From the IMG/VR virus record IMGVR_UViG_3300028797_000159, positions 8,563 through 72,562 of that record: a stretch of DNA of 64,000 nucleotides. One strand, written 5' to 3'. The notes beneath the pieces were generated by a model. It saw only the letters and a list, made by a program, of their open reading frames with translations, had not been told where the DNA came from and made no database searches. A program made the translations under genes and the position numbers. Source of the stretch: a virus. Taxonomy: Duplodnaviria; Caudoviricetes. Shown here in pieces: positions 1 through 64,000 of this stretch (position 1 is its first letter; each line of letters opens with the position of its first letter).

Positions 1-2
1 CA

Positions 3-260
3 TTACAAGGACTTCTTGATGATGTAGATGCATGGTTTTTTAATTATTTTACATTAGAAAACTTTGATACTGCAAATGATATTGAATGTAAAATTATTAA
101 TCTAATTAATGGCCAAGATATTGATTTATTTAATGAATGTAAACGTGTACTAATAAATTATTATGAATGGCCATTAGAATATGTTGAACAAAACTATGAA
201 GATATATTAAATCAACTCAAGCAAACTGGGACTAATTTTCTAACCCATCTTTATCATTAA
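3..260 (+). CDS. partial hypothetical protein (3' end)
   Basis: open frame from window edge to TAA 258-260; weakly similar to 41952..42257. Confidence 0.7.
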   Translation, partial: LQGLLDDVDAWFFNYFTLENFDTANDIECKIINLINGQDIDLFNECKRVLINYYEWPLEYVEQNYEDILNQLKQTGTNFLTHLYH

Positions 261-309
261 TTTATAAATATCAAATATAATATTTATAATTATTAATTGG
301 AGTAAATGT

Positions 310-1365
310 ATGAGCGAAATTAAATTTGATGCAAATAATGATAAATTAAAATTATTCTTTTATACAATGTATGAGCGCCAGCAAATTTGGTATAAAAGAT
401 TTATTTTACAGCTTCCACAAGAAAAGTGGACTAATAATGAGTATTATTCTAAATACCGTTTTACAAATGTTTATCGCGAACTAGATCGTGCATCACAATA
501 TTTGCTAAAATACATTATTCTAAATAAAGATAGTTGGCATAAATACGATAATAAAGATGACAATTATATAAATTTAATCTGGAAGATTTTATTTTTTAGA
601 ATGATAAATAATCCAAGAGTATTAACAAGTGTAGATGCTATTGCTGATTTTGATAAATATAATCCAGATGAGTTTTATTCATATTTAAAAGAAAATGTAA
701 TTGATAGGGACATTCCATTTGCTCATGGTGCTTTTTGTCAATGGTCAAAGCACGAAATTGATGAGAATGGTAATAAACTTAAGTTTGATAATATGCCTGA
801 ATTCTTTGCAAAATATTTACTTGCAAGATTACATTTACATATTAAAGACATATATCAGTGGATGAAAGATTCATTTTCTAATGAAACCACAGCTGATAAT
901 TTTATTGATTATATGTATCATACAATCGATGGTTGCGGTCGTTTTATCGCACATGAATTCTTTCAAGACTTATGTTATATAAAACCATATATTGGTTTAA
1001 ATTTAATGCGATATACCGTTAACGATGCTACAAATGCAGGTCCAGGATCAAGCGCTGGTGCAAAGATTATTTTTAATAATGTAAAAACTAAAAAAGATGT
1101 GATTAATGCAATTAAATATTTACGTGATATTTCTGAAGAATGTTTAAAAGAAATTCAGAAAGAACAATTTGCTGATACTGATGGTTTTTATTTTATTGAA
1201 TGGGATAAAGACAATAACACATATAAGCATACTGGATTTAACCTTACATTAAATCAAATTGAGATGTGGTTATGTGAGTTTAACAAATACATGAATTATG
1301 TGAATTCTACAGGCCGTACAAGATTATATAATAATATTAAAACGACAGATGATTTAGTTTATTAA
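310..1365 (+). CDS. 5-hydroxymethyl-dU DNA kinase family protein (aGPT-Pplase1 / HMUDK helical domain)
   Basis: ERQQIWYKR...WT...YRFTNVYRELDR motif and GPGS motif typical of this phage DNA-hypermodification family. Confidence 0.75.
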   Translation: MSEIKFDANNDKLKLFFYTMYERQQIWYKRFILQLPQEKWTNNEYYSKYRFTNVYRELDRASQYLLKYIILNKDSWHKYDNKDDNYINLIWKILFFRMINNPRVLTSVDAIADFDKYNPDEFYSYLKENVIDRDIPFAHGAFCQWSKHEIDENGNKLKFDNMPEFFAKYLLARLHLHIKDIYQWMKDSFSNETTADNFIDYMYHTIDGCGRFIAHEFFQDLCYIKPYIGLNLMRYTVNDATNAGPGSSAGAKIIFNNVKTKKDVINAIKYLRDISEECLKEIQKEQFADTDGFYFIEWDKDNNTYKHTGFNLTLNQIEMWLCEFNKYMNYVNSTGRTRLYNNIKTTDDLVY

Positions 1366-1399
1366 ATATAATAAAAATAAAATTTAAGCGTATTGAGCT

Positions 1400-1530
1400 T
1401 GTGTCAGATTGTATCGATAATGAATCGAGAATCCCTGATACAAATTCAATACGCTTTTCTTGTTTACAGATTTTGATTTTTGCAGTATAATATGTCCATA
1501 AATTGAATGGGAATGGATCCTATTCTAATA
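1400..1530 (+). promoter_or_regulatory. repeated promoter element copy 1
   Basis: GTATC/GATAC boxes, AATCCCTGATACA core, TTTACA-17-TATAAT, leader hairpin. Confidence 0.85.
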
Positions 1531-1545
1531 CACGGAGATTATCTT

Positions 1546-1833
1546 ATGATGACTGAACACGATAAATCTTTTTTCATGGATCTTGTCAATCGACTCTGCG
1601 AAGACTATGCATTCCACCGCGATGTTGCGAATAAAATCGCAATGAAAACATGGGAAGATTGTCATGATTGCAGTTATGATGAAGTTACTAGTAGAGCATA
1701 CGAGCTGTCTTCATTCGTCGAAGAAACTCTTTGGTTAGAAATGAGTCGTGCAGGCAATCATTGTTTTGACGAATCAAAGTATGAAGACTCATTGTCATAC
1801 AAGAAATTTGTTAAATCTGAAAATGATACTTAA
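1546..1833 (+). CDS. hypothetical protein
   Basis: ORF; start moved to ATG after GGAG RBS (track start lies inside leader hairpin). Confidence 0.75.
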   Translation: MMTEHDKSFFMDLVNRLCEDYAFHRDVANKIAMKTWEDCHDCSYDEVTSRAYELSSFVEETLWLEMSRAGNHCFDESKYEDSLSYKKFVKSENDT

Positions 1834-1882
1834 TAGTCATTAGCTTTTATAATAAGCACATTCAGCAAATTGGAGGATAGTT

Positions 1883-2227
1883 ATGGCAACATTTAAAACT
1901 AAACAAGAAATTATTAGCAAATTAAAAGCACAAATTCTAAAGAAAGATTCCACAGCTATCCATACACTATTATTCGTATATGATAACCAGGTTGATGATG
2001 AAAAATCAACTGAAGACGTTAAATATCATAATGGTATTGGATTTAAACGACAAGATGCTAAGAAAGGATCTGCATTTGCTAAATGGTATAAAGAAAAAGG
2101 TTTCTTTACTGCTAAGCAATTAAATGTTGTAAAAAGTATGGTTGAAAAATATGCAGGTCAGGTTATAAAATTTAAAATAGATTCAGGCGAAATCTATAAA
2201 CAAGATGGTATTTGGATTTGGAAATAA
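1883..2227 (+). CDS. conserved phage hypothetical protein
   Basis: GGAGG RBS; Q.DEK....HNGIGF...DA motif recalled from phage proteins. Confidence 0.75.
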   Translation: MATFKTKQEIISKLKAQILKKDSTAIHTLLFVYDNQVDDEKSTEDVKYHNGIGFKRQDAKKGSAFAKWYKEKGFFTAKQLNVVKSMVEKYAGQVIKFKIDSGEIYKQDGIWIWK

Positions 2228-2257
2228 TTTAATATAATAAATATTAAGGATTACAAT

Positions 2258-2560
2258 ATGAGCACATTCGAAGACATATATGCAGAATGCAGTACAGTAG
2301 CTGAAATATTAAGTCAGTATACAGGCGAGGATATTGACACTATTATTGAAGCGTTAAAGTATAGTCGTGATGATTTAACAGCTGAATGGGCAGAAACAAA
2401 TAATCTTACTCAAAATGAAATATTAGAAATTATTGTACATCATTTAAATGATGCACCTGAATATAGATTAAGTTTTCACCGATATGCTGATGGTGACATA
2501 TATGTAGATTATCGTCTGTATATTGAAAATCTTACACTTAACCTTTGGTGGTATAGATAA
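2258..2560 (+). CDS. hypothetical protein
   Basis: ORF with AAGGA RBS. Confidence 0.7.
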   Translation: MSTFEDIYAECSTVAEILSQYTGEDIDTIIEALKYSRDDLTAEWAETNNLTQNEILEIIVHHLNDAPEYRLSFHRYADGDIYVDYRLYIENLTLNLWWYR

Positions 2561-2572
2561 TAGGACTTAATA

Positions 2573-3070
2573 ATGACATATCAGAAAACGTGTAAAATTT
2601 GCGGGAATGAATTTGAATCCGAATCAAGGAATACACTCTATTGTTCTGAAAAATGTGCTAAACGTGGTGCAAAGAAAGCCTACCGTTCACGTAAGATGAA
2701 ACATATAAATGCTGTTAAACGTGGTGATGATAAAGAAATTGAAATACTAATTTCAAATGCATATAGACTTTCACGTGAAGTCGCGAAGATGTGTCTTATT
2801 AAAAAATGTGCATGTAAAGACCCTAATCATACATGTGAGGGCGAATTAGTTGTACATCATATAAATCATAACCCATTTGACTGTCACCCATATAATTTAA
2901 TATGGCTATGTGAAAAAGCACATAAAGAAATTCATAATAATGAGGAAGACTGTTCAATTATGGATGAAATTAAAGCTTATATAACAATAAGAAAACAATC
3001 AGAGATTAGAGAGCGGAATAAATTAAAACAACAGAATTCAAATTCAATAAATAGCGCTATTGATTGTTAA
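2573..3070 (+). CDS. HNH endonuclease with N-terminal zinc ribbon
   Basis: CKICG...YCSEKC and VHHINHNPFDCHPYNLIWLCEKAHKEIH. Confidence 0.75.
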   Translation: MTYQKTCKICGNEFESESRNTLYCSEKCAKRGAKKAYRSRKMKHINAVKRGDDKEIEILISNAYRLSREVAKMCLIKKCACKDPNHTCEGELVVHHINHNPFDCHPYNLIWLCEKAHKEIHNNEEDCSIMDEIKAYITIRKQSEIRERNKLKQQNSNSINSAIDC

Positions 3071-3071
3071 T

Positions 3072-3171
3072 ATAATCATCTTAATAATCATCTTAATAAT
3101 CATCTTAATAATCATCTTAATAATCATCTTAATAATCATCTTAATAATCATCTTAATAATCATCTTAATAA
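3072..3171. repeat. tandem repeat, 8 x 12 bp ATAATCATCTTA
   Basis: CATC recurs at 3077, 3089, 3101, 3113, 3125, 3137, 3149, 3161. Confidence 0.95.
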
Positions 3172-3477
3172 TATAATTAATTTATTTTATTTATTAATAT
3201 ATTATAATATTATATAATAAATAATACTAAATTCAAAACAGTATAATTTAATAACAAATACCAACCTCATATAATTATATAGTATAATTCATTCAGATTG
3301 CGATATAATAAAGTTATATGACTTCTATTGATAAATACATACTATAAAAATGAGGTCTCAAATTTTGCAATTTAGACCTCATTTTAAATATAAATATTTA
3401 CATGTCGTATTTGCTGTATTAAATTATATAATTTCAATTTGACAATTTGAGTTTAATTTAAACCAATTTAACTTATC

Positions 3478-3690
3478 TTGTATTTTATACAATTAGTTCT
3501 ATAGGTATTGTTGTATAAAATACAAAAATAGTATTATATCGTTGAATAATATATAAATGTGTTATTATAGTTTGTTATATTAATTATGATTATAATTTAG
3601 TCTCTTCTATAATAAATTATATTCAAAATAATTTAATATATTCTGTATTTTATACAATTAGTCCTATAGGTAGTATTGTATAAAGTACAA
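3478..3690. repeat. two direct copies of a ~47 bp imperfect palindrome (TGTATTTTATACAA...TTGTATAAAATACA)
   Basis: copies at 3478-3525 and 3644-3690. Confidence 0.85.
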
Positions 3691-3725
3691 AAAATGGGAT
3701 ATTCAATTGAATATCCCGCAAATAA

Positions 3726-4142
3726 TTATTCAAACACCTTATGAGGCCCATTTGTTGGTGTTTCCTCTTCAGTATTTTCATTTTCAGATACTTCAACTTC
3801 AGTACCTTTATTTTGTAATTTCGCAGTAACTTTTATATCGCCTTTTTCTGCTGAAACATCAATTACCTTATTACCTAATTTCATTTTTTCTAATGAACGA
3901 ACAATAACGAATAATCCAACGAGACCTAACCCACCACCTAGAACGATATTGCGCGAGGATTCAGTTAAATGTGAAAAGTCCAAAACACACCCTAATGCCA
4001 TTATTAATGATAAAGCAACTAGTGTATATCGTAAACTGATATATTGATGAAATTTTTTGGATCCGTCTAATAGTGGAATTAGGATAAGAAGTAATAGCGT
4101 TACAGCAATAAGGATTAATGCTGCGATTGTTGGTGTAACCAT
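3726..4142 (-). CDS. three-TM membrane protein (holin-like candidate)
   Basis: three hydrophobic segments and a charged C-terminal tail. Confidence 0.65.
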   Translation of the reverse strand: MVTPTIAALILIAVTLLLLILIPLLDGSKKFHQYISLRYTLVALSLIMALGCVLDFSHLTESSRNIVLGGGLGLVGLFVIVRSLEKMKLGNKVIDVSAEKGDIKVTAKLQNKGTEVEVSENENTEEETPTNGPHKVFE

Positions 4143-4356
4143 AAATTGATTTTCCTTTGTTTGTTAGAATAGTTAAAATAGGACCACAACACAATAATTA
4201 CTTATTTGATATTGAACAGTTAATTTGTTAAATATCTATTTGTATATAATCATTATGATTATTAAGATGATTATTAAGATATTAAAATAAAAATAATAAA
4301 AATAATGGTTATTAGTTTAGCTAGTATTATAAATAAATATTTTTGGAGAAGATAAA

Positions 4357-4755
4357 ATGATTAGATGTAAAAGAATGCTTGAAAGTCGTAGAAATAGAAG
4401 AATGTTTGAAAATGTTGAAGATCCATGTGAACTTCTTGCTTCACTTGTAGATCTTGGCAGCGTCGATGTTGAGGATGCTTTCCTTGCATGCTTATCAGAA
4501 ATGTCAGCTGCTGAATGTAAACGTGTTCTTGCAAAATGTGGTATGGGTTTTGCACCTGCAGAAGGTGAATTCCCAGCAGATGCTGAAGACGGTCTTGAAG
4601 ATGCTGATGATTTTGAAGAGCCTGAAGTAGAAGATGATGGCCTTGATGAAGATGCTGACGATGAAGTTGAGGAAGTAGAAGATGACGTTGAAGATGATGA
4701 AGCTGAACTTGAATCACGACTTCGCCGACTTGAACGTAAACTCTGCAGACGTTAA
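4357..4755 (+). CDS. acidic protein with LESRLRRLERKL C-terminal motif
   Basis: GGAG RBS; D/E-rich tract; TATAAATA at 4328-4335 upstream. Confidence 0.8.
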   Translation: MIRCKRMLESRRNRRMFENVEDPCELLASLVDLGSVDVEDAFLACLSEMSAAECKRVLAKCGMGFAPAEGEFPADAEDGLEDADDFEEPEVEDDGLDEDADDEVEEVEDDVEDDEAELESRLRRLERKLCRR

Positions 4756-4801
4756 TATTTAAGTAATTTTGTGAAACAATATAATATATTGAGGTTTAAA
4801 T

Positions 4802-5092
4802 ATGGAATTAACAGTTAGTACACTAAGAAGAATTTTGGAAAATGCACTTGATCAACTTGAAGACTATAATGATTCTGATGTTGTATCAACAAAAACAAAT
4901 ACATATTTTGTTGATATGCCATTTATGGGCACTAGATATGGTTATATCGATTTAAACGATATCGAAGTTGAAGAGTCTTGGGATGAAGATGAGGATGAAG
5001 ACGAGTTTGATGAGTCACGTAAATTTAAATCACTTCGTGATAAAAAACTTGAGTCAAGAATTAATCGGCTTGAGAAATTACTTCGTAAGTAA
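4802..5092 (+). CDS. acidic protein with LESRINRLEKLL C-terminal motif
   Basis: GAGG RBS; D/E tract. Confidence 0.8.
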   Translation: MELTVSTLRRILENALDQLEDYNDSDVVSTKTNTYFVDMPFMGTRYGYIDLNDIEVEESWDEDEDEDEFDESRKFKSLRDKKLESRINRLEKLLRK

Positions 5093-5182
5093 TATTTAAA
5101 TTAAAACGGATATATAGTAACTATATATCCGTTATTTTATATATAGCTATTATAAATTTAACTTTTTGTTAATAGATTTAGT

Positions 5183-5815
5183 ATGAAAGTAATTCATTCA
5201 TCTTATGAAATTTTTACGGATCTTTCAAATCCAATTGAAGCAATTTTAAAACCAATTGAACGAGCTGGTAGGATTTGTTATAAATCTGAAAATAATATAA
5301 CAAATGATAGTTGTATTCAGTTTTGTAAAAATATTATTAGTCGTGGACATGAAGCTGTAATTGAGCATTCACAATTATCTGTTAAATTTACAATTGATAG
5401 GGCTATTGCAAATGAACTTGTGAGACATAGACTAGCAAGCTACTGTCAAGAGTCAACAAGATATTGTTCATATAATAAAAATAAATTTGGGAATGAAATT
5501 AAAGTTATTATTCCTGAAGATTTAGAAAATGATGTTGTTAACTATAGTATTTGGTATGAGTCTTGTATGCACGCTGAAAATGCATATATGGCTTTATTGA
5601 GTAATAATGTAAAACCTGAATTAGCTCGTAATGTGCTTCCATTATCAACAGCTACAGAAATTATTATGACTGCAAATATAAGGGAATGGCGTAATGTATT
5701 TCGTCTGCGCACATCATCTTTTGCACATCCACAAATGCGGTCTATAATGAGATCACTTTTAAAAGAATTGCAAAATAAAATTCCAGTATTATTTGACGAT
5801 ATTACATATAATTAA
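5183..5815 (+). CDS. thyX: FAD-dependent thymidylate synthase
   Basis: RHRLASYCQESTRY signature, GHEAVIEH, ARNVLP. Confidence 0.95.
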   Translation: MKVIHSSYEIFTDLSNPIEAILKPIERAGRICYKSENNITNDSCIQFCKNIISRGHEAVIEHSQLSVKFTIDRAIANELVRHRLASYCQESTRYCSYNKNKFGNEIKVIIPEDLENDVVNYSIWYESCMHAENAYMALLSNNVKPELARNVLPLSTATEIIMTANIREWRNVFRLRTSSFAHPQMRSIMRSLLKELQNKIPVLFDDITYN

Positions 5816-5845
5816 ATAATAAATATAAAATTTAAGTGTATTAGA

Positions 5846-5975
5846 TTTGTATTCAGATTGTATCGAATTTAATTCGAAATCCCTGATACAAATTTAATAC
5901 ACTTTTTTCGTTTACAAGCTGCTTAATCTGCAGTATAATATGTCCATAAATTGAGTGATAATAGTGTTGCTCAAT
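5846..5975 (+). promoter_or_regulatory. repeated promoter element copy 2
   Basis: same architecture as copy 1. Confidence 0.85.
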
Positions 5976-5991
5976 AGCAAAGGATTTAAAC

Positions 5992-6228
5992 ATGACAGGT
6001 GATAGACTTATTACTCATAATTCCAGTGAGCTTTGGTCGCTGTTAAGTATCATTAAAAATGATTTTCCCAAACTAAAGAAAATGGGTTATTCATTTGCTT
6101 CTGTAGTAGAAGGTCATAATTGTGAATGCTTTGTATATGGTTGGAAACAACGTTCACGCGCAGTGAATGAAGCCATTATGAATGATGGTCTTGCATTCGA
6201 TCTTAAAACTAATAAAAAGTTATTCTAA
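5992..6228 (+). CDS. hypothetical protein
   Basis: AAGGA RBS, first gene after promoter. Confidence 0.7.
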   Translation: MTGDRLITHNSSELWSLLSIIKNDFPKLKKMGYSFASVVEGHNCECFVYGWKQRSRAVNEAIMNDGLAFDLKTNKKLF

Positions 6229-6244
6229 CGCTAAGGGGCTAAAT

Positions 6245-7276
6245 ATGAAACTCGCAAATATTCCATTCGTACAACAGATGATTGATTCTAAATATATTGT
6301 TGTTCGTAAACACCATGAGTTTGATTTATATATTTATAACTATACTAAACAAGCTGCAGCCGAACATGTTTGGAATGAAGCAACTGAACAGTGCCGTGGA
6401 ATTATTTGTGATAAAGAAATGAATGTTGTTGCACGTCCATTTGCAAAATTCTATAACTATGAAGAGCTTTTACAGCAAGGTAAACAAATTCCTGATCTTC
6501 CATTTGAAGTATATGAGAAACTTGATGGTTCATTAGGTATCTTGTATTTTTATAACGGAAAACCGTATATTGCAACTCGTGGGTCATTTGATTCTGCACA
6601 AGCAAAACATGCAACTGATATTTTATATTCAAAATATTCAGATAAATTAGATTTATTAGATAAATCAAAAACTTATTTGTTTGAAATTATTTATAAAGAC
6701 CCAATGACTTCACTTGTTGTGAACTATGGCGATACTGATGATATTTTCCTTATTGCTGTAATTGACACTGAAACTGGTTTTGAAGATGATATTTATGATT
6801 ATAAACACATCTTTAAAACTACTACTAAATATGAATCAGTAAAAGACTATTTATCATTCCGTAAAGATCAGAGTGGATATAACCGAGAGGGCTTTGTAAT
6901 TAAATTCTCAAATGGATTTCGTATGAAATTAAAATTTGAAGAATATTTTAAAGCACATTCAGCTCAATTCCATTTGAGCATTAAATCAGCATATAAAGCT
7001 ATTTTGGAAAATAAAGTTGATAAAGTCCGTTCATATATTGATGAACATTTATCAGAAGAATCAGCTTTATATTTTGATGAATTAGTTAAATCAGTGTATA
7101 CTAAATACAAAGACATTGAAGATGAGTGTTTATCTAAATTTCGTGATGATTTTAAATCACGACAAGAAGCTGCACAATATTTCTTACAATGTAAATATTC
7201 AAAAGTCTTATTCCAATTATATGATGGAAAAGATTATTCGAAATTTATTTGGAAATTAGTTGAAAAAGAATTATAA
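6245..7276 (+). CDS. T4 Rnl1-like RNA ligase
   Basis: YEKLDGS motif I, IATRGSF, EGFVIK, KLKFEEY; start moved to ATG after AAGGGG. Confidence 0.9.
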   Translation: MKLANIPFVQQMIDSKYIVVRKHHEFDLYIYNYTKQAAAEHVWNEATEQCRGIICDKEMNVVARPFAKFYNYEELLQQGKQIPDLPFEVYEKLDGSLGILYFYNGKPYIATRGSFDSAQAKHATDILYSKYSDKLDLLDKSKTYLFEIIYKDPMTSLVVNYGDTDDIFLIAVIDTETGFEDDIYDYKHIFKTTTKYESVKDYLSFRKDQSGYNREGFVIKFSNGFRMKLKFEEYFKAHSAQFHLSIKSAYKAILENKVDKVRSYIDEHLSEESALYFDELVKSVYTKYKDIEDECLSKFRDDFKSRQEAAQYFLQCKYSKVLFQLYDGKDYSKFIWKLVEKEL

Positions 7277-7351
7277 ATTTACATGTCGTAGCTATATAAG
7301 TTTATATAGCTACATTATTATATTCCACATTTATAATTGAGGTAAACAATT

Positions 7352-7828
7352 ATGGAAAATATTAATCACCTTTCTACACAGAAAATTCATAAAATGGGAA
7401 TTGATTTTGCAATTGAAGCTGCAAAAAATCATAATGATATACTAATTAATAGTCAATCACACCCTGATCAATATTTTGTTGACACTGAATATGGATTAAA
7501 AGAAGTTGTGTTTTGTTGTAGCACAAAGCATAAAAATAAAGACCGTATTAATTGCAATATTTCTAAAAAAGAAAATCAAAATAGAACAACTATGTTAAAT
7601 GAATTTAGCAATAAATTTTACATCCTTGTTCATATGGATTTACAAAATAATGTTAATAGATTTTTCAAAATAAGTCATACAGATCTTTGTATGCTTGTAT
7701 ATAAAAATGATTGTTTTAGAACAAATAATCCAAATATGACCATCAAAGAATGGCTTTGCAATGGACATGGTAGAAATAATATATCACTTGAAATTCTTGC
7801 ACAAAATGGTTATGAGATTTGGAAATAA
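7352..7828 (+). CDS. hypothetical protein
   Basis: GAGG RBS. Confidence 0.7.
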   Translation: MENINHLSTQKIHKMGIDFAIEAAKNHNDILINSQSHPDQYFVDTEYGLKEVVFCCSTKHKNKDRINCNISKKENQNRTTMLNEFSNKFYILVHMDLQNNVNRFFKISHTDLCMLVYKNDCFRTNNPNMTIKEWLCNGHGRNNISLEILAQNGYEIWK

Positions 7829-7864
7829 TTATTAAATTTTAATTATATAGAAGGATTTATTAAT

Positions 7865-8119
7865 ATGGTTAAAACTTTTAGTTATACATCTAGTAATGGA
7901 ACAAAAGATCGTAAAGTTCTTGTTATTAAAGAAAATGATACTTATATTGCAGGTATTGATTTAAATCTTCTTTCTAGTGAGGAAGCTAAAGCTGTTTATG
8001 AAATGTATAAAGATATCATACCAACAAATGATTTTAAATCTAAAATTGTATTAGATAATTTTAATCCTGCATGGAATAAAGCATATAGACAATTTAGCAA
8101 ATCTCATATTAATAAGTAA
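7865..8119 (+). CDS. hypothetical protein
   Basis: AAGGA RBS. Confidence 0.7.
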   Translation: MVKTFSYTSSNGTKDRKVLVIKENDTYIAGIDLNLLSSEEAKAVYEMYKDIIPTNDFKSKIVLDNFNPAWNKAYRQFSKSHINK

Positions 8120-8124
8120 ACTAT

Positions 8125-8262
8125 GTGTATCAGGGATTTTTATTTTATATTGAAACTGTGTCGAAAATCCCTGGTACAAAATGACATAATTTTTCTGTTT
8201 ACAAACAAATTCCTTTGCAGTATAATATACCTACAAAATGAATGAGAGTGGACTCATTCAAT
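8125..8262 (+). promoter_or_regulatory. repeated promoter element copy 3
   Basis: includes an inverted core (TGTATCAGGGATTTT) at 8126 plus forward core, -35/-10 and hairpin. Confidence 0.85.
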
Positions 8263-8278
8263 AGACTAAGAGGTTATT

Positions 8279-8539
8279 ATGCATAGATACTTAATTAGAT
8301 TCAATTTTAATAATGATTGTATAACCTTTAACAAAGGTTCTAATCATGAATGGGATGGATCACTAATTGACCTTTATGCAGATTCTCTTGAAGATGCCGC
8401 ATTAAAATCAATATTCGATATTGATGGTATTAATTTGTCAAAGGTAAGACGATACACAAAATCAATTTGGGAACATATTGGTGAATATTATGCAAAAGTA
8501 AATACAGTAACTTTATATGGTATTCATGATAATGCTTAA
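8279..8539 (+). CDS. hypothetical protein
   Basis: GAGG RBS. Confidence 0.7.
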   Translation: MHRYLIRFNFNNDCITFNKGSNHEWDGSLIDLYADSLEDAALKSIFDIDGINLSKVRRYTKSIWEHIGEYYAKVNTVTLYGIHDNA

Positions 8540-8783
8540 TGAACAATATGATGACTTACAAGGGTTACTATATAAATGTAAAACAAAAGCTGAATTAAAG
8601 GAAACTCTAAGACCTTACGTAAAGAAAATATATCAGAGTTATATCGACATTATATTTTCACCGCGCACTGTAGATTCCATGAAAAATGAAATTTACACAT
8701 TTGAGCAGTTCGTACATTGTATATCAGCATTTGACATGCTTATCATAGATAAGATGGTTAAAGACATCTTACGAGAGCAGTGA
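8532..8783 (+). CDS. hypothetical protein
   Basis: ORF coupled to upstream stop. Confidence 0.6.
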   Translation: MLNEQYDDLQGLLYKCKTKAELKETLRPYVKKIYQSYIDIIFSPRTVDSMKNEIYTFEQFVHCISAFDMLIIDKMVKDILREQ

Positions 8784-8812
8784 ACTTTAGTAAATAAGGA
8801 GTAATTTATACT

Positions 8813-9160
8813 ATGAGTCTTGACATTACTTTTTATCATACAAATGATGTTGAGGATGTATCATATAATATTACTCACAATATGAATGTAATGGCTGAAC
8901 ACGTTCCTCTTCAAAATGGGTATACATTATATAATTTGTTATGGAGAGGTGATGAGATGTCACCTAAGATTGAGAAAGCATATCAAATGACTGACTTACT
9001 AATTGATGCTATTAAATATCTTGCCATTCATAAAAATGAGCTTCTTCAATATAACCCATCAAATGGATGGGGTGACTTCGACTGTTTATTTGATTTTGTT
9101 GGTAGTTGTCTTGTAGCGTCAATTGCATACCCTAATGATTGTGTATCTTATAGTAGGTAG
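8813..9160 (+). CDS. conserved phage hypothetical protein
   Basis: MSLDI...NITHNM...YNPSNGWG pattern recalled from phage proteins; AAGGAG RBS. Confidence 0.75.
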   Translation: MSLDITFYHTNDVEDVSYNITHNMNVMAEHVPLQNGYTLYNLLWRGDEMSPKIEKAYQMTDLLIDAIKYLAIHKNELLQYNPSNGWGDFDCLFDFVGSCLVASIAYPNDCVSYSR

Positions 9161-9169
9161 TAAGCTAAT

Positions 9170-9541
9170 ATGAAAGCTAGTAAATTTGCATATAGCAGTG
9201 ATATTTACACTGGCGTTAAATTAAACGATAACACTTACTCTAAACTTTATTGCGAGTATATGGGTAGATGGCCAATTGATATCTACGATGGTTATTCTAA
9301 CAAATGCTGTAGAGTAACATGCTACAAAGGATATCACATACCTGATAAGGAATTATGGTTTTCATCTATAAGCGTAGCGAGATATTGGATATCTAAATAT
9401 GGTGATCACGAAGTTCAGTTTTACGTTGATGATAATCGTAACTCATGGCTAATTGTAAAAGAGATTCAATCTTTTGATGATATAAAAGATCTTAGAAAGT
9501 TTAAGAAAAAATTAAAAAGAGCTGGTGTTAAAACTACTTAA
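9170..9541 (+). CDS. hypothetical protein
   Basis: ORF in operon. Confidence 0.65.
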   Translation: MKASKFAYSSDIYTGVKLNDNTYSKLYCEYMGRWPIDIYDGYSNKCCRVTCYKGYHIPDKELWFSSISVARYWISKYGDHEVQFYVDDNRNSWLIVKEIQSFDDIKDLRKFKKKLKRAGVKTT

Positions 9542-9697
9542 TTATTTTTATTATATAAGATAATTTAATATTTTAAAATATTTTATGTATATCTATAAAT
9601 TATAATAAATGTTATTAGACATCATTTACAAATAATATTTATTATAATATTTATAATAAATATCATATTAAATTATTTTATACTATGGAGATTTACA

Positions 9698-10045
9698 ATG
9701 AGATATTATCGTAAATTTGAAAAAGCTAATAATAAAGCTGCTGCATTTTTTAGTGATATTAAAGATATTCATGATCTTATGAAATCAAATAAAAAACCAG
9801 TTGATATTGATTATGATGGTCCATATGCAGAAGTTAAATTACCTGCTGGTTTTCTTTCACGTAAAGACCAGGAGCCATTTGCAACAATTGTTTGGAATAT
9901 TATGATGGATGATGGCCCACGTTGGAATATGACAGTCTATTCAACATCTGACGGCAATCATAAAAAAGTTGGCACATTTAATGATGCTAATGCAGTTGCT
10001 GAAAAACTATCTTCACTTTATGATAAAGTTGCATCAAAAGATTAA
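9698..10045 (+). CDS. hypothetical protein
   Basis: GGAG RBS. Confidence 0.75.
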   Translation: MRYYRKFEKANNKAAAFFSDIKDIHDLMKSNKKPVDIDYDGPYAEVKLPAGFLSRKDQEPFATIVWNIMMDDGPRWNMTVYSTSDGNHKKVGTFNDANAVAEKLSSLYDKVASKD

Positions 10046-10121
10046 TTAATAACGTAAAGTTAAATTATATATAATAAGATAAAAATATATAAATTTACAG
10101 GTCATATTTCATATTTATCAG

Positions 10122-10240
10122 TTTGTATCTGACAATAAATCAGAATCACTGATACAAAAATAATGCACTTTTTTGGTTTACATTATCGTTATTTTGATGT
10201 ATAATATATTTATAAATTGAATGAGAATAGACTCGTTCAA
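10122..10240 (+). promoter_or_regulatory. repeated promoter element copy 4, drives tRNA cluster
   Basis: GTATC..GATAC inverted pair, TTTACA-17-TATAAT, hairpin. Confidence 0.8.
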
Positions 10241-10405
10241 TTACATATAATAAGATTTATATATGTAACAGTGATCTTCAGGCATAAACGTTGATGATAT
10301 AACGTTCGCCCAATATGGAAGTTCCGATAAATTCCATAATATCGTATGATTCCGAAGTACAAGGAATCTTAATATTATGGTAACCTATAGTAATATAGGT
10401 AATTT

Positions 10406-10489
10406 GCTCGAATGGCGAAATTGGTAAACGCGACAGACTCAAAATCTGTTATCTTCATTGATTTGAGAGTTCGATTCTCTCTTCGAGCA
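10406..10489 (+). tRNA. trnL: tRNA-Leu(CAA)
   Basis: GCTCGAA/TTCGAGC acceptor; ACAGA-CTCAAAA-TCTGT; long variable arm; GTTCGA T-loop; no encoded CCA. Confidence 0.93.
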
Positions 10490-10493
10490 TTAT

Positions 10494-10564
10494 TCCGTGA
10501 TAGTTTAATAGTAGAACAGTGGACTTTGACTCCGCCAGTATAGGTGCAATTCCTGTTCACGGAA
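10494..10564 (+). tRNA. trnQ: tRNA-Gln(UUG)
   Basis: TCCGTGA/TCACGGA; GTGGA-CTTTGAC-TCCGC; T-loop TGCAATT. Confidence 0.88.
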
Positions 10565-10633
10565 TTTCTTTGAAAAATAAATAAAAGAAAGTTAAATATA
10601 ATGTACATCTTATGTATATTATAATTATAACAT

Positions 10634-10717
10634 GGGTGGTTTACCTAAGTGATCAACAGGTCGAGGCTGTAAACCTCGCGGCTAACGCCTTCGGTGGTTC
10701 GAATCCATCATCGCCCA
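10634..10717 (+). tRNA. trnY: tRNA-Tyr(GUA)
   Basis: CGAGG-CTGTAAA-CCTCG; variable arm; GGTTCGAATCC. Confidence 0.92.
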
Positions 10718-10721
10718 TTAT

Positions 10722-10803
10722 GCGAGAATGGTGAAATTGGTAAACACATAGCACTTAAAATGCTACGCTTTTTAGCTTGAGGGTTCGATTCCCTCTTCTC
10801 GCA
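10722..10803 (+). tRNA. trnL: tRNA-Leu(UAA)
   Basis: GCGAGAA/TTCTCGC; TAGCA-CTTAAAA-TGCTA; GGTTCGATTCC. Confidence 0.93.
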
Positions 10804-10808
10804 CTTAT

Positions 10809-10895
10809 GCTCTTGCAGCGAAATGGGCAAACGCGGCGGTTTTAATCACCGACTGGTGATAAACACCTTGAGGCTTCGAGAACTCTCCAAGAGCA
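10809..10895 (+). tRNA. atypical tRNA-like element (Leu-like, nominal anticodon UAA)
   Basis: perfect GCTCTTG/CAAGAGC acceptor, D arm, CGGT/ACCG anticodon stem, variable arm; poor T stem and pyrimidine at 37. Confidence 0.55.
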
Positions 10896-10900
10896 TTTAT

Positions 10901-11211
10901 AGCGGAGTAGCTCAGCGGTCAGAGCAGTGGTCTTAGACAATATGAGTGCCCAATAAGAAATTATTGGAGTAGAACGTCCCTAATTCAAGAAAACCCTAAA
11001 CAGATAACGCTGTAGGCAATCTTGAGCTAAAACATATAATTTAATTATATGTAAATGTGCAGAGACTATATAGGACGGTGCTAAATTCTTTTTAAGAACA
11101 TGCATAAGAAATAGTCCAGACTACAACAACTATTAATTATTATAGTTGGCTATGGAAACATAGAGTAGTAAGATAAACCATTGGTCGTGAGTTCAATTCT
11201 CACCTTCGCTA
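10901..11211 (+). tRNA. trnI: tRNA-Ile(UAU) interrupted by a group I intron (exons 10901-10934 and 11173-11211)
   Basis: joined exons give AGCGGAG/CTTCGCT acceptor, GTGGT-CTTATAA-ACCAT anticodon arm, GTGAG-TTCAATT-CTCAC T arm. Confidence 0.85.
10935..11172 (+). ncRNA. group I self-splicing intron (IC3-like), 238 nt, ORF-less
   Basis: P AATTCAAGAAAACC, Q AATCTTGAGC, R GTGCAGAGACTA, S AAGAAATAGTCC; P3 CGTCC/GGACG; P7 GACTA/TAGTC; terminal G. Confidence 0.92.
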
Positions 11212-11330
11212 TTTATAAATTTTAGTGGGACAGATGGTTGCCGCCATTTGATGAGAATCTCCAACTCATCTAACCACTAAGTTTTCTGATACGGCAATAT
11301 CAGTTTAATAAAGTTAAAACGGAGGTAACT

Positions 11331-12173
11331 ATGTGTTGCTTTAATAACGAAGAATACGTAAAGCATGATTATGTATGCGAATTCTGTAATAAGAAATTCT
11401 TTACATATAAACATGCATTTGCTTACCATGTTAATAGATGCAGTTGTAATCCTGAAAGTTCACATTACATAAAAGAACACAGCGTAACCTGCATAAAATG
11501 CGGTAATCCGTTTATAGTTAAATGCACTGATTCTCAGTTTGAAAAGGGCGCTTATCGTAAATATTGCTCTACTAAATGCAGTCAATCCAGAGTACTTACT
11601 GAAGAACAAAGAGCTAAAATTTCTAATTCGTTATATACTCATTATGGTACTTCTCCACATGAAGTAGCTTATTGTGTCTGTTGTGGAAAATCATTGTCTA
11701 ATAATAATGAATCTGGTTACTGTATAAACTGTATTCGCACACATAACAAAGAATTTAGAGAGCAATACCCATTGTCAGATGAGGTAAAATCAAAGTTGTC
11801 TGTAGCTGGCAGAAAAGGTGTGGTTAATCAAGCAGAGATAAGACGTTCTAAAAATGAAATTGCTTTTTGCAATTTGTGTGAACAGTACTTTTCCAATGTA
11901 GAACATAATGCGCCAATCTTTAATGGGTGGGACGCTGACGTTATTATACACGATATTAAATATGCAGTGCTATGGAATGGTAAATGGCATTATGAAAAGA
12001 TCACCGCCAATCATTCTGTAGAACAAGTACAGAACAGAGATCGTATTAAAATAAATGAGATCATTAAATATGGTTATACACCATACATTATAAAAGATGT
12101 AGGCAAGCACAAAGAATCATTTGTTAGAGAAGAGTTTGATAAATTTATCAAGCTAGTTTCTACAAAAGATTAG
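11331..12173 (+). CDS. free-standing putative homing endonuclease (Cys-rich zinc fingers + Vsr/DUF559-like PD-(D/E)XK domain)
   Basis: multiple CxxC; WDADVII..KYAVLWNGKWHY..RDRIK..GYTPYIIKD; inside tRNA cluster. Confidence 0.75.
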   Translation: MCCFNNEEYVKHDYVCEFCNKKFFTYKHAFAYHVNRCSCNPESSHYIKEHSVTCIKCGNPFIVKCTDSQFEKGAYRKYCSTKCSQSRVLTEEQRAKISNSLYTHYGTSPHEVAYCVCCGKSLSNNNESGYCINCIRTHNKEFREQYPLSDEVKSKLSVAGRKGVVNQAEIRRSKNEIAFCNLCEQYFSNVEHNAPIFNGWDADVIIHDIKYAVLWNGKWHYEKITANHSVEQVQNRDRIKINEIIKYGYTPYIIKDVGKHKESFVREEFDKFIKLVSTKD

Positions 12174-12203
12174 CGCAACCTGGGATCAGGACTCCGCTAT
12201 TTT

Positions 12204-12291
12204 GGAGAAATGCGATAATGGTTATTCGAGCGGATTGCTAATCCGTCATACAATTTAATTTGTATTGCAGGTTCGAGTCCTGCTTTCTCCG
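12204..12291 (+). tRNA. trnS: tRNA-Ser(GCU)
   Basis: GGAGAAA/TTTCTCC, G discriminator; GCGGA-TTGCTAA-TCCGT; long variable arm. Confidence 0.92.
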
Positions 12292-12362
12292 ATTTATTAT
12301 TCGTAGGGTATAATTATTATGATTATAACTTACATTTCCTACTTATATAATTTGGAGGATTT

Positions 12363-12620
12363 ATGGATTCAGCGAAATTTGAGCGTTCAGTTAGTGAAGT
12401 TTATCAGAATATTGATTATCTTATGGATTGTCTAGAGCATTTGAGAAAGATGTTTAATATTGCATCTAACTGTTATTATGGTGACGATAATAAATTGCAT
12501 CATACAACAGATTGTAATTTACAGGCATTAACAGATGTTGAGCAATTTGCAAAGAAAATAAGTTCACGTGCAGACATCCTACAGAATAAGATTTTTGAAT
12601 ATTCAAAATTAGCGAAATAA
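12363..12620 (+). CDS. hypothetical protein
   Basis: GGAGG RBS. Confidence 0.75.
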   Translation: MDSAKFERSVSEVYQNIDYLMDCLEHLRKMFNIASNCYYGDDNKLHHTTDCNLQALTDVEQFAKKISSRADILQNKIFEYSKLAK

Positions 12621-12666
12621 TTTAAAGCAGGGAATTTCCCTGCTTTATTTTTATAAAGAGAGTTTT

Positions 12667-13134
12667 GTGAGATTAGTTATTGTATTTTTTACTTTTTTAT
12701 TTTTACAAGTCATATGTAATACTTCATTTGCCGATTCTAGATTAAACAAATGTCTTCCATATAAAGAACAAATAATATCTATTTTAGAAAGCGAAGGCGT
12801 TTCATCGAATTATTTTTATTTAGCTGTTTGTGAAAGCAGATGTCAGATTAAAGAATCGCATAAAGGTGCAAGAGGCTTCTTTCAATTAATGCCATTTACG
12901 TTTAAAAATTATATGGATGAAAGCTGCACTGATATAGATGACATTAAATGTAATACAATTGCTGCAGCAAGATATATTAAACATCTTCAGAAGCGATTTA
13001 AAAAGATGTCTGTTTTAATAAAGGCATATAATCGTGGTGGTACAAATCTAATTAAGAAGGGCACTACAAAAGAAGCAGATGGTTTATCTCACTGTGTTAT
13101 GAAATATATAAAGCATAAAGGATCACAATTATGA
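12667..13134 (+). CDS. SLT-domain lytic transglycosylase with N-terminal signal/anchor
   Basis: AVCESRC, GARGFFQLMP, AYNRG motifs. Confidence 0.85.
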   Translation: MRLVIVFFTFLFLQVICNTSFADSRLNKCLPYKEQIISILESEGVSSNYFYLAVCESRCQIKESHKGARGFFQLMPFTFKNYMDESCTDIDDIKCNTIAAARYIKHLQKRFKKMSVLIKAYNRGGTNLIKKGTTKEADGLSHCVMKYIKHKGSQL

Positions 13135-13394
13135 AAAGAAATTTATTATTTGAATATCAGATTAAAAAATCTGAACGTAAATTTGAGGGGCGTCCTAATT
13201 TAAAAGATATTCGTGATATAAGATTAGCAACCAGTAATGCATATTATGATATACGTGAAATTATAGATAATCTTAAAAATGATCGATATACTGATATTGT
13301 TAAACGTGTATTTGGTGATGATAAGTTAAATGAATATCTTAATATCATTGATCAACTCGATGATATCGCACATAAGTTAAATGCATCTGTTTAA
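13131..13394 (+). CDS. hypothetical protein
   Basis: AAAGGA RBS; N-terminus resembles 15554 protein (RNLLFEY/RNLLLEY). Confidence 0.7.
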   Translation: MKRNLLFEYQIKKSERKFEGRPNLKDIRDIRLATSNAYYDIREIIDNLKNDRYTDIVKRVFGDDKLNEYLNIIDQLDDIAHKLNASV

Positions 13395-13437
13395 TTATAT
13401 TATTAATAAAATATCATAAACAATTAGGAATTTAATT

Positions 13438-13650
13438 ATGAAATATGTAATCACACTTTTTGCTATTATTTTAACAGGCTGTGTTTTTGTGGATAATGAT
13501 TGTCATTATGAAACAAAGTGTCAGACCTGGTGTGATTATTATTCATGTGATAATTACGGTTATTGCATTGATAAAGAATGCTGGGATGAGTGTTGGGATG
13601 AATATGTATGTGATGACTATTATGAATATAGCACAGATAAGATGGAGTAA
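13438..13650 (+). CDS. Cys-rich putative lipoprotein
   Basis: hydrophobic leader with LTGC lipobox. Confidence 0.65.
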   Translation: MKYVITLFAIILTGCVFVDNDCHYETKCQTWCDYYSCDNYGYCIDKECWDECWDEYVCDDYYEYSTDKME

Positions 13651-13652
13651 CT

Positions 13653-13907
13653 ATGAACAGTTGGATTTCTGTAAATGATAGGCTACCACCTGATTATGTA
13701 TGGGTGTTAGTTTCAGTAGTTGATTGCACAAATCCATCATTAAGATTCGTTCCTTCAATAGGAATTCATCATAATGGATGCTGGTCAACAAAAGAAAGCG
13801 ATGAATATTTTAATAATAGTGACCGTGTGTATTCTAAGAATGACTATGAAGCTACATTCAGAGTAAAAGTTACTCATTGGATGCCATTACCAAGTGCTCC
13901 AAGGTAA
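13653..13907 (+). CDS. DUF551-like phage protein
   Basis: WISVNDRLP...VTHWMPLP. Confidence 0.8.
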   Translation: MNSWISVNDRLPPDYVWVLVSVVDCTNPSLRFVPSIGIHHNGCWSTKESDEYFNNSDRVYSKNDYEATFRVKVTHWMPLPSAPR

Positions 13908-13953
13908 ATTATATAAATATAATTTAAGCACATTCAATTGAATGTGCTTTTCT

Positions 13954-14073
13954 TTTTGTATCGAATTTATTCACAAAATCCCTGATACAAAAATGATACA
14001 AAAATTTTATTTACAAACCAGAATACTTGCGGTATAATATACTCATAAATTGAATGGCAATGGTACCATTCAA
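13954..14073 (+). promoter_or_regulatory. repeated promoter element copy 5
   Basis: same architecture. Confidence 0.85.
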
Positions 14074-14170
14074 TATAATAATATCTAACTAATATTATTA
14101 TATAATATAATAAATAACTATCTATGAATTATAATTTATAGATTCTTTTAATTTATGGAGAATAAACAAT

Positions 14171-14509
14171 ATGGATAAGAAATTAGAAGCAAGAATCGCA
14201 CGTTTAGAAAGAATTATAAATCGTAAGAATGAACAGTACGATGAAATGTCTAGCGATGACGCTTGGCAGGCATTTGATAATGAATCTTCAAAATTAGTAG
14301 ATAATGCTAATGTTGCTATAGAAAAACTTAATGATGTAAAATCAGCACTTATTTCATTAGATAAAGTTACAGAGTGGGTTGATGCTGACTTATGGCACAA
14401 TCCACCAGAGATCATGAAAGAAATGGCTGCACTTGTTAGTCAAATTGAAGATTTAACCGAAAGAATAATGCTTGGTGCTGATAGGCTTGGTTTATTTAGA
14501 TTGCAATAA
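14171..14509 (+). CDS. hypothetical protein, N-terminal LEARIARLER motif
   Basis: GGAG RBS. Confidence 0.8.
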   Translation: MDKKLEARIARLERIINRKNEQYDEMSSDDAWQAFDNESSKLVDNANVAIEKLNDVKSALISLDKVTEWVDADLWHNPPEIMKEMAALVSQIEDLTERIMLGADRLGLFRLQ

Positions 14510-14530
14510 ATATATACTGTGGAGGTAATT

Positions 14531-14992
14531 ATGGATAAGAAATTAGAAGCAAGAGTTGCAAGATTAGAAAAATTATTTTTTAACAAATCGTCTAAAAATG
14601 AGGCCAGTTTTATTAGACGTATAGATCCGAGTAAATCAGTTAAATCCAATCAAGATGATTTTGTTAATGTAGACTCAATCACGTTATATGTTGATGGTGA
14701 TGATGTTGATAGTATATGCACTACTGGTTATGGCACACTTGAAGTATTAAAGCGACTTATGACTGAATTATCAGAGTATGCTAAATCAAATATAAAAGGT
14801 ATTAAAAACTCAGAATGGGATGCTTGGCTTGAGTTTAATGATATTAATGAAACTGTAGTTGGTAGATGCGATTTACCTACAATTTATACAGATTCTATGG
14901 GACGTATTGAGATTGAGCATATTCCTCGCAGAGGCTTAAGCAATGTTGATAAAATATGCTTAAATTGTTTTGATAAGTATTGCTTAGTATAA
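14531..14992 (+). CDS. hypothetical protein, N-terminal LEARVARLEK motif
   Basis: GGAGG RBS; 5' end near-identical to 14171 gene. Confidence 0.8.
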   Translation: MDKKLEARVARLEKLFFNKSSKNEASFIRRIDPSKSVKSNQDDFVNVDSITLYVDGDDVDSICTTGYGTLEVLKRLMTELSEYAKSNIKGIKNSEWDAWLEFNDINETVVGRCDLPTIYTDSMGRIEIEHIPRRGLSNVDKICLNCFDKYCLV

Positions 14993-15110
14993 TTTATTAT
15001 AGTAAAGTAATAATAAGTTATATATATATTATATCTAATATAATACTAAACCTTCCCCGCTTAGTCTTCGCGTATATGGGAAGGTATTTTTATATAAGGA
15101 GATTATAGTC

Positions 15111-15548
15111 ATGTTGAAATTTAAAAGTAAATTTCTTACAATTTTAGTAAATGCATTATTAGCAATATGGATTTTGCCTCAGTGGATTACCGGAATCTTA
15201 GGCTGGCTTATATTTAGAAATGGCAAGCTATATTATAATGAAGATGCAAAGATCCTTGTGTTAAATGTCAATAAAGGGCATTTATTCGGTAATGCTTGTT
15301 GCTCATCAGGTCCAATTATTTTTACAACGCCTGAGTGTAATGAAAATACAATTAAACATGAGACAGGTCATTCAGTTCAATCTTTAATGTTTGGATGGTT
15401 CTTTCATATAATAGTTAGCTTGCCCTCTGTAATATTATTTTGGACTAAACGAATTTTAGGAAAAGACCAATCGTGGTATCACAGCAAGTATCCTGAGTCA
15501 CACGCAGATAAACTTGGGCATGTTGATGTTTCTGTTTATGGATTATAG
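15111..15548 (+). CDS. membrane protein with HExxH motif (putative metallopeptidase)
   Basis: TM segments; IKHETGHSVQS. Confidence 0.6.
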   Translation: MLKFKSKFLTILVNALLAIWILPQWITGILGWLIFRNGKLYYNEDAKILVLNVNKGHLFGNACCSSGPIIFTTPECNENTIKHETGHSVQSLMFGWFFHIIVSLPSVILFWTKRILGKDQSWYHSKYPESHADKLGHVDVSVYGL

Positions 15549-15553
15549 TAAAT

Positions 15554-16492
15554 ATGAGAAATTTATTACTTGAATATAAAATTTTAAAATTAGAAAAGCT
15601 TATAAACGAAAGAGTTATAGAAGGTGATTTACCTAAATATTTTTATCATGGAACTTCTGCAAAATATGCAGATAACATATTAAAAACCGGTTTAGTACGT
15701 CGTAAGAATTCGAATCATGCTCTATCTAATCCAAATAAAGTTTATTTAACTACAGATATAAAATCTGCAAAATCATGGGCAAGAATGTCAAACGATAGTG
15801 ATGATTATGTAGTTTTAAAAATTGACTCTAGTTATTTAAACCCAGATTTGTTAACTGGTGATACTAATGCTATAGATCCATTTGCCAATGATAATGAATT
15901 AAGTAGCGAATTTGATTATACTTTAGATGATAATGATAAGCGATTAATTAATGATCTTATTTTTGATGATGGTGAATCAGATATATTTACTGATTTTGAA
16001 TATGCTGGCGATATTCCTGCAGACGCCATATCAGTTGAATTTAAATCAGATCCCAATTTAATTAGTGATTTAAGAAAATATATAGATAAAAAATCTTATC
16101 GTAAGTTATTAAAAGTTTGGGATGACTATAAATGGTCAGATATTGATGGTGTTACTGTTGCTTATTCACTAGCATCTGATTTATCAGATTATAATGATAT
16201 TAATAAAGTATTAAAAGCACCTGCAAAAATTCTTAATACTTTAATAGATGTTGACGATGATGATACTGTATTAACATATACTATTAACTATAAAGATAAT
16301 ATAGTTGATGTATTAGAAGCAGTTTCAAAAGTTGATGGAATAGATGATAATAATATATCATTAATATGGAAAAAGTTACCTAAAAATAAACAGAGTCAAT
16401 ATATTGAGCAAATGTCAAAATTACCGAAACATATTTTAGAAATTGGTAAACCGTTTATAGTTAAAAAATATCATAAACAATTAGGTATATAA
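15554..16492 (+). CDS. putative ADP-ribosyltransferase-fold protein
   Basis: FYHGTS...ILKTGL...VYLT...A..WA...VLKID. Confidence 0.55.
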   Translation: MRNLLLEYKILKLEKLINERVIEGDLPKYFYHGTSAKYADNILKTGLVRRKNSNHALSNPNKVYLTTDIKSAKSWARMSNDSDDYVVLKIDSSYLNPDLLTGDTNAIDPFANDNELSSEFDYTLDDNDKRLINDLIFDDGESDIFTDFEYAGDIPADAISVEFKSDPNLISDLRKYIDKKSYRKLLKVWDDYKWSDIDGVTVAYSLASDLSDYNDINKVLKAPAKILNTLIDVDDDDTVLTYTINYKDNIVDVLEAVSKVDGIDDNNISLIWKKLPKNKQSQYIEQMSKLPKHILEIGKPFIVKKYHKQLGI

Positions 16493-16569
16493 AGCAAATC
16501 CCACTGTATAGTTAAACACAGTGGGATTTTAATGTATATATTTATTATAATATTATATTGGAGGATACT

Positions 16570-17337
16570 ATGGGTAATGCTACTGCTAATAAGAATGTAT
16601 GGATTGAACAACCTTGTCCTTCACAGACAAAAAGAACGTATTATTATTCAGATGGAACAACACTAACAAAAGAAGGTGGTACTGTTGCGTGGAGGAATAA
16701 TAATGAAGGTAACCTCCGCCCAGGATCCCTTTCGTCAAATCGTATTGGTGTTGATAAAAAGAACTTTGCTGTATTCGCAACACCTGAGGATGGTCATGTC
16801 GCAAAGAAATATTTGTTATTCTCTTCAAGCAAATATAAAGACCTTACATTAAAACAAGCTATCGCAAAATATGCACCTGCTTCAGACAATAATAATCCTA
16901 CTCAATATGCAAACTACATTATGACTTCAGGTAACATCGGAGAGAAAGTAATGTCTGCATATTCAGCTGATGAGCAAAATAAAATCATGTCCGCAATGAA
17001 AGTTCAGGAAGGATATAGAATAGGAACCGAAACATGGGGTACTCACGCAAATAGCAAACCTTCTAACAAACAGACTGCAGATAATAAATTCTCTGATATA
17101 GGATATAATCAATCTGCTGCAGTTGCATATAATAAAAAGCTTTCATATTCAACAAGTAAATGGAAAACTATTCAGGATAAATTAAACTCGTATATTACAA
17201 ACGATGAAAAGTTGAATCCTGACGGTATTCCTGGAAAATTAACTGCTGACGCAGTTTATCGCGTACAGGAATCACATAATATGGAAAAGAAGGATGGTAA
17301 ATTAGGTCCTAAAACGTCAGAGCTTATAGGAATCTAA
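16570..17337 (+). CDS. lysozyme-like peptidoglycan hydrolase with C-terminal PG-binding repeats
   Basis: WRNNNEGNLR, FAVFATPEDG, YAPASDNN; DGIPGKLT/DGKLGPKT. Confidence 0.7.
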   Translation: MGNATANKNVWIEQPCPSQTKRTYYYSDGTTLTKEGGTVAWRNNNEGNLRPGSLSSNRIGVDKKNFAVFATPEDGHVAKKYLLFSSSKYKDLTLKQAIAKYAPASDNNNPTQYANYIMTSGNIGEKVMSAYSADEQNKIMSAMKVQEGYRIGTETWGTHANSKPSNKQTADNKFSDIGYNQSAAVAYNKKLSYSTSKWKTIQDKLNSYITNDEKLNPDGIPGKLTADAVYRVQESHNMEKKDGKLGPKTSELIGI

Positions 17338-17381
17338 TATTTTATAATTATATAGCGATAAATTATATTGGGAGCTATTAT

Positions 17382-17690
17382 ATGAACAATACAGAAAACA
17401 TTGAAATTTCAAAAACATTTTTAATTACTGGTATTATTTTATCAGTATTATTTGCACCTTTTGCACTTCAACGTGTATTAATTCCTGAACTTGGTAGATT
17501 AAAAGTAGTATTTATTATTGATGCTATTATTGCTACATTTGCAGTTATTAATTTTATTGCTACAATGACATTTAGTTTAAGTTTAATGAAAGTATGCTCA
17601 ATTATTGTAGCACTTTCAACAATTGCACTATGCATTGTAACTTTAATTGACATTGTTAAAATGTATAAGATGTCGCGCGTAAAAATTTAA
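17382..17690 (+). CDS. multi-TM membrane protein
   Basis: three hydrophobic helices. Confidence 0.7.
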   Translation: MNNTENIEISKTFLITGIILSVLFAPFALQRVLIPELGRLKVVFIIDAIIATFAVINFIATMTFSLSLMKVCSIIVALSTIALCIVTLIDIVKMYKMSRVKI

Positions 17691-17724
17691 ATAATAAAAG
17701 CATACCTCATGGTATGCTTTTTCA

Positions 17725-17954
17725 TTTTGTATCTGATATAATTCAGATACTATATTGATACAAATATGACCTGTAAATTTGGCACAATTTCTGCATTAGA
17801 AGATTCCATGCCAGATACAAAATTTTATTGTATCAGATAATGTTTGATAATAAATCTAAAATCCCTGATACAGTTTGATGAATTTTTCCTGTTTACAAAG
17901 AGAACCGTTTGAGGTATAATATACTCATAAATTGAATGAGAATGGGCTCATTCA
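17725..17954 (+). promoter_or_regulatory. repeated promoter element copy 6 (extended GATAC array)
   Basis: extra GATAC/GTATC boxes upstream of core. Confidence 0.85.
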
Positions 17955-17974
17955 ATAATCCTATAGAGTAAGTT

Positions 17975-18211
17975 ATGCCTACAGAAGCTGAGTCTAATCT
18001 TTATAAACAGTCTGCAACCTATAAACATTTTGAAGTAATGCATAATCTTCGTGCACTTGCCTCATGGACTGTAAATGAAAAAGCTTATAAGATAGTAACA
18101 AAAGCCATTCGTGATTTAGAGGCTCTTGATAATTGGGACTTTGGTGAAGACAGCAATGGTAAAATTCATCGTGAGTTGCTTCCGCTGTCAAATCCAGATT
18201 GGAAGGAATAA
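17975..18211 (+). CDS. hypothetical protein
   Basis: first ORF after promoter. Confidence 0.7.
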   Translation: MPTEAESNLYKQSATYKHFEVMHNLRALASWTVNEKAYKIVTKAIRDLEALDNWDFGEDSNGKIHRELLPLSNPDWKE

Positions 18212-18220
18212 ATTTGCACG

Positions 18221-18336
18221 TCGTATCGAATTGTATCGAAAATCCCTGGTACAATTTGATACGATTTTTTTGTTTACAAGCTAACAGTTTTGACGTATAA
18301 TATACCCATAAATTGAATGAGAATGGACTCATTCAA
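18221..18336 (+). promoter_or_regulatory. repeated promoter element copy 7
   Basis: same architecture. Confidence 0.85.
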
Positions 18337-18360
18337 GCTTTCCATACAAGGAGAATGCTT

Positions 18361-19587
18361 ATGTCGACTCTCGATAGCAAACAGATTAATGTTAATGGTA
18401 CAATCTTCTCGTTCGCACAGCTTACAAACAATCCTGATAAATATATTCCTTTGTTTAGTTCAATATTTCGTACTAGCACAATGAATCAAAAAGCTGATGA
18501 ATCTAAAAAGGAATATCTTAAACGTTTGTTCCGATTGGCATTTTATACAAAACATCTTGCTGTGACAGCTGATACTCAAGTCACTGCTGATAATGCTAAC
18601 ACTGACGAAAATACTACAGTACAGGTTAGCACAGCATCACCATTGAAAACTCAAAACTGTGTACTCAATACATTGGGTATTGATGTTGTTAGTCGTGCAA
18701 AAGTAACATCAAAGATTATTTTTAAAAATTCAGGTAATGATTACAAAATTACAAATGAATATCTTGACAAACTGATTGCTACAGTGAATGATAAATCCAA
18801 ATATGAACACCCAGATGTTAAAATTAAATTTGGTGTTGAATTTGAATTTATTGGACTAGCTACTTCTAATGCTCGAGCAAATTTCAGAGATGCAATGTGT
18901 GAGCTTGTTGGTGTTGATAATTACAATGAATCTCTTAATTACCATCATAATAGTGGTGGTAAATGGGACTTGGGAACAGATGGCTCACTGCATACTACAA
19001 GCAGAGGCTTCTGTGGATATGAATTGACAACACCAATTTTGAGCCTTGATAGTCAAGAAGACCTTAATACACTTAAACGTGTATTAGAGCTTATGTTTAT
19101 TCACTTTGAAGCCCATCCTAATAAAACATGTGGTACTCATGTTCATATGAGCTTTGATGTTCCTAAAGTTACTCGTACACTTATTAAACAGTTTGCCCAA
19201 GTATATAAAAATAGTGAATCTACATTGTTTGATAAATTAGTTCGTTCAGATCGTAGAGGTAGTAGCAATCGTTATTGCCGTTCAGTTAATGTTGATTATA
19301 CTTCTGAACGATTTTGCAAACTTAACTTTCAAAATGCAGTAATTGATTCAAATAGTCTTCACCTTGAATTCCGTCAACTTCAGGGAACACTTGATTTTGA
19401 TAAAGTAGTTGCCTGGGTTAAACTTCAGAAGATGTTTGTTGAATATACATTGAATGTTATTAAAAATAATGATAGTGTAGACTTCTCATCTTTTGAAGGT
19501 TTTGAATTTGAGAAAACTATTTGTGATGATAGTTTTAATATTGCTGATATTGAAAGCTTCTTGGTAATGAGTAAGTCTGTTGCATAA
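18361..19587 (+). CDS. putative amidoligase (COOH-NH2 ligase type 2)
   Basis: FGVEFE, W..GTDGS, ELTTPIL, CGTHVH, EFRQ; start after AGGAG. Confidence 0.85.
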   Translation: MSTLDSKQINVNGTIFSFAQLTNNPDKYIPLFSSIFRTSTMNQKADESKKEYLKRLFRLAFYTKHLAVTADTQVTADNANTDENTTVQVSTASPLKTQNCVLNTLGIDVVSRAKVTSKIIFKNSGNDYKITNEYLDKLIATVNDKSKYEHPDVKIKFGVEFEFIGLATSNARANFRDAMCELVGVDNYNESLNYHHNSGGKWDLGTDGSLHTTSRGFCGYELTTPILSLDSQEDLNTLKRVLELMFIHFEAHPNKTCGTHVHMSFDVPKVTRTLIKQFAQVYKNSESTLFDKLVRSDRRGSSNRYCRSVNVDYTSERFCKLNFQNAVIDSNSLHLEFRQLQGTLDFDKVVAWVKLQKMFVEYTLNVIKNNDSVDFSSFEGFEFEKTICDDSFNIADIESFLVMSKSVA

Positions 19588-19665
19588 ATAAAGCTGGCAT
19601 TAAGCCAGCTTTATATAAATTTACATGTCATAGTTATATTAAATAGGTAATTAGGATTATTACTT

Positions 19666-20649
19666 ATGAGTATAGAACAGATAAATGAATTATTTTCTAA
19701 ATATGATTTAACTAATTTTCAAAAATTTAAAAATTACTATACATTTAATTCAAATAACAATAACTTGAAAATTTCAAGTCAATTATTTGAAAAAATGTTA
19801 AAAGCTGCTAATAATACAGATGATAAATTAGTTGTTAATATTCCTAATCTTAAATTTGGAATAGAGTTTGAATTTGTAGGGTCACTTTTATTTGAAGATA
19901 CACAAGCTTTTAACGAAGCAATGATAGATTTGCTTGGTGATAACTATATATTTGAATTTCGATACTTACATAATAATGGTGAGAAGTGGATTCTTGGTAA
20001 AGATGGATCGATAAAATATAATCAAGACACAGATATACCATTATATGGTTATGAACTATCAACACCAACACTTATCTTAAATGATAAAACTATTGAAGTA
20101 TTAACTAAAGTAATTAGTTATATTAAAACATATTTACATGGTGAAGTAAATAGTTCATGTGGAACACATATTCATATTGGGTTTGACAGCAGTAAAATAT
20201 ATAGAGACCATATTGAAACATTACTAGCAATATATTCAACAATGGAATCAACTGTATTTGACCCAATTGTTCCAACATCTCGTCGTAGAAATAAATATTG
20301 TAGAGCTACTAGTGTACTTATAAATAAAAAATATACTAAATTAAGTGCAAGATATTGTAGGTTTAATTATAATAGAGAGTGTCATACATTTCATGTTGAA
20401 TGCAGACAACTTGAAGGAACACTTGATTTAGACACAATTATAAATTGGTTAATACTACAATCTACAATAATTTATGATATAATTTCACATATAGATGATT
20501 GTCAGTATCTTTATAAACTACGTTATAATAATGCATTTGACATACTATTTAAATATAAATTTAATAATAGTTTAATTGCATTTTTTATTAAACGTATTAT
20601 TGACTTTAAATCAAAGACAATACAAACATGTAGTCCACCAGCACTTTAA
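19666..20649 (+). CDS. putative amidoligase paralog
   Basis: FGIEFE, WILGKDGS, ELSTPTL, CGTHIH, ECRQ. Confidence 0.85.
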   Translation: MSIEQINELFSKYDLTNFQKFKNYYTFNSNNNNLKISSQLFEKMLKAANNTDDKLVVNIPNLKFGIEFEFVGSLLFEDTQAFNEAMIDLLGDNYIFEFRYLHNNGEKWILGKDGSIKYNQDTDIPLYGYELSTPTLILNDKTIEVLTKVISYIKTYLHGEVNSSCGTHIHIGFDSSKIYRDHIETLLAIYSTMESTVFDPIVPTSRRRNKYCRATSVLINKKYTKLSARYCRFNYNRECHTFHVECRQLEGTLDLDTIINWLILQSTIIYDIISHIDDCQYLYKLRYNNAFDILFKYKFNNSLIAFFIKRIIDFKSKTIQTCSPPAL

Positions 20650-20721
20650 TAATAAACATTACGTATGTATATTTTTATTATAGATTGTTTTCTATAATAA
20701 ATAACTATAGGAGATTTAATT

Positions 20722-21423
20722 ATGTGTGAAATATATGGATTTTGTGGTTCAAGTCCAACTATTATAAATAAATATACAAATGAATTTTGGATGCATGCTA
20801 AAGTTCATAAAGATGGTTTTGGATATTATCTTGCAGATAAAGATGAATTATATGTAAATCCTGCTTCAGCTATCGCTTATTTTGATAAGCTATCTAAAAA
20901 GAAATTTGAAACTAGTTTGGCGTTATGTCACATTAGGTTTAAAACACATGGTCCAGCAACAAAAGAAAACTGTCATCCGTTTTCTAAATATGATTGTAGA
21001 GGAATTAAATGGACTTTAATTCATAATGGTTATATTTGTGATAATTGTAACACAGCTGCATTATCTACAATTCAAACTGGTGAAACAGATAGTGAGAGGA
21101 TGTTGCTTTCAATCGTTGAAGCTATAAATCATTTTTATGAACATTCATGTGTAGAAAATCCAAATGAATTTAAAATATTTTTATATGCATGTATTGAACG
21201 TGAGATTCAAGATCTATCTCAATTAGGTAAAACTAATTTTATTTTTACAGATAATGCAACTAATAACATGTATGTTTACATGAATCATGCAAATACTTTG
21301 TTTTTGTTGAAAACACCTGATGGTATTCATGTTTCAACAACTAAACTTTCCAATGAAAATTGGATGCCTGTAGAGCCACATAAACTACATGTTTTTAATA
21401 ATGGTGAACGAGTAGATTATTAA
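20722..21423 (+). CDS. class II glutamine amidotransferase (Ntn fold)
   Basis: N-terminal MCEIYG, HIRFKTHG, NCHPF, HNG, GETDSE. Confidence 0.9.
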   Translation: MCEIYGFCGSSPTIINKYTNEFWMHAKVHKDGFGYYLADKDELYVNPASAIAYFDKLSKKKFETSLALCHIRFKTHGPATKENCHPFSKYDCRGIKWTLIHNGYICDNCNTAALSTIQTGETDSERMLLSIVEAINHFYEHSCVENPNEFKIFLYACIEREIQDLSQLGKTNFIFTDNATNNMYVYMNHANTLFLLKTPDGIHVSTTKLSNENWMPVEPHKLHVFNNGERVDY

Positions 21424-21437
21424 TATAGGATTGTGCT

Positions 21438-21833
21438 ATGGATAAATCACTTATTGAAAAATTTAAAGATTTAAATGACCTTGAATTTGAGATTATTTTC
21501 ATTGACAGTATTTGTAAGAAAATGAAAACACTAAATAGTCAAGAAGTGCGCATAGCAACAATGCTATTTATGTATATGTCTATTGTTGAGTCACTTAAGA
21601 AATATAGGCAACTTGCTGCAGACAGCAATAGGACAATTCCACATGGTGAAGCTATTAATATGCTGATTAATAAAGGCGATTTATTTCTTTCATCTGTAGC
21701 TGCTGAAGAAGATAGATCATATTATGTTTACAAATCGTTAAGTGACTTTTATGAATTTTCAAAAGACCTACTTTCACTACTAAAAAGTGAAATGACAGAA
21801 GACCCTACATATGCACATCTAATAAAATCGTAA
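21438..21833 (+). CDS. hypothetical protein
   Basis: ORF in operon. Confidence 0.7.
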   Translation: MDKSLIEKFKDLNDLEFEIIFIDSICKKMKTLNSQEVRIATMLFMYMSIVESLKKYRQLAADSNRTIPHGEAINMLINKGDLFLSSVAAEEDRSYYVYKSLSDFYEFSKDLLSLLKSEMTEDPTYAHLIKS

Positions 21834-21842
21834 TGAGGTATC

Positions 21843-21938
21843 ATGGGTTTAACTATTATATTTTTAATAACATTAGCAATAGTATTATTTATATTAATAG
21901 CTACTTTGGTTGATATATTTACAAGTCGTAATAAATAA
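21843..21938 (+). CDS. small single-TM peptide (31 aa)
   Basis: GAGG RBS; MGLTIIFLITLAIVLFILIATLVDIFTSRNK. Confidence 0.65.
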   Translation: MGLTIIFLITLAIVLFILIATLVDIFTSRNK

Positions 21939-21994
21939 AATATAAAGCATAGTAAATTAATTACTATGCTTTATTTATTTGTAGGGATTTTTAT

Positions 21995-22113
21995 TTTGTA
22001 TCAGATAATGAATCGAAAATCCCTGATACAATTTGATACAATTTTTGTGTTTACAAGCCACTTGATTTGCCGTATAATATACCCATAAATTGAGCATGAA
22101 TGGTTCAGCTCAA
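21995..22113 (+). promoter_or_regulatory. repeated promoter element copy 8
   Basis: same architecture. Confidence 0.85.
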
Positions 22114-22132
22114 TCACCTAGTGGAGGAAAGT

Positions 22133-22492
22133 ATGTCTTGGACAGAGAATATGCAATCAATGACTGATGAAGCAATTTCCATTTTCATGGAAAAAGCACC
22201 TAAAACAATTAATGTCATTAAGAGATCATTTGGCTATTTTGAGGCTGAAATTCCATACAATGAAATAGTCATTAATACTGTAATTAAATTTGGTGGGTTT
22301 AATATGTGGACTAAACATACACATAAAGAAAACATTGATGACAGAATGTATGGTAGAAATATATCTGATTATAGATTCTATAAATCTATATATGATTCAC
22401 AGCAAATGAAATCACTTAATTTAGACAGAATTCTGTCTGATATTTATGACCATCGTAATGGTTATATAACTTCTGGTTCACTTGGTGACTAA
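22133..22492 (+). CDS. hypothetical protein
   Basis: start after GGAGG. Confidence 0.75.
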   Translation: MSWTENMQSMTDEAISIFMEKAPKTINVIKRSFGYFEAEIPYNEIVINTVIKFGGFNMWTKHTHKENIDDRMYGRNISDYRFYKSIYDSQQMKSLNLDRILSDIYDHRNGYITSGSLGD

Positions 22493-22517
22493 TAAAGATT
22501 AATCCATGGAGGTAATT

Positions 22518-22694
22518 ATGAAACATTGCAAATGTGATTTTTGTTTTAATGATGCTGCTTATGTTTCAGGTGATGGTGAGCTTCATTTATGTGAAGATTG
22601 CTATGTCGTTATGGAAGATGAATTTGAGTCTTCATTTGAAGATGAGGTTGGTGTTCCATTTGATGAATACTATGACTTTGAAGACGTCATTTAA
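22518..22694 (+). CDS. small Cys-containing acidic protein
   Basis: GGAGG RBS; CxCxxC, CxxC. Confidence 0.65.
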   Translation: MKHCKCDFCFNDAAYVSGDGELHLCEDCYVVMEDEFESSFEDEVGVPFDEYYDFEDVI

Positions 22695-22744
22695 TATTAA
22701 ATGTAAACTTGGTTCTACACTTAATTCCTATAAGGAGACACTAC

Positions 22745-23098
22745 ATGAAATATACAACTAGCACACTTGTTGACGCCGATCTTCTTGATTCATTCTATAA
22801 TGATTCTTCACTTACACTTGAAGGTCTTGATCTTAATAGCATTGAAGATTATGCTAATTATCTTAATGAAAATTTTGGTTTGAAAGATAATACTGTGTTT
22901 CATATTATTGATGGTAAATATATGAATGATTATTATGAATTAACAGGTACAAATTGTTATCCTAATGATCTTCATATTATTATTGTAAAGCTTGATAATA
23001 TTATAGATTTAAATAAACTCATGACTAAACGATTTACATTTGGTGGTCGTTGGTTTGACGATGTAGTTGATAATAATAAACAACGTCAATGTTGTTAA
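22745..23098 (+). CDS. hypothetical protein, paralog of 42883..43236
   Basis: LTLEGLDLNS..DYANYL and FGGRWFDDVVDNN shared. Confidence 0.8.
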   Translation: MKYTTSTLVDADLLDSFYNDSSLTLEGLDLNSIEDYANYLNENFGLKDNTVFHIIDGKYMNDYYELTGTNCYPNDLHIIIVKLDNIIDLNKLMTKRFTFGGRWFDDVVDNNKQRQCC

Positions 23099-23189
23099 AA
23101 ATATAATACATATCTGTGTATATTTACACGTCGTATAAATAACATTAACTATCAGTAATCATGGAGTTGCTGATATAAGGAGAAATAAT

Positions 23190-23738
23190 ATGGATAAGAC
23201 ATTTGAAGCTACTACGAAAAAAGAGCTTATTGATAATATTCTTAAAATGATGGTTACACCAAATGTAAAACAACCAGTACATTCAGATAAAGATGAATCT
23301 AATTATAAATCATTTATTAAGTCTGTTAATCTAAGTCATAAAGCGACAGTTGAATTGCCATTGGATTATGCTATTCGTCATGAAATGTTTAATCTAATTA
23401 AAACTGGTAAAGTTTATATTAAAAGTTCTATTAGATTTACTACAGTATTCACAACTGAAATGCCTACTGATGTAACAGCATCATCATTTAATGCTACATA
23501 TACTGGCCATGAGTTTTATTATTCATTTCTTGATAATCATCCTGGAATTATCAATGTTGACAAACTAAAAGATATTCCTATTGATTATGAGGGTTTGATG
23601 GCTGTTCCATTAACTGTCCTTGAATTTAAGAATTTTATTAGATTTAATGTATATAGAGTATTATATACGCCTAAGCATAATGGTAAAATAATTTATCCTA
23701 GAGTTGTTGTTTCAAATAAAGTTGCAATCACTGATTAA
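23190..23738 (+). CDS. hypothetical protein
   Basis: AAGGAG RBS. Confidence 0.75.
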   Translation: MDKTFEATTKKELIDNILKMMVTPNVKQPVHSDKDESNYKSFIKSVNLSHKATVELPLDYAIRHEMFNLIKTGKVYIKSSIRFTTVFTTEMPTDVTASSFNATYTGHEFYYSFLDNHPGIINVDKLKDIPIDYEGLMAVPLTVLEFKNFIRFNVYRVLYTPKHNGKIIYPRVVVSNKVAITD

Positions 23739-23762
23739 ATGGTTTAATAAGGAGATTTAATT

Positions 23763-24266
23763 ATGACAAAGTATTCCAATTCTATGAATAGATCAGCACT
23801 TATTGATGAGCCTATTGTTGAAATGCTTCTTTCTAAGAAATATGCTTCATCAGGAATTTCTTTTCAGAAGGAATATAAAAATTCTACATTGATGTATTCA
23901 GTAAATGGAGTTCATAGAAATCTTTTTATTAAACGCAATTCGTCTAAATATTATAATTCAAATAATTTCTTTATCACACTAAATAAAAATCGACTTGATG
24001 TATTTAATAATGCAACATATGTCTTTATTGATGAAGTTTCAAATGCACTTTATTTAGTTGATGGCATGAATTTACTTAAGTTTATTTTGAATCATAAAGA
24101 CAATATTAATCAAATTGATAATACTGAAAATTATTATATCTTAATATCTAAAGCTGACATTATTTCTTTGACTGATAGTAAAAATCAGATTATAAATTAT
24201 AATAATCAATTTGCTACTTTATTTAAAATGTATAGAGACGAATCTAATTTTACGAATCTTATGTGA
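23763..24266 (+). CDS. hypothetical protein
   Basis: AAGGAG RBS. Confidence 0.75.
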   Translation: MTKYSNSMNRSALIDEPIVEMLLSKKYASSGISFQKEYKNSTLMYSVNGVHRNLFIKRNSSKYYNSNNFFITLNKNRLDVFNNATYVFIDEVSNALYLVDGMNLLKFILNHKDNINQIDNTENYYILISKADIISLTDSKNQIINYNNQFATLFKMYRDESNFTNLM

Positions 24267-24300
24267 TTTACTTTAAACAATATAAATATAGGACATTAAT

Positions 24301-24834
24301 ATGGGAAATATTATTTTTAACAAAACACGTAAAGTCACATCGCCAACTTCTGCATATGGTAAACCTGCTGCAGTTGATTTCTATATTCCTGAATACTCGC
24401 CAGAATTGTCAACTGATTTGGTAAATAAAAACCCAAATAGGTATGATTATAAACTTGACATTTCACCTAAATTGGATTCAATGACAATCACACTTATGCC
24501 TAATGGTAGAATCCTAATTCCATCAGGCATTCGTGTCATTATTAATGACCCTAATACTTGTTTACTTGCTGTAAATAAATCAGGTATTGCTTCTAAGAAG
24601 GGACTAATTATCGGAGCTGCATTAATCGACGAAGATTATACAGGTGAAATACATCTTAATCTTATCAATACTACTAGAGACATTGTTCAACTTAAAACTG
24701 GTGATAAAGTAGTACAATTTATGCACCTTCCAATTATTCGTTCAGAATTTCAGGAAGTCTGTTCAGAAGACTTTGATAAACTTAAGCCTGACTCTAAACG
24801 TGGCGATAAAGGGTTTGGTAGCTCAGGCACATAA
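24301..24834 (+). CDS. dut: trimeric dUTPase
   Basis: AVDFYIP, NKSG, IDEDYTGEI, VQF, RGDKGFGSSG. Confidence 0.92.
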   Translation: MGNIIFNKTRKVTSPTSAYGKPAAVDFYIPEYSPELSTDLVNKNPNRYDYKLDISPKLDSMTITLMPNGRILIPSGIRVIINDPNTCLLAVNKSGIASKKGLIIGAALIDEDYTGEIHLNLINTTRDIVQLKTGDKVVQFMHLPIIRSEFQEVCSEDFDKLKPDSKRGDKGFGSSGT

Positions 24835-24849
24835 TAAAGGCCATAGTAA

Positions 24850-25218
24850 ATGCCTAATGCTGAATATATTGATGAGAAATTAAAATGTTTACTGCATGAA
24901 GCTGAAGGATTTTCACAATTAAATACTTGTCTAGGTGTTCGTCTTTCAGATCATGCCGCCCAATTATGTGGGTGTAGGTCAACTCGTCAGATAAGTGATA
25001 GCGCTGCTGATGACGTTGAACTTACATTTTTTGATTTATTAAATCGTTTACATGACAACATTATTGAGTGTCTTTCATATTTGGAAAATGATCATGTATA
25101 TAATGATAATGTAATGTCATTTAATGATGAAACACTTTCAAAGTATCTTGAAGATGTTTTATATTATATGACAATAGAAAATTACAGGTCATATTTTTAT
25201 GAAAGCTTCTTTATATAG
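24850..25218 (+). CDS. hypothetical protein
   Basis: ORF in operon. Confidence 0.65.
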   Translation: MPNAEYIDEKLKCLLHEAEGFSQLNTCLGVRLSDHAAQLCGCRSTRQISDSAADDVELTFFDLLNRLHDNIIECLSYLENDHVYNDNVMSFNDETLSKYLEDVLYYMTIENYRSYFYESFFI

Positions 25219-25226
25219 GTGATTAT

Positions 25227-25805
25227 ATGAATTCGCAAAAGAAAAAGATAATTATTATAGAAGGTCCTGATAATGTTGGGAAGGATACACTTATTAATAA
25301 ATTAAAAGAAACATTTAAAAATCCAGTAGTGTTTCATGCAGGTATTCCCGATAATAATAAAAGTTTACATAAGTTTTATTATGAAGGTATTATACATGAT
25401 ACTTTAGACAAATATTATAATTCAGATTGTGATGCTATTATTCATAATAGGTCTTTTTATGGTGAATTTGTATATGGCCCAAAATATCGGAATATGTTTC
25501 CAGGAACAGCTGCACAATTAGTTTATGCTTTAGAAGCTGGACAATTAAGAACATTTATTCGAGAAGATGAATTATATCTTATACTTCTAACAAGTGATAA
25601 TGTTAATTTACTTATTAATAATGAAGATGGAAAATCATTATCATTAGCTGATAAGAAAAACATTTCAGACGAAATTGAACTATTTAATACTATATTTAAG
25701 CTGTCAGAAATTAAAAATAAAAAGAAGGTATTAGTTAATAATGATGCATCTTTTAAAGATAAAAATGAAATTTATAATGAAGTTATAACATTCATTAATA
25801 AATAA
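25227..25805 (+). CDS. thymidylate-kinase-like dNMP kinase
   Basis: IIIEGPDNVGKDT P-loop; HNRSFYGEFVYG. Confidence 0.8.
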   Translation: MNSQKKKIIIIEGPDNVGKDTLINKLKETFKNPVVFHAGIPDNNKSLHKFYYEGIIHDTLDKYYNSDCDAIIHNRSFYGEFVYGPKYRNMFPGTAAQLVYALEAGQLRTFIREDELYLILLTSDNVNLLINNEDGKSLSLADKKNISDEIELFNTIFKLSEIKNKKKVLVNNDASFKDKNEIYNEVITFINK

Positions 25806-25807
25806 CT

Positions 25808-26371
25808 ATGTCAAAAACAATTTCAATTACAGGAAAACCTGGGTCAGGTAAATCTACATTAATTCGTAAATTAAAAAATGAATTAAATATAAATACTGAA
25901 CATCTTGTTAAGCATAATAATCGCAGTTATCATTATTTTAGTAATGATAATCATGTTTATATACTTGGAAAATATTCAGATGATACACCATTTGGTGGTG
26001 TAGATTTTTATAAAAGTAAATTGTTTTCTATAGATTTAATTAATCTTATTATTAGCGATGATAAGGACGCAATTATATTTTTAGAAGGTGTTTTCTTTAA
26101 AAAATATAATTATGATGTTAAATTATTTTTATCAGTAACAGATGATGTTTTAATTAAAAATCTACTAGATAGAGCTGCTGCTAATTATAATATTAAAAGA
26201 TTTAAATCACCTGAAGAAATAGAAGCTAAATCAAAAAAGATTTTAGAGACATTTAAATATTTTGAAAATCGATTTAGAAAACAAGGTTATAAATTACTAA
26301 ATAATAATACGGATGAAGAGCATGCAGCTAATTATCAATTACTATTAAATTATGCTAATAATAAAATATAA
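25808..26371 (+). CDS. P-loop kinase/NTPase
   Basis: GKPGSGKST; LGKY....FGGVD; IIFLEG. Confidence 0.75.
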   Translation: MSKTISITGKPGSGKSTLIRKLKNELNINTEHLVKHNNRSYHYFSNDNHVYILGKYSDDTPFGGVDFYKSKLFSIDLINLIISDDKDAIIFLEGVFFKKYNYDVKLFLSVTDDVLIKNLLDRAAANYNIKRFKSPEEIEAKSKKILETFKYFENRFRKQGYKLLNNNTDEEHAANYQLLLNYANNKI

Positions 26372-26392
26372 ATAAAAATTAAGTGTATTAAA

Positions 26393-26500
26393 TTTGTAAC
26401 TGGATTATATCAATAATAAATTAAAAATCCCTGATACAAATTTAATACACTTTTTCTATTTACAATGAGGCAATTTTATTGTATAATATATTTATAAATT
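26393..26500 (+). promoter_or_regulatory. repeated promoter element copy 9 (no leader hairpin)
   Basis: core, TTTACA-17-TATAAT. Confidence 0.8.
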
Positions 26501-26530
26501 AAATAACAATATTATATATTGGATAATATT

Positions 26531-26632
26531 ATGCGTAACATCGATTCTGAAGACGAACCGTTTGTATTTATATTTGCAATGATAGTTATTGCAGGATTAG
26601 TTATTGGTATTATGAAACTTATTATGGTGTGA
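26531..26632 (+). CDS. small single-TM peptide (33 aa)
   Basis: first ORF after promoter; hydrophobic C-terminal half. Confidence 0.6.
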   Translation: MRNIDSEDEPFVFIFAMIVIAGLVIGIMKLIMV

Positions 26633-26640
26633 GGATTCAC

Positions 26641-27333
26641 ATGCTCCCAATGGCTACAACAGAAGATATTAGAAATGAATTAAAAGATCTCTATAATAAC
26701 AAAGTCTTTCGTGAAGGTAAATACGGAAAGACTGTTGAGATTCAAAATGCACATTTTTTAGCAGATAGTGACTCAATCATTCGTGCGCCTAATTATGATT
26801 ATGCTAAACGTGAAATTGAATGGTATGAATCTCAATCACTATATGTGAAAGACATTCCTGGTGGCGCACCAAAAATTTGGCAAGCTTGTGCAGATAGAGA
26901 TGGTAAGATCAATAGCAATTACGGATGGTGTATATTTTCAGACGAGAATTACAGACAATTTTATAATTGTGTAGATCGATTGCTATATGATAAATATACA
27001 CGAGAAGCTTGCATGATTTACAATCGTCCATCTATGCAATACGATTGTACTTATCATGGCATGCATGACTTTATGTGTACTTATGCCACTCAAGTATTTT
27101 TAAATGACATAGGTAATAATAAATATAAGCTTGATTATACTGTATTTATGAGAAGTTGCGATGCTGTTTTTGGGTATGATAATGACGTACTATGGGCACA
27201 ATATGTTCAAAATAAAATGGTTGATGAATTAAAGTATTATGATAAAGATGTGATTCCTGGTAGTATTATTTGGAATGCTGGTAGTCTTCATGTTTATGAA
27301 AGGCATTTTAAATATTTAATGGAGATTGAATAA
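26641..27333 (+). CDS. T4 gp42-like dCMP hydroxymethylase (thymidylate synthase family)
   Basis: REIEWY.SQSLYVKDIPG..PKIWQ, INSNYGW, RPSMQ, DFMCT, RSCDAVFGYDND (Asp at dCMP-specificity site), SLHVYERHF. Confidence 0.88.
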   Translation: MLPMATTEDIRNELKDLYNNKVFREGKYGKTVEIQNAHFLADSDSIIRAPNYDYAKREIEWYESQSLYVKDIPGGAPKIWQACADRDGKINSNYGWCIFSDENYRQFYNCVDRLLYDKYTREACMIYNRPSMQYDCTYHGMHDFMCTYATQVFLNDIGNNKYKLDYTVFMRSCDAVFGYDNDVLWAQYVQNKMVDELKYYDKDVIPGSIIWNAGSLHVYERHFKYLMEIE

Positions 27334-27623
27334 TGAAAAAGTTATTTGTATTTCTATTTGCTATATTAATTTTTACTTTTATTCCAATTGCTTCATTTGC
27401 ACAACCACGGCATCCATTACCTCCTCCACCTGGAGGATATCGTCCTGCTGTGATTGAACATTGTTATACTGTTCTTATTCCATTCCCACATAGAAAATGC
27501 GAGATTCGATATTTATATAATTATACTCCAGCACCGCCACCTCCTAGACGACATACTCCAATGCCACCTCCGCCCCCAAAAGGTCATCCATCGCCACATC
27601 ACCACCATCACACACATAAATAA
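27333..27623 (+). CDS. secreted Pro/His-rich protein
   Basis: signal peptide; poly-Pro and poly-His tracts. Confidence 0.7.
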   Translation: MKKLFVFLFAILIFTFIPIASFAQPRHPLPPPPGGYRPAVIEHCYTVLIPFPHRKCEIRYLYNYTPAPPPPRRHTPMPPPPPKGHPSPHHHHHTHK

Positions 27624-27751
27624 ATAAGTTATGCATTATAGTTAAATTAACTATAATGCATTTTTTATATATAATGTAATTTAATTAATATCAAATAATA
27701 GTAATAATTATATAGTTAATGATTCTATAATTATTTAAAAGGACAATTACT

Positions 27752-29038
27752 ATGAATAAAGATAAATTTAAAATGTTTGAGTCTAGAATTTCTAAATTAG
27801 AAAAACTTATTAACAATCAAAATCGAATTAAAAACGAGCGTGGACTACACGGCAATTATGATGTAGCAGCTGATGATGAATGGTGGGATTTTGATGACAA
27901 TGAGTTTGTTGTTAATGATACAAACACAAAAACATCAGGTAATTTAAATGATAGGCCAATTATTAAAAATGGTGGTGCATCTGCAGAAGCATTTGAAAAT
28001 GTAATATGTGACGCAATATACTATAAAGGTGAAATGCCGGATAATTATGGCTATACTAATGTAATTAAAAAAGTATGTCATACTGATGAGCCTGAAAAAG
28101 TATTTAATCAATTATATAAAACATTATCAAAAACGCCACTAGCTAAAGCAAACTTACAAGCATTACCTGGTCATCAGCCAGTTACTAAAAAATGGATAAA
28201 GCTTGGTTTTTATGATGTATATGGTGCTAGACCAAGTGGCGTTCCAAAGACAGACATTATTGGTGGTAACTTTCATGTTTCTGTAAAAAAGAAAGGTGGC
28301 TCACAATTAATGTCAGGTACTGTTTGCGAAACATTAGCTACTATTAATGCTGCATTTTTAAATAGTGCAAATGATATATCAGCACAGCTTGTTGAATTAC
28401 AAAATCAAATGAATTCAATATCTGATACTAATAGTAATGAGTACAATAAGCTAATGGCTAAATATGACGAGCTCGATGCTAAACGTGAATTACTACTTGA
28501 TAAAATCAGTGATACTAAAAATGTAATGGATAATATTATCAGTAGTGGTGGATCATTTAAACAACGACTAGACAGTGATTCAGCACAAGCAAGAAAAGAT
28601 TATTATGATTATATTGCTAAGGTAAATAATATTGAGTTATCAATGAAAAATCTTAATAAGCAAATTGCGAAATTACAGAAATTTGATGATAGTGCTGAAT
28701 TTGCTTATGGTAAAATGGAAATTGCAAGAAAGCAATTTGAAAAGAATATTATTCAGCAGATTGAAAATGAGTCATCAGAGTTACATGACGCTATTTTAAG
28801 AGAAGCTATTACTGGTCAAGTTAAATTTGGTTATGGCTCAAAAGGTTGTGCTAATTATGTATTAGTTTGGGATGAAGATGGTACTTGTGAAGTATTTAAT
28901 ATTGATGAATATATAAATCATATTCAGGGTCATAACAAGTTTGATTTAAGCTATAAATCAAATAGTGTTAAATTAAAAGGCGGGAAAACTGGTCAATATG
29001 ACGCTGATATAGCACTACGTATTACAGTTAATAATTAA
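27752..29038 (+). CDS. putative PD-(D/E)XK-like nuclease with N-terminal FESRISKLEK motif
   Basis: PKTDII...VSVKKKGGSQLMSG; coiled-coil middle. Confidence 0.55.
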   Translation: MNKDKFKMFESRISKLEKLINNQNRIKNERGLHGNYDVAADDEWWDFDDNEFVVNDTNTKTSGNLNDRPIIKNGGASAEAFENVICDAIYYKGEMPDNYGYTNVIKKVCHTDEPEKVFNQLYKTLSKTPLAKANLQALPGHQPVTKKWIKLGFYDVYGARPSGVPKTDIIGGNFHVSVKKKGGSQLMSGTVCETLATINAAFLNSANDISAQLVELQNQMNSISDTNSNEYNKLMAKYDELDAKRELLLDKISDTKNVMDNIISSGGSFKQRLDSDSAQARKDYYDYIAKVNNIELSMKNLNKQIAKLQKFDDSAEFAYGKMEIARKQFEKNIIQQIENESSELHDAILREAITGQVKFGYGSKGCANYVLVWDEDGTCEVFNIDEYINHIQGHNKFDLSYKSNSVKLKGGKTGQYDADIALRITVNN

Positions 29039-29128
29039 ACAATTTTATATAGAATTAAAGCATACTAATATTTTATTATTAGTATGCTTTTCTTTTTATA
29101 TATGAAATTCAATAACATGATGCGTAAA

Positions 29129-29260
29129 TTTGTATCGAAATTGTATCGAAGTTATTTCAAAAATCCCTGATACAAAAATGATACAAAAAATTTGTTTACA
29201 AATCAGGGGACCTGAGGTATAATATACTCACAAAATGAATGAGAATGGATCTTGTTCATT
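29129..29260 (+). promoter_or_regulatory. repeated promoter element copy 10
   Basis: same architecture. Confidence 0.85.
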
Positions 29261-29279
29261 GACCTATAGAGGTAATATT

Positions 29280-29681
29280 ATGGCAGATAAAAAAGAGCTT
29301 TGGATTGCAGTAGATTTTGATGGCACCCTCGTATTACCAAATTGGCCAACAATAGGAAGTGAAAATCCTTATGCTGTAAAAGTTGTTAAAAGATTTCGTC
29401 GTGATGGTTTTAAAATTATGTTACACACATGTAGACAGGGAAGCTGTTTAGAAGAAGCTGTATTATGGATGAAATCTCATAATATAAGCCCAGATGCCAT
29501 AAATGAGAATCCCTATGCTAGAAAATTATATGGGGCACCAGGCCCGAAAATTTTTGCAGACCTTTATATAGATGATCATAACGTCTTTATCAAAAGAACA
29601 CGTAATAATGCAGTAGATTGGAAATGGATTAATCGTAATTACAAAAAAATCGTATTACAAATACATAATACCATATGCTAA
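29280..29681 (+). CDS. HAD-family phosphatase
   Basis: IAVDFDGT, LHTCR, KIFADLYIDD. Confidence 0.85.
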   Translation: MADKKELWIAVDFDGTLVLPNWPTIGSENPYAVKVVKRFRRDGFKIMLHTCRQGSCLEEAVLWMKSHNISPDAINENPYARKLYGAPGPKIFADLYIDDHNVFIKRTRNNAVDWKWINRNYKKIVLQIHNTIC

Positions 29682-29745
29682 TATGTTAATCTACCTTCAA
29701 TATCAATATATGATAAATGCTATATTATATCATATTGGAGGTATT

Positions 29746-30633
29746 ATGAATAGAAATCAATATAAGCTAGCTTGTCTTAATAAAGTTGTAGGAATCCATA
29801 AATGGGAATACAAAGTAAAAAGATTACAAAGGTCATTAAAATATAATAATGATCCTAATGCAAATTGCATTCATCATTTACAAGATACTGAAGAGCAAAT
29901 AAAGTATAACGATGAACATTATGAGTATTTTGGTTTCAATGAAGATGGAACGTTTGAGTATGGAAAATACGTAATATTTGTAACTAAAGAGTGGCATGAT
30001 AATTATCATCGAAATTCTGCATTAACAAAACAACGTATAAGCGATGGATGTAAACAAGTATGGCAACGCGATGGTTATCGTGAATATATGAGTAAAATGC
30101 ATAGTGATTATTATAAGGATAATCCAGAAGCTATTGAAAATATGAAAGCTTTTTCAAAAGAATATTGGACAAACAAACGTAGGATTGAGGCTAGTGAACA
30201 AAGATCACAATATTATTTAGAGCATCCAGAAACCAAAGAACTTATTAGTCAAAATAGAAAAGGTAAATGCGTAGGTAAAGATCATCCATTTTATGGAAAA
30301 CATCATACTGATGAGACTAAAAATAAAATTAGTATTTCACAAAAAGCTAATATGACTGATGAGCATAGGAAGGTTATTAGTGAAGCTACTAAAGAAGCGA
30401 TGAAAGACCCTATTATAAGACAAAAAATTATAGATGCAAATACAGGTGAAAACAATCCTAATTATGGAAAACCACGAGATGATGAAACACGTTCAAAAAT
30501 AAGTCAATCTAAAAAATCTTATATGTTAAAATTAGGTGATCTATTTAGAGAATATAAAGCAAATGGTGGAACATTGAAATGGAATCAGTTTCAGACATAT
30601 GCTAAAGATAATCATTTGTTAGATGATAAATAG
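29746..30633 (+). CDS. HNH-like homing endonuclease with NUMOD3-type repeats
   Basis: N-terminal domain shared with 34620 and 57174 proteins; HPFYGKHHTDETKNKIS repeats. Confidence 0.8.
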   Translation: MNRNQYKLACLNKVVGIHKWEYKVKRLQRSLKYNNDPNANCIHHLQDTEEQIKYNDEHYEYFGFNEDGTFEYGKYVIFVTKEWHDNYHRNSALTKQRISDGCKQVWQRDGYREYMSKMHSDYYKDNPEAIENMKAFSKEYWTNKRRIEASEQRSQYYLEHPETKELISQNRKGKCVGKDHPFYGKHHTDETKNKISISQKANMTDEHRKVISEATKEAMKDPIIRQKIIDANTGENNPNYGKPRDDETRSKISQSKKSYMLKLGDLFREYKANGGTLKWNQFQTYAKDNHLLDDK

Positions 30634-30651
30634 TCTCTAATAAGAGGGAGA

Positions 30652-30770
30652 TTTGCATCGATAATAAATCAAAAATCCCTGATACAAATTGATGAATTTT
30701 TCTTGTTTACAAACGAGGTCACTTAGTATATAATATCCTCATAAAATGAATGGAAATGGATCCATTCATT
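30652..30770 (+). promoter_or_regulatory. repeated promoter element copy 11
   Basis: same architecture. Confidence 0.85.
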
Positions 30771-30790
30771 AGACTATTGGAGATTGAATT

Positions 30791-31123
30791 ATGAATCATA
30801 AATATATTGTTTATCCTGTTTATGGCAAAGGTAAAACTAGTGGATGTTTTCGCAACCAAACAATTATCGATAATGGAAAAGAGTTTAATGATGCAAAATC
30901 AATTTGGCTAGCAATAGCAAATAATGAGCTTAAATTTAAATCAAATGATATTCTAATAGTTGATTGGGCACATTATAAATTTAAAACTATTTATAATGGA
31001 TTTGAGTCTACGTGGCATAAATTTAAAGCTAGTGAATTTACACAAAATTATAGATGGATTACTCCATGTGAAGAATGGGAGATTGATTCAAAAGGTTATA
31101 TAGTTAGTGCAATTGCTGTTTAA
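30791..31123 (+). CDS. hypothetical protein, paralog of 32912..33235
   Basis: VYP.YGK...W..FK...PCE.WEI.SKGYI shared. Confidence 0.75.
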   Translation: MNHKYIVYPVYGKGKTSGCFRNQTIIDNGKEFNDAKSIWLAIANNELKFKSNDILIVDWAHYKFKTIYNGFESTWHKFKASEFTQNYRWITPCEEWEIDSKGYIVSAIAV

Positions 31124-31156
31124 ATTAGTATAATAAATATATTAAGGAATACTAAT

Positions 31157-31372
31157 ATGTACACGTTATCATTATATGTTCCAGGCAGTAAAGCTTCTAT
31201 TAATAAATGGTTGTATTCATCTTTAGAAAAGGCGCTAGAATTAACTTCATATTGGGAACAACACAAAAATGCAAGTGAATTTGATTGGTCAATTTCGTTT
31301 AACGGCGAAGTTATTTACGAGATGATTCATAATCCTGTTCAATTACCAGAAGACTTATTTAATGGAGACTAA
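31157..31372 (+). CDS. hypothetical protein
   Basis: AAGGA RBS. Confidence 0.7.
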   Translation: MYTLSLYVPGSKASINKWLYSSLEKALELTSYWEQHKNASEFDWSISFNGEVIYEMIHNPVQLPEDLFNGD

Positions 31373-31373
31373 T

Positions 31374-31787
31374 ATGAATAAACAAGATATTGCTGAGAAA
31401 TTAGAACAATCTATTCTTGAACGTGTTCATAATATAATGGTAAATACTCCAAGTAAATTAACAATTAAAAATAAAAATGATTTTGTAGATATTTGTGAAA
31501 AAATAGATAAAATTACAACTGATGCATTTACAGAAGCTGAGAATTTAGGTTGTAGAGACTTCTTTTCTGGTTGGAGACGTATACTTACACCTTGGTGGAA
31601 AAATGGATATGATGTTTGGGAATATGCTTATGGTGGAGGATTTACTTGGGATCAGTTTTTAGATTATATTATAGAAAACAATTGTAATACAATTAATCTT
31701 AAAATTGATAATAGAATTCCAACTATTTTCTTTGCTAATAAAGAAAATAAAAATCAGTTTTGTATTGAATTAGGTACTGAGGATTAA
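31374..31787 (+). CDS. hypothetical protein
   Basis: GGAG RBS. Confidence 0.7.
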   Translation: MNKQDIAEKLEQSILERVHNIMVNTPSKLTIKNKNDFVDICEKIDKITTDAFTEAENLGCRDFFSGWRRILTPWWKNGYDVWEYAYGGGFTWDQFLDYIIENNCNTINLKIDNRIPTIFFANKENKNQFCIELGTED

Positions 31788-31851
31788 ATAAAAATAAACA
31801 TTATATTCTAGGCTTATTATAAATAATAGCCTAGAATATATGACCCGTAAA

Positions 31852-31990
31852 TTGTATCAAAATTCATCAAGCTTGCATCGAAATTACATCAAAAATCCCT
31901 GATACAAAATGATACAGAAATTTTGTTTACAAGACTCTGAATTTGGGGTATAATATGTCCATAAATTGAGTGAGAATGGACTCATTCAAT
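31852..31990 (+). promoter_or_regulatory. repeated promoter element copy 12
   Basis: same architecture. Confidence 0.85.
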
Positions 31991-32009
31991 AGAATACTTG
32001 GAGGTTATT

Positions 32010-32240
32010 ATGTGGCAAGTTGAGATTGAAGAGTATAATCGTATGACACAGGATTCTTTCCCTGCAGAACGTGAATATTTTAGAGACTTCTATGAGGCAC
32101 TTAGATTTATTGAAGATATAAAAGCTTCTAATTGTAATTGTTCAATTTGGCTCACAGAATTGATTGAAGATCCTGAGAATCCTAGTGATTATATGGACAC
32201 CGATAATGTCACTTGTTATCAAGAAATCGATTTTGACTAA
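32010..32240 (+). CDS. hypothetical protein, paralog of 59834..60070
   Basis: MWQ.EIEEYNRM.QDSFPAEREYF shared. Confidence 0.8.
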   Translation: MWQVEIEEYNRMTQDSFPAEREYFRDFYEALRFIEDIKASNCNCSIWLTELIEDPENPSDYMDTDNVTCYQEIDFD

Positions 32241-32262
32241 TAAATAAATTGGAGGCTATGAT

Positions 32263-32505
32263 ATGAATAAATATAAACTCACTGCTGTATTTATTAACAA
32301 AGACGCTGCTCATCCTACTTGGCCATATAATAGCCATTATCATCGTGAATATTATAAAACTCTGAAAGAAGCAAAAGATAGGTTTGAGTCTTTTAAATCT
32401 TGCAAAGATACTATGCTATTTATAAATAGAGAGTCTGACGGTGAATGTTTAAAATCTGGTATGTCAGATAATGTAATTACCAATGGAAAATTTTCTTTTG
32501 AATAA
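32263..32505 (+). CDS. hypothetical protein, close paralog of 61164..61406
   Basis: near-identical 80 aa proteins. Confidence 0.8.
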   Translation: MNKYKLTAVFINKDAAHPTWPYNSHYHREYYKTLKEAKDRFESFKSCKDTMLFINRESDGECLKSGMSDNVITNGKFSFE

Positions 32506-32527
32506 TTGAATATATTTACACATCATA

Positions 32528-32647
32528 TTTGTATCAGAAATAAATCGGAAATCCCTGATACAAATATGATACAAAAAAGTTGTTTACAAGCAAAGTATTT
32601 TGCAGTATAATATGTTCATAAATTGAATGAGAATGGACTCGTTCAAT
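32528..32647 (+). promoter_or_regulatory. repeated promoter element copy 13
   Basis: same architecture. Confidence 0.85.
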
Positions 32648-32664
32648 AATCAAAGGAGTTTATT

Positions 32665-32895
32665 ATGAAAACAGAGTTTATACTTCATGTTGAACATCGT
32701 TCAGGCACCAAAGGCTTTATTAATATCTTTGACAATCTTAGTGATGCTGAGTTTGCAGTTAAACAACTTGAAGATTTAAACACATCACTTTCATATTCAG
32801 GTAAATTCTATGGCTTTGTTACTAAGTGGCAAGGTTATTCACTTGATGATGGAAGTAAAGTTACTGTTGATGAAATTCCTGTCCTTACTTTTTAA
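32665..32895 (+). CDS. hypothetical protein
   Basis: AAGGAG RBS. Confidence 0.75.
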   Translation: MKTEFILHVEHRSGTKGFINIFDNLSDAEFAVKQLEDLNTSLSYSGKFYGFVTKWQGYSLDDGSKVTVDEIPVLTF

Positions 32896-32911
32896 ATTAT
32901 AGGGGCTTAAT

Positions 32912-33235
32912 ATGGCTACATATAACGTTTATCCTCTTTATGGTAAAGATAATAGTTGGCAACATGTTATTGGCATGTCAAATCAATATATTTTAGGTAT
33001 TTCTAAAACTGTAGATAATATTCGTGACTGTAGACACTCAATTTGTGAATCTGAATCAAATAACGTAATTATTAATTGGAAATCATATAAGTATAAAATC
33101 ATTATTCGTGGTCATGAGAGTACATGGATAAAATTTAAAAGTGGTGACTTTTATAAGCTATTTAGATTTACTTCGCCATGTGAAGATTGGGAAATAAGAA
33201 GTAAAGGCTATATAGAAAATGCAATTCAATTATAA
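32912..33235 (+). CDS. hypothetical protein, paralog of 30791..31123
   Basis: shared motifs. Confidence 0.75.
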   Translation: MATYNVYPLYGKDNSWQHVIGMSNQYILGISKTVDNIRDCRHSICESESNNVIINWKSYKYKIIIRGHESTWIKFKSGDFYKLFRFTSPCEDWEIRSKGYIENAIQL

Positions 33236-33318
33236 TATTTAAGTATTATATGTATATACTATATGTATATACATATAATACATTATTTAAATTATAATAT
33301 ATAGGAGTTTAATATAAT

Positions 33319-34572
33319 ATGTCCATTGAATGCCCACGTAGAATTGATTATCTTGCAGCACGTTGTAATCAACTTGGTATTAATGTTGTACAAGCTGGTA
33401 ATAAATTAATGAAAGATGATTATGTAAAAGCTTTACGTAATTATTTTTTAATAGAACAATATGGGTCAATTGATAATATTCCGTGGGCACTTAAGTTTAT
33501 GTTGTCTATTGAATGCCCACAATTGTGCAGGCGCATTAAAGACCTTAAACCTGATAAACAAAAATTGTTGTGGGAATCACCTGATTGGATTGCTGAAGAG
33601 AAAGTGGATGGGGTCCGCATGTTGATCTTATATGATTCTTCTGAAAAGAAGTTTCATTTTTATAGTAGAAACAACTCAGTGACTGATTATCTTCCACAAG
33701 ATTATAGTGATACAATTCTTGTTTCTATAAAAGATAATTTTTATTATCCAGAAAACTTTGTTCTTGATTGTGAAATTATTAGCACTAATCCAGAGACTGA
33801 GACTAACACGCAGTGCTTAACACAATTACAATCTACAGCTGCGTTATTGAATTTAAATGCTGAAGATTCTAAACAAATTCAAAAAGATAATCCACTTAAG
33901 TTTATAGTCTTTGACTGTCTATATGATAGTAAAAATCTTATAGACGAAACATGGAATATTCGTCATAGACATGCTGACAAGCTTGCTTTTATATTGAAGG
34001 AAAATGGATTTTTATGTGAGTTAAATAAGGTTGTAGAAAATACAGCAGATAATCCTTATGCAAAACGTGAATATTTTGAGAAGCTAGTCGCAGATAATAA
34101 AGAAGGTGTAGTGCTTAAAAATCGAAATGCGAAATATCATGCTTGCTCATCACGAACAATAGATTGTGTTAAAGTTAAACGTTCAACTGATGATACACTT
34201 ACGCGTGATCTTGACGCCTTTATTACAGATTATGTTGTTGGGAATGATGATACAAAAAATGAGAATCTTGTTGTAGGATTTGTATTTTCTATTATGATGG
34301 AAAAAGATGATGGAAGTACAGTAACTCATCCAATTGCAGTTTGTTCAAATGTCTCTGACTTTATTAAAGAAGATGCAACTGTTATTGATGCTGATGGTAA
34401 TGTGACATTGAATAAGAAATATTATGGTAGAGTTGCTACATTACAAGGACAAAATATATCAGCACGACAACTTCGACTAACACATTCAATTATTAAGAAT
34501 TGGCGTCCTGATCGTTCCCCTGAAACAACGGAAATTGTCAAAGAATCTGTGCTTAAAGCTTTAGTGTTCTAA
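33319..34572 (+). CDS. lig: ATP-dependent DNA ligase
   Basis: EEKVDGVR motif I, LDCEI, FIVFD, EGVVLK, KVK. Confidence 0.9.
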   Translation: MSIECPRRIDYLAARCNQLGINVVQAGNKLMKDDYVKALRNYFLIEQYGSIDNIPWALKFMLSIECPQLCRRIKDLKPDKQKLLWESPDWIAEEKVDGVRMLILYDSSEKKFHFYSRNNSVTDYLPQDYSDTILVSIKDNFYYPENFVLDCEIISTNPETETNTQCLTQLQSTAALLNLNAEDSKQIQKDNPLKFIVFDCLYDSKNLIDETWNIRHRHADKLAFILKENGFLCELNKVVENTADNPYAKREYFEKLVADNKEGVVLKNRNAKYHACSSRTIDCVKVKRSTDDTLTRDLDAFITDYVVGNDDTKNENLVVGFVFSIMMEKDDGSTVTHPIAVCSNVSDFIKEDATVIDADGNVTLNKKYYGRVATLQGQNISARQLRLTHSIIKNWRPDRSPETTEIVKESVLKALVF

Positions 34573-34580
34573 AAATAAAA

Positions 34581-34612
34581 CCTACCATAATATTAGCTAA
34601 TATTATGGTAGG
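34581..34612. terminator. bidirectional terminator between ligase and convergent endonuclease
   Basis: CCTACCATAATATTAG/CTAATATTATGGTAGG inverted repeat. Confidence 0.8.
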
Positions 34613-34619
34613 TACTATT

Positions 34620-35570
34620 TTATATAGTATATAGTGATAAAGGCATAATAGCGAATGTTATATCACCTGATTTAATTGCTTTTCTAAATAGCGACTTACT
34701 TAATTTACCACCACTAGATGCATATATTTCATACAGAAATTTATACGCATTATTTGTTTTTCTTTGGCCTTCTATTATCTTTCTTTTTCTTTCTTCAGAG
34801 CATGGTTTACCATACATTGGGTTTTTCTCACCCTTTGCATTTTCACTTCTTTTCTTTCTTAATTCTTCTGAGGCAGGATGTTCTTTGAAATATGTCTTCC
34901 ATCTCTCACTTTCAGCCGACCTCATTTCATCAGTCCATCTACTTTTATTAGTTTCTATATTTTTAGCTCTATACTCTGGATCAAGCCATTTAGCTTTAGA
35001 TGCTTCACTCATTTTTTGCTTTGATTCTTCTGTATGATGTTTTCCTTTAAATGCACTTTCTTTCCCATACATTGGGTGAAGTTCACCACATCTACCATAG
35101 CATGGAGCTAATTCACTCTTTCTACCATACATAGGATTGTTTTCACCACTGTTTGCTTCACTTAATAAATTTTTAGTTTCAGCTGTATGATGCTTGCCGT
35201 ACATGCCGTTCTTTTCGCCAGTTAATCTTACATCATACATAGGATTGTTTTCACCATGTCTATCTGGCATACTGTCTCTAATTCTTTGTTTAGTTATTTC
35301 AGATAAAGCATGTATTTGGCTATGTTCTTCTTTTGTTACAAAGACCATATATTTTCCATATTCAAAAGTACCATCTAAATTATGACCCCACATCTCATAA
35401 TGATTTGTATTATATTCAATTTGTTCTTGAGTGTCCATTAAATGATGTCGAACAGTGGCATTTGGGTTTGGATTATATTTTAATGATTTTTGAATCTTCC
35501 TAGATTTTAAATCATATTCACGAACATTAGCACCAGAATGAACGGCTTTCCAATATTCTTTCATATTCAT
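34620..35570 (-). CDS. HNH-like homing endonuclease with NUMOD3-type repeats
   Basis: KSLKYNPNPNATVRHHL..YGKY..VTKEEH; repeated GENNPMYG. Confidence 0.85.
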   Translation of the reverse strand: MNMKEYWKAVHSGANVREYDLKSRKIQKSLKYNPNPNATVRHHLMDTQEQIEYNTNHYEMWGHNLDGTFEYGKYMVFVTKEEHSQIHALSEITKQRIRDSMPDRHGENNPMYDVRLTGEKNGMYGKHHTAETKNLLSEANSGENNPMYGRKSELAPCYGRCGELHPMYGKESAFKGKHHTEESKQKMSEASKAKWLDPEYRAKNIETNKSRWTDEMRSAESERWKTYFKEHPASEELRKKRSENAKGEKNPMYGKPCSEERKRKIIEGQRKTNNAYKFLYEIYASSGGKLSKSLFRKAIKSGDITFAIMPLSLYTI

Positions 35571-35622
35571 ATATACCTCGCATACAACAATAGTTTTAAC
35601 AGTTTTATTATTTGATATAAAG

Positions 35623-35685
35623 TATAAAGGTGCTGATGGTTGTGAAAAAATTAAAGAATCAGAATTGAGGTCATTAATATTTTAA
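35623..35685 (+). pseudogene. displaced 3' end of a second DNA ligase allele
   Basis: YKGADGCEKIKESELRSLIF* aligns gap-free with ligase end DRSPETTEIVKESVLKALVF*. Confidence 0.7.
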
Positions 35686-35787
35686 TAATTTATGTTTATA
35701 GGTAATATCAAAATATTATATTTGCAATAATTTACAAGTCATAATAATATTGAATTACTTATAAACATATAAAATAGGTGAATAACA

Positions 35788-36567
35788 ATGGCACTAAATA
35801 TTAAAAATGGATTAGTCCAAATTAATGAAACTTCTGAAGAACGTATTATTAATGTCCATCTTAAAAATGGATTTGCAATGTTAACTGCATTTAGAAGTGA
35901 GTTTTCATTTTCTGAAAATAGATCTAGAAATAGACAGCTAGCAAATGATTTAAAAAATTTAGGTTATAGCTATATAAAAATAACTGGCGGTTATATTGAA
36001 ACAATTACACCTGATAATCCAAATTGGGATGATGCTGATATCATATATGGTAGGGATGATATTAGACAACTTCCTATTATGGAAGAATCATTTTTAGTTA
36101 CCATGTTTAATTATAAAACAGGTGAATCTACTGATTTTAAATCATTTAGAAATGATATGATTAAACTTGGTATTAAGTATGAACAGGATTCAATACTTAT
36201 TGCACCGCCAAAAGATACAGGTAAACCTGCATATATTATTACCAATAGTAGATCAGGCGATGTTGGAAGCATTGATTGTGAATTTAGTAATTTGTCTGTA
36301 GCAAATGTAGCTAATACATATTTTTCAATGAAAGAAAAGACGATAAATAAAGCTCGAGCAAAACGTCGAGAAGGTGTAGGTGGTATTAAATTTGAATCAG
36401 CATGGCTAGATGAGCCAGCGCATACTGTCTCAGGCGTTAGAATTCGTGATAATAGAAATGAGATACCACCATTTGGTAGTCATTACTATAATATGAGCAA
36501 TCTCAATAAAGATTCTATGCTAGAAGCACGAATTCGTAAACTTGAAAAGATGCTTAATATTAAATAA
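35788..36567 (+). CDS. conserved phage protein with C-terminal LEARIRKLEK motif
   Basis: LTAFR..N..RN..L..L...GY..I.GGY.E..EESF.V..YEQDSIL pattern recalled from large phages. Confidence 0.75.
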   Translation: MALNIKNGLVQINETSEERIINVHLKNGFAMLTAFRSEFSFSENRSRNRQLANDLKNLGYSYIKITGGYIETITPDNPNWDDADIIYGRDDIRQLPIMEESFLVTMFNYKTGESTDFKSFRNDMIKLGIKYEQDSILIAPPKDTGKPAYIITNSRSGDVGSIDCEFSNLSVANVANTYFSMKEKTINKARAKRREGVGGIKFESAWLDEPAHTVSGVRIRDNRNEIPPFGSHYYNMSNLNKDSMLEARIRKLEKMLNIK

Positions 36568-36600
36568 ATTAGTTTGAAACCTGTTGATTAGGGATTATAT

Positions 36601-38274
36601 ATGAAAAAGCCACGGTTACTGCTAATAATGTTGTTGTTTTTAAGCTGTGTGATTAATATAGCTTGTTCAGATGAAATTTCATCTCAAAAAGATGATATAG
36701 TATTACCTACAGCACTGACTATGAATACACACGCTATGATCAATGGCACAAAGGATAGAACAGAGGCACACAAAGCTGTTGTTAGTTTATATCTGAGTGG
36801 TGCTCGTGGCTATGCTGATCAAAGCATCTGCACAGGTACATTAATACATCCACAGTGGGTTATTACAGCTGCACATTGTGTAACTGAAGATGGCTATAAT
36901 GGACCAGTTGTAAGTTCTTTAAAGCCATATATTAAAATAGGCGTAGGAAATACGGAAGCTCAAATTGCAAAAAATTTACATGATATTGCAATAATATATT
37001 TCCATGAGAATTATGGTGATGTTAACATTAATAGTAAATATGGCACAATTCGCGATGATATTGCACTAATTAAACTGAGAACACCAATTTCAGAAAATGT
37101 TGTAAAACCTATACTTCCACTTCCAAGTTGGTTAGGTATTAATCGTGCAGCTATCCGAAATGGCGTAAATATGGAATTCGTCGGATTCGGTTATGATGAA
37201 AAAGGCAACGCAGGCACAAAAATAAGTTTTACTGCGCCAATCACATCTTATTGTGGTACCGCTGATGGTGATGCTGCAAAAGGCTGTGAATATGGATCTG
37301 TTCTTGTTAATGGTTGTCATCCAGACAAGGATATGTGCAACAGCTGGTCATATTACAGATATTGCACAAATGGCTATTTCTGCCTGAGTAATTATACTGA
37401 ATATGTTTGGCTTTCACATGGTAGTATTTATTATGAACAAGATGATGGTGGTCCATGTCAAGGTGATTCAGGTGGACCGGCATTTTATACATACGGTGGT
37501 GTAGAATATGTTGCAGGCTTAACAAGCTATGGTGATCCTGCATGCGCGAAAACTGGTATTTCAACAGCTGTTCAGGATTATACAGATTGGATTTTGAGTA
37601 AGGTACCAGAAGTTGCATTTGGTTATGTAGAAGTATGCGATAATGGTATTGATGATAATAATAATGGTCTTGCTGATTGTGCTGACTTTGCTTGTGCTTC
37701 CAAACCTAACTGTGGTGCAGTTAATCCTGATCCTGTAATTCCAGATGAACCTATCATTCCTGATAATATAGATGATCCTATAATTCCTGATGAACCTATC
37801 ATTCCTGATGAATCAATCGACACAGACCCTGTAATTCCAGAAATATCACCAATGTATGTTGAAGATTTTTCTGGCATCAGCAACGGTTGGCCCAATACGT
37901 GGTACACGACGAACTCATTTGAAAGCCTCAGCACCGGTGTGAAATGGTCATACTATGGCCGTACCGACCTCGATAATTATGCAATTGATGGTGAAGGTTT
38001 GATGATCAAGGGTAGCGGCTATATTTTTGGAACTGTAAGCGGTGGTATTAGTTCAGTCTCAGTTGATGTTAAGAAAGCTTTTACAAGTAAGAAAAAACGT
38101 GAAGTTGCATTATATGTTAATGGTATTATTTGTGCAACAGCTAATATTGATTCCTCGGATGTCGTTAAGCTTTCATGCGATGATATCAACCGTCCAGGAG
38201 ATGTGAAGATTATGGTCGATGAAATTGGTCAACAAGTTGTCATTGATAACCTGACTTGGACATCATTCAAATAA
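36601..38274 (+). CDS. trypsin-like (S1) serine protease, probable lipoprotein
   Basis: lipobox-like NIAC; ITAAHC, DDIAL, CQGDSGGP; CDNGIDDNNNGLADC repeat; Pro/Asp linker. Confidence 0.9.
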   Translation: MKKPRLLLIMLLFLSCVINIACSDEISSQKDDIVLPTALTMNTHAMINGTKDRTEAHKAVVSLYLSGARGYADQSICTGTLIHPQWVITAAHCVTEDGYNGPVVSSLKPYIKIGVGNTEAQIAKNLHDIAIIYFHENYGDVNINSKYGTIRDDIALIKLRTPISENVVKPILPLPSWLGINRAAIRNGVNMEFVGFGYDEKGNAGTKISFTAPITSYCGTADGDAAKGCEYGSVLVNGCHPDKDMCNSWSYYRYCTNGYFCLSNYTEYVWLSHGSIYYEQDDGGPCQGDSGGPAFYTYGGVEYVAGLTSYGDPACAKTGISTAVQDYTDWILSKVPEVAFGYVEVCDNGIDDNNNGLADCADFACASKPNCGAVNPDPVIPDEPIIPDNIDDPIIPDEPIIPDESIDTDPVIPEISPMYVEDFSGISNGWPNTWYTTNSFESLSTGVKWSYYGRTDLDNYAIDGEGLMIKGSGYIFGTVSGGISSVSVDVKKAFTSKKKREVALYVNGIICATANIDSSDVVKLSCDDINRPGDVKIMVDEIGQQVVIDNLTWTSFK

Positions 38275-38336
38275 TATATTATAATTAATATTATTAATCC
38301 CTAATATAGTATTTATTCTATATTAGGGATTTTTAT

Positions 38337-38457
38337 TTTGTATCAAGCAATAAATCGAAAATCCCTGATACAAAAATGATACAAAAAATTTGTTTACAAA
38401 CAAATTACTTTGCAGTATAATATGCCTACAAAATGAATGAGAATGGACTCATTCAAT
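38337..38457 (+). promoter_or_regulatory. repeated promoter element copy 14
   Basis: closest to consensus. Confidence 0.85.
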
Positions 38458-38479
38458 ATTGCAAATAAGGAACATACAA

Positions 38480-38596
38480 ATGTTGACAATGCTTGAATTG
38501 ACTATTATTGCTATTGCTTTCTTTGCATTTTATGGTTTAATTGGTAAATGGATTAAACTGACTGAAGAAAATATTTATAAAGTAAATCATATTTAA
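38480..38596 (+). CDS. small single-TM peptide (38 aa)
   Basis: AAGGA RBS; first ORF after promoter. Confidence 0.65.
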   Translation: MLTMLELTIIAIAFFAFYGLIGKWIKLTEENIYKVNHI

Positions 38597-38617
38597 TATT
38601 TTAAATATAGGTGTTTT

Positions 38618-40939
38618 ATGACAAATAAATTTTATGAATCAATTAAATATGCAACACAAGAATCACAAGTGCAAGAAGCATATAATAATGTATTTAAGTC
38701 ATATTTCAATATTTCTTTAATTGAAAGAAAACATCAGTGCGATGGTTATTTTAAAACTGTCACACAAAATGGTAAAGATATATCAGTGCTTATTGAATAT
38801 AAATACGATATTCATATGAAAGATAGGGTACAACGTAGTAAGGTTATTGCACAATGTTTAGGTTATATTAAAAAATTTGAAGAATCTGGTGAAAACATTC
38901 CTAAACTTATTTTCATTGGTGATATTAATGAATGCACTTTAATTCATACAAATGATATTATTAATCTACTAGACACTGAAGGTGTTGATTGGTCTATACC
39001 ACCATCAAATATGAGTGATGCTAACCCAAATCTAGTATTAGCAATAGCTAATACAGTAAATCCATGGGTTTATGATGTAAATGATGATTTTAATATTAAA
39101 GATGTAGTTGATAAGATAGTTGACCTATGCAGCAACATAAGTAGAAAATTACATATCACAGAAAAGAATATTGAAAAAGTGTATAATCTATTTTGTGACA
39201 GGGTTATTAAAGATAAGAAAAAGATTCCAGCAAATGATTTGGTTGGAACATTTATTGGTGTGATGCTTGACGCCGAACATTATTATCAACACCCAAAGAA
39301 AAAGAATATTCTTATTGCTAATGATAAACAAGTAGCTATTAATGGTGATCAGTTTGAATTGTTTATGCAAATGCACTCAACTGAATACTCACCAAAAGAA
39401 AAACGAATTATGACTGCTATTAGTGATCGTCTTATTGAAGATACTAATAGACGTAATAAAGGTGAATTTTATACACCTACATTATTCGTAGATTATGCAC
39501 ATGGCATGATTGAAAAAGAATTAGGCTCTCATTGGAAAGAGAATTATGTAGTATGGGATCCAGCTGCTGGAACGCTTAATTTGACTAGGGATTATAAATT
39601 TAAAGAGCTATATTGCAGCACATTAGAACAAGCTGAATTAGATATTAGTAAAAATTATAATAAAGAAGCAACAAAGTTTCAATTTGATTTTTTAAATGAT
39701 AGTCTTGATGATTTAAAAGTAAAAGCACCTGGATTATTAGAAGCATTTGAATTAAATAAACCTATTTGCTTCTTCATTAATCCTCCTTATGGTAGTGTTG
39801 GAAAAAGTGAAGGTGGTAAGGGTGACAAAGGATTGACAGCTGGTGAGGCAAACTCTAGAGTAAAAGAACGAGCTATTTGTCAAGTACGTGATTTACTAGT
39901 TCAATTCATTTACAGAATAACTGAAATTAAAGAAAATTATAAATTAACTAACTGTTATCTGGCTTGTTTTACAAAACCTACATGGTTAACAGCAAATATT
40001 TATAAACCATTTAGAAAATTATTTATGAGTAATTTTGAATACAGGTCTGGCATACTATTTAATGCTGGTGAGTTTGCTAATGTGAGTGCCAAGTGGGGAA
40101 TTACATTTAATATTTGGAAAACTGGTAAGTACGAATCATCAGAATATATTCATAGTTTAGTTAAATCAGTTGATTCAGAAGTTAAAGTTGTAGGTGTCAA
40201 ATGTTTATACAATAAAGATGACACAACTCACAATATCAGTAAATTATTAACTAAACATGGGAATAGTCTTAATTTAAGATGTTCTCACAGGGAAGATGTA
40301 CAACACTTTAATTATAATGGTATTTACACTCATGGTGGTGAAAAAGATATAAACGGTATAAATTTTGAAGATGCTATTATTTACACATCAGCAAGAACAC
40401 TAACAGTTTCATCATGGATTAATGATAAAGATAGACTTTTAGAGCCAAACAAAAGGCACCATCAATATAAACAATTTTACTTAGACTCTATTATATTAAA
40501 TATTTTTAGTTATCAACAGTCTTACAGATTTAATGACAGACCTGATGAGATAAATAATTATTTCTGGATGTCAAAACAAGAAATACTTGATCTTGCAGAA
40601 GAGTATAATAATGACTATACATATGAAGATGCTTTAAATTCAGATGAAAGATTTGTATATACAAAACTACAAGAGATTAAAGATGATTTATCACCTGAAG
40701 CAAAAGCTGTATTAGACAAAGCGACAGAGCTTGTTAAGAAGTCTTTTAAATATCGCGAATTATTTAATGACTCTCATCCTGAATATCAAATCAATAATTG
40801 GGATTGCGGATGGTATCAGCTTAAAGCTTTATTAAAAGAATTCATGTCAAATGAATTAAAAGAATTTAGGGCATTATATAAACAACTAGCTGATAAAATG
40901 CGGCCTATGATTTATGAATTAGGTTTCTTAAGAAAATAG
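38618..40939 (+). CDS. type IIG-like endonuclease-methyltransferase fusion
   Basis: CDG...IEYK nuclease motif; GEFYTP; WDPAAG motif I; NPPY motif IV. Confidence 0.8.
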   Translation: MTNKFYESIKYATQESQVQEAYNNVFKSYFNISLIERKHQCDGYFKTVTQNGKDISVLIEYKYDIHMKDRVQRSKVIAQCLGYIKKFEESGENIPKLIFIGDINECTLIHTNDIINLLDTEGVDWSIPPSNMSDANPNLVLAIANTVNPWVYDVNDDFNIKDVVDKIVDLCSNISRKLHITEKNIEKVYNLFCDRVIKDKKKIPANDLVGTFIGVMLDAEHYYQHPKKKNILIANDKQVAINGDQFELFMQMHSTEYSPKEKRIMTAISDRLIEDTNRRNKGEFYTPTLFVDYAHGMIEKELGSHWKENYVVWDPAAGTLNLTRDYKFKELYCSTLEQAELDISKNYNKEATKFQFDFLNDSLDDLKVKAPGLLEAFELNKPICFFINPPYGSVGKSEGGKGDKGLTAGEANSRVKERAICQVRDLLVQFIYRITEIKENYKLTNCYLACFTKPTWLTANIYKPFRKLFMSNFEYRSGILFNAGEFANVSAKWGITFNIWKTGKYESSEYIHSLVKSVDSEVKVVGVKCLYNKDDTTHNISKLLTKHGNSLNLRCSHREDVQHFNYNGIYTHGGEKDINGINFEDAIIYTSARTLTVSSWINDKDRLLEPNKRHHQYKQFYLDSIILNIFSYQQSYRFNDRPDEINNYFWMSKQEILDLAEEYNNDYTYEDALNSDERFVYTKLQEIKDDLSPEAKAVLDKATELVKKSFKYRELFNDSHPEYQINNWDCGWYQLKALLKEFMSNELKEFRALYKQLADKMRPMIYELGFLRK

Positions 40940-40954
40940 TTATAAGGTAATAAT

Positions 40955-41420
40955 ATGATTAGAAGAAAATATATACTAGAATCAACAGACGCAACATCGA
41001 TTAATTCTACAAGAAGTGCTGCTAGTTTATTAAAAAAGATTAGGTTTTAGAAAAGGTAAAAGTTTTAAAGGTGTAAGTGGTGCGAACTATTATATTGGTG
41101 ATAACTGTGGTGTAATATTACATAGTAGTGGTATTTATTTTCCTAAAAAGTATGATGTTTCAGACAATATTGTTGAAACTGATTATACATTAAAAAATAC
41201 ATTACCAATGCTTGGACTAAGTATACAGCATGGTGCAGATGTTAGTGAAAGCACAATGGAAGACCTTATTGCTTATACCTTATTAAATAAAGGTAGGGAT
41301 GTAACATTATCTTTTCCAACTACTATAGATGAAATAAAAGAAAACATTGAAATTGTGCAAGAAGATGGCGATGCTATTAGGTATATAATTGAATCTTACT
41401 TAGAAAACCTAAATAATTAA
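40955..41420 (+). pseudogene. frameshifted hypothetical gene
   Basis: MIRRKYILES frame stops at 41050; removing one A from A6 at 41032-41037 joins it to the frame ending 41420. Confidence 0.6.
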
Positions 41421-41430
41421 TATAAATAAA

Positions 41431-41454
41431 TCCCATATAGTTAACTATATGGGA
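41431..41454. terminator. perfect 24 bp palindrome TCCCATATAGTTAACTATATGGGA (copy 1 of 3)
   Basis: identical at 50739 and 59658; A/T tails on both sides. Confidence 0.8.
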
Positions 41455-41461
41455 TTTTCTA

Positions 41462-41593
41462 TTTGTATCTGAAGTATTTCAAAATAGTATTCAAAATCCC
41501 TGATACAAAATTATGCAAAAATTTTGTTTACAAGGCAGTAGTCCTGTGGTATAATTATCCCATAATCGTTAAGGCAAAGAGCCTTACGCGATT
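41462..41593 (+). promoter_or_regulatory. repeated promoter element copy 15 (divergent hairpin)
   Basis: core and -35/-10 conserved; hairpin TAAGGC..GCCTTA. Confidence 0.8.
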
Positions 41594-41620
41594 CTTCTTT
41601 GACTGTATTTGGGGAATACT

Positions 41621-41734
41621 ATGAGAAATGAAATTGAGGCTTTAATCCTTTTGGTCGTCGTTGTCTTTGGCTGCTTCTATGTCAATGAACTCACTGATCT
41701 TCTTGGCACTTTCATTTCTATGATTATGGGGTAA
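41621..41734 (+). CDS. small membrane peptide (37 aa)
   Basis: GGGGA RBS; hydrophobic. Confidence 0.65.
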   Translation: MRNEIEALILLVVVVFGCFYVNELTDLLGTFISMIMG

Positions 41735-41739
41735 GACAT

Positions 41740-41958
41740 ATGTTTAAACTTTATTATCTTTTCGATTCCGATAATGCTGCAACTTCTGTTTACTCTGATC
41801 CCGAATTGATTAATTGCATTAATTATATGGAGGATAGTGGCTTTAATAAAGCTAGATGTTTGATTGTTTCGCCAAATGGTACTAGAATTACATTTGAGTC
41901 TAATGATATTGTGTTTCATAGCACTCAAACTTATCGTACAGCACTTCATGCATGTTAG
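41740..41958 (+). CDS. hypothetical protein
   Basis: ORF in operon. Confidence 0.65.
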   Translation: MFKLYYLFDSDNAATSVYSDPELINCINYMEDSGFNKARCLIVSPNGTRITFESNDIVFHSTQTYRTALHAC

Positions 41959-42257
41959 TGAGGATAATTATTATGCCATGCCAATATTATGAAACAATAG
42001 CAGATACTTTACTTGACGAAATAGAAATGTGGTTTATAGCTAATTGTTCACCTGATAGCTATGCTACTATAGAACAATATATAGAAGATATGGATTCATT
42101 TATAGATTGTATAAATGATACTGGATTAAATGATTGTATTAATTATCTTATCACTGAATATGGCTATTCACCTGAATATATAGAAAATCACATTAACGAA
42201 ATTGCAGCTTATATTGTTTATTGTGCTGAGAATTCTTTAAAAGAAAATATTAAATAG
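41952..42257 (+). CDS. hypothetical acidic protein
   Basis: ORF; true start possibly 41973. Confidence 0.7.
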   Translation: MLVRIIIMPCQYYETIADTLLDEIEMWFIANCSPDSYATIEQYIEDMDSFIDCINDTGLNDCINYLITEYGYSPEYIENHINEIAAYIVYCAENSLKENIK

Positions 42258-42267
42258 GAGCTTTACT

Positions 42268-42666
42268 ATGGCAGACACTGAAAACAAAATTAACCTTCGT
42301 GACCTTGATGATGTTGATTGTGCGAACATTGTTGTAGCTAGACAGATTAAAAAGTTTATTCGTAAATTTCAATCATTTAAAACAACGCCAATCGATTGTT
42401 GGATTAGTCGCGGGCACTTTATCACATTTAAATATAGTAATGATAAATTCATCTGGGAATCGGCACCAGATAAGTATGGCTGTAAAACATTTATCACATC
42501 ATTGAGTGAAAATCTTAGTAGATTCGACTTGAACAAGCTTCTTGTATTTACATTTAACACAATGTGTGATATGAATAATAGTGAAGATATTTCAGATACT
42601 GCTGAAGACCTTCTTGCATATGCTGAATCTAAATTGCGTGAAATGCTTGCTGATGAAGCTGTATAA
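42268..42666 (+). CDS. hypothetical protein
   Basis: AGGAG RBS. Confidence 0.75.
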   Translation: MADTENKINLRDLDDVDCANIVVARQIKKFIRKFQSFKTTPIDCWISRGHFITFKYSNDKFIWESAPDKYGCKTFITSLSENLSRFDLNKLLVFTFNTMCDMNNSEDISDTAEDLLAYAESKLREMLADEAV

Positions 42667-42749
42667 TCTCATATAAGTTAAAAACCCTCTAATTTAAATT
42701 AGAGGGTTTTTATTTTATTATTTATTATGTAAAAACTACGACCTGTAAA

Positions 42750-42866
42750 TCGAAATATTTCGAAGAATCCCTGATACAATTTGATACACTTTTTATGTTT
42801 ACAGACTTTAATTTTTATAGTATAATATGTCTATAAATTGAATGGATGGAATGGGTCCTTCCAGTA
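42750..42866 (+). promoter_or_regulatory. repeated promoter element copy 16
   Basis: same architecture. Confidence 0.85.
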
Positions 42867-42882
42867 AACAAAGGAGTATAAT

Positions 42883-43236
42883 ATGAAGAAATATACAGTT
42901 AATACTAATATTACAATGAATCTCTGTGACGAGTTTTATGGAGAACCAGCTCTAACGCTTGAAGGTTTAGATCTTAATAGCCTTGATGATTATGCAAATT
43001 ACCTTGACAATGAATGTGTTTTAAAAGATAATGCAGTCTTTCATGTTATTCATGGAAGTGAGATGAATGATTTCTATACGTTATCTGGAAAAAATGCTTA
43101 TCCAGATGATTTAAATATTGTTGTTATTAAGTTAAGCAACCTTGTTAATCCAAATAAACTTATTACAAAGAGGTTTGAATTCGGTGGAAGGTGGTTTGAC
43201 GATGTTGTTGATAACAATGCTCACAGAGAATGCTAA
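42883..43236 (+). CDS. hypothetical protein, paralog of 22745..23098
   Basis: shared motifs; AAGGAG RBS. Confidence 0.8.
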   Translation: MKKYTVNTNITMNLCDEFYGEPALTLEGLDLNSLDDYANYLDNECVLKDNAVFHVIHGSEMNDFYTLSGKNAYPDDLNIVVIKLSNLVNPNKLITKRFEFGGRWFDDVVDNNAHREC

Positions 43237-43241
43237 TTTAA

Positions 43242-43652
43242 TTGGGAACAGCTATGTCGCTTTATACATTAAAAGAACTTAACAACAAACCAGCGGAAAT
43301 TATAAGTGCACTTATACTAGAAGAATACAAGATAATTCCTACAGAACAGTCTAGTAATAAAAAAGAATTTGTGGCTGTACTTACTAAGGGTAACTATACA
43401 GTTGAAGTTATAACGCGGTATAATTACGATTATTTTGTTATAATCTTTACTGCTAAACATAGTACAGATCATAAATTTGACATTGAAGAATCACGCATAT
43501 ATTATAAGTCGTATAGCGACAAATATGATGAAGTTTATTCAGACTCTAAAAAAGAGGCTGAAGATGAGCGTCTTAAATATCTCACAAAGTGTTATGAAGA
43601 TATGTATTTAACAGGAAAATTTCCAGAAGTCTATAAGGAGTTTCCAAGATGA
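43242..43652 (+). CDS. hypothetical protein
   Basis: ORF in operon. Confidence 0.65.
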   Translation: MGTAMSLYTLKELNNKPAEIISALILEEYKIIPTEQSSNKKEFVAVLTKGNYTVEVITRYNYDYFVIIFTAKHSTDHKFDIEESRIYYKSYSDKYDEVYSDSKKEAEDERLKYLTKCYEDMYLTGKFPEVYKEFPR

Positions 43653-43927
43653 GTGGTGGTGCATTTGACTACAGAGATAATATCCTTTTTGATTTAAAGG
43701 ACATGGTTGCCCGTGAAATCGGACTACTTGAATATGGTGGTAATAACGAAGATTGGAGAAGCGATAATCCTAAAGTCATTGAATATATGAAAACTATTTG
43801 CAAAGACTTGGGTAAACTTGGCAACATACTTCATTCACTAGATTGGTATTTGTCTGGTGATACTAGTGAAGATAAATTTATTTCAGATTATGAAAATTTA
43901 TATATGGAGAAGCATGATGGCGACTAG
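43649..43927 (+). CDS. conserved phage hypothetical protein
   Basis: MSGGAFDY...LDWYLSGDTSEDKF pattern recalled from phage proteins. Confidence 0.75.
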   Translation: MSGGAFDYRDNILFDLKDMVAREIGLLEYGGNNEDWRSDNPKVIEYMKTICKDLGKLGNILHSLDWYLSGDTSEDKFISDYENLYMEKHDGD

Positions 43928-44147
43928 TGAAAGTTGTATGCTTAATTTAACAATTGGTCAAATAAGAGTATTACATCATACTTTGGAGAAATATATTCGC
44001 AGTCATGATATAATCTTACATAACAGTAGATTTAACATAAACGAAATGAGACTTATATTTGCCGATATGTCAAGATATTGTGAATTATGCAATACGCTTA
44101 ATGATATTCTAATTAAACATGATAGCCAAACATATAAGAGTGAGTAA
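43914..44147 (+). CDS. hypothetical protein
   Basis: start after GGAG. Confidence 0.6.
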   Translation: MMATSESCMLNLTIGQIRVLHHTLEKYIRSHDIILHNSRFNINEMRLIFADMSRYCELCNTLNDILIKHDSQTYKSE

Positions 44148-44153
44148 ATAATT

Positions 44154-44513
44154 ATGCTTACAAAATTTAATAATATGGATGCTGTTGTGTCTGATGTTGT
44201 TCATTCATGTATTAACGACGGTTATAAGATTGATGTAGAAGAATCAATAATTGATTATGAAGAAGATAAGAACTGTGTATTTAAAACTGTTCTGAAAAAA
44301 GATGTTGATGGAATTGAATGTAAAACTGTTATTACACTCAATAGCAATGAAGATGATAAAACTAAATATTGCACTTATCACAAAGTAGAGATTGTTGGTG
44401 ATACTAAATGGAGTGAAGAAACTTATACATATAATTATACAACTAACAAGTATAAACTAAATAACACTGTTAAAGATAATTCTCTAAATAAAACAAATAA
44501 TAATATTATATAA
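44154..44513 (+). CDS. hypothetical protein
   Basis: ORF in operon. Confidence 0.7.
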   Translation: MLTKFNNMDAVVSDVVHSCINDGYKIDVEESIIDYEEDKNCVFKTVLKKDVDGIECKTVITLNSNEDDKTKYCTYHKVEIVGDTKWSEETYTYNYTTNKYKLNNTVKDNSLNKTNNNII

Positions 44514-44560
44514 ATAATTCCTGATATTATGATAATGTCATAGTGTTAGGAATTATTTAT

Positions 44561-44677
44561 TTTTATCGAATCTGTATCAAAAATCCCTGATACAAATTGA
44601 TGAATTTTTCTTGTTTACAAATCAGTGATCTTGAAGTATAATATACCTATAAATTGAATGAGAATGGACTCATTCAG
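44561..44677 (+). promoter_or_regulatory. repeated promoter element copy 17
   Basis: same architecture. Confidence 0.85.
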
Positions 44678-44696
44678 TGAACTATGGAGACTCACA

Positions 44697-44936
44697 ATGA
44701 TAAACCCATTTATTGGAATGCAAGAAATTCAGGAACTCAAAGATTCTGATCAATTCAATTATATAGTTGTTTATCCTGTGTTAAATAACAAACTTGAAAT
44801 TATTCCATTTGTTGATAGATCTAGAGCTTTTAAAGAGACTGTTAAAGTTTCAGAAAGTGGACAGTGGGTTTATATGATTGAACTCAAAGATGGTCACATC
44901 CTTGCATATCTTACTGGTTATTGTTCTAAACGATAA
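44697..44936 (+). CDS. hypothetical protein
   Basis: start after GGAG. Confidence 0.7.
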   Translation: MINPFIGMQEIQELKDSDQFNYIVVYPVLNNKLEIIPFVDRSRAFKETVKVSESGQWVYMIELKDGHILAYLTGYCSKR

Positions 44937-44956
44937 TTTACTTGGAGAGCATAAAC

Positions 44957-45205
44957 ATGACTGAAATGTATTATCTTGTAAAACAAAATAAAGACGATGT
45001 TTATCTTCTGAGTGAACCGAATAAAATATTATTCTCAACAAAAGATCGTAAAGAAGCTGAGCTTGCATATAAGAAAGTTGCCGGTGATAAAAAAGTATTT
45101 CCTGATGAATTTGATAAAGGAATTTATGTATTAGTATCAATGGGTCATTATCCACTTCATCCAAAAACACTCTATGAGATTAATTCGAATACTTACCCAG
45201 TGTAA
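44957..45205 (+). CDS. hypothetical protein
   Basis: start after GGAG. Confidence 0.7.
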   Translation: MTEMYYLVKQNKDDVYLLSEPNKILFSTKDRKEAELAYKKVAGDKKVFPDEFDKGIYVLVSMGHYPLHPKTLYEINSNTYPV

Positions 45206-45226
45206 ATAATATTATAGGAATAAGTT

Positions 45227-45301
45227 ATGTTCGATATATTATTAATTATAAGTGGAACACTTTTGTTTATTTCTGTAATTATGTATGCTGAACATATTTA
45301 A
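45227..45301 (+). CDS. small single-TM peptide (24 aa)
   Basis: AGGA RBS; MFDILLIISGTLLFISVIMYAEHI. Confidence 0.55.
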   Translation: MFDILLIISGTLLFISVIMYAEHI

Positions 45302-45320
45302 ATTTACATGTCATAGTTTC

Positions 45321-45440
45321 AGTCTGTATCGAAATAAAGTCAAAAATCCATGATACAAAATGATGAATCTTTTTTGTTTACAAGGATAGACTTTTGGACT
45401 ATAATATGTCCATAAATTGAATGAGTCCATTCTCATTCAA
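45321..45440 (+). promoter_or_regulatory. repeated promoter element copy 18 (hairpin loop inverted)
   Basis: TTGAATGAGTCCATTCTCATTCAA is the exact reverse complement of the consensus hairpin. Confidence 0.85.
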
Positions 45441-45459
45441 TAACCTAATGAGGTACCAA

Positions 45460-45768
45460 ATGGCATTTTACACATTGGAAGAGTTGGAATTGAATATTGC
45501 TGATCAGATTAATAAACTCGTCCAGAATGGCTATCATATTGATGGTGAGGCTTCTACCTCAACAGGTAAGCGATTTAAAGCTGTGCTTAAAAAAGATTTC
45601 CCTCAACAAATGACTGTGATTTTTAGAAGTATTATCATTTGTGATAAATATGCATCAGGTTTTGAAGTCTCGTGCAAAAAGCTTCCTGAACTCAATCATT
45701 CAAAGTATAATACTTATTATAAAGTACATGACAATATTTATACTGATTCTAAAACTGCAACTTACTAA
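45460..45768 (+). CDS. hypothetical protein
   Basis: start after GAGG. Confidence 0.7.
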   Translation: MAFYTLEELELNIADQINKLVQNGYHIDGEASTSTGKRFKAVLKKDFPQQMTVIFRSIIICDKYASGFEVSCKKLPELNHSKYNTYYKVHDNIYTDSKTATY

Positions 45769-45785
45769 TAATGGAGGTACATACT

Positions 45786-46091
45786 ATGAGTACTTGGGAA
45801 AGCTTGGATTATGCACCTTTTAACGGTGATGAGATTATTTGCACACATTTTTATTGGAATCCAGTTGTTACTAACAAAGACCCTCATTATAGAGTATTTT
45901 TAAAACATAAAGATGGCACTATTAATAGTGTAAGAAAATACACAATTGACATTATGAATTCATATATTAAAAGTGTAATGAACTCTAATGATGTTGTTGA
46001 TTACATGCTGTGTGAATGGGTAAATAACGAATACCGTGAATGTAGACATTCTAAAGGTTGGAATATTAAAATTAAAGACCTTAAATATTAA
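45786..46091 (+). CDS. hypothetical protein
   Basis: start after GGAGG. Confidence 0.7.
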   Translation: MSTWESLDYAPFNGDEIICTHFYWNPVVTNKDPHYRVFLKHKDGTINSVRKYTIDIMNSYIKSVMNSNDVVDYMLCEWVNNEYRECRHSKGWNIKIKDLKY

Positions 46092-46109
46092 GTATATTTA
46101 CACATCATA

Positions 46110-46228
46110 TTTGTATTAGAAATAAATCGAAAATCCCTGATACAAAATGATGAATTTTTTCTGTTTACAAGGGCAAGTAGTTGTAGTATAATATACTCAT
46201 AAATTGAATGGGAATGGTTCCTGTTCAT
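46110..46228 (+). promoter_or_regulatory. repeated promoter element copy 19
   Basis: same architecture. Confidence 0.85.
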
Positions 46229-46245
46229 AGACTGGAGGAATTATT

Positions 46246-47559
46246 ATGATGGAAATAAAAGGGAAATATTGTACTGCAAAAATATATGCTGGCACTATAG
46301 AAGATGGTGTAGTTGAACAGTTAAAAGAAATTGTAAACTGTCCAGCTTTTAAAGATCAGCAGGTTCGATGTATGCCGGACGTTCATGTTGGTGCGGCAGG
46401 TCCATGCGGGTTAGTAGCAACTATTGGTGAATGGGTAAACCCGCAACACGTTGGTGTAGACATTGGCTGTGAAGTTTCAATGGTTTTTCTTAATAAGAAA
46501 ATACCTGAATTTATTTATAAAGAATTTGAGGCAAAAGTAAAAGAGCAAGTTAAATTTGGACAGACTATACACTCAGAATGTAAAGTTGACAAATTAGAAT
46601 TTGTTAAATTTATTCAGGAAGGCTTTGATACGTATCGTGGCATTTGGCCTGATAAGTTATATGAACTTCCGAAAGTAGTAACTATTGAATACATTAACTC
46701 TGTTATTAGTAGAGTTGGCATAAATGAAGAACACTTTTGGCGTTCATTAGGAACTGTCGGTGGTGGAAATCACTATTGGGAATACGGTGAAGGTTCTGAA
46801 GGTAATACTTGTCATTACGCATATTCAGTTCATTGTGGATCTCGTAACTTTGGTTTAAAAGTATGTCATTATTGGACTAAGTTGGCAGAGTGCGGTTTAT
46901 CTAAAAGCGAAATTAAAAGCATTACTGATGCTTTAAAAGTAGAGTATTCAAATACTTACTCATCAATGGAAGGTTTTTCTGAAGCGTTAAAAGAAAAATT
47001 AGATATTGAAAAATCTAAAAAGATACCTGGCTATTTAACAGGTGACTTACTTAGAGGATATCTTTGTGATATGTGTTTTGCTCAATTATATGCAAAATTT
47101 AATCATATTACTATAGAAAAAATTGTGAACGAGATATTAGGTCAATATGGTATACATCAAATAGACAGAATTTCATGTACGCATAATTTTATAGACTTAG
47201 AAGATCATACTCTGCGAAAGTCAGCTATTCGTTCATATAAAGGAGAGCGACTTTTGCTTCCATTCAATATGAAAAGCGGAACTGCAGTGTGTGAAGGCAA
47301 GTCAAATACAGAATGGTTAAATGGTTGTGCTCATGGGGCTGGTAGAAAGATGTCACGTACTATGGCAAAGTCTAAAATTTCTTTAGAAGAGTTTAAACTT
47401 TCAATGGAAGGCGTTTATTCTACTACTGTTTGTGAGTCGACTATAGACGAGTCACCTATGGCTTATAAAGATACTGATGAGATTAAAAGACTAATATCTG
47501 AAACTGCAGATATTAAATTTATGATGTTACCTAAGATAAACATTAAAGCAACTGAATAA
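46246..47559 (+). CDS. rtcB: RtcB RNA ligase
   Basis: MPDVH, VGVDIGC, GGGNHY, HCGSRN, HN, HGAGR, DESPMAYK. Confidence 0.95.
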   Translation: MMEIKGKYCTAKIYAGTIEDGVVEQLKEIVNCPAFKDQQVRCMPDVHVGAAGPCGLVATIGEWVNPQHVGVDIGCEVSMVFLNKKIPEFIYKEFEAKVKEQVKFGQTIHSECKVDKLEFVKFIQEGFDTYRGIWPDKLYELPKVVTIEYINSVISRVGINEEHFWRSLGTVGGGNHYWEYGEGSEGNTCHYAYSVHCGSRNFGLKVCHYWTKLAECGLSKSEIKSITDALKVEYSNTYSSMEGFSEALKEKLDIEKSKKIPGYLTGDLLRGYLCDMCFAQLYAKFNHITIEKIVNEILGQYGIHQIDRISCTHNFIDLEDHTLRKSAIRSYKGERLLLPFNMKSGTAVCEGKSNTEWLNGCAHGAGRKMSRTMAKSKISLEEFKLSMEGVYSTTVCESTIDESPMAYKDTDEIKRLISETADIKFMMLPKINIKATE

Positions 47560-47564
47560 AAATA

Positions 47565-47587
47565 CCGGACAATTAATAATTGTCCGG
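47565..47587. terminator. bidirectional terminator between rtcB and convergent endonuclease
   Basis: CCGGACAATT/AATTGTCCGG. Confidence 0.8.
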
Positions 47588-47593
47588 CACGGC

Positions 47594-48442
47594 TTAACAA
47601 TTTGATCTTCCTGGGTAATATCCTTCTGGACAGACTGTTGATAAAATATCTTCTTTTCCATTTGTGTACCAATGCTTTTTATTTTTAGCTCTACTGCATT
47701 TTATTTTATTAGCAGTTTCTTGTGATACAGACTTACCAGGTCTAAATCCTTCAGGACATTCAAATGCTAAAGTATTTTCTTTTCCGTTAGTATACCAGTG
47801 TTTACCAAACGAGCCATTTTCTTTTCCAACAGTTTTACCTTTATGTGCTTCACTTTGCTTTCTACGATGTTCTTCTGTTATTAGTGGTCTATTTTTTGCA
47901 GCGATACTCATATTAGAACGATGTTCATTTGAAAATAATCTACCTTTAACAAACCCTTCAGGACATTCATAAGTAAATATATTTGTTTTCCCATTATTAA
48001 ACCAATGTTTATTTTTACTATAGCAGCCGACAGATTTCATTGATCCGTTGCTAATTCTTTCTTTCAATAGATTTGAATAATCTTCTCTTAATTTAGCATA
48101 TTCTTCTGCAGATATTTTGTAATCTGAATTTGGGCGACTCCAAAACGCGTGTAAAGCGAATCTCATGCTATTGCCAGGAAATATATTTACTAATAACTTA
48201 TGACACTCATAGTGTTCGGTTGCAGTTAGCAACACCAAATTAAATTTACATCTTTTAAATTCTGTAAAGATTGATCTAGGTAAGATATGATGACATTCAT
48301 AATAGCTACCATTTCCCTTTTTACGTAAGCCTAACTTACATTCTTGCTTTGCGCGAGAAATAATCTCAATATACTTTTTACATGAGTCAATAATTAAATT
48401 AACGCCGATAATACTTCTTACTAAACTTTTGTTATATTCCAT
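47594..48442 (-). CDS. HNH homing endonuclease (Mob-like) with NUMOD repeats
   Basis: YECHHILPRS..NLVLLT..EHYECH; three HW(F/Y)(N/T)NG repeats. Confidence 0.88.
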   Translation of the reverse strand: MEYNKSLVRSIIGVNLIIDSCKKYIEIISRAKQECKLGLRKKGNGSYYECHHILPRSIFTEFKRCKFNLVLLTATEHYECHKLLVNIFPGNSMRFALHAFWSRPNSDYKISAEEYAKLREDYSNLLKERISNGSMKSVGCYSKNKHWFNNGKTNIFTYECPEGFVKGRLFSNEHRSNMSIAAKNRPLITEEHRRKQSEAHKGKTVGKENGSFGKHWYTNGKENTLAFECPEGFRPGKSVSQETANKIKCSRAKNKKHWYTNGKEDILSTVCPEGYYPGRSNC

Positions 48443-48527
48443 AATTATTCCTACAAATAAATAGTTAATACAACTTAACTTAGCTGTTTATGTATATAGA
48501 TATTTATTGGAATAATAACTATTAAGA

Positions 48528-48809
48528 TCAATACTAGCAATAGGAAAAGGCAATGAAGATTGGAACTGTTCAGGTCCTCATGGTGCTGGTCGGTTAATGT
48601 CGCGTAAAGAAGCTAAACAGTCGATTTCAATGAAAGACTTCATTAACTCAATGGACGGTATTTATACCACTTCCGTCAATGAAGGAACTTTGGATGAGTC
48701 ACCGATGGCATATAAAAATGCGCAGGAAATTATTGACTGTGTGAAAGACACCGTTGATATTGTTACCGTAATTAAACCGATTTACAACTTCAAAGCATCT
48801 GATGTTTGA
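48528..48809 (+). pseudogene. displaced 3' end of a second rtcB allele
   Basis: SILAIGKGNEDWNCSGPHGAGRLMSR...DESPMAYK...NFKASDV*, no upstream start (TAA 48516). Confidence 0.9.
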
Positions 48810-49222
48810 TAAATAAAATGCGACATATTAAATATGTCGCATTTTAACAGGAGATCTTAACATGGCATACATAGGCAATAGTATGAATAATATAAATGTG
48901 AAGTTTTCCTATAATGAATTTGGATTATTGCTTAACGAAAAGAATTCTTTTATTGGAATCAACTTAATGACGACGAAAAGAATAAATTAATTCAAGATTT
49001 GAAAAAGAATTTGAAAGTATTGGAACTGTTCTGTCAGTAACAGAATTAAACATAGCATTAAGATTTTTGCTTACGCTTAATTTAGGATTTGCTCTCTAAC
49101 CAACCTCTATGTGTCTTATCTTAAATAAGAATTCAATAGTGGATTAAAATTTAGCCTCTAGTCGTGTATATTTTCAATACATTGCTAGAGGTTTTATTTT
49201 ACTTTCATTTCTGGAGTTTAGT

Positions 49223-49912
49223 ATGGGCGTATATGATGATGTAATATCTGAATTTTACGAAGACAAGAAACCTGGATATTGTTATAGATGCATGAGCTAT
49301 TGCTGTATTCATAACAATGAAGAACTAAAAAGAGAAGCAGAAGAAAACGAAAGAAAGTGGCGAGAAGAAATTAAAAAGCGTAATGAAGTGTTTTCGCAGA
49401 AGTGTGCTGAAGATGCGCGTAATGAAGCGACGGGAAAAGAAATTGTAAGAAGTGTTCTAGATTTCTACAATGTAAAGCGAGATAAAGATTGGCCAACAAA
49501 AGTAATATGTGATAACAATGACACTTTCTACATATCTTACTTGTTTGGGTTAGATAATGAACGTGATTTTTATATTTCAGTTGGCTCAGGTAAAATATCA
49601 GCAGATGATCTAGTAAAGAAATTAAAACAGCGAATTGGTGATTTTAATATGAAACATAATAGCAAACTTACTAAATTCAACGACATGTTTGCAAAGACTG
49701 TAAGCATCGTAAATAATGCAGCTGATGTAAACAAAGAGCGTCACATGTTAGAAGACTTGCTTGAGTTTAATAGAACAATGAAAAAGATTGAAAGCGATAG
49801 CGAGTATAACAAATGCGTTGCTGACATGTATGAATTATGGGAAGCATTTTTAGCAGCTTATGACAAATGTAATACAGCATTAAAAACCGCGCTTAACAAA
49901 TCAAGGTCTTGA
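49223..49912 (+). CDS. hypothetical coiled-coil protein
   Basis: GGAG RBS. Confidence 0.7.
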   Translation: MGVYDDVISEFYEDKKPGYCYRCMSYCCIHNNEELKREAEENERKWREEIKKRNEVFSQKCAEDARNEATGKEIVRSVLDFYNVKRDKDWPTKVICDNNDTFYISYLFGLDNERDFYISVGSGKISADDLVKKLKQRIGDFNMKHNSKLTKFNDMFAKTVSIVNNAADVNKERHMLEDLLEFNRTMKKIESDSEYNKCVADMYELWEAFLAAYDKCNTALKTALNKSRS

Positions 49913-49963
49913 TATGAATAAAATATCTTTGGCTCGTCTGTGCAAGGAGGGTAAGTAATAATT

Positions 49964-50731
49964 ATGAATCTAGGTGACCGCATGAAACAATATGAGTCAG
50001 TTAGTAAAACAGGTCTTATTCATAGAATGCCTGTTATTATTAGATTAGACGGCTGCCATTTTCATACATTCACTAAAGGATTTGAAAAGCCATTTGATGA
50101 AATTTTAATGTCTTCAATGATGAAGACAATGAAATGTTTGTGCTCAAATATTCAAGGCTGTGTGTTTGGATATACTGAGTCTGATGAAATTTCATTGGTC
50201 CTTATTGATTATAAGAAGCTTAATTCATCAGCGTGGTATGATAATGAAGTTCAGAAAATATGCTCAGTTGCAGCTTCGCTATGTACTTTAGCATTTAACC
50301 GTATATTTAGAGCAGAAGTTCATAGCCATGTTCCTGAGTATTTTAACGATAAAGAAAAAGGAAAGTGCCTATCAGCATATAACAAAGCATTAGAGTGTGG
50401 CGCGACATTTGACTGTAGAGCCTTCAATCTCCCTAAAGAAGAGGTATGTAATTATTTCATTTGGAGACAGCAGGACGCTACAAGAAACTCTATACAATCA
50501 TTAGCGCAGTCTAAATTTTCGCATAAAGAGCTTCAAGGTTTATCATGTGATAAATTGCAGGACAAACTATTTAATGAATGTGGAATTAATTGGAATGATT
50601 TAGAAACTTTCAAAAAGCGTGGCACATCTTGTTTTAATACAGGTAGTGATTGGACTGTTGATTTGAATATGCCAATTCTAACTCAAGATAGAGATTACAT
50701 TAATAAACACATATTTATTGAGTGCGAATAA
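49964..50731 (+). CDS. Thg1-like tRNA-His guanylyltransferase / 3'-5' polymerase
   Basis: RMKQYE, IIRLDG..FH.FT, YTESDEIS, FDCR, WRQQDATRNS. Confidence 0.92.
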   Translation: MNLGDRMKQYESVSKTGLIHRMPVIIRLDGCHFHTFTKGFEKPFDEILMSSMMKTMKCLCSNIQGCVFGYTESDEISLVLIDYKKLNSSAWYDNEVQKICSVAASLCTLAFNRIFRAEVHSHVPEYFNDKEKGKCLSAYNKALECGATFDCRAFNLPKEEVCNYFIWRQQDATRNSIQSLAQSKFSHKELQGLSCDKLQDKLFNECGINWNDLETFKKRGTSCFNTGSDWTVDLNMPILTQDRDYINKHIFIECE

Positions 50732-50738
50732 TATTAAA

Positions 50739-50762
50739 TCCCATATAGTTAACTATATGGGA
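50739..50762. terminator. perfect 24 bp palindrome (copy 2 of 3)
   Basis: identical to 41431. Confidence 0.8.
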
Positions 50763-50768
50763 TTTTTA

Positions 50769-50889
50769 TTTTGTATCAGATAATGAATCGAAAATCCCTG
50801 ATACAAAATGATGAATTTTTTCTATTTACAAACCACTTGACTTGTAGTATAATATACTTACAAAATAAATGGGAATGGGTCTCATTCAG
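50769..50889 (+). promoter_or_regulatory. repeated promoter element copy 20
   Basis: same architecture. Confidence 0.85.
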
Positions 50890-50906
50890 TGACTAGGAGA
50901 TATGTT

Positions 50907-51359
50907 ATGCTTAATATTTATTTTGGTGATATTCCTGAGTCCTTAAAAGATAAATACATTTTTGACACTAAAACTTATTTTAATAATACTTATATGGATG
51001 AATAGATTATTGAACAAACATCAAAAGAAATTATTAAAGCTATTGATAAATCAGATGTTATTGATTCACGTGCTATAAAAAGTTCTGTATTTGGAATTAT
51101 AGACCCTAAAAAATTATCTACTGGAACAAAGACAGTATTGCTTATTATGCATGATAATAGCAAAATATTTAATGCATCTATGTGTGGTGATAATTGTGCA
51201 AAATGGATATTAGAATTTGCAAGTCATAATGGTGTTACTATTAGTCTTCATCATTTAATGGACTTTGGTAAAGGCGAATTTAAAATTAACATTTTAAATG
51301 TTAATAAAATTGTAACAAATATGGGCGACCTTGTTTGGGAAGCTGGTGAGTTTGTATAA
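50907..51359 (+). pseudogene. DUF4869-like gene with internal TAG (51003-51005)
   Basis: MLNIYFG...YMDE*IIE...IDKSDVID...LSTGTKT...FNASMCGDNCAKWIL all in one frame. Confidence 0.7.
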
Positions 51360-51484
51360 TAAAGCTATCATGTTAAGCAATATATTGCTTAACATGATTA
51401 ATTTAAAATTATTAGTTGTTAAGATAAAATAAATATTATTGAATAGAATTTACACATCATATTTATATAATCATAATAGTTATT

Positions 51485-51922
51485 ATGACAAGGATTAATT
51501 TATCTATACCAGTTAATAATTTAACTGATGAACATCTTTTAGCGGAACATCGTGAAATTAAACGTTTACCTTCCTGTTTACAAAAAGCAATATTATCTGG
51601 TAGTATAAATAATATTCCTAGTAAATTTTGTTTAGGTAAAGGACATGTTTTATTTTTCTTAAATAAAATGTCATTTGTCTTTAACAGATATAAAGAAATT
51701 CATAATGAATGTTTAAATAGACATTTTAATGTAAGTGATTATTCATCTAATTTTCTAAATATAGATGTATGCTATAATAATGATTATATTCCTAATTCTG
51801 ATGATAAACAATTATTGCAACAACGTATAATTGACAGAGTACTTAATGGTAAATGTAATAATTATCATTATTATGGTAAATCTATAACAAAAGAACAAGC
51901 ATGCAGTTTATTATTTAAATAA
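51485..51922 (+). CDS. denV: pyrimidine dimer DNA glycosylase (T4 endonuclease V)
   Basis: MTRINL, LTDEHLLAEHREIKR, FCLGKGHVLFF. Confidence 0.92.
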   Translation: MTRINLSIPVNNLTDEHLLAEHREIKRLPSCLQKAILSGSINNIPSKFCLGKGHVLFFLNKMSFVFNRYKEIHNECLNRHFNVSDYSSNFLNIDVCYNNDYIPNSDDKQLLQQRIIDRVLNGKCNNYHYYGKSITKEQACSLLFK

Positions 51923-51992
51923 TGTTATATTTCAATGTATATAATAATTATTTATTAGTATCAAATATTTATTTTACATTTATAGGTTTATT

Positions 51993-52403
51993 ATGCATCA
52001 AAATTATTATGAATTATCAAATGGTAAACAGGCTGTAGACTACATTTATTTAGGTTGTCTTGGGTTTTCATATGGGAATGCTTTTAAGTATCTTGTACGT
52101 GCATCAAGAAAACCAGGAAATTCAGCAGAATCTGATTTAAATAAAGCACTTACGTATATTACATCGTCAGACAGGGAATACTCATTTATTATTAGACTGT
52201 TATTACGAATCCGTAATTGGTTTGTATTTAATCATGCATATTCGTTTAATGAACATCATATTAAGCATATTTTAAAAGCTATTATCAATTTTGAAAAACC
52301 TACTAAAATAGCAACTATGATTGTTAAATATATGCAAGATAGGGGAATTATAGTAAATGATGAATTCAAACAATACGCACCCAGCACCAAAAATATTCCC
52401 TAA
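51993..52403 (+). CDS. DUF3310-like protein
   Basis: YYE....AVDYI..GF..GNAFKYL.RA..K...DL.KA. Confidence 0.75.
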   Translation: MHQNYYELSNGKQAVDYIYLGCLGFSYGNAFKYLVRASRKPGNSAESDLNKALTYITSSDREYSFIIRLLLRIRNWFVFNHAYSFNEHHIKHILKAIINFEKPTKIATMIVKYMQDRGIIVNDEFKQYAPSTKNIP

Positions 52404-52923
52404 GTTATTTATAGGAAGTGCTGCAAAAGCGTTTACACAGTTTATAAAACGCAATAGTTTTGAATATACAATTAATTATATTCAATCACGTGAAGATTTA
52501 ATTTCTTTAATAGACACATATAGCCAGTATAAAAATTATAATTTACCAATTATAATTAGTGACATTTCATATTTAAGTCATGCTGATCAATCTTTACTTT
52601 TGAAATTCATGGAAGATACTAATTTAAAAATTATTTTACTCGCAAGTCGAGATAATATATTAAATACAATAATTTCAAGGGTAAAGGAATTTAGAAAATA
52701 TTATGCCGATTTTCGTGACATTAATTTTATGTCTATTTCAAAAGCGCGTGAAGAATGTAAGAATGTATTAAATACATTAGATGCTGATTCTTCTATTGAA
52801 GATAAACTTATTGTATATAATAAATTTAACCCAGTATTAGGATATATGAATTCATTAGTTAGTAAAAGATCATTTAATGATAGGGAAAAATTATTAAACT
52901 TGTTGGAATTTAATAATGAATGA
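52357..52923 (+). CDS. degenerate AAA+ clamp-loader-like subunit
   Basis: IIISD...ADQSLLLKFMED..IILLA..IL.TI.SRV resembles delta-prime/RFC. Confidence 0.55.
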   Translation: MMNSNNTHPAPKIFPKLFIGSAAKAFTQFIKRNSFEYTINYIQSREDLISLIDTYSQYKNYNLPIIISDISYLSHADQSLLLKFMEDTNLKIILLASRDNILNTIISRVKEFRKYYADFRDINFMSISKAREECKNVLNTLDADSSIEDKLIVYNKFNPVLGYMNSLVSKRSFNDREKLLNLLEFNNE

Positions 52924-53620
52924 TAAATTATTATTAAAGAAAAGCGTAAATATTTCTAATATTGAATTTTTACAATTTTTACATCCTAATTTTGATCTTG
53001 TTAAAGACATTAATGAATATGATAATCCATTTCCTAATGGCATTATTTATGTTGGTCCTAGTATAAATAATTTGCATGATAAATTAAATTCATTTACACC
53101 AAACTGGATTATTGTTAATAATCATATATTTGATGTTGATTTATCAACCAATGATGGTTTATTAAAAAATATACTACCTTTACAATATGCAAAACTAAAT
53201 AAATTGTCAAAGGATAATAATCCAGCGTATAAACGTATTGCTTATGATCTTTTAATTGAGAAGATTAAAATTTGTTTAATTGATGGGTCCCAACTCACAT
53301 TTTGTGAAGATGAACGACAGTCAATGTTTAATTTATTTAAAGCAATATTATTACCACCAAGTAACTTTGAATCAGTCTTTTTTACAACTGTTAATAAAGA
53401 TAATATAAATATTGCAACATCTTCAATGTTAACATATTTAAATAATGTACAATATAAAATTTTACCAAAAGATAATATATACTATGCTAATCTGATTTTA
53501 GAATCAAATAGACGATATGGTAAACATATAAAATCAGGTATACGTAAATATGTTACTTCAAAAGCAAATAGTGAAATAGCTTTGTTTCAGTTACTTTCTT
53601 ATTTAAATAGGACAAGATAA
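52916..53620 (+). CDS. hypothetical protein (replication operon)
   Basis: coupled ORF. Confidence 0.7.
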   Translation: MNDKLLLKKSVNISNIEFLQFLHPNFDLVKDINEYDNPFPNGIIYVGPSINNLHDKLNSFTPNWIIVNNHIFDVDLSTNDGLLKNILPLQYAKLNKLSKDNNPAYKRIAYDLLIEKIKICLIDGSQLTFCEDERQSMFNLFKAILLPPSNFESVFFTTVNKDNINIATSSMLTYLNNVQYKILPKDNIYYANLILESNRRYGKHIKSGIRKYVTSKANSEIALFQLLSYLNRTR

Positions 53621-54063
53621 TGGCTACACAATCAGGACAAAGTCAACTACCTAAATTATATAATTATATTAAATCATTAATTGAATCAATGGAAGTTATA
53701 CCTACAGCTGAATCACTGCCATCGTATGCACAATTAAAAGAATCACCAAATAAATTCTTTGAATTATTTTCTGAAGCTGTATATAAATATAATGTTATTT
53801 GTGATACACTACAAAAGCTTCAACATGCAAATGCAATGATAGTTAAAATATTAAATGATCTTATGTCACCTGATTGTAGGGAATCATTTAATGTTAAAAA
53901 TTTATATTTGAAAAATTTTCAACAAGTTAAATCTGAATGTGTTGCACTTATTGCATGTTATGAAACTGCAAAATCTTCATCTGAAACAATTGTAAAATTC
54001 TTCAATTCAGCACAATACACAATTACATCTGGAAAATTTGACAGTACTTCAGCTAATTATTAA
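53620..54063 (+). CDS. hypothetical helical protein
   Basis: coupled ORF. Confidence 0.7.
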   Translation: MATQSGQSQLPKLYNYIKSLIESMEVIPTAESLPSYAQLKESPNKFFELFSEAVYKYNVICDTLQKLQHANAMIVKILNDLMSPDCRESFNVKNLYLKNFQQVKSECVALIACYETAKSSSETIVKFFNSAQYTITSGKFDSTSANY

Positions 54064-54075
54064 TAGGTTACTATT

Positions 54076-54324
54076 ATGCATTGGAATATATTAAAAAATG
54101 TGCTTCCACAAAATGGACAATCTTGTATTGTGAAAAGATTTAAAAATAATTCTTTACATTATGCAATTTGTACATTTATGCATTTTGGTACAGAATATAT
54201 TTGGATTACATCAAAACATTCAAAGATAACTTGTGATTTTAGTGATAAATGGTATGCTGTTGATAGCATGATTGATAATATTGAACAACGATTAGCTGCT
54301 GAAATTCAATCAGCTTTTGATTGA
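54076..54324 (+). CDS. hypothetical protein
   Basis: ORF in operon. Confidence 0.65.
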   Translation: MHWNILKNVLPQNGQSCIVKRFKNNSLHYAICTFMHFGTEYIWITSKHSKITCDFSDKWYAVDSMIDNIEQRLAAEIQSAFD

Positions 54325-54432
54325 AAATATCTAATTATAGTTAATAATTAATAGTTATTAATGTATATTATATTTATCGACCAGGATCACGTATCCATTG
54401 TCTAACAACTAAATTTATAAAGGAAAAAAATT

Positions 54433-55137
54433 ATGGCAAATGAACTCGACGTTATGAACACTAATTCTGCACTTGCTACTGGTAAACCTTCATTCTCACT
54501 TAAATCGTTGAACCTTGCTGCAAAATGTCCAGCAGTTGTTGTTGCATCAACAGGTGCAAAGCTTTCAAAATATGCATTTCCAAAAATTAAATTTGAAGAA
54601 GGTCGACGTTGCAGACTATCAATTTTAACTGAAGATGTTATTATGATTCGTCTTCATTATCATCCTGAAATTGGTAGCATTATTTGTGATGGAACAGCAT
54701 GTTGTAAATACTGTGATAAAGTAAGTATTAAATATTGCTATCCTTGTGTTGTGTATGAAACTGATAATGCAGGGCGCCCAACGTCAACAAAAGTAGAAAT
54801 TAAGCTACTAACACTTGGTGGTGAAATGTATGATCAGATTTCACTACTTTCAGAGATTGGCGGATCAATCACAAATATGGATCTTCTGTTCTCATGTACG
54901 TCTACGCAATATCAAAAATGCCAGGTAACTCAAGCGGGACCTGCACAGTGGATGAATAATCCTGATATTGTAAAATATGTAACTGATTATATGTCAACAA
55001 ACAGTGAAAAGATTTTAGACTCACTTGGTAAGACCTATACAGCTGAAGAATTCAATGCTAAGCTGGGTGATCCAAATGCTTCTACTGAACAGCATTGTAT
55101 ATCAGCAGCAGACCTTGCGTCAGTATATAATGTATAA
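54433..55137 (+). CDS. putative single-stranded DNA-binding protein (gp32-like, Cys cluster)
   Basis: RLHY..C....CC..C...Y..P.V.Y.TD..G..; QYQK; AAGGA RBS. Confidence 0.55.
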   Translation: MANELDVMNTNSALATGKPSFSLKSLNLAAKCPAVVVASTGAKLSKYAFPKIKFEEGRRCRLSILTEDVIMIRLHYHPEIGSIICDGTACCKYCDKVSIKYCYPCVVYETDNAGRPTSTKVEIKLLTLGGEMYDQISLLSEIGGSITNMDLLFSCTSTQYQKCQVTQAGPAQWMNNPDIVKYVTDYMSTNSEKILDSLGKTYTAEEFNAKLGDPNASTEQHCISAADLASVYNV

Positions 55138-55235
55138 TTAAATTAATGGGAATGAATTAATTCATTCCCATTTTTTGTATATGCTTATGAATAAGTTAAA
55201 ATCTTTAAAAGAAATAATATATTAATACATTTACT

Positions 55236-56213
55236 ATGGCAAAACATTATTATAAAAATCCAAAACATCAAGAAAAAGCAGCATCAAAAATTTTTGATGC
55301 TGAGTCTACAGATTTATCATATATTTCAAATGATAAACATTTGCTGTATAGACATGTGATATTTATTAATAAATGCAGATATCATACATGTATTAATTAT
55401 AAACGATTTACTGTACCTGAAGGTAGATTAGCTGGCCAACATTCTAAAATCTTCCGTGGCTTTCGAGAATATTATCCAACAATATATGCCTTGTGGATGC
55501 ATATACTTAGATGTTGCTTAGATAAAACATATTTATTTTATCCTTATTTTGGTGCAAAAGGAATATATCCAGGTGCTGATTTTTTAGATTCACGTAGATT
55601 TACTATTTGGTGTTTACGCAATGGATTTATAGGTAAACCATTTACATATACGATGTATTTACAACGTAAAAACAAATCAAAAGGATATACTTTAAGTAAC
55701 TGTTATTTTATAACTGAAAAAGAAGCACATGCACCAAGTAAATTGCCTAATGTTATTAATAGTATTAGACTAATAAAAACATATGAAGAAGAACATGATA
55801 AATCTGTTTCATATATGACATTTTATACAAGATACTACATGTATGATATGAGTGAAACTGATGCTAGAATGGTTGAATATCCAAAAATACCTGGATTTAG
55901 TCCAGCAACATTTTATGACAGTGTTGCTGATGAAACATCATGCTCACGTACTACATTTTTAAGTAGAATGCATTATTCATATTTAAATGGTGGCCATAAA
56001 GTACACCCGTATGATTTATTAAAACCTGAATATTCTGTTAATGCTAACTGTAATAATCAGGGTAAGCTTTCATATAAGCAACAATATGACCGTGATAAAA
56101 AAGAAAATAAAGATAAATATAATCCTTATGTAAATCCAAATAATTTTATCACAGATGATAATGAAACATCATCTGTATATAGTGAAAATAATGATTTAAA
56201 TATTTATAACTAA
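55236..56213 (+). CDS. protein with degenerate HNH endonuclease domain
   Basis: IY..W..I.RCC..Y.YFGAKGI..F..W...GF..QRKN..GY..SNC.FIT. Confidence 0.55.
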   Translation: MAKHYYKNPKHQEKAASKIFDAESTDLSYISNDKHLLYRHVIFINKCRYHTCINYKRFTVPEGRLAGQHSKIFRGFREYYPTIYALWMHILRCCLDKTYLFYPYFGAKGIYPGADFLDSRRFTIWCLRNGFIGKPFTYTMYLQRKNKSKGYTLSNCYFITEKEAHAPSKLPNVINSIRLIKTYEEEHDKSVSYMTFYTRYYMYDMSETDARMVEYPKIPGFSPATFYDSVADETSCSRTTFLSRMHYSYLNGGHKVHPYDLLKPEYSVNANCNNQGKLSYKQQYDRDKKENKDKYNPYVNPNNFITDDNETSSVYSENNDLNIYN

Positions 56214-56226
56214 ATGAGATAATGAA

Positions 56227-56721
56227 ATGAAATTTACTACATTTATAAAAGCATATAAATTAGTTTTATCTGATATTGAAAAGAAAGTTAGAGATTGGAA
56301 TCGTGTATTTATTACTAAAGTATCATTTGATGATGAAAAATTAAAAATGGTATTTGCTAATAATAAAGATATGGCACCAGGAACAATAGCAATGCAAACT
56401 GCCGTAAATTATTTGGCTATTGAAAACTGTATTGCAAATGCATTATTAGATAAACTATCAATATCAGATGCTTATGCCGATGTTGTTGATGAAATAAATG
56501 ATGTTGGAAAATTTTTATCAATTATAGATTTTGTTTTATCACAATTAGTTAATATGGTTAAAGATGTTGACAATGACGTACAATTATTAGACTTATATGC
56601 AGATACTGATAATAATCTTGTGATTATTGATTTAGTATTAACTGAAGATAATGAAACATTTAAAATGACGTTACGGACTGATGGTAAAATAACAATGTTT
56701 AGTGAATATTCAGAGGATTAA
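56227..56721 (+). CDS. hypothetical protein
   Basis: ORF in operon. Confidence 0.7.
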   Translation: MKFTTFIKAYKLVLSDIEKKVRDWNRVFITKVSFDDEKLKMVFANNKDMAPGTIAMQTAVNYLAIENCIANALLDKLSISDAYADVVDEINDVGKFLSIIDFVLSQLVNMVKDVDNDVQLLDLYADTDNNLVIIDLVLTEDNETFKMTLRTDGKITMFSEYSED

Positions 56722-56723
56722 AT

Positions 56724-56903
56724 ATGTCAAGATATATTATTGCACTAGACTGTTCATTTACAAGAACAGGAATTGCGATACTCGATACTACTGAAAAGAA
56801 GCTTTATTTTGAAACAGCATCAGAAAAGATTGGTGAAAAACAATTTGAAAATGTATTTCATGCTGCAAAATCAATTGTAAATCAATTAAAAATTTACATA
56901 TAA
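56724..56903 (+). pseudogene. truncated 5' end of a second RuvC-like resolvase allele (59 aa)
   Basis: MSRYIIALDCSFTRTG...KIGEKQFENVFHAAKSI closely matches N-terminus of 58168..58812. Confidence 0.9.
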
Positions 56904-56982
56904 AATAAAATAAATTTTCAAACCTTTATATCTATATTAATATAATTAAAGTTTATTACTTATAAATATGGAGGTTTGAATC

Positions 56983-57177
56983 ATGCCTAGTCCTTCATGG
57001 CAAAAAGAAAGAATTAATGTGAATGTTACAAAGTCCTTTAAGGATGAGATGCAAAAAGTCGTTGATCTTTATCGTGAAAGACAAGACCGTAATATTCCAG
57101 TGGGAAAAATAGTTGAATCTTTGATTCATGGTGATGAATATGTTACTTCTCTTTATAATGAGATTAAGGAGAAGTGA
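56983..57177 (+). CDS. small putative DNA-binding protein (ribbon-helix-helix-like)
   Basis: ERINVNVTKSFKDEMQKVV..IVESLI; GGAGG RBS. Confidence 0.55.
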   Translation: MPSPSWQKERINVNVTKSFKDEMQKVVDLYRERQDRNIPVGKIVESLIHGDEYVTSLYNEIKEK

Positions 57178-58187
57178 TTATGAATATTAAAGAATGGCAA
57201 ACTGCTTGTAAAGAGAATTGGTTTTCTGTAGATCATAAATATGATATTGCGTCTAGAGAAATTCAAAAATCATTAAAATACAATTCTAATCCTAATGCTA
57301 TTATTCGTCATCATCTTCGTGATACAGAAGAGCAAAGAAAATATAATGATGAACATTATGAATTATGGGGATTTGAAATTGATGAAAATGGTAATGAATA
57401 TTTTGAATATGGAAAATATATTATTTTTATGACTCAAGAAGAACATTTAGCGATACATGCAGTGTCAGAAGAAACAAGATTAAAGTTAAGTAATAGCCTT
57501 CATCTGTTTTACGCGACAGATGAGGGTAAATTAAGTGCAAAATTACGTATGACAGATGCAGTAAAATCAAAAATAAGTGCCTCAGTAAAAGCTACCATGA
57601 CAGAAGAGCACAGGTGCCTGCTTAGTGATATAGCAAAGGAAAATATGACTGACGAACGCAAGGAGTTAATACGCCAAGCTACTAAAGATGCAATGAACGA
57701 TACAGAAATAAGAAAGAAAATTAGCAATAGTAAACTTGGTAAACCACTATCTGAAGAACATAAGAAGGCTATTTCTGAAGGCAGTAAAGGACGTGTAGTT
57801 TCTAAAGAGACTAGAGAAAAGATAAGCAAAATTCATAAAGGTAAGACTGTATCTGATGAAACTAGGCAGAAGTTAAGAGATGCGAATAAAAAGGTATGGG
57901 AGAATGACGACTATAAAAAGTATCAAAGTGATATTCACAAAGGAAAGACACCGTGGAATAAAGGTGTTCCAATGACTGAAGAGCAGAAAGAAAAGTTAAG
58001 CGCTGCTAAAAAAGGAAAGCCAAATCCTTTTAACGACGAGCATAAAAAGAAAATTATTGATTCAATAAACAAAAGAACTGCAGCATATAGGGCATACAAA
58101 GAATTACATAAAGACTCTGATATTAAATACAATGAATTTTGTAAAGTGATATGGCCGGAGTTAAAAAATGAAAGCTCAGAAGATTGA
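57174..58187 (+). CDS. HNH-like homing endonuclease with NUMOD3 repeats
   Basis: shared N-terminal domain; GKPLSEEHKKAIS, PWNKG repeats. Confidence 0.85.
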   Translation: MIMNIKEWQTACKENWFSVDHKYDIASREIQKSLKYNSNPNAIIRHHLRDTEEQRKYNDEHYELWGFEIDENGNEYFEYGKYIIFMTQEEHLAIHAVSEETRLKLSNSLHLFYATDEGKLSAKLRMTDAVKSKISASVKATMTEEHRCLLSDIAKENMTDERKELIRQATKDAMNDTEIRKKISNSKLGKPLSEEHKKAISEGSKGRVVSKETREKISKIHKGKTVSDETRQKLRDANKKVWENDDYKKYQSDIHKGKTPWNKGVPMTEEQKEKLSAAKKGKPNPFNDEHKKKIIDSINKRTAAYRAYKELHKDSDIKYNEFCKVIWPELKNESSED

Positions 58188-58812
58188 ATATAGATATTTA
58201 ATAAGCCTAGACCCATCATTTACTAGAACAGGTATATGTATAATCGATTTAGTAGAAAAGAAAATATATTTTTATACAGCATCACATAAAATAGGTGAAA
58301 AGCAGTTTGAGAATATCGTTCATGCAGCACAATCAATTACATCACAGATACAAGCAATAATAAAAGAAAATTGTGGAAATGATTATATACTTATAAGTGA
58401 AGCCCCCTTGCCGATGAGCTCGATGAGCGCAGCCTTATATTCATTAGACACACTAATATATAATGAATTTGAATCACATATAAAAATGTCATATAATCCA
58501 GCGACTTTACGCTCTAGAATACATGGTAGAAAATATGATAAAAATGATTCTGTAAATTTAGCTTCAAAATATCTTAAAATTCTTGAAGATAATGGGTATA
58601 TTATTAATACAGCGATAGGAACAAAAAAGAAACTAACACACGATAATGCAGAAGCATTTTTATATGCACATTTATATCTACATGATAATGGCAATAATGA
58701 ATTTCAATTTGACAATTCCCAAGAAATAGCTGCATATAAACAGAGAATGAAACAGTTAAAAGAGCGAGAAAAGTTATTATTAAAAGAGGGGCAAAACAAT
58801 GAACGAATTTAA
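58168..58812 (+). CDS. RuvC-like Holliday junction resolvase
   Basis: ISLDPSFTRTG, ISEAP, HDNAEAF (RNase H fold acidic residues). Confidence 0.75.
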   Translation: MKAQKIEYRYLISLDPSFTRTGICIIDLVEKKIYFYTASHKIGEKQFENIVHAAQSITSQIQAIIKENCGNDYILISEAPLPMSSMSAALYSLDTLIYNEFESHIKMSYNPATLRSRIHGRKYDKNDSVNLASKYLKILEDNGYIINTAIGTKKKLTHDNAEAFLYAHLYLHDNGNNEFQFDNSQEIAAYKQRMKQLKEREKLLLKEGQNNERI

Positions 58813-59008
58813 AGTTGATGGTTATACTATTGTTGAAGATGAAGTAAAACATGACGATGTTGTTACTGTTATTAATGATTATTATGATAGTCGTGAAATT
58901 TGTGAATATGCAATACCTATTCCAGAGACACCTTCATTGCATTATACAGTAGTAAAAGAAGCGCCTAAAAATGATAAAGAATATTTTGATGTGAATTATG
59001 CACTATGA
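58799..59008 (+). CDS. hypothetical protein
   Basis: coupled ORF. Confidence 0.65.
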   Translation: MNEFKVDGYTIVEDEVKHDDVVTVINDYYDSREICEYAIPIPETPSLHYTVVKEAPKNDKEYFDVNYAL

Positions 59009-59400
59009 GTACAAAAGTAAAAATTATAATTGCAGTAATTGTAGTTCTTATTAGTATTGCATCCGTTGTAGGATTGTTTGTTTACATTAATCATTTAAAC
59101 AATAAGATAAGTGATTTAAATGTAACTGTTGATGCACAATCGCATGTTATTGAGACACTGCAAAATGAAGTTGACAGTCTAAACACAAATCTTATTGTTT
59201 ATCATGAGACATTGAATACAATTAGTGATTATATTGAAAATGTAGAAAAATTAAAATCAAATGACTCTGCAATAAAACAGGCAATCTATGAAGAGGTAAT
59301 TTCCAATCCAGAATCTATGGAGTGGTTTAATGAAAAACTTCCTGATAATATTATTTCTATTATTAATGACCGTGCTGCTGACGGGATGTGTAACAACTAA
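59005..59400 (+). CDS. i-spanin (Rz-like)
   Basis: N-terminal TM, coiled coil, overlaps downstream lipoprotein. Confidence 0.75.
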   Translation: MSTKVKIIIAVIVVLISIASVVGLFVYINHLNNKISDLNVTVDAQSHVIETLQNEVDSLNTNLIVYHETLNTISDYIENVEKLKSNDSAIKQAIYEEVISNPESMEWFNEKLPDNIISIINDRAADGMCNN

Positions 59401-59626
59401 AACAATTGTTGAGTATAAGTACGTAAAGCCTGATATACCACAGCATTTACTTGAGCCCTGTGAGAACGTTCCTGTCTCAATAACTACAAATGGCGAATTA
59501 GTAACAGCGTATATTACACTGCAAACAGAGTATCTTGTGTGCTCTTCAAAAGTAACTTCGATTGCGACAATCCTTAAATCTTATGACGATAACTATAGCA
59601 ATCAAGATAATAAAGAAGAGAAATAA
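59330..59626 (+). CDS. o-spanin (Rz1-like lipoprotein)
   Basis: LLTGC lipobox; P..P..LL.PC. Confidence 0.8.
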   Translation: MKNFLIILFLLLMTVLLTGCVTTKTIVEYKYVKPDIPQHLLEPCENVPVSITTNGELVTAYITLQTEYLVCSSKVTSIATILKSYDDNYSNQDNKEEK

Positions 59627-59657
59627 ATTTACACACATATGATGTGTAAATTAAAAA

Positions 59658-59681
59658 TCCCATATAGTTAACTATATGGGA
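59658..59681. terminator. perfect 24 bp palindrome (copy 3 of 3)
   Basis: identical to 41431. Confidence 0.8.
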
Positions 59682-59688
59682 TTTTTAT

Positions 59689-59808
59689 TTTGTATCAGAT
59701 AATGAATCGAAAATCCCTGATACAGTTTGATACAATTTTTTAGTTTACAATGGGTCGGAATTAGCGTATAATAAGGCCATCAATTGAACGGAAATGGATT
59801 CGTTCAAT
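59689..59808 (+). promoter_or_regulatory. repeated promoter element copy 21
   Basis: same architecture. Confidence 0.85.
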
Positions 59809-59833
59809 TAGTTAACAATCATTGGAGGTTATT

Positions 59834-60070
59834 ATGTCTATGTGGCAGATCGAAATTGAAGAATACAATCGCATGGTGCAAGATTCATTCCCTGCTGAAC
59901 GTGAATACTTCAGAACAAAAGAGGAAGCTTTGAATTTCGCAAATTCTATCGATAACTCATGTTGCGATTGTTGGATTTGGTTAACTGAGCTCATTGAGGA
60001 TCCTGAATTTCCTGGCAGCTATATGGACACTAATAATAAGGTTTGTCTTCAATCAGTAGAAATTGATTAA
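59834..60070 (+). CDS. hypothetical protein, paralog of 32010..32240
   Basis: start after GGAGG. Confidence 0.8.
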   Translation: MSMWQIEIEEYNRMVQDSFPAEREYFRTKEEALNFANSIDNSCCDCWIWLTELIEDPEFPGSYMDTNNKVCLQSVEID

Positions 60071-60087
60071 ACATAAGGAGATATCCT

Positions 60088-60309
60088 ATGTACGTTAAAA
60101 CTGAAATTGACATAAGCGATCTTGATCGTCTTTTATGGAGCAGGGCTGCAGATAAATGGGCAAATGCAACTGATGAACAGCGTCTGCTTATATGGGATGC
60201 TATTGTTGACATCTTCTGTGATAATGCAGATGAATATCCTGATATGACAACCATAAATGACTTCGTTTGGTTTGAGTGTGATGATATATTCAATGATAGC
60301 GGAGATTAA
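60088..60309 (+). CDS. hypothetical protein
   Basis: AAGGAG RBS. Confidence 0.75.
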   Translation: MYVKTEIDISDLDRLLWSRAADKWANATDEQRLLIWDAIVDIFCDNADEYPDMTTINDFVWFECDDIFNDSGD

Positions 60310-60316
60310 TTTATTT

Positions 60317-60427
60317 ATGAGTGCAATCACAGTTTCAGCTATATTCTGTGGTGTATGTGTGTTTTTTGCATTATATGTCATTGAAGCTGTTAAGTTTGTA
60401 AAAGAGTTTAACAACGGTGATGAATAA
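60317..60427 (+). CDS. small single-TM peptide (36 aa)
   Basis: hydrophobic N-terminal half. Confidence 0.55.
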   Translation: MSAITVSAIFCGVCVFFALYVIEAVKFVKEFNNGDE

Positions 60428-60480
60428 ATTTAATTCATTCATCTATATAAATTTAAGATATAAGTGATGGGTAAGGAAAT

Positions 60481-60714
60481 ATGACATTTACAGAGGCTAA
60501 AAAGATTTTAGAACTCCATAATTTATGGAGACGTGATAATCATGTGCCTAATAAATATGAAATGGTAAATCCTACTGAATTAGGCATTGCAATCGAAACA
60601 GCAATAGAAGCTCTAAGTGGCTGCATAGGTTCAGAATGTGAATCATATAGTGATATAGTAAGCAACTATCGTGAGCTCCATTACCTTCAACATAAAGTTA
60701 ACTTTGATGATTAA
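60481..60714 (+). CDS. hypothetical protein
   Basis: AAGGA RBS. Confidence 0.7.
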   Translation: MTFTEAKKILELHNLWRRDNHVPNKYEMVNPTELGIAIETAIEALSGCIGSECESYSDIVSNYRELHYLQHKVNFDD

Positions 60715-60732
60715 ATAAAAGGAAAAATAAAT

Positions 60733-61143
60733 ATGAGTACACGTTCAAATGTCATTCTTGTTACGCCTGACAATAAAGCACATCAGTTATATCATCATTG
60801 TGATGGTTATCTTTCAGGCGTAGGTGAGGAGTTACGCCATCATCTTGTATATTCTATTGGTTTAAAACAGATTATAAAAGATGTTCAGTTGTATGATATT
60901 CTTTCAAGTGTTATTTTGTCTGATAGTGATTATGAGGACGAATATAAAATGGACATGAATATCCACAATAGACTTCATGCAGATATTGAGTTTCTGTATG
61001 TTATTAAAGATGAACGTCTTTATTATGTAGACGAATGGGATATGTGCCACAAGGTTAATACATACAAAGATCTTATTGATTATGTATGCACTGATAAACA
61101 TGCTATCGTCTTGGATAAACGTCTTCATGATTTGAAAGACTAA
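60733..61143 (+). CDS. conserved phage hypothetical protein
   Basis: MSTRS...Y.H.DGY..GVG motif recalled from phage proteins. Confidence 0.75.
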   Translation: MSTRSNVILVTPDNKAHQLYHHCDGYLSGVGEELRHHLVYSIGLKQIIKDVQLYDILSSVILSDSDYEDEYKMDMNIHNRLHADIEFLYVIKDERLYYVDEWDMCHKVNTYKDLIDYVCTDKHAIVLDKRLHDLKD

Positions 61144-61163
61144 TTTAAACTGTGAGGTAGATT

Positions 61164-61406
61164 ATGAATAAGTATAAAGTTACTGCTGTATTTATCAATA
61201 AAGACGCTGAACACCCTGTTTATCCATATAATCGTCATTACCATCATGAATATTATAAGACTCTAAAAGAAGCAAAAGCAAGATTTGAATCTTTTAAATC
61301 TTGTAAAGATACTATGTTATTTATAAATAGAGAATCTGATGGTCAATGTTTAAAATCTGGTATGTCAGACAATGTAGTAGCTAATGGAAAATTTTCTTTT
61401 GAGTAA
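61164..61406 (+). CDS. hypothetical protein, close paralog of 32263..32505
   Basis: near-identical. Confidence 0.8.
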   Translation: MNKYKVTAVFINKDAEHPVYPYNRHYHHEYYKTLKEAKARFESFKSCKDTMLFINRESDGQCLKSGMSDNVVANGKFSFE

Positions 61407-61427
61407 TTAAATATATTTACCATCATA

Positions 61428-61557
61428 TTTGTATCAAAATTCCATCGATAATAAATCAAAAATCCCTGATACAAAAATGATACAAAAATTTTGTTTACAA
61501 GCCACTTGGTTTGCAGTATAATATACCCATAAATTGAGTGAGAATGGACTTACTCAA
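61428..61557 (+). promoter_or_regulatory. repeated promoter element copy 22
   Basis: same architecture. Confidence 0.85.
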
Positions 61558-61576
61558 TAGACTATGGAGTGATAAA

Positions 61577-61753
61577 ATGACTGTTGCTGATTTGATTGCA
61601 AAACTTCAGGAATTTGATGTTGATAAACAGGTTAAAATGGAGCTCACCGATGATTATCGGGACCGTTGCTATGATATGACTAATGATGATATTCGGTTTG
61701 ATGAGTATGAAGATGCTGTTGTGTTTAATGGATCAACCCTATCTTTGTGGTAA
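61577..61753 (+). CDS. hypothetical protein
   Basis: start after GGAG; MTVADLIAKLQEF. Confidence 0.7.
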   Translation: MTVADLIAKLQEFDVDKQVKMELTDDYRDRCYDMTNDDIRFDEYEDAVVFNGSTLSLW

Positions 61754-61793
61754 ACTATATTGATTAAATATTTAATAATCATTGGAGGTTATT

Positions 61794-62264
61794 ATGAATC
61801 TTAGCAAAACATTTGAATTTCCTAAAATTGCATTTTATGGTAAACGTAGGGTTAATAAACCAACAGTTGAGATGTCACTTAAATCTATAGACGGCAAATA
61901 TTGTTTGTCAATCTGTGGTGATATTTGGAATGCAACACAAACTGATGTTATTATGTGTGGTCAGTGCCTTGATGAAATGGATAATTATAAATCATTGCAT
62001 GATGACAATACATTTAAAACGTTATATCGTTTATGGAAGCTCTATCACAATAATAATCTCCATCATGGAACAAAAGCACAAGAGTGTGCTTTAATTGACC
62101 ATTTTGGTAAATATCCTAGATATGAAATAGCATGTGAATACCTTAAAAATATAGGTTTATATGAAGATGAAAATGAAGGTGGATATGTTTATGGATCTAA
62201 ATACCTGTATTGGGAAATTCCTGCTGATGATATAAAGCTTATTAAAGAAATGCTTGAAGATTAA
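61794..62264 (+). CDS. conserved phage hypothetical protein
   Basis: LSICG..GQCLDE..WK.YH.N..H.GT..Q pattern; GGAGG RBS. Confidence 0.75.
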   Translation: MNLSKTFEFPKIAFYGKRRVNKPTVEMSLKSIDGKYCLSICGDIWNATQTDVIMCGQCLDEMDNYKSLHDDNTFKTLYRLWKLYHNNNLHHGTKAQECALIDHFGKYPRYEIACEYLKNIGLYEDENEGGYVYGSKYLYWEIPADDIKLIKEMLED

Positions 62265-62346
62265 TTATAATTTACAATTCGTAGTATATTTAGTATAATA
62301 ATATTAAATATACTACTTATCATTTATCATTATAGGAGATCATAAA

Positions 62347-62601
62347 ATGGCAAAGGATAATAAATATTGCAATGAATATTTGTTGTCAATTCTTAATATT
62401 GTTGATGACTACTGTTTTATGATGAATAATGGAAAATCTAAATTTGTAAAAATGAAATCATATAACGATTGTGTTAACTTTATAAACAATGAGGCTGATC
62501 GTTTTATTGAAAATGGGTATGACTCTACAAAAGTTAACAATGTTAGAGATAAACAACTACTTAATGTAAAGTATAATGCTAAATATATTGGAATAATTTA
62601 A
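62347..62601 (+). CDS. hypothetical protein
   Basis: AGGAG RBS. Confidence 0.7.
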   Translation: MAKDNKYCNEYLLSILNIVDDYCFMMNNGKSKFVKMKSYNDCVNFINNEADRFIENGYDSTKVNNVRDKQLLNVKYNAKYIGII

Positions 62602-62656
62602 ATAGCATTATCATAGTATTCTTTATATAAACTATTTATAATACGGAGATTAAAAT

Positions 62657-63535
62657 ATGGCATTTGTTTCCACTTCTAAATCAAGCTCAATTCGCGATAT
62701 TGAAAATAAATATGGAATTAACATGACTGACTGTACACGAGCACAGCTTGATGGACTTACTTCAGGTAATAGTAAATATAAAGCTATTAAAAAATATGAT
62801 GACCTTCTACTAAATCATAGGCAGTTTGACATTGCAAATATGACTGATGTTGAACGTGCTAATCTAAAATATCTTGTTATGTCAACAGATGAGATGCTTG
62901 ATATTATTAAACGTAAATCAAAAAGTATTTATTATAAACCACAAGAAGCACGTTTGCGTTGGCTAATGTCATACAACGACTTCTATCAGATTTGTGTATA
63001 TAAGCTTCTATTGAATGATGGAATCCTTAGATTTAATGGGAATTATAAACTTGAGCCAGCAATTCATTGTTGGTTTATGCGCGTTGCTATGTGGCAAACC
63101 CATAGGAAAGTGTCTGTCGCTGATGAAGTGACAATCCTTGATAGACCATGTAATGATGATACAGATACTACAATCGGTGATTTGATGTTGAAAGATGAAT
63201 CTACTGAGATTGATGCTCTTAGCTTAGATACATCTTATATGATTAAATCTATTTTAGACCAGCTAGATAAAAAATGTTCTAAGAATCTTGTATTAAAAGC
63301 AGGTGAATATTCTATCCCAATGAGTGAATATGCAATTGCTAAATTGTTCCTTATTCATAAATTGGGTAAAAAAGAATTATCTAAAATGCTGTTTAATACG
63401 AAAAATAATAAACTTGTGAGCAATCAAATTTTTAATAAATTCTATAAAAATACGCTTTCACATATTGCTACACTGCTAAATAGTGAACTTAACAAAACAG
63501 GCGAATCATTTGAGTTTAATACTGATGAACTATAA
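62657..63535 (+). CDS. divergent sigma70-like factor (candidate)
   Basis: region-2-like DFYQ..RFN...WF.R and region-3.2-like LDRP..DD.DTTIGDL. Confidence 0.5.
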   Translation: MAFVSTSKSSSIRDIENKYGINMTDCTRAQLDGLTSGNSKYKAIKKYDDLLLNHRQFDIANMTDVERANLKYLVMSTDEMLDIIKRKSKSIYYKPQEARLRWLMSYNDFYQICVYKLLLNDGILRFNGNYKLEPAIHCWFMRVAMWQTHRKVSVADEVTILDRPCNDDTDTTIGDLMLKDESTEIDALSLDTSYMIKSILDQLDKKCSKNLVLKAGEYSIPMSEYAIAKLFLIHKLGKKELSKMLFNTKNNKLVSNQIFNKFYKNTLSHIATLLNSELNKTGESFEFNTDEL

Positions 63536-63546
63536 GGGGATATATT

Positions 63547-64000
63547 ATGTCATGGGACATTTATATTTATGCTGAAACTAAATCAAAGGATTCAAATGAA
63601 TGGAAGCCTTTATATGATAAACCTTTATTTGAATCTTATAAATTATATAAAGATGATTTTTATGATTCATTTAAAAATATAAAAGCATCTGATTGTAGTA
63701 TTAATGATGTAAAAACAATACAGCCAACATTATTTAATACATCTGCAGATGTTATGGTAAAATGTTGTAGCTTACATGATTTTACTGAACATTATAAAAC
63801 TATAGTTAATAATTTTAATTTGAAATTAAGGTCAGCATATCTTGCACTCGATTTAGGAATCACTGTTGATTATGATGATATTTATGTAGAACAGGAATTT
63901 GAGTCTGAAGATTCTGATAATAATGAAAATGTTTTATTTAGTAGAATGACAAATCCTGTTAGTAAGAAACTTATGATTGATCTTGCAAATTCATTTAATG
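63547..64000 (+). CDS. partial hypothetical protein (5' end)
   Basis: open frame from ATG 63547 (AAGGGG RBS) to window edge. Confidence 0.75.
   Translation, partial: MSWDIYIYAETKSKDSNEWKPLYDKPLFESYKLYKDDFYDSFKNIKASDCSINDVKTIQPTLFNTSADVMVKCCSLHDFTEHYKTIVNNFNLKLRSAYLALDLGITVDYDDIYVEQEFESEDSDNNENVLFSRMTNPVSKKLMIDLANSFN

Follow-up and report, generated by a model that had tools for sequence, protein, structure and literature searches.

A phage tRNA-Ile(UAU) gene probably split within its anticodon by a group I intron of the tRNA-Leu(UAA)/IC3 lineage

Group I introns that interrupt the anticodon loop of tRNA genes comprise four classical classes, and the introns of T4 and T7-like phages are of the IA2 type. 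According to a survey of bacterial and archaeal assemblies only, the group I introns that interrupt bacterial tRNA genes form 21 classes (Williams 2020). According to a 2014 review, all phage introns seen until then were located in protein-coding genes (PMC3984707), and one cyanophage intron has been assigned to IA2 (PMC3428280). The tRNA introns published for Lak megaphages are 79-93 nt long and have 'no hit in rfam' (PMC6784885). As for decoding, a tRNA with the anticodon UAU reads AUA without lysidine (PMC3575796, PMC3919564). Our search of the searchable open literature found no report of a group I intron in a phage tRNA gene. Here we describe a phage tRNA-Ile(UAU) gene that, in our assessment, is with high probability split between U34 and A35 by a self-splicing intron of the IC3 lineage, most likely a near-neutral mobile passenger. 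The kind of element, an anticodon-loop group I intron, is known; its host, tRNA-Ile(UAU) in a phage genome, is new.

The window analyzed here is a stretch of 64 kb from a 72.5-kb IMG/VR virus record that is ~34% complete according to CheckV; its GC content is 29.5%, the standard code fits it well, and almost every gene lies on the plus strand. Default ARAGORN finds a tRNA cluster at 10405-12292 that consists of Leu-CAA, Gln-UUG, Tyr-GUA, Leu-UAA and Ser-GCU, and in the gap between Leu-UAA and Ser-GCU, nothing is called either by this program at default settings or by Rfam at the gathering threshold. In the intron mode, ARAGORN reports a tRNA-Ile(tat) with a 238-nt intron at 10901-11211 (plus strand), and when 10901-10934 and 11173-11211 are joined, it returns tRNA-Ile(tat) with a normal cloverleaf and the canonical 73 nt, in which U8, A14, G18G19, T54T55C56, A37, A38 and the discriminator A73 are all retained. 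Exon 1 (10901..10934, plus strand) contributes the 5' strand of the acceptor stem, the D arm, the 5' strand of the anticodon stem and C32, U33 and U34; its assignment draws on the ARAGORN predictions for the spliced and the unspliced sequence, on the identical exon in the metagenome contig L431 and on the intron-less orthologue in a sister phage (L427:3239-3312). Exon 2 (11173..11211, plus strand), with A35, U36, A37, A38, the 3' strand of the anticodon stem, the variable loop, the T arm, the 3' strand of the acceptor stem and the discriminator A, is likewise assigned from ARAGORN, the intron-less L427 orthologue and the L431 exons. The predicted splicing of U10934 to A11173 yields the loop CU-UAU-AA and thus the anticodon UAU.

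The codon AUA makes up 26% of the isoleucine codons in this AT-rich phage, at a frequency of 20.5 per 1000 codons, and the mature tRNA should read AUA, supplementing the codon supply. That such a decoder would be independent of TilS, as the initial annotation proposed, can be deduced from the literature on UAU anticodons (PMC3575796, PMC3919564). The notion that it is a rarity does not survive comparison with other phages: an uninterrupted tRNA-Ile(tat) is present in 75 of the ~170 phage loci retrieved by anticodon-arm or T-arm patterns, and the exact 15-nt anticodon arm of the window occurs in at least 120 phage loci. Phage tRNA-Ile(UAU) is a common, ordinary AUA-codon supplement. Between tRNA-Leu(UAA) and the split gene lies a degenerate type-II tRNA-Leu(UAA)-like gene (10809-10895, plus strand), the acceptor stem of which is good, whereas the T stem is broken and position 37 is U; this gene is called only under relaxed ARAGORN thresholds; its counterpart in the sister phage is called at default. 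A scan for promoters and terminators gave no signal above chance.

The 238-nt insert (10935..11172, plus strand) is ORF-less and IC3-like, ends with the omega-G at 11172, matches an Rfam model, displays covariation and is absent from the sister orthologue. Its helices were assigned by hand and then tested on MAFFT alignments made without structural information; all of them are on the plus strand. P1 pairs CUU at 10932-34 with GAG at 10944-46, with the U10934-G10944 wobble at the 5' splice site, and is followed by the P2 hairpin (10950-56/10961-67) with a GAAA tetraloop. P3 (10975-79/11073-77) encloses P4 (10984-90/11020-26), P5 (10995-98/11013-16), P6 (11032-40/11044-52) and the 5' strand of P7 (11064-68). 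P7, the pseudoknotted guanosine-binding helix (11064-68/11112-16, GACUA/UAGUC), encloses in turn the 3' strand of P3 and the bipartite P8 (11078-81/11102-05 and 11086-90/11094-98). P9 (11120-24/11165-69, ACUAC/GUAGU) closes P9a (11127-33/11142-48) and P9b (11150-54/11159-63, with a GAAA loop), and the intron ends after P9 with AAG, which includes the omega-G 11172. The intron has GAAA loops at 10957-60 and 11155-58, a short P5 and a total length of 238 nt.

These helices are borne out by comparison with relatives. In an alignment of the five members of the subfamily, 92.7% of the cells are paired, versus 35-40% with slid partners; 40 of the 69 pairs are changed on both sides, and each helix from P2 to P9b is supported, with double-changed pairs in P3 (5 of 5), P4 (4), P6 (6), P7 (2), the two parts of P8 (3 and 4) and P9 (1). 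In a broader, 15-member alignment, the paired fraction is 76.8%, versus 64% in shuffles and 37-46% with slid partners, and the outer P8 and P3 are 100% paired, with compensatory changes; for P3, complete pairing and double changes in all five pairs are seen in both alignments. The P1 wobble is UG in all five subfamily sequences. The terminal G at 11172, to which the initial annotation had pointed, is invariant in 15 of 15 and 5 of 5 aligned family members. P7 is invariant across the set selected by a conserved 18-mer and appears in the compensated form GAUCA/UGAUC in the tRNA-Leu intron of L427, in which P9 reads ACCAC/GUGGU. The minimum-free-energy fold finds P2, P3, P4, P5, P6, P8, P9a and P9b (z = -3.98, equalled by none of 200 shuffles). 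The window matches 67 of the 76 near-invariant family columns, and the mismatches that we inspected are exon positions or paired columns. In the majority subtype of the family, we found no convincing pairing for P4, which leaves the canonical P4 of the window unaffected. Comparison by eye with features of the Azoarcus intron picks out motifs resembling CCUAAG...UAUGG in the P8 of relatives and, in a variant form, in that of the window.

The Rfam model RF00028 (Intron_gpI) matches 10924-11136 over its full length, with E-values of 1.5e-11 in a local search and 4.9e-13 against the 72.5-kb virus record; the check with a group I model that the initial annotation had suggested yields a full-length match at 49.1 bits, 0.9 bit short of the curated gathering cut-off of 50 bits. 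On the strength of its sequence, the insert is a well-conserved group I intron of the tRNA-Leu(UAA)/IC3 lineage, and with the full core, the covariation and the ARAGORN prediction taken together, the proposal that tRNA-Ile(UAU) is split in the anticodon at 10901-11211 stands. We also observed that the exon segment GUGGUCU (10927-10933) is fully complementary to the conserved AGACUAC (11119-11125) in J7/9-P9, and the minimum-free-energy fold pairs the two. This complementarity is probably a coincidence because AGACUAC is retained in relatives with other exons, although the pairing could compete with precursor folding.

Three independent lines of evidence, namely the correspondence of guide and exon, an intron-less orthologue and a second intron-bearing copy in L431, concur on the splice sites U10934/A10935 and G11172/A11173. 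The intron-less orthologue of the sister phage reads GGTCTTATAAACC (GGTCTT-ATAAACC), that is, the end of exon 1 followed directly by the start of exon 2, and the BLAST identity between the sister and the window breaks off at window position 10935. The predicted ligated exons would read GGUCUUAUAAACC. The spliced anticodon UAU called by the initial annotation accords with CUUAUAA over the predicted junction in the sister orthologue, and a GAU anticodon, which would result from a shifted 3' site, is ruled out by the same gene. A 1-nt ambiguity exists at the DNA level (A10935 = A11173), and either choice gives the identical mature tRNA. The insertion between anticodon positions 34 and 35 follows CUU (loop CU-U/AU-AA), and the Leu-UAA relatives, which are interrupted between CUU and AAAA, share this position, in agreement with the proposed tRNA-Leu(UAA)/IC3-type intron at U34/A35.

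The guide tracks the exon. CUU/GAG is found in Leu-UAA, Lys-UUU, Arg-UCU and Ile-UAU hosts, and in hosts with the CUCUA loop, that is, amber suppressors with the anticodon CUA, the pairing is CUCU/GGAG and the site is shifted by one base; when two genes of the latter kind (L021, L024) are spliced, they are colinear with the Sup-CTA tRNA of Lak-B2, which is uninterrupted. Of the originally proposed guide pairing of GAG(T)GCC with GGTCTT, the CUU/GAG part with its U-G pair holds, but the remainder is rejected: GAGTGC is conserved, TGC included, irrespective of the exon, and GGU of the exon is part of the anticodon stem. In the candidate P10, TAT (10941-10943, plus strand) would form 3 bp with ATA of exon 2; TAT-GAG is kept in L431, but P10 is weak or absent in many relatives, so that it is plausible only. 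At the P10 position, the Lys hosts L017 and L023 have AA and TTAA, respectively, opposite their TTAA exons.

From the established chemistry of this intron family, the following course of splicing can be proposed. In the precursor, the exons would form the anticodon stem, and C32-U33-U34 would pair with the guide GAG, presenting the U-G wobble at the 5' splice site; free guanosine would attack 3' of U10934 (U34), the omega-G 11172 would next take the same site in P7, and ligation of the exons would release the 73-nt tRNA with the loop CU-UAU-AA.

Relatives of the locus were reached through homologues of the ORF at 11331-12173, which led to the contigs L427, L428 and L429 of a sister phage that is syntenic with the window, with 91% identity upstream and 83% downstream. 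Its tRNA cluster consists of Leu-CAA, Gln, Tyr, Leu-UAA, Asn, a Leu-UAA-like gene, Ile-UAU, Leu-CAG, Arg-UCU, the ORF and Ser-GCU. The orthologous tRNA-Ile(UAU) is uninterrupted (L427:3239-3312), and these contigs thus provide the intron-less alleles for which the initial annotation had proposed to search. The tRNA-Ile genes of the window and L427 are 81% identical and differ by four compensatory changes, distributed over all four stems (7-66, 11-24, 28-42, 50-64), and one change of G-U to G-C. For tRNA-Leu(UAA), the situation is reversed: the gene of the window has no intron, whereas that of the sister contains a 227-nt intron of the same subfamily. Because the intron resides in Ile rather than Leu-UAA in the window, and the reverse holds in L427, the Ile(UAU) intron looks like a mobile passenger, the presence and absence of which switch between neighboring tRNA genes of sister phages. 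At L427:2190-2760, an HNH_3 ORF (2267-2743) is located directly upstream of the intron-bearing tRNA-Leu(UAA) and is preceded by a duplicate 5' fragment of this tRNA gene, gcgagaatggtgaaataggtaa; the arrangement looks like a scar of endonuclease-mediated insertion.

A second intron-bearing copy of the gene was identified in the metagenome contig L431, where the exons are 100% identical to those of the window and a 235-nt intron occupies the same place. The two introns are 77.5% identical and the flanks ~74%; 16 of the 69 intron pairs are changed on both sides and one on one side only; in P2, double changes affect 5 of 7 pairs, and the GAAA loop is kept. The compensatory changes in the tRNA, the pattern seen in L431 and the 67 shared family columns together say that both the tRNA and the ribozyme fold are under selection. 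Other searches were negative: the exon-pattern search retrieved no near-identical intron-less allele (best match, 62 of 73); the exact 19-mer CCCTAATTCAAGAAAACCC from the window intron has no match in IMG/VR or metagenomes; the search through the phage RNA ligase found no relatives; and 12 kb of the window gave no megablast match to GenBank phages. The 15-mer GTAGTANGATAAACC that spans the 3' junction has at least 116 matches in IMG/VR, and among the matches listed, none has the intron core or the T arm and these are chance matches.

The intron family extends well beyond these phages. The 18-mer AAATAGTCCAGACTACAA, which covers J8/7, the 3' strand of P7 and P9, has matches at 47 IMG/VR loci and in 87 GTDB genome contigs (L336-L422), and also occurs in Lak megaphages. 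The GTDB contigs belong mostly to gut Bacteroidales, including Prevotellaceae, Cryptobacteroides, Paludibacteraceae and Rikenellaceae (one of them, L396, is the 3.3-Mb chromosome OZ007033.1), and the 18-mer is almost always located in tRNA-Leu(UAA), between CUU and AAAA. Among the resolved GTDB cases, ~55 of 58 are Leu-UAA; two Clostridium MAGs have the intron in Lys-UUU and one contig in a CUA tRNA. The hosts in phage contigs are Leu-UAA, many CUA suppressors, Lys-UUU and Arg-UCU, with Ile-UAU limited to the window and L431. The tRNA-Arg(UCU) hosts (L009, L013, L027, L029, L033, L038, L044, L048) are interrupted between CUU and CUAA by ORF-containing introns of ~600 nt, and the tRNA-Lys(UUU) hosts (L017, L023) between CUU and UUAA. 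The intronic ORFs of several relatives contain CxxC/CPNCH zinc-finger motifs of the HNH kind, as judged by eye.

At an E-value of 0.001, RF00028 has no match in most of the relatives, including L001-L003, L022, L028, L046, L049 and L337; it detects only the window (49 bits) and the closest CUA-host relative, L045 (56 bits), so that for the undetected relatives, homology to the window is established through the alignments. Most of this intron family will accordingly escape surveys that rely on Rfam.

Within the Lak megaphages, an amber-suppressor tRNA(CUA) gene of Prevotella phage Lak-B1 (L001:1363-1680, corresponding to MK250020.1 ~412033-412350) is split after U35 by a 245-nt group I intron of the family, with P1 CUCU/GGAG. 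The match recurs in Lak-B3, B6 and B9, and in Table S2 of Devoto 2019, it is exactly these four genomes (B1, B3, B6 and B9) that have no entry in the second 'Sup' row. At the syntenic place, the other Lak-B genomes have an uninterrupted Sup-CTA, with an identical downstream flank and a different tRNA body.

The ORF at 11331-12173 (plus strand), inside the tRNA cluster, encodes a Cys-rich protein of 280 aa that shows only a weak match to NUMOD3 and otherwise belongs to no Pfam or PHROG family; it has no PDB relative by sequence and no homologue among the intron-encoded ORFs. It has ~1330 uncharacterised metagenome homologues and is located in tRNA clusters in the four contig lineages examined. 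By analogy with SegB of T4, it is possibly a free-standing homing endonuclease. Collaborative homing with the intron was considered and rejected: the window has both the intron and the ORF, L431 has the intron without the ORF, and L427 and L423 have the ORF without the intron. Because the presence of the ORF does not follow the intron, we see no link between the two.

Several alternatives to a near-neutral mobile passenger have to be weighed. The initial annotation favored maturation gated by splicing, and this would be an adaptive timer, with splicing under the control of, for example, GTP, Mg2+ or a protein of the phage or its host, so that the AUA decoder is withheld until a chosen stage of infection. 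The anticodon is indeed complete only once spliced, AUA is frequent in this phage, and two diverged phages have both retained the intron, with compensatory changes. However, a selfish ribozyme is equally expected to conserve its structure, given that it must splice to spare the host gene, and in the syntenic sister phage, this tRNA gene lacks the intron, the lineage also inhabits many unrelated tRNA genes and bacterial chromosomes, and we saw neither a regulatory element nor a partner protein. Given that one sister phage dispenses with the intron and that it moves from one tRNA gene to another, we consider the timer, and with it the gating proposal, distinctly unlikely; the intron is not a purpose-built regulator.

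Decay of the locus, with a dead intron and a tRNA pseudogene, has even less to recommend it. The Rfam score slightly below the cut-off and the degenerate tRNA-Leu-like gene directly upstream, which attests to decay within the cluster, would fit, but the exons of L431 have remained fully identical against the background of diverged intron and flanks, compensatory changes are found in the tRNA stems as well as in the intron helices, the near-invariant family columns are mostly matched, and G18G19, T54-T55-C56, U8 and A14 are all kept; we judge decay to be very unlikely. Removal of the insert by proteins, with an endonuclease and a phage ligase in place of a ribozyme, seems hardly credible, even if the phage does encode RtcB (46246-47559, plus strand) and a T4 Rnl1-like RNA ligase (6182-7276, plus strand). 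The group I core is complete, the U-G wobble at -1 and the invariant terminal G are in place, and the insert shows no bulge-helix-bulge motif. Rnl1 and Pnk of T4 repair tRNAs cut by host anticodon nucleases, and by analogy, the two ligases suggest a tRNA-repair toolkit and pressure from such nucleases, which accounts for their presence.

Because CUU at the end of exon 1 is the sole requirement of this mobile passenger, the intron has most likely spread in phages from tRNA-Leu(UAA) into other tRNAs with U34. A bolder extension, which we regard as unlikely, is that the phage IC3 lineage is an anticodon-loop generalist that uses a guide of 3-4 nt (GAG or GGAG) in at least five tRNA species and has been co-opted in some phages as a checkpoint on decoder supply. 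If so, the decoders subject to the checkpoint would read AUA in this phage and stop codons in recoded phages, Lak among them, and the timing or conditions of splicing would shape the translation of late genes.

The effect of the intron on phage biology is likely to be small. IC3 ribozymes, as this locus and its relatives show, do occur in phage tRNA genes, in contrast to the statements in PMC3984707 and PMC6784885. Since default tRNA finders and the Rfam threshold miss this gene, phage tRNA inventories and the analyses of codon supply are systematically incomplete. Furthermore, the sister orthologues with and without the intron, together with the differing neighboring tRNA genes, are natural material for studying how a group I intron gains sites that share only CUU.

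Compared with phage introns in protein-coding genes, such as those of T4 td, nrdB and sunY, Twort and Bastille, which are self-splicing, mobile and often accompanied by homing endonucleases, the intron described here is expected to be of the same general nature but differs in the host gene, which is a tRNA, and in the subgroup, which appears to be IC3 rather than IA2. With the 'enigmatic' introns of Lak megaphages (Devoto 2019, PMC6784885), it shares the location in phage tRNA genes; the Lak group I introns found here are at loci other than those published. In Mycoplasma mobile and in TilS-less Bacillus subtilis, tRNA-Ile(UAU) similarly reads AUA through UAU without lysidine, but these genes are cellular, uninterrupted and served by a co-adapted IleRS (PMC3575796, PMC3919564), whereas the gene in the window belongs to a phage and is split.

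Among tRNA introns, that of the Azoarcus tRNA-Ile(CAU), 'Ile2.5Ug' (PMC13168695, Williams 2020), is likewise an IC3-type ribozyme, located in the anticodon loop of an AUA-reading tRNA. It is inserted after the third anticodon base of a bacterial CAU tRNA that needs lysidine, whereas the intron in the window is inside the UAU anticodon of a phage gene. The mapping logic that we applied (U at -1, omega G, regular exons) is that of the Williams classes, and the chromosomal setting in Bacteroidales, between CUU and AAAA, corresponds to the classical 'Leu.3Ug' of that survey (Williams 2020). The closest counterpart is the bacterial and chloroplast tRNA-Leu(UAA) intron. The two have in common the U34/A35 site, the 3-bp P1 CUU/GAG with the U-G wobble, the terminal G, the small, ORF-less build and the GAAA loops on P2 and P9, and the family of the window intron resides, as does the tRNA-Leu(UAA) intron, mostly in tRNA-Leu(UAA) genes, namely those of Bacteroidales and phages. 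The window differs from this counterpart in the host tRNA-Ile(UAU), an exon 2 that starts with AUAA rather than AAAA, a candidate P10 guide TAT, the phage genome and a diverged sequence that scores 49 bits in Rfam.
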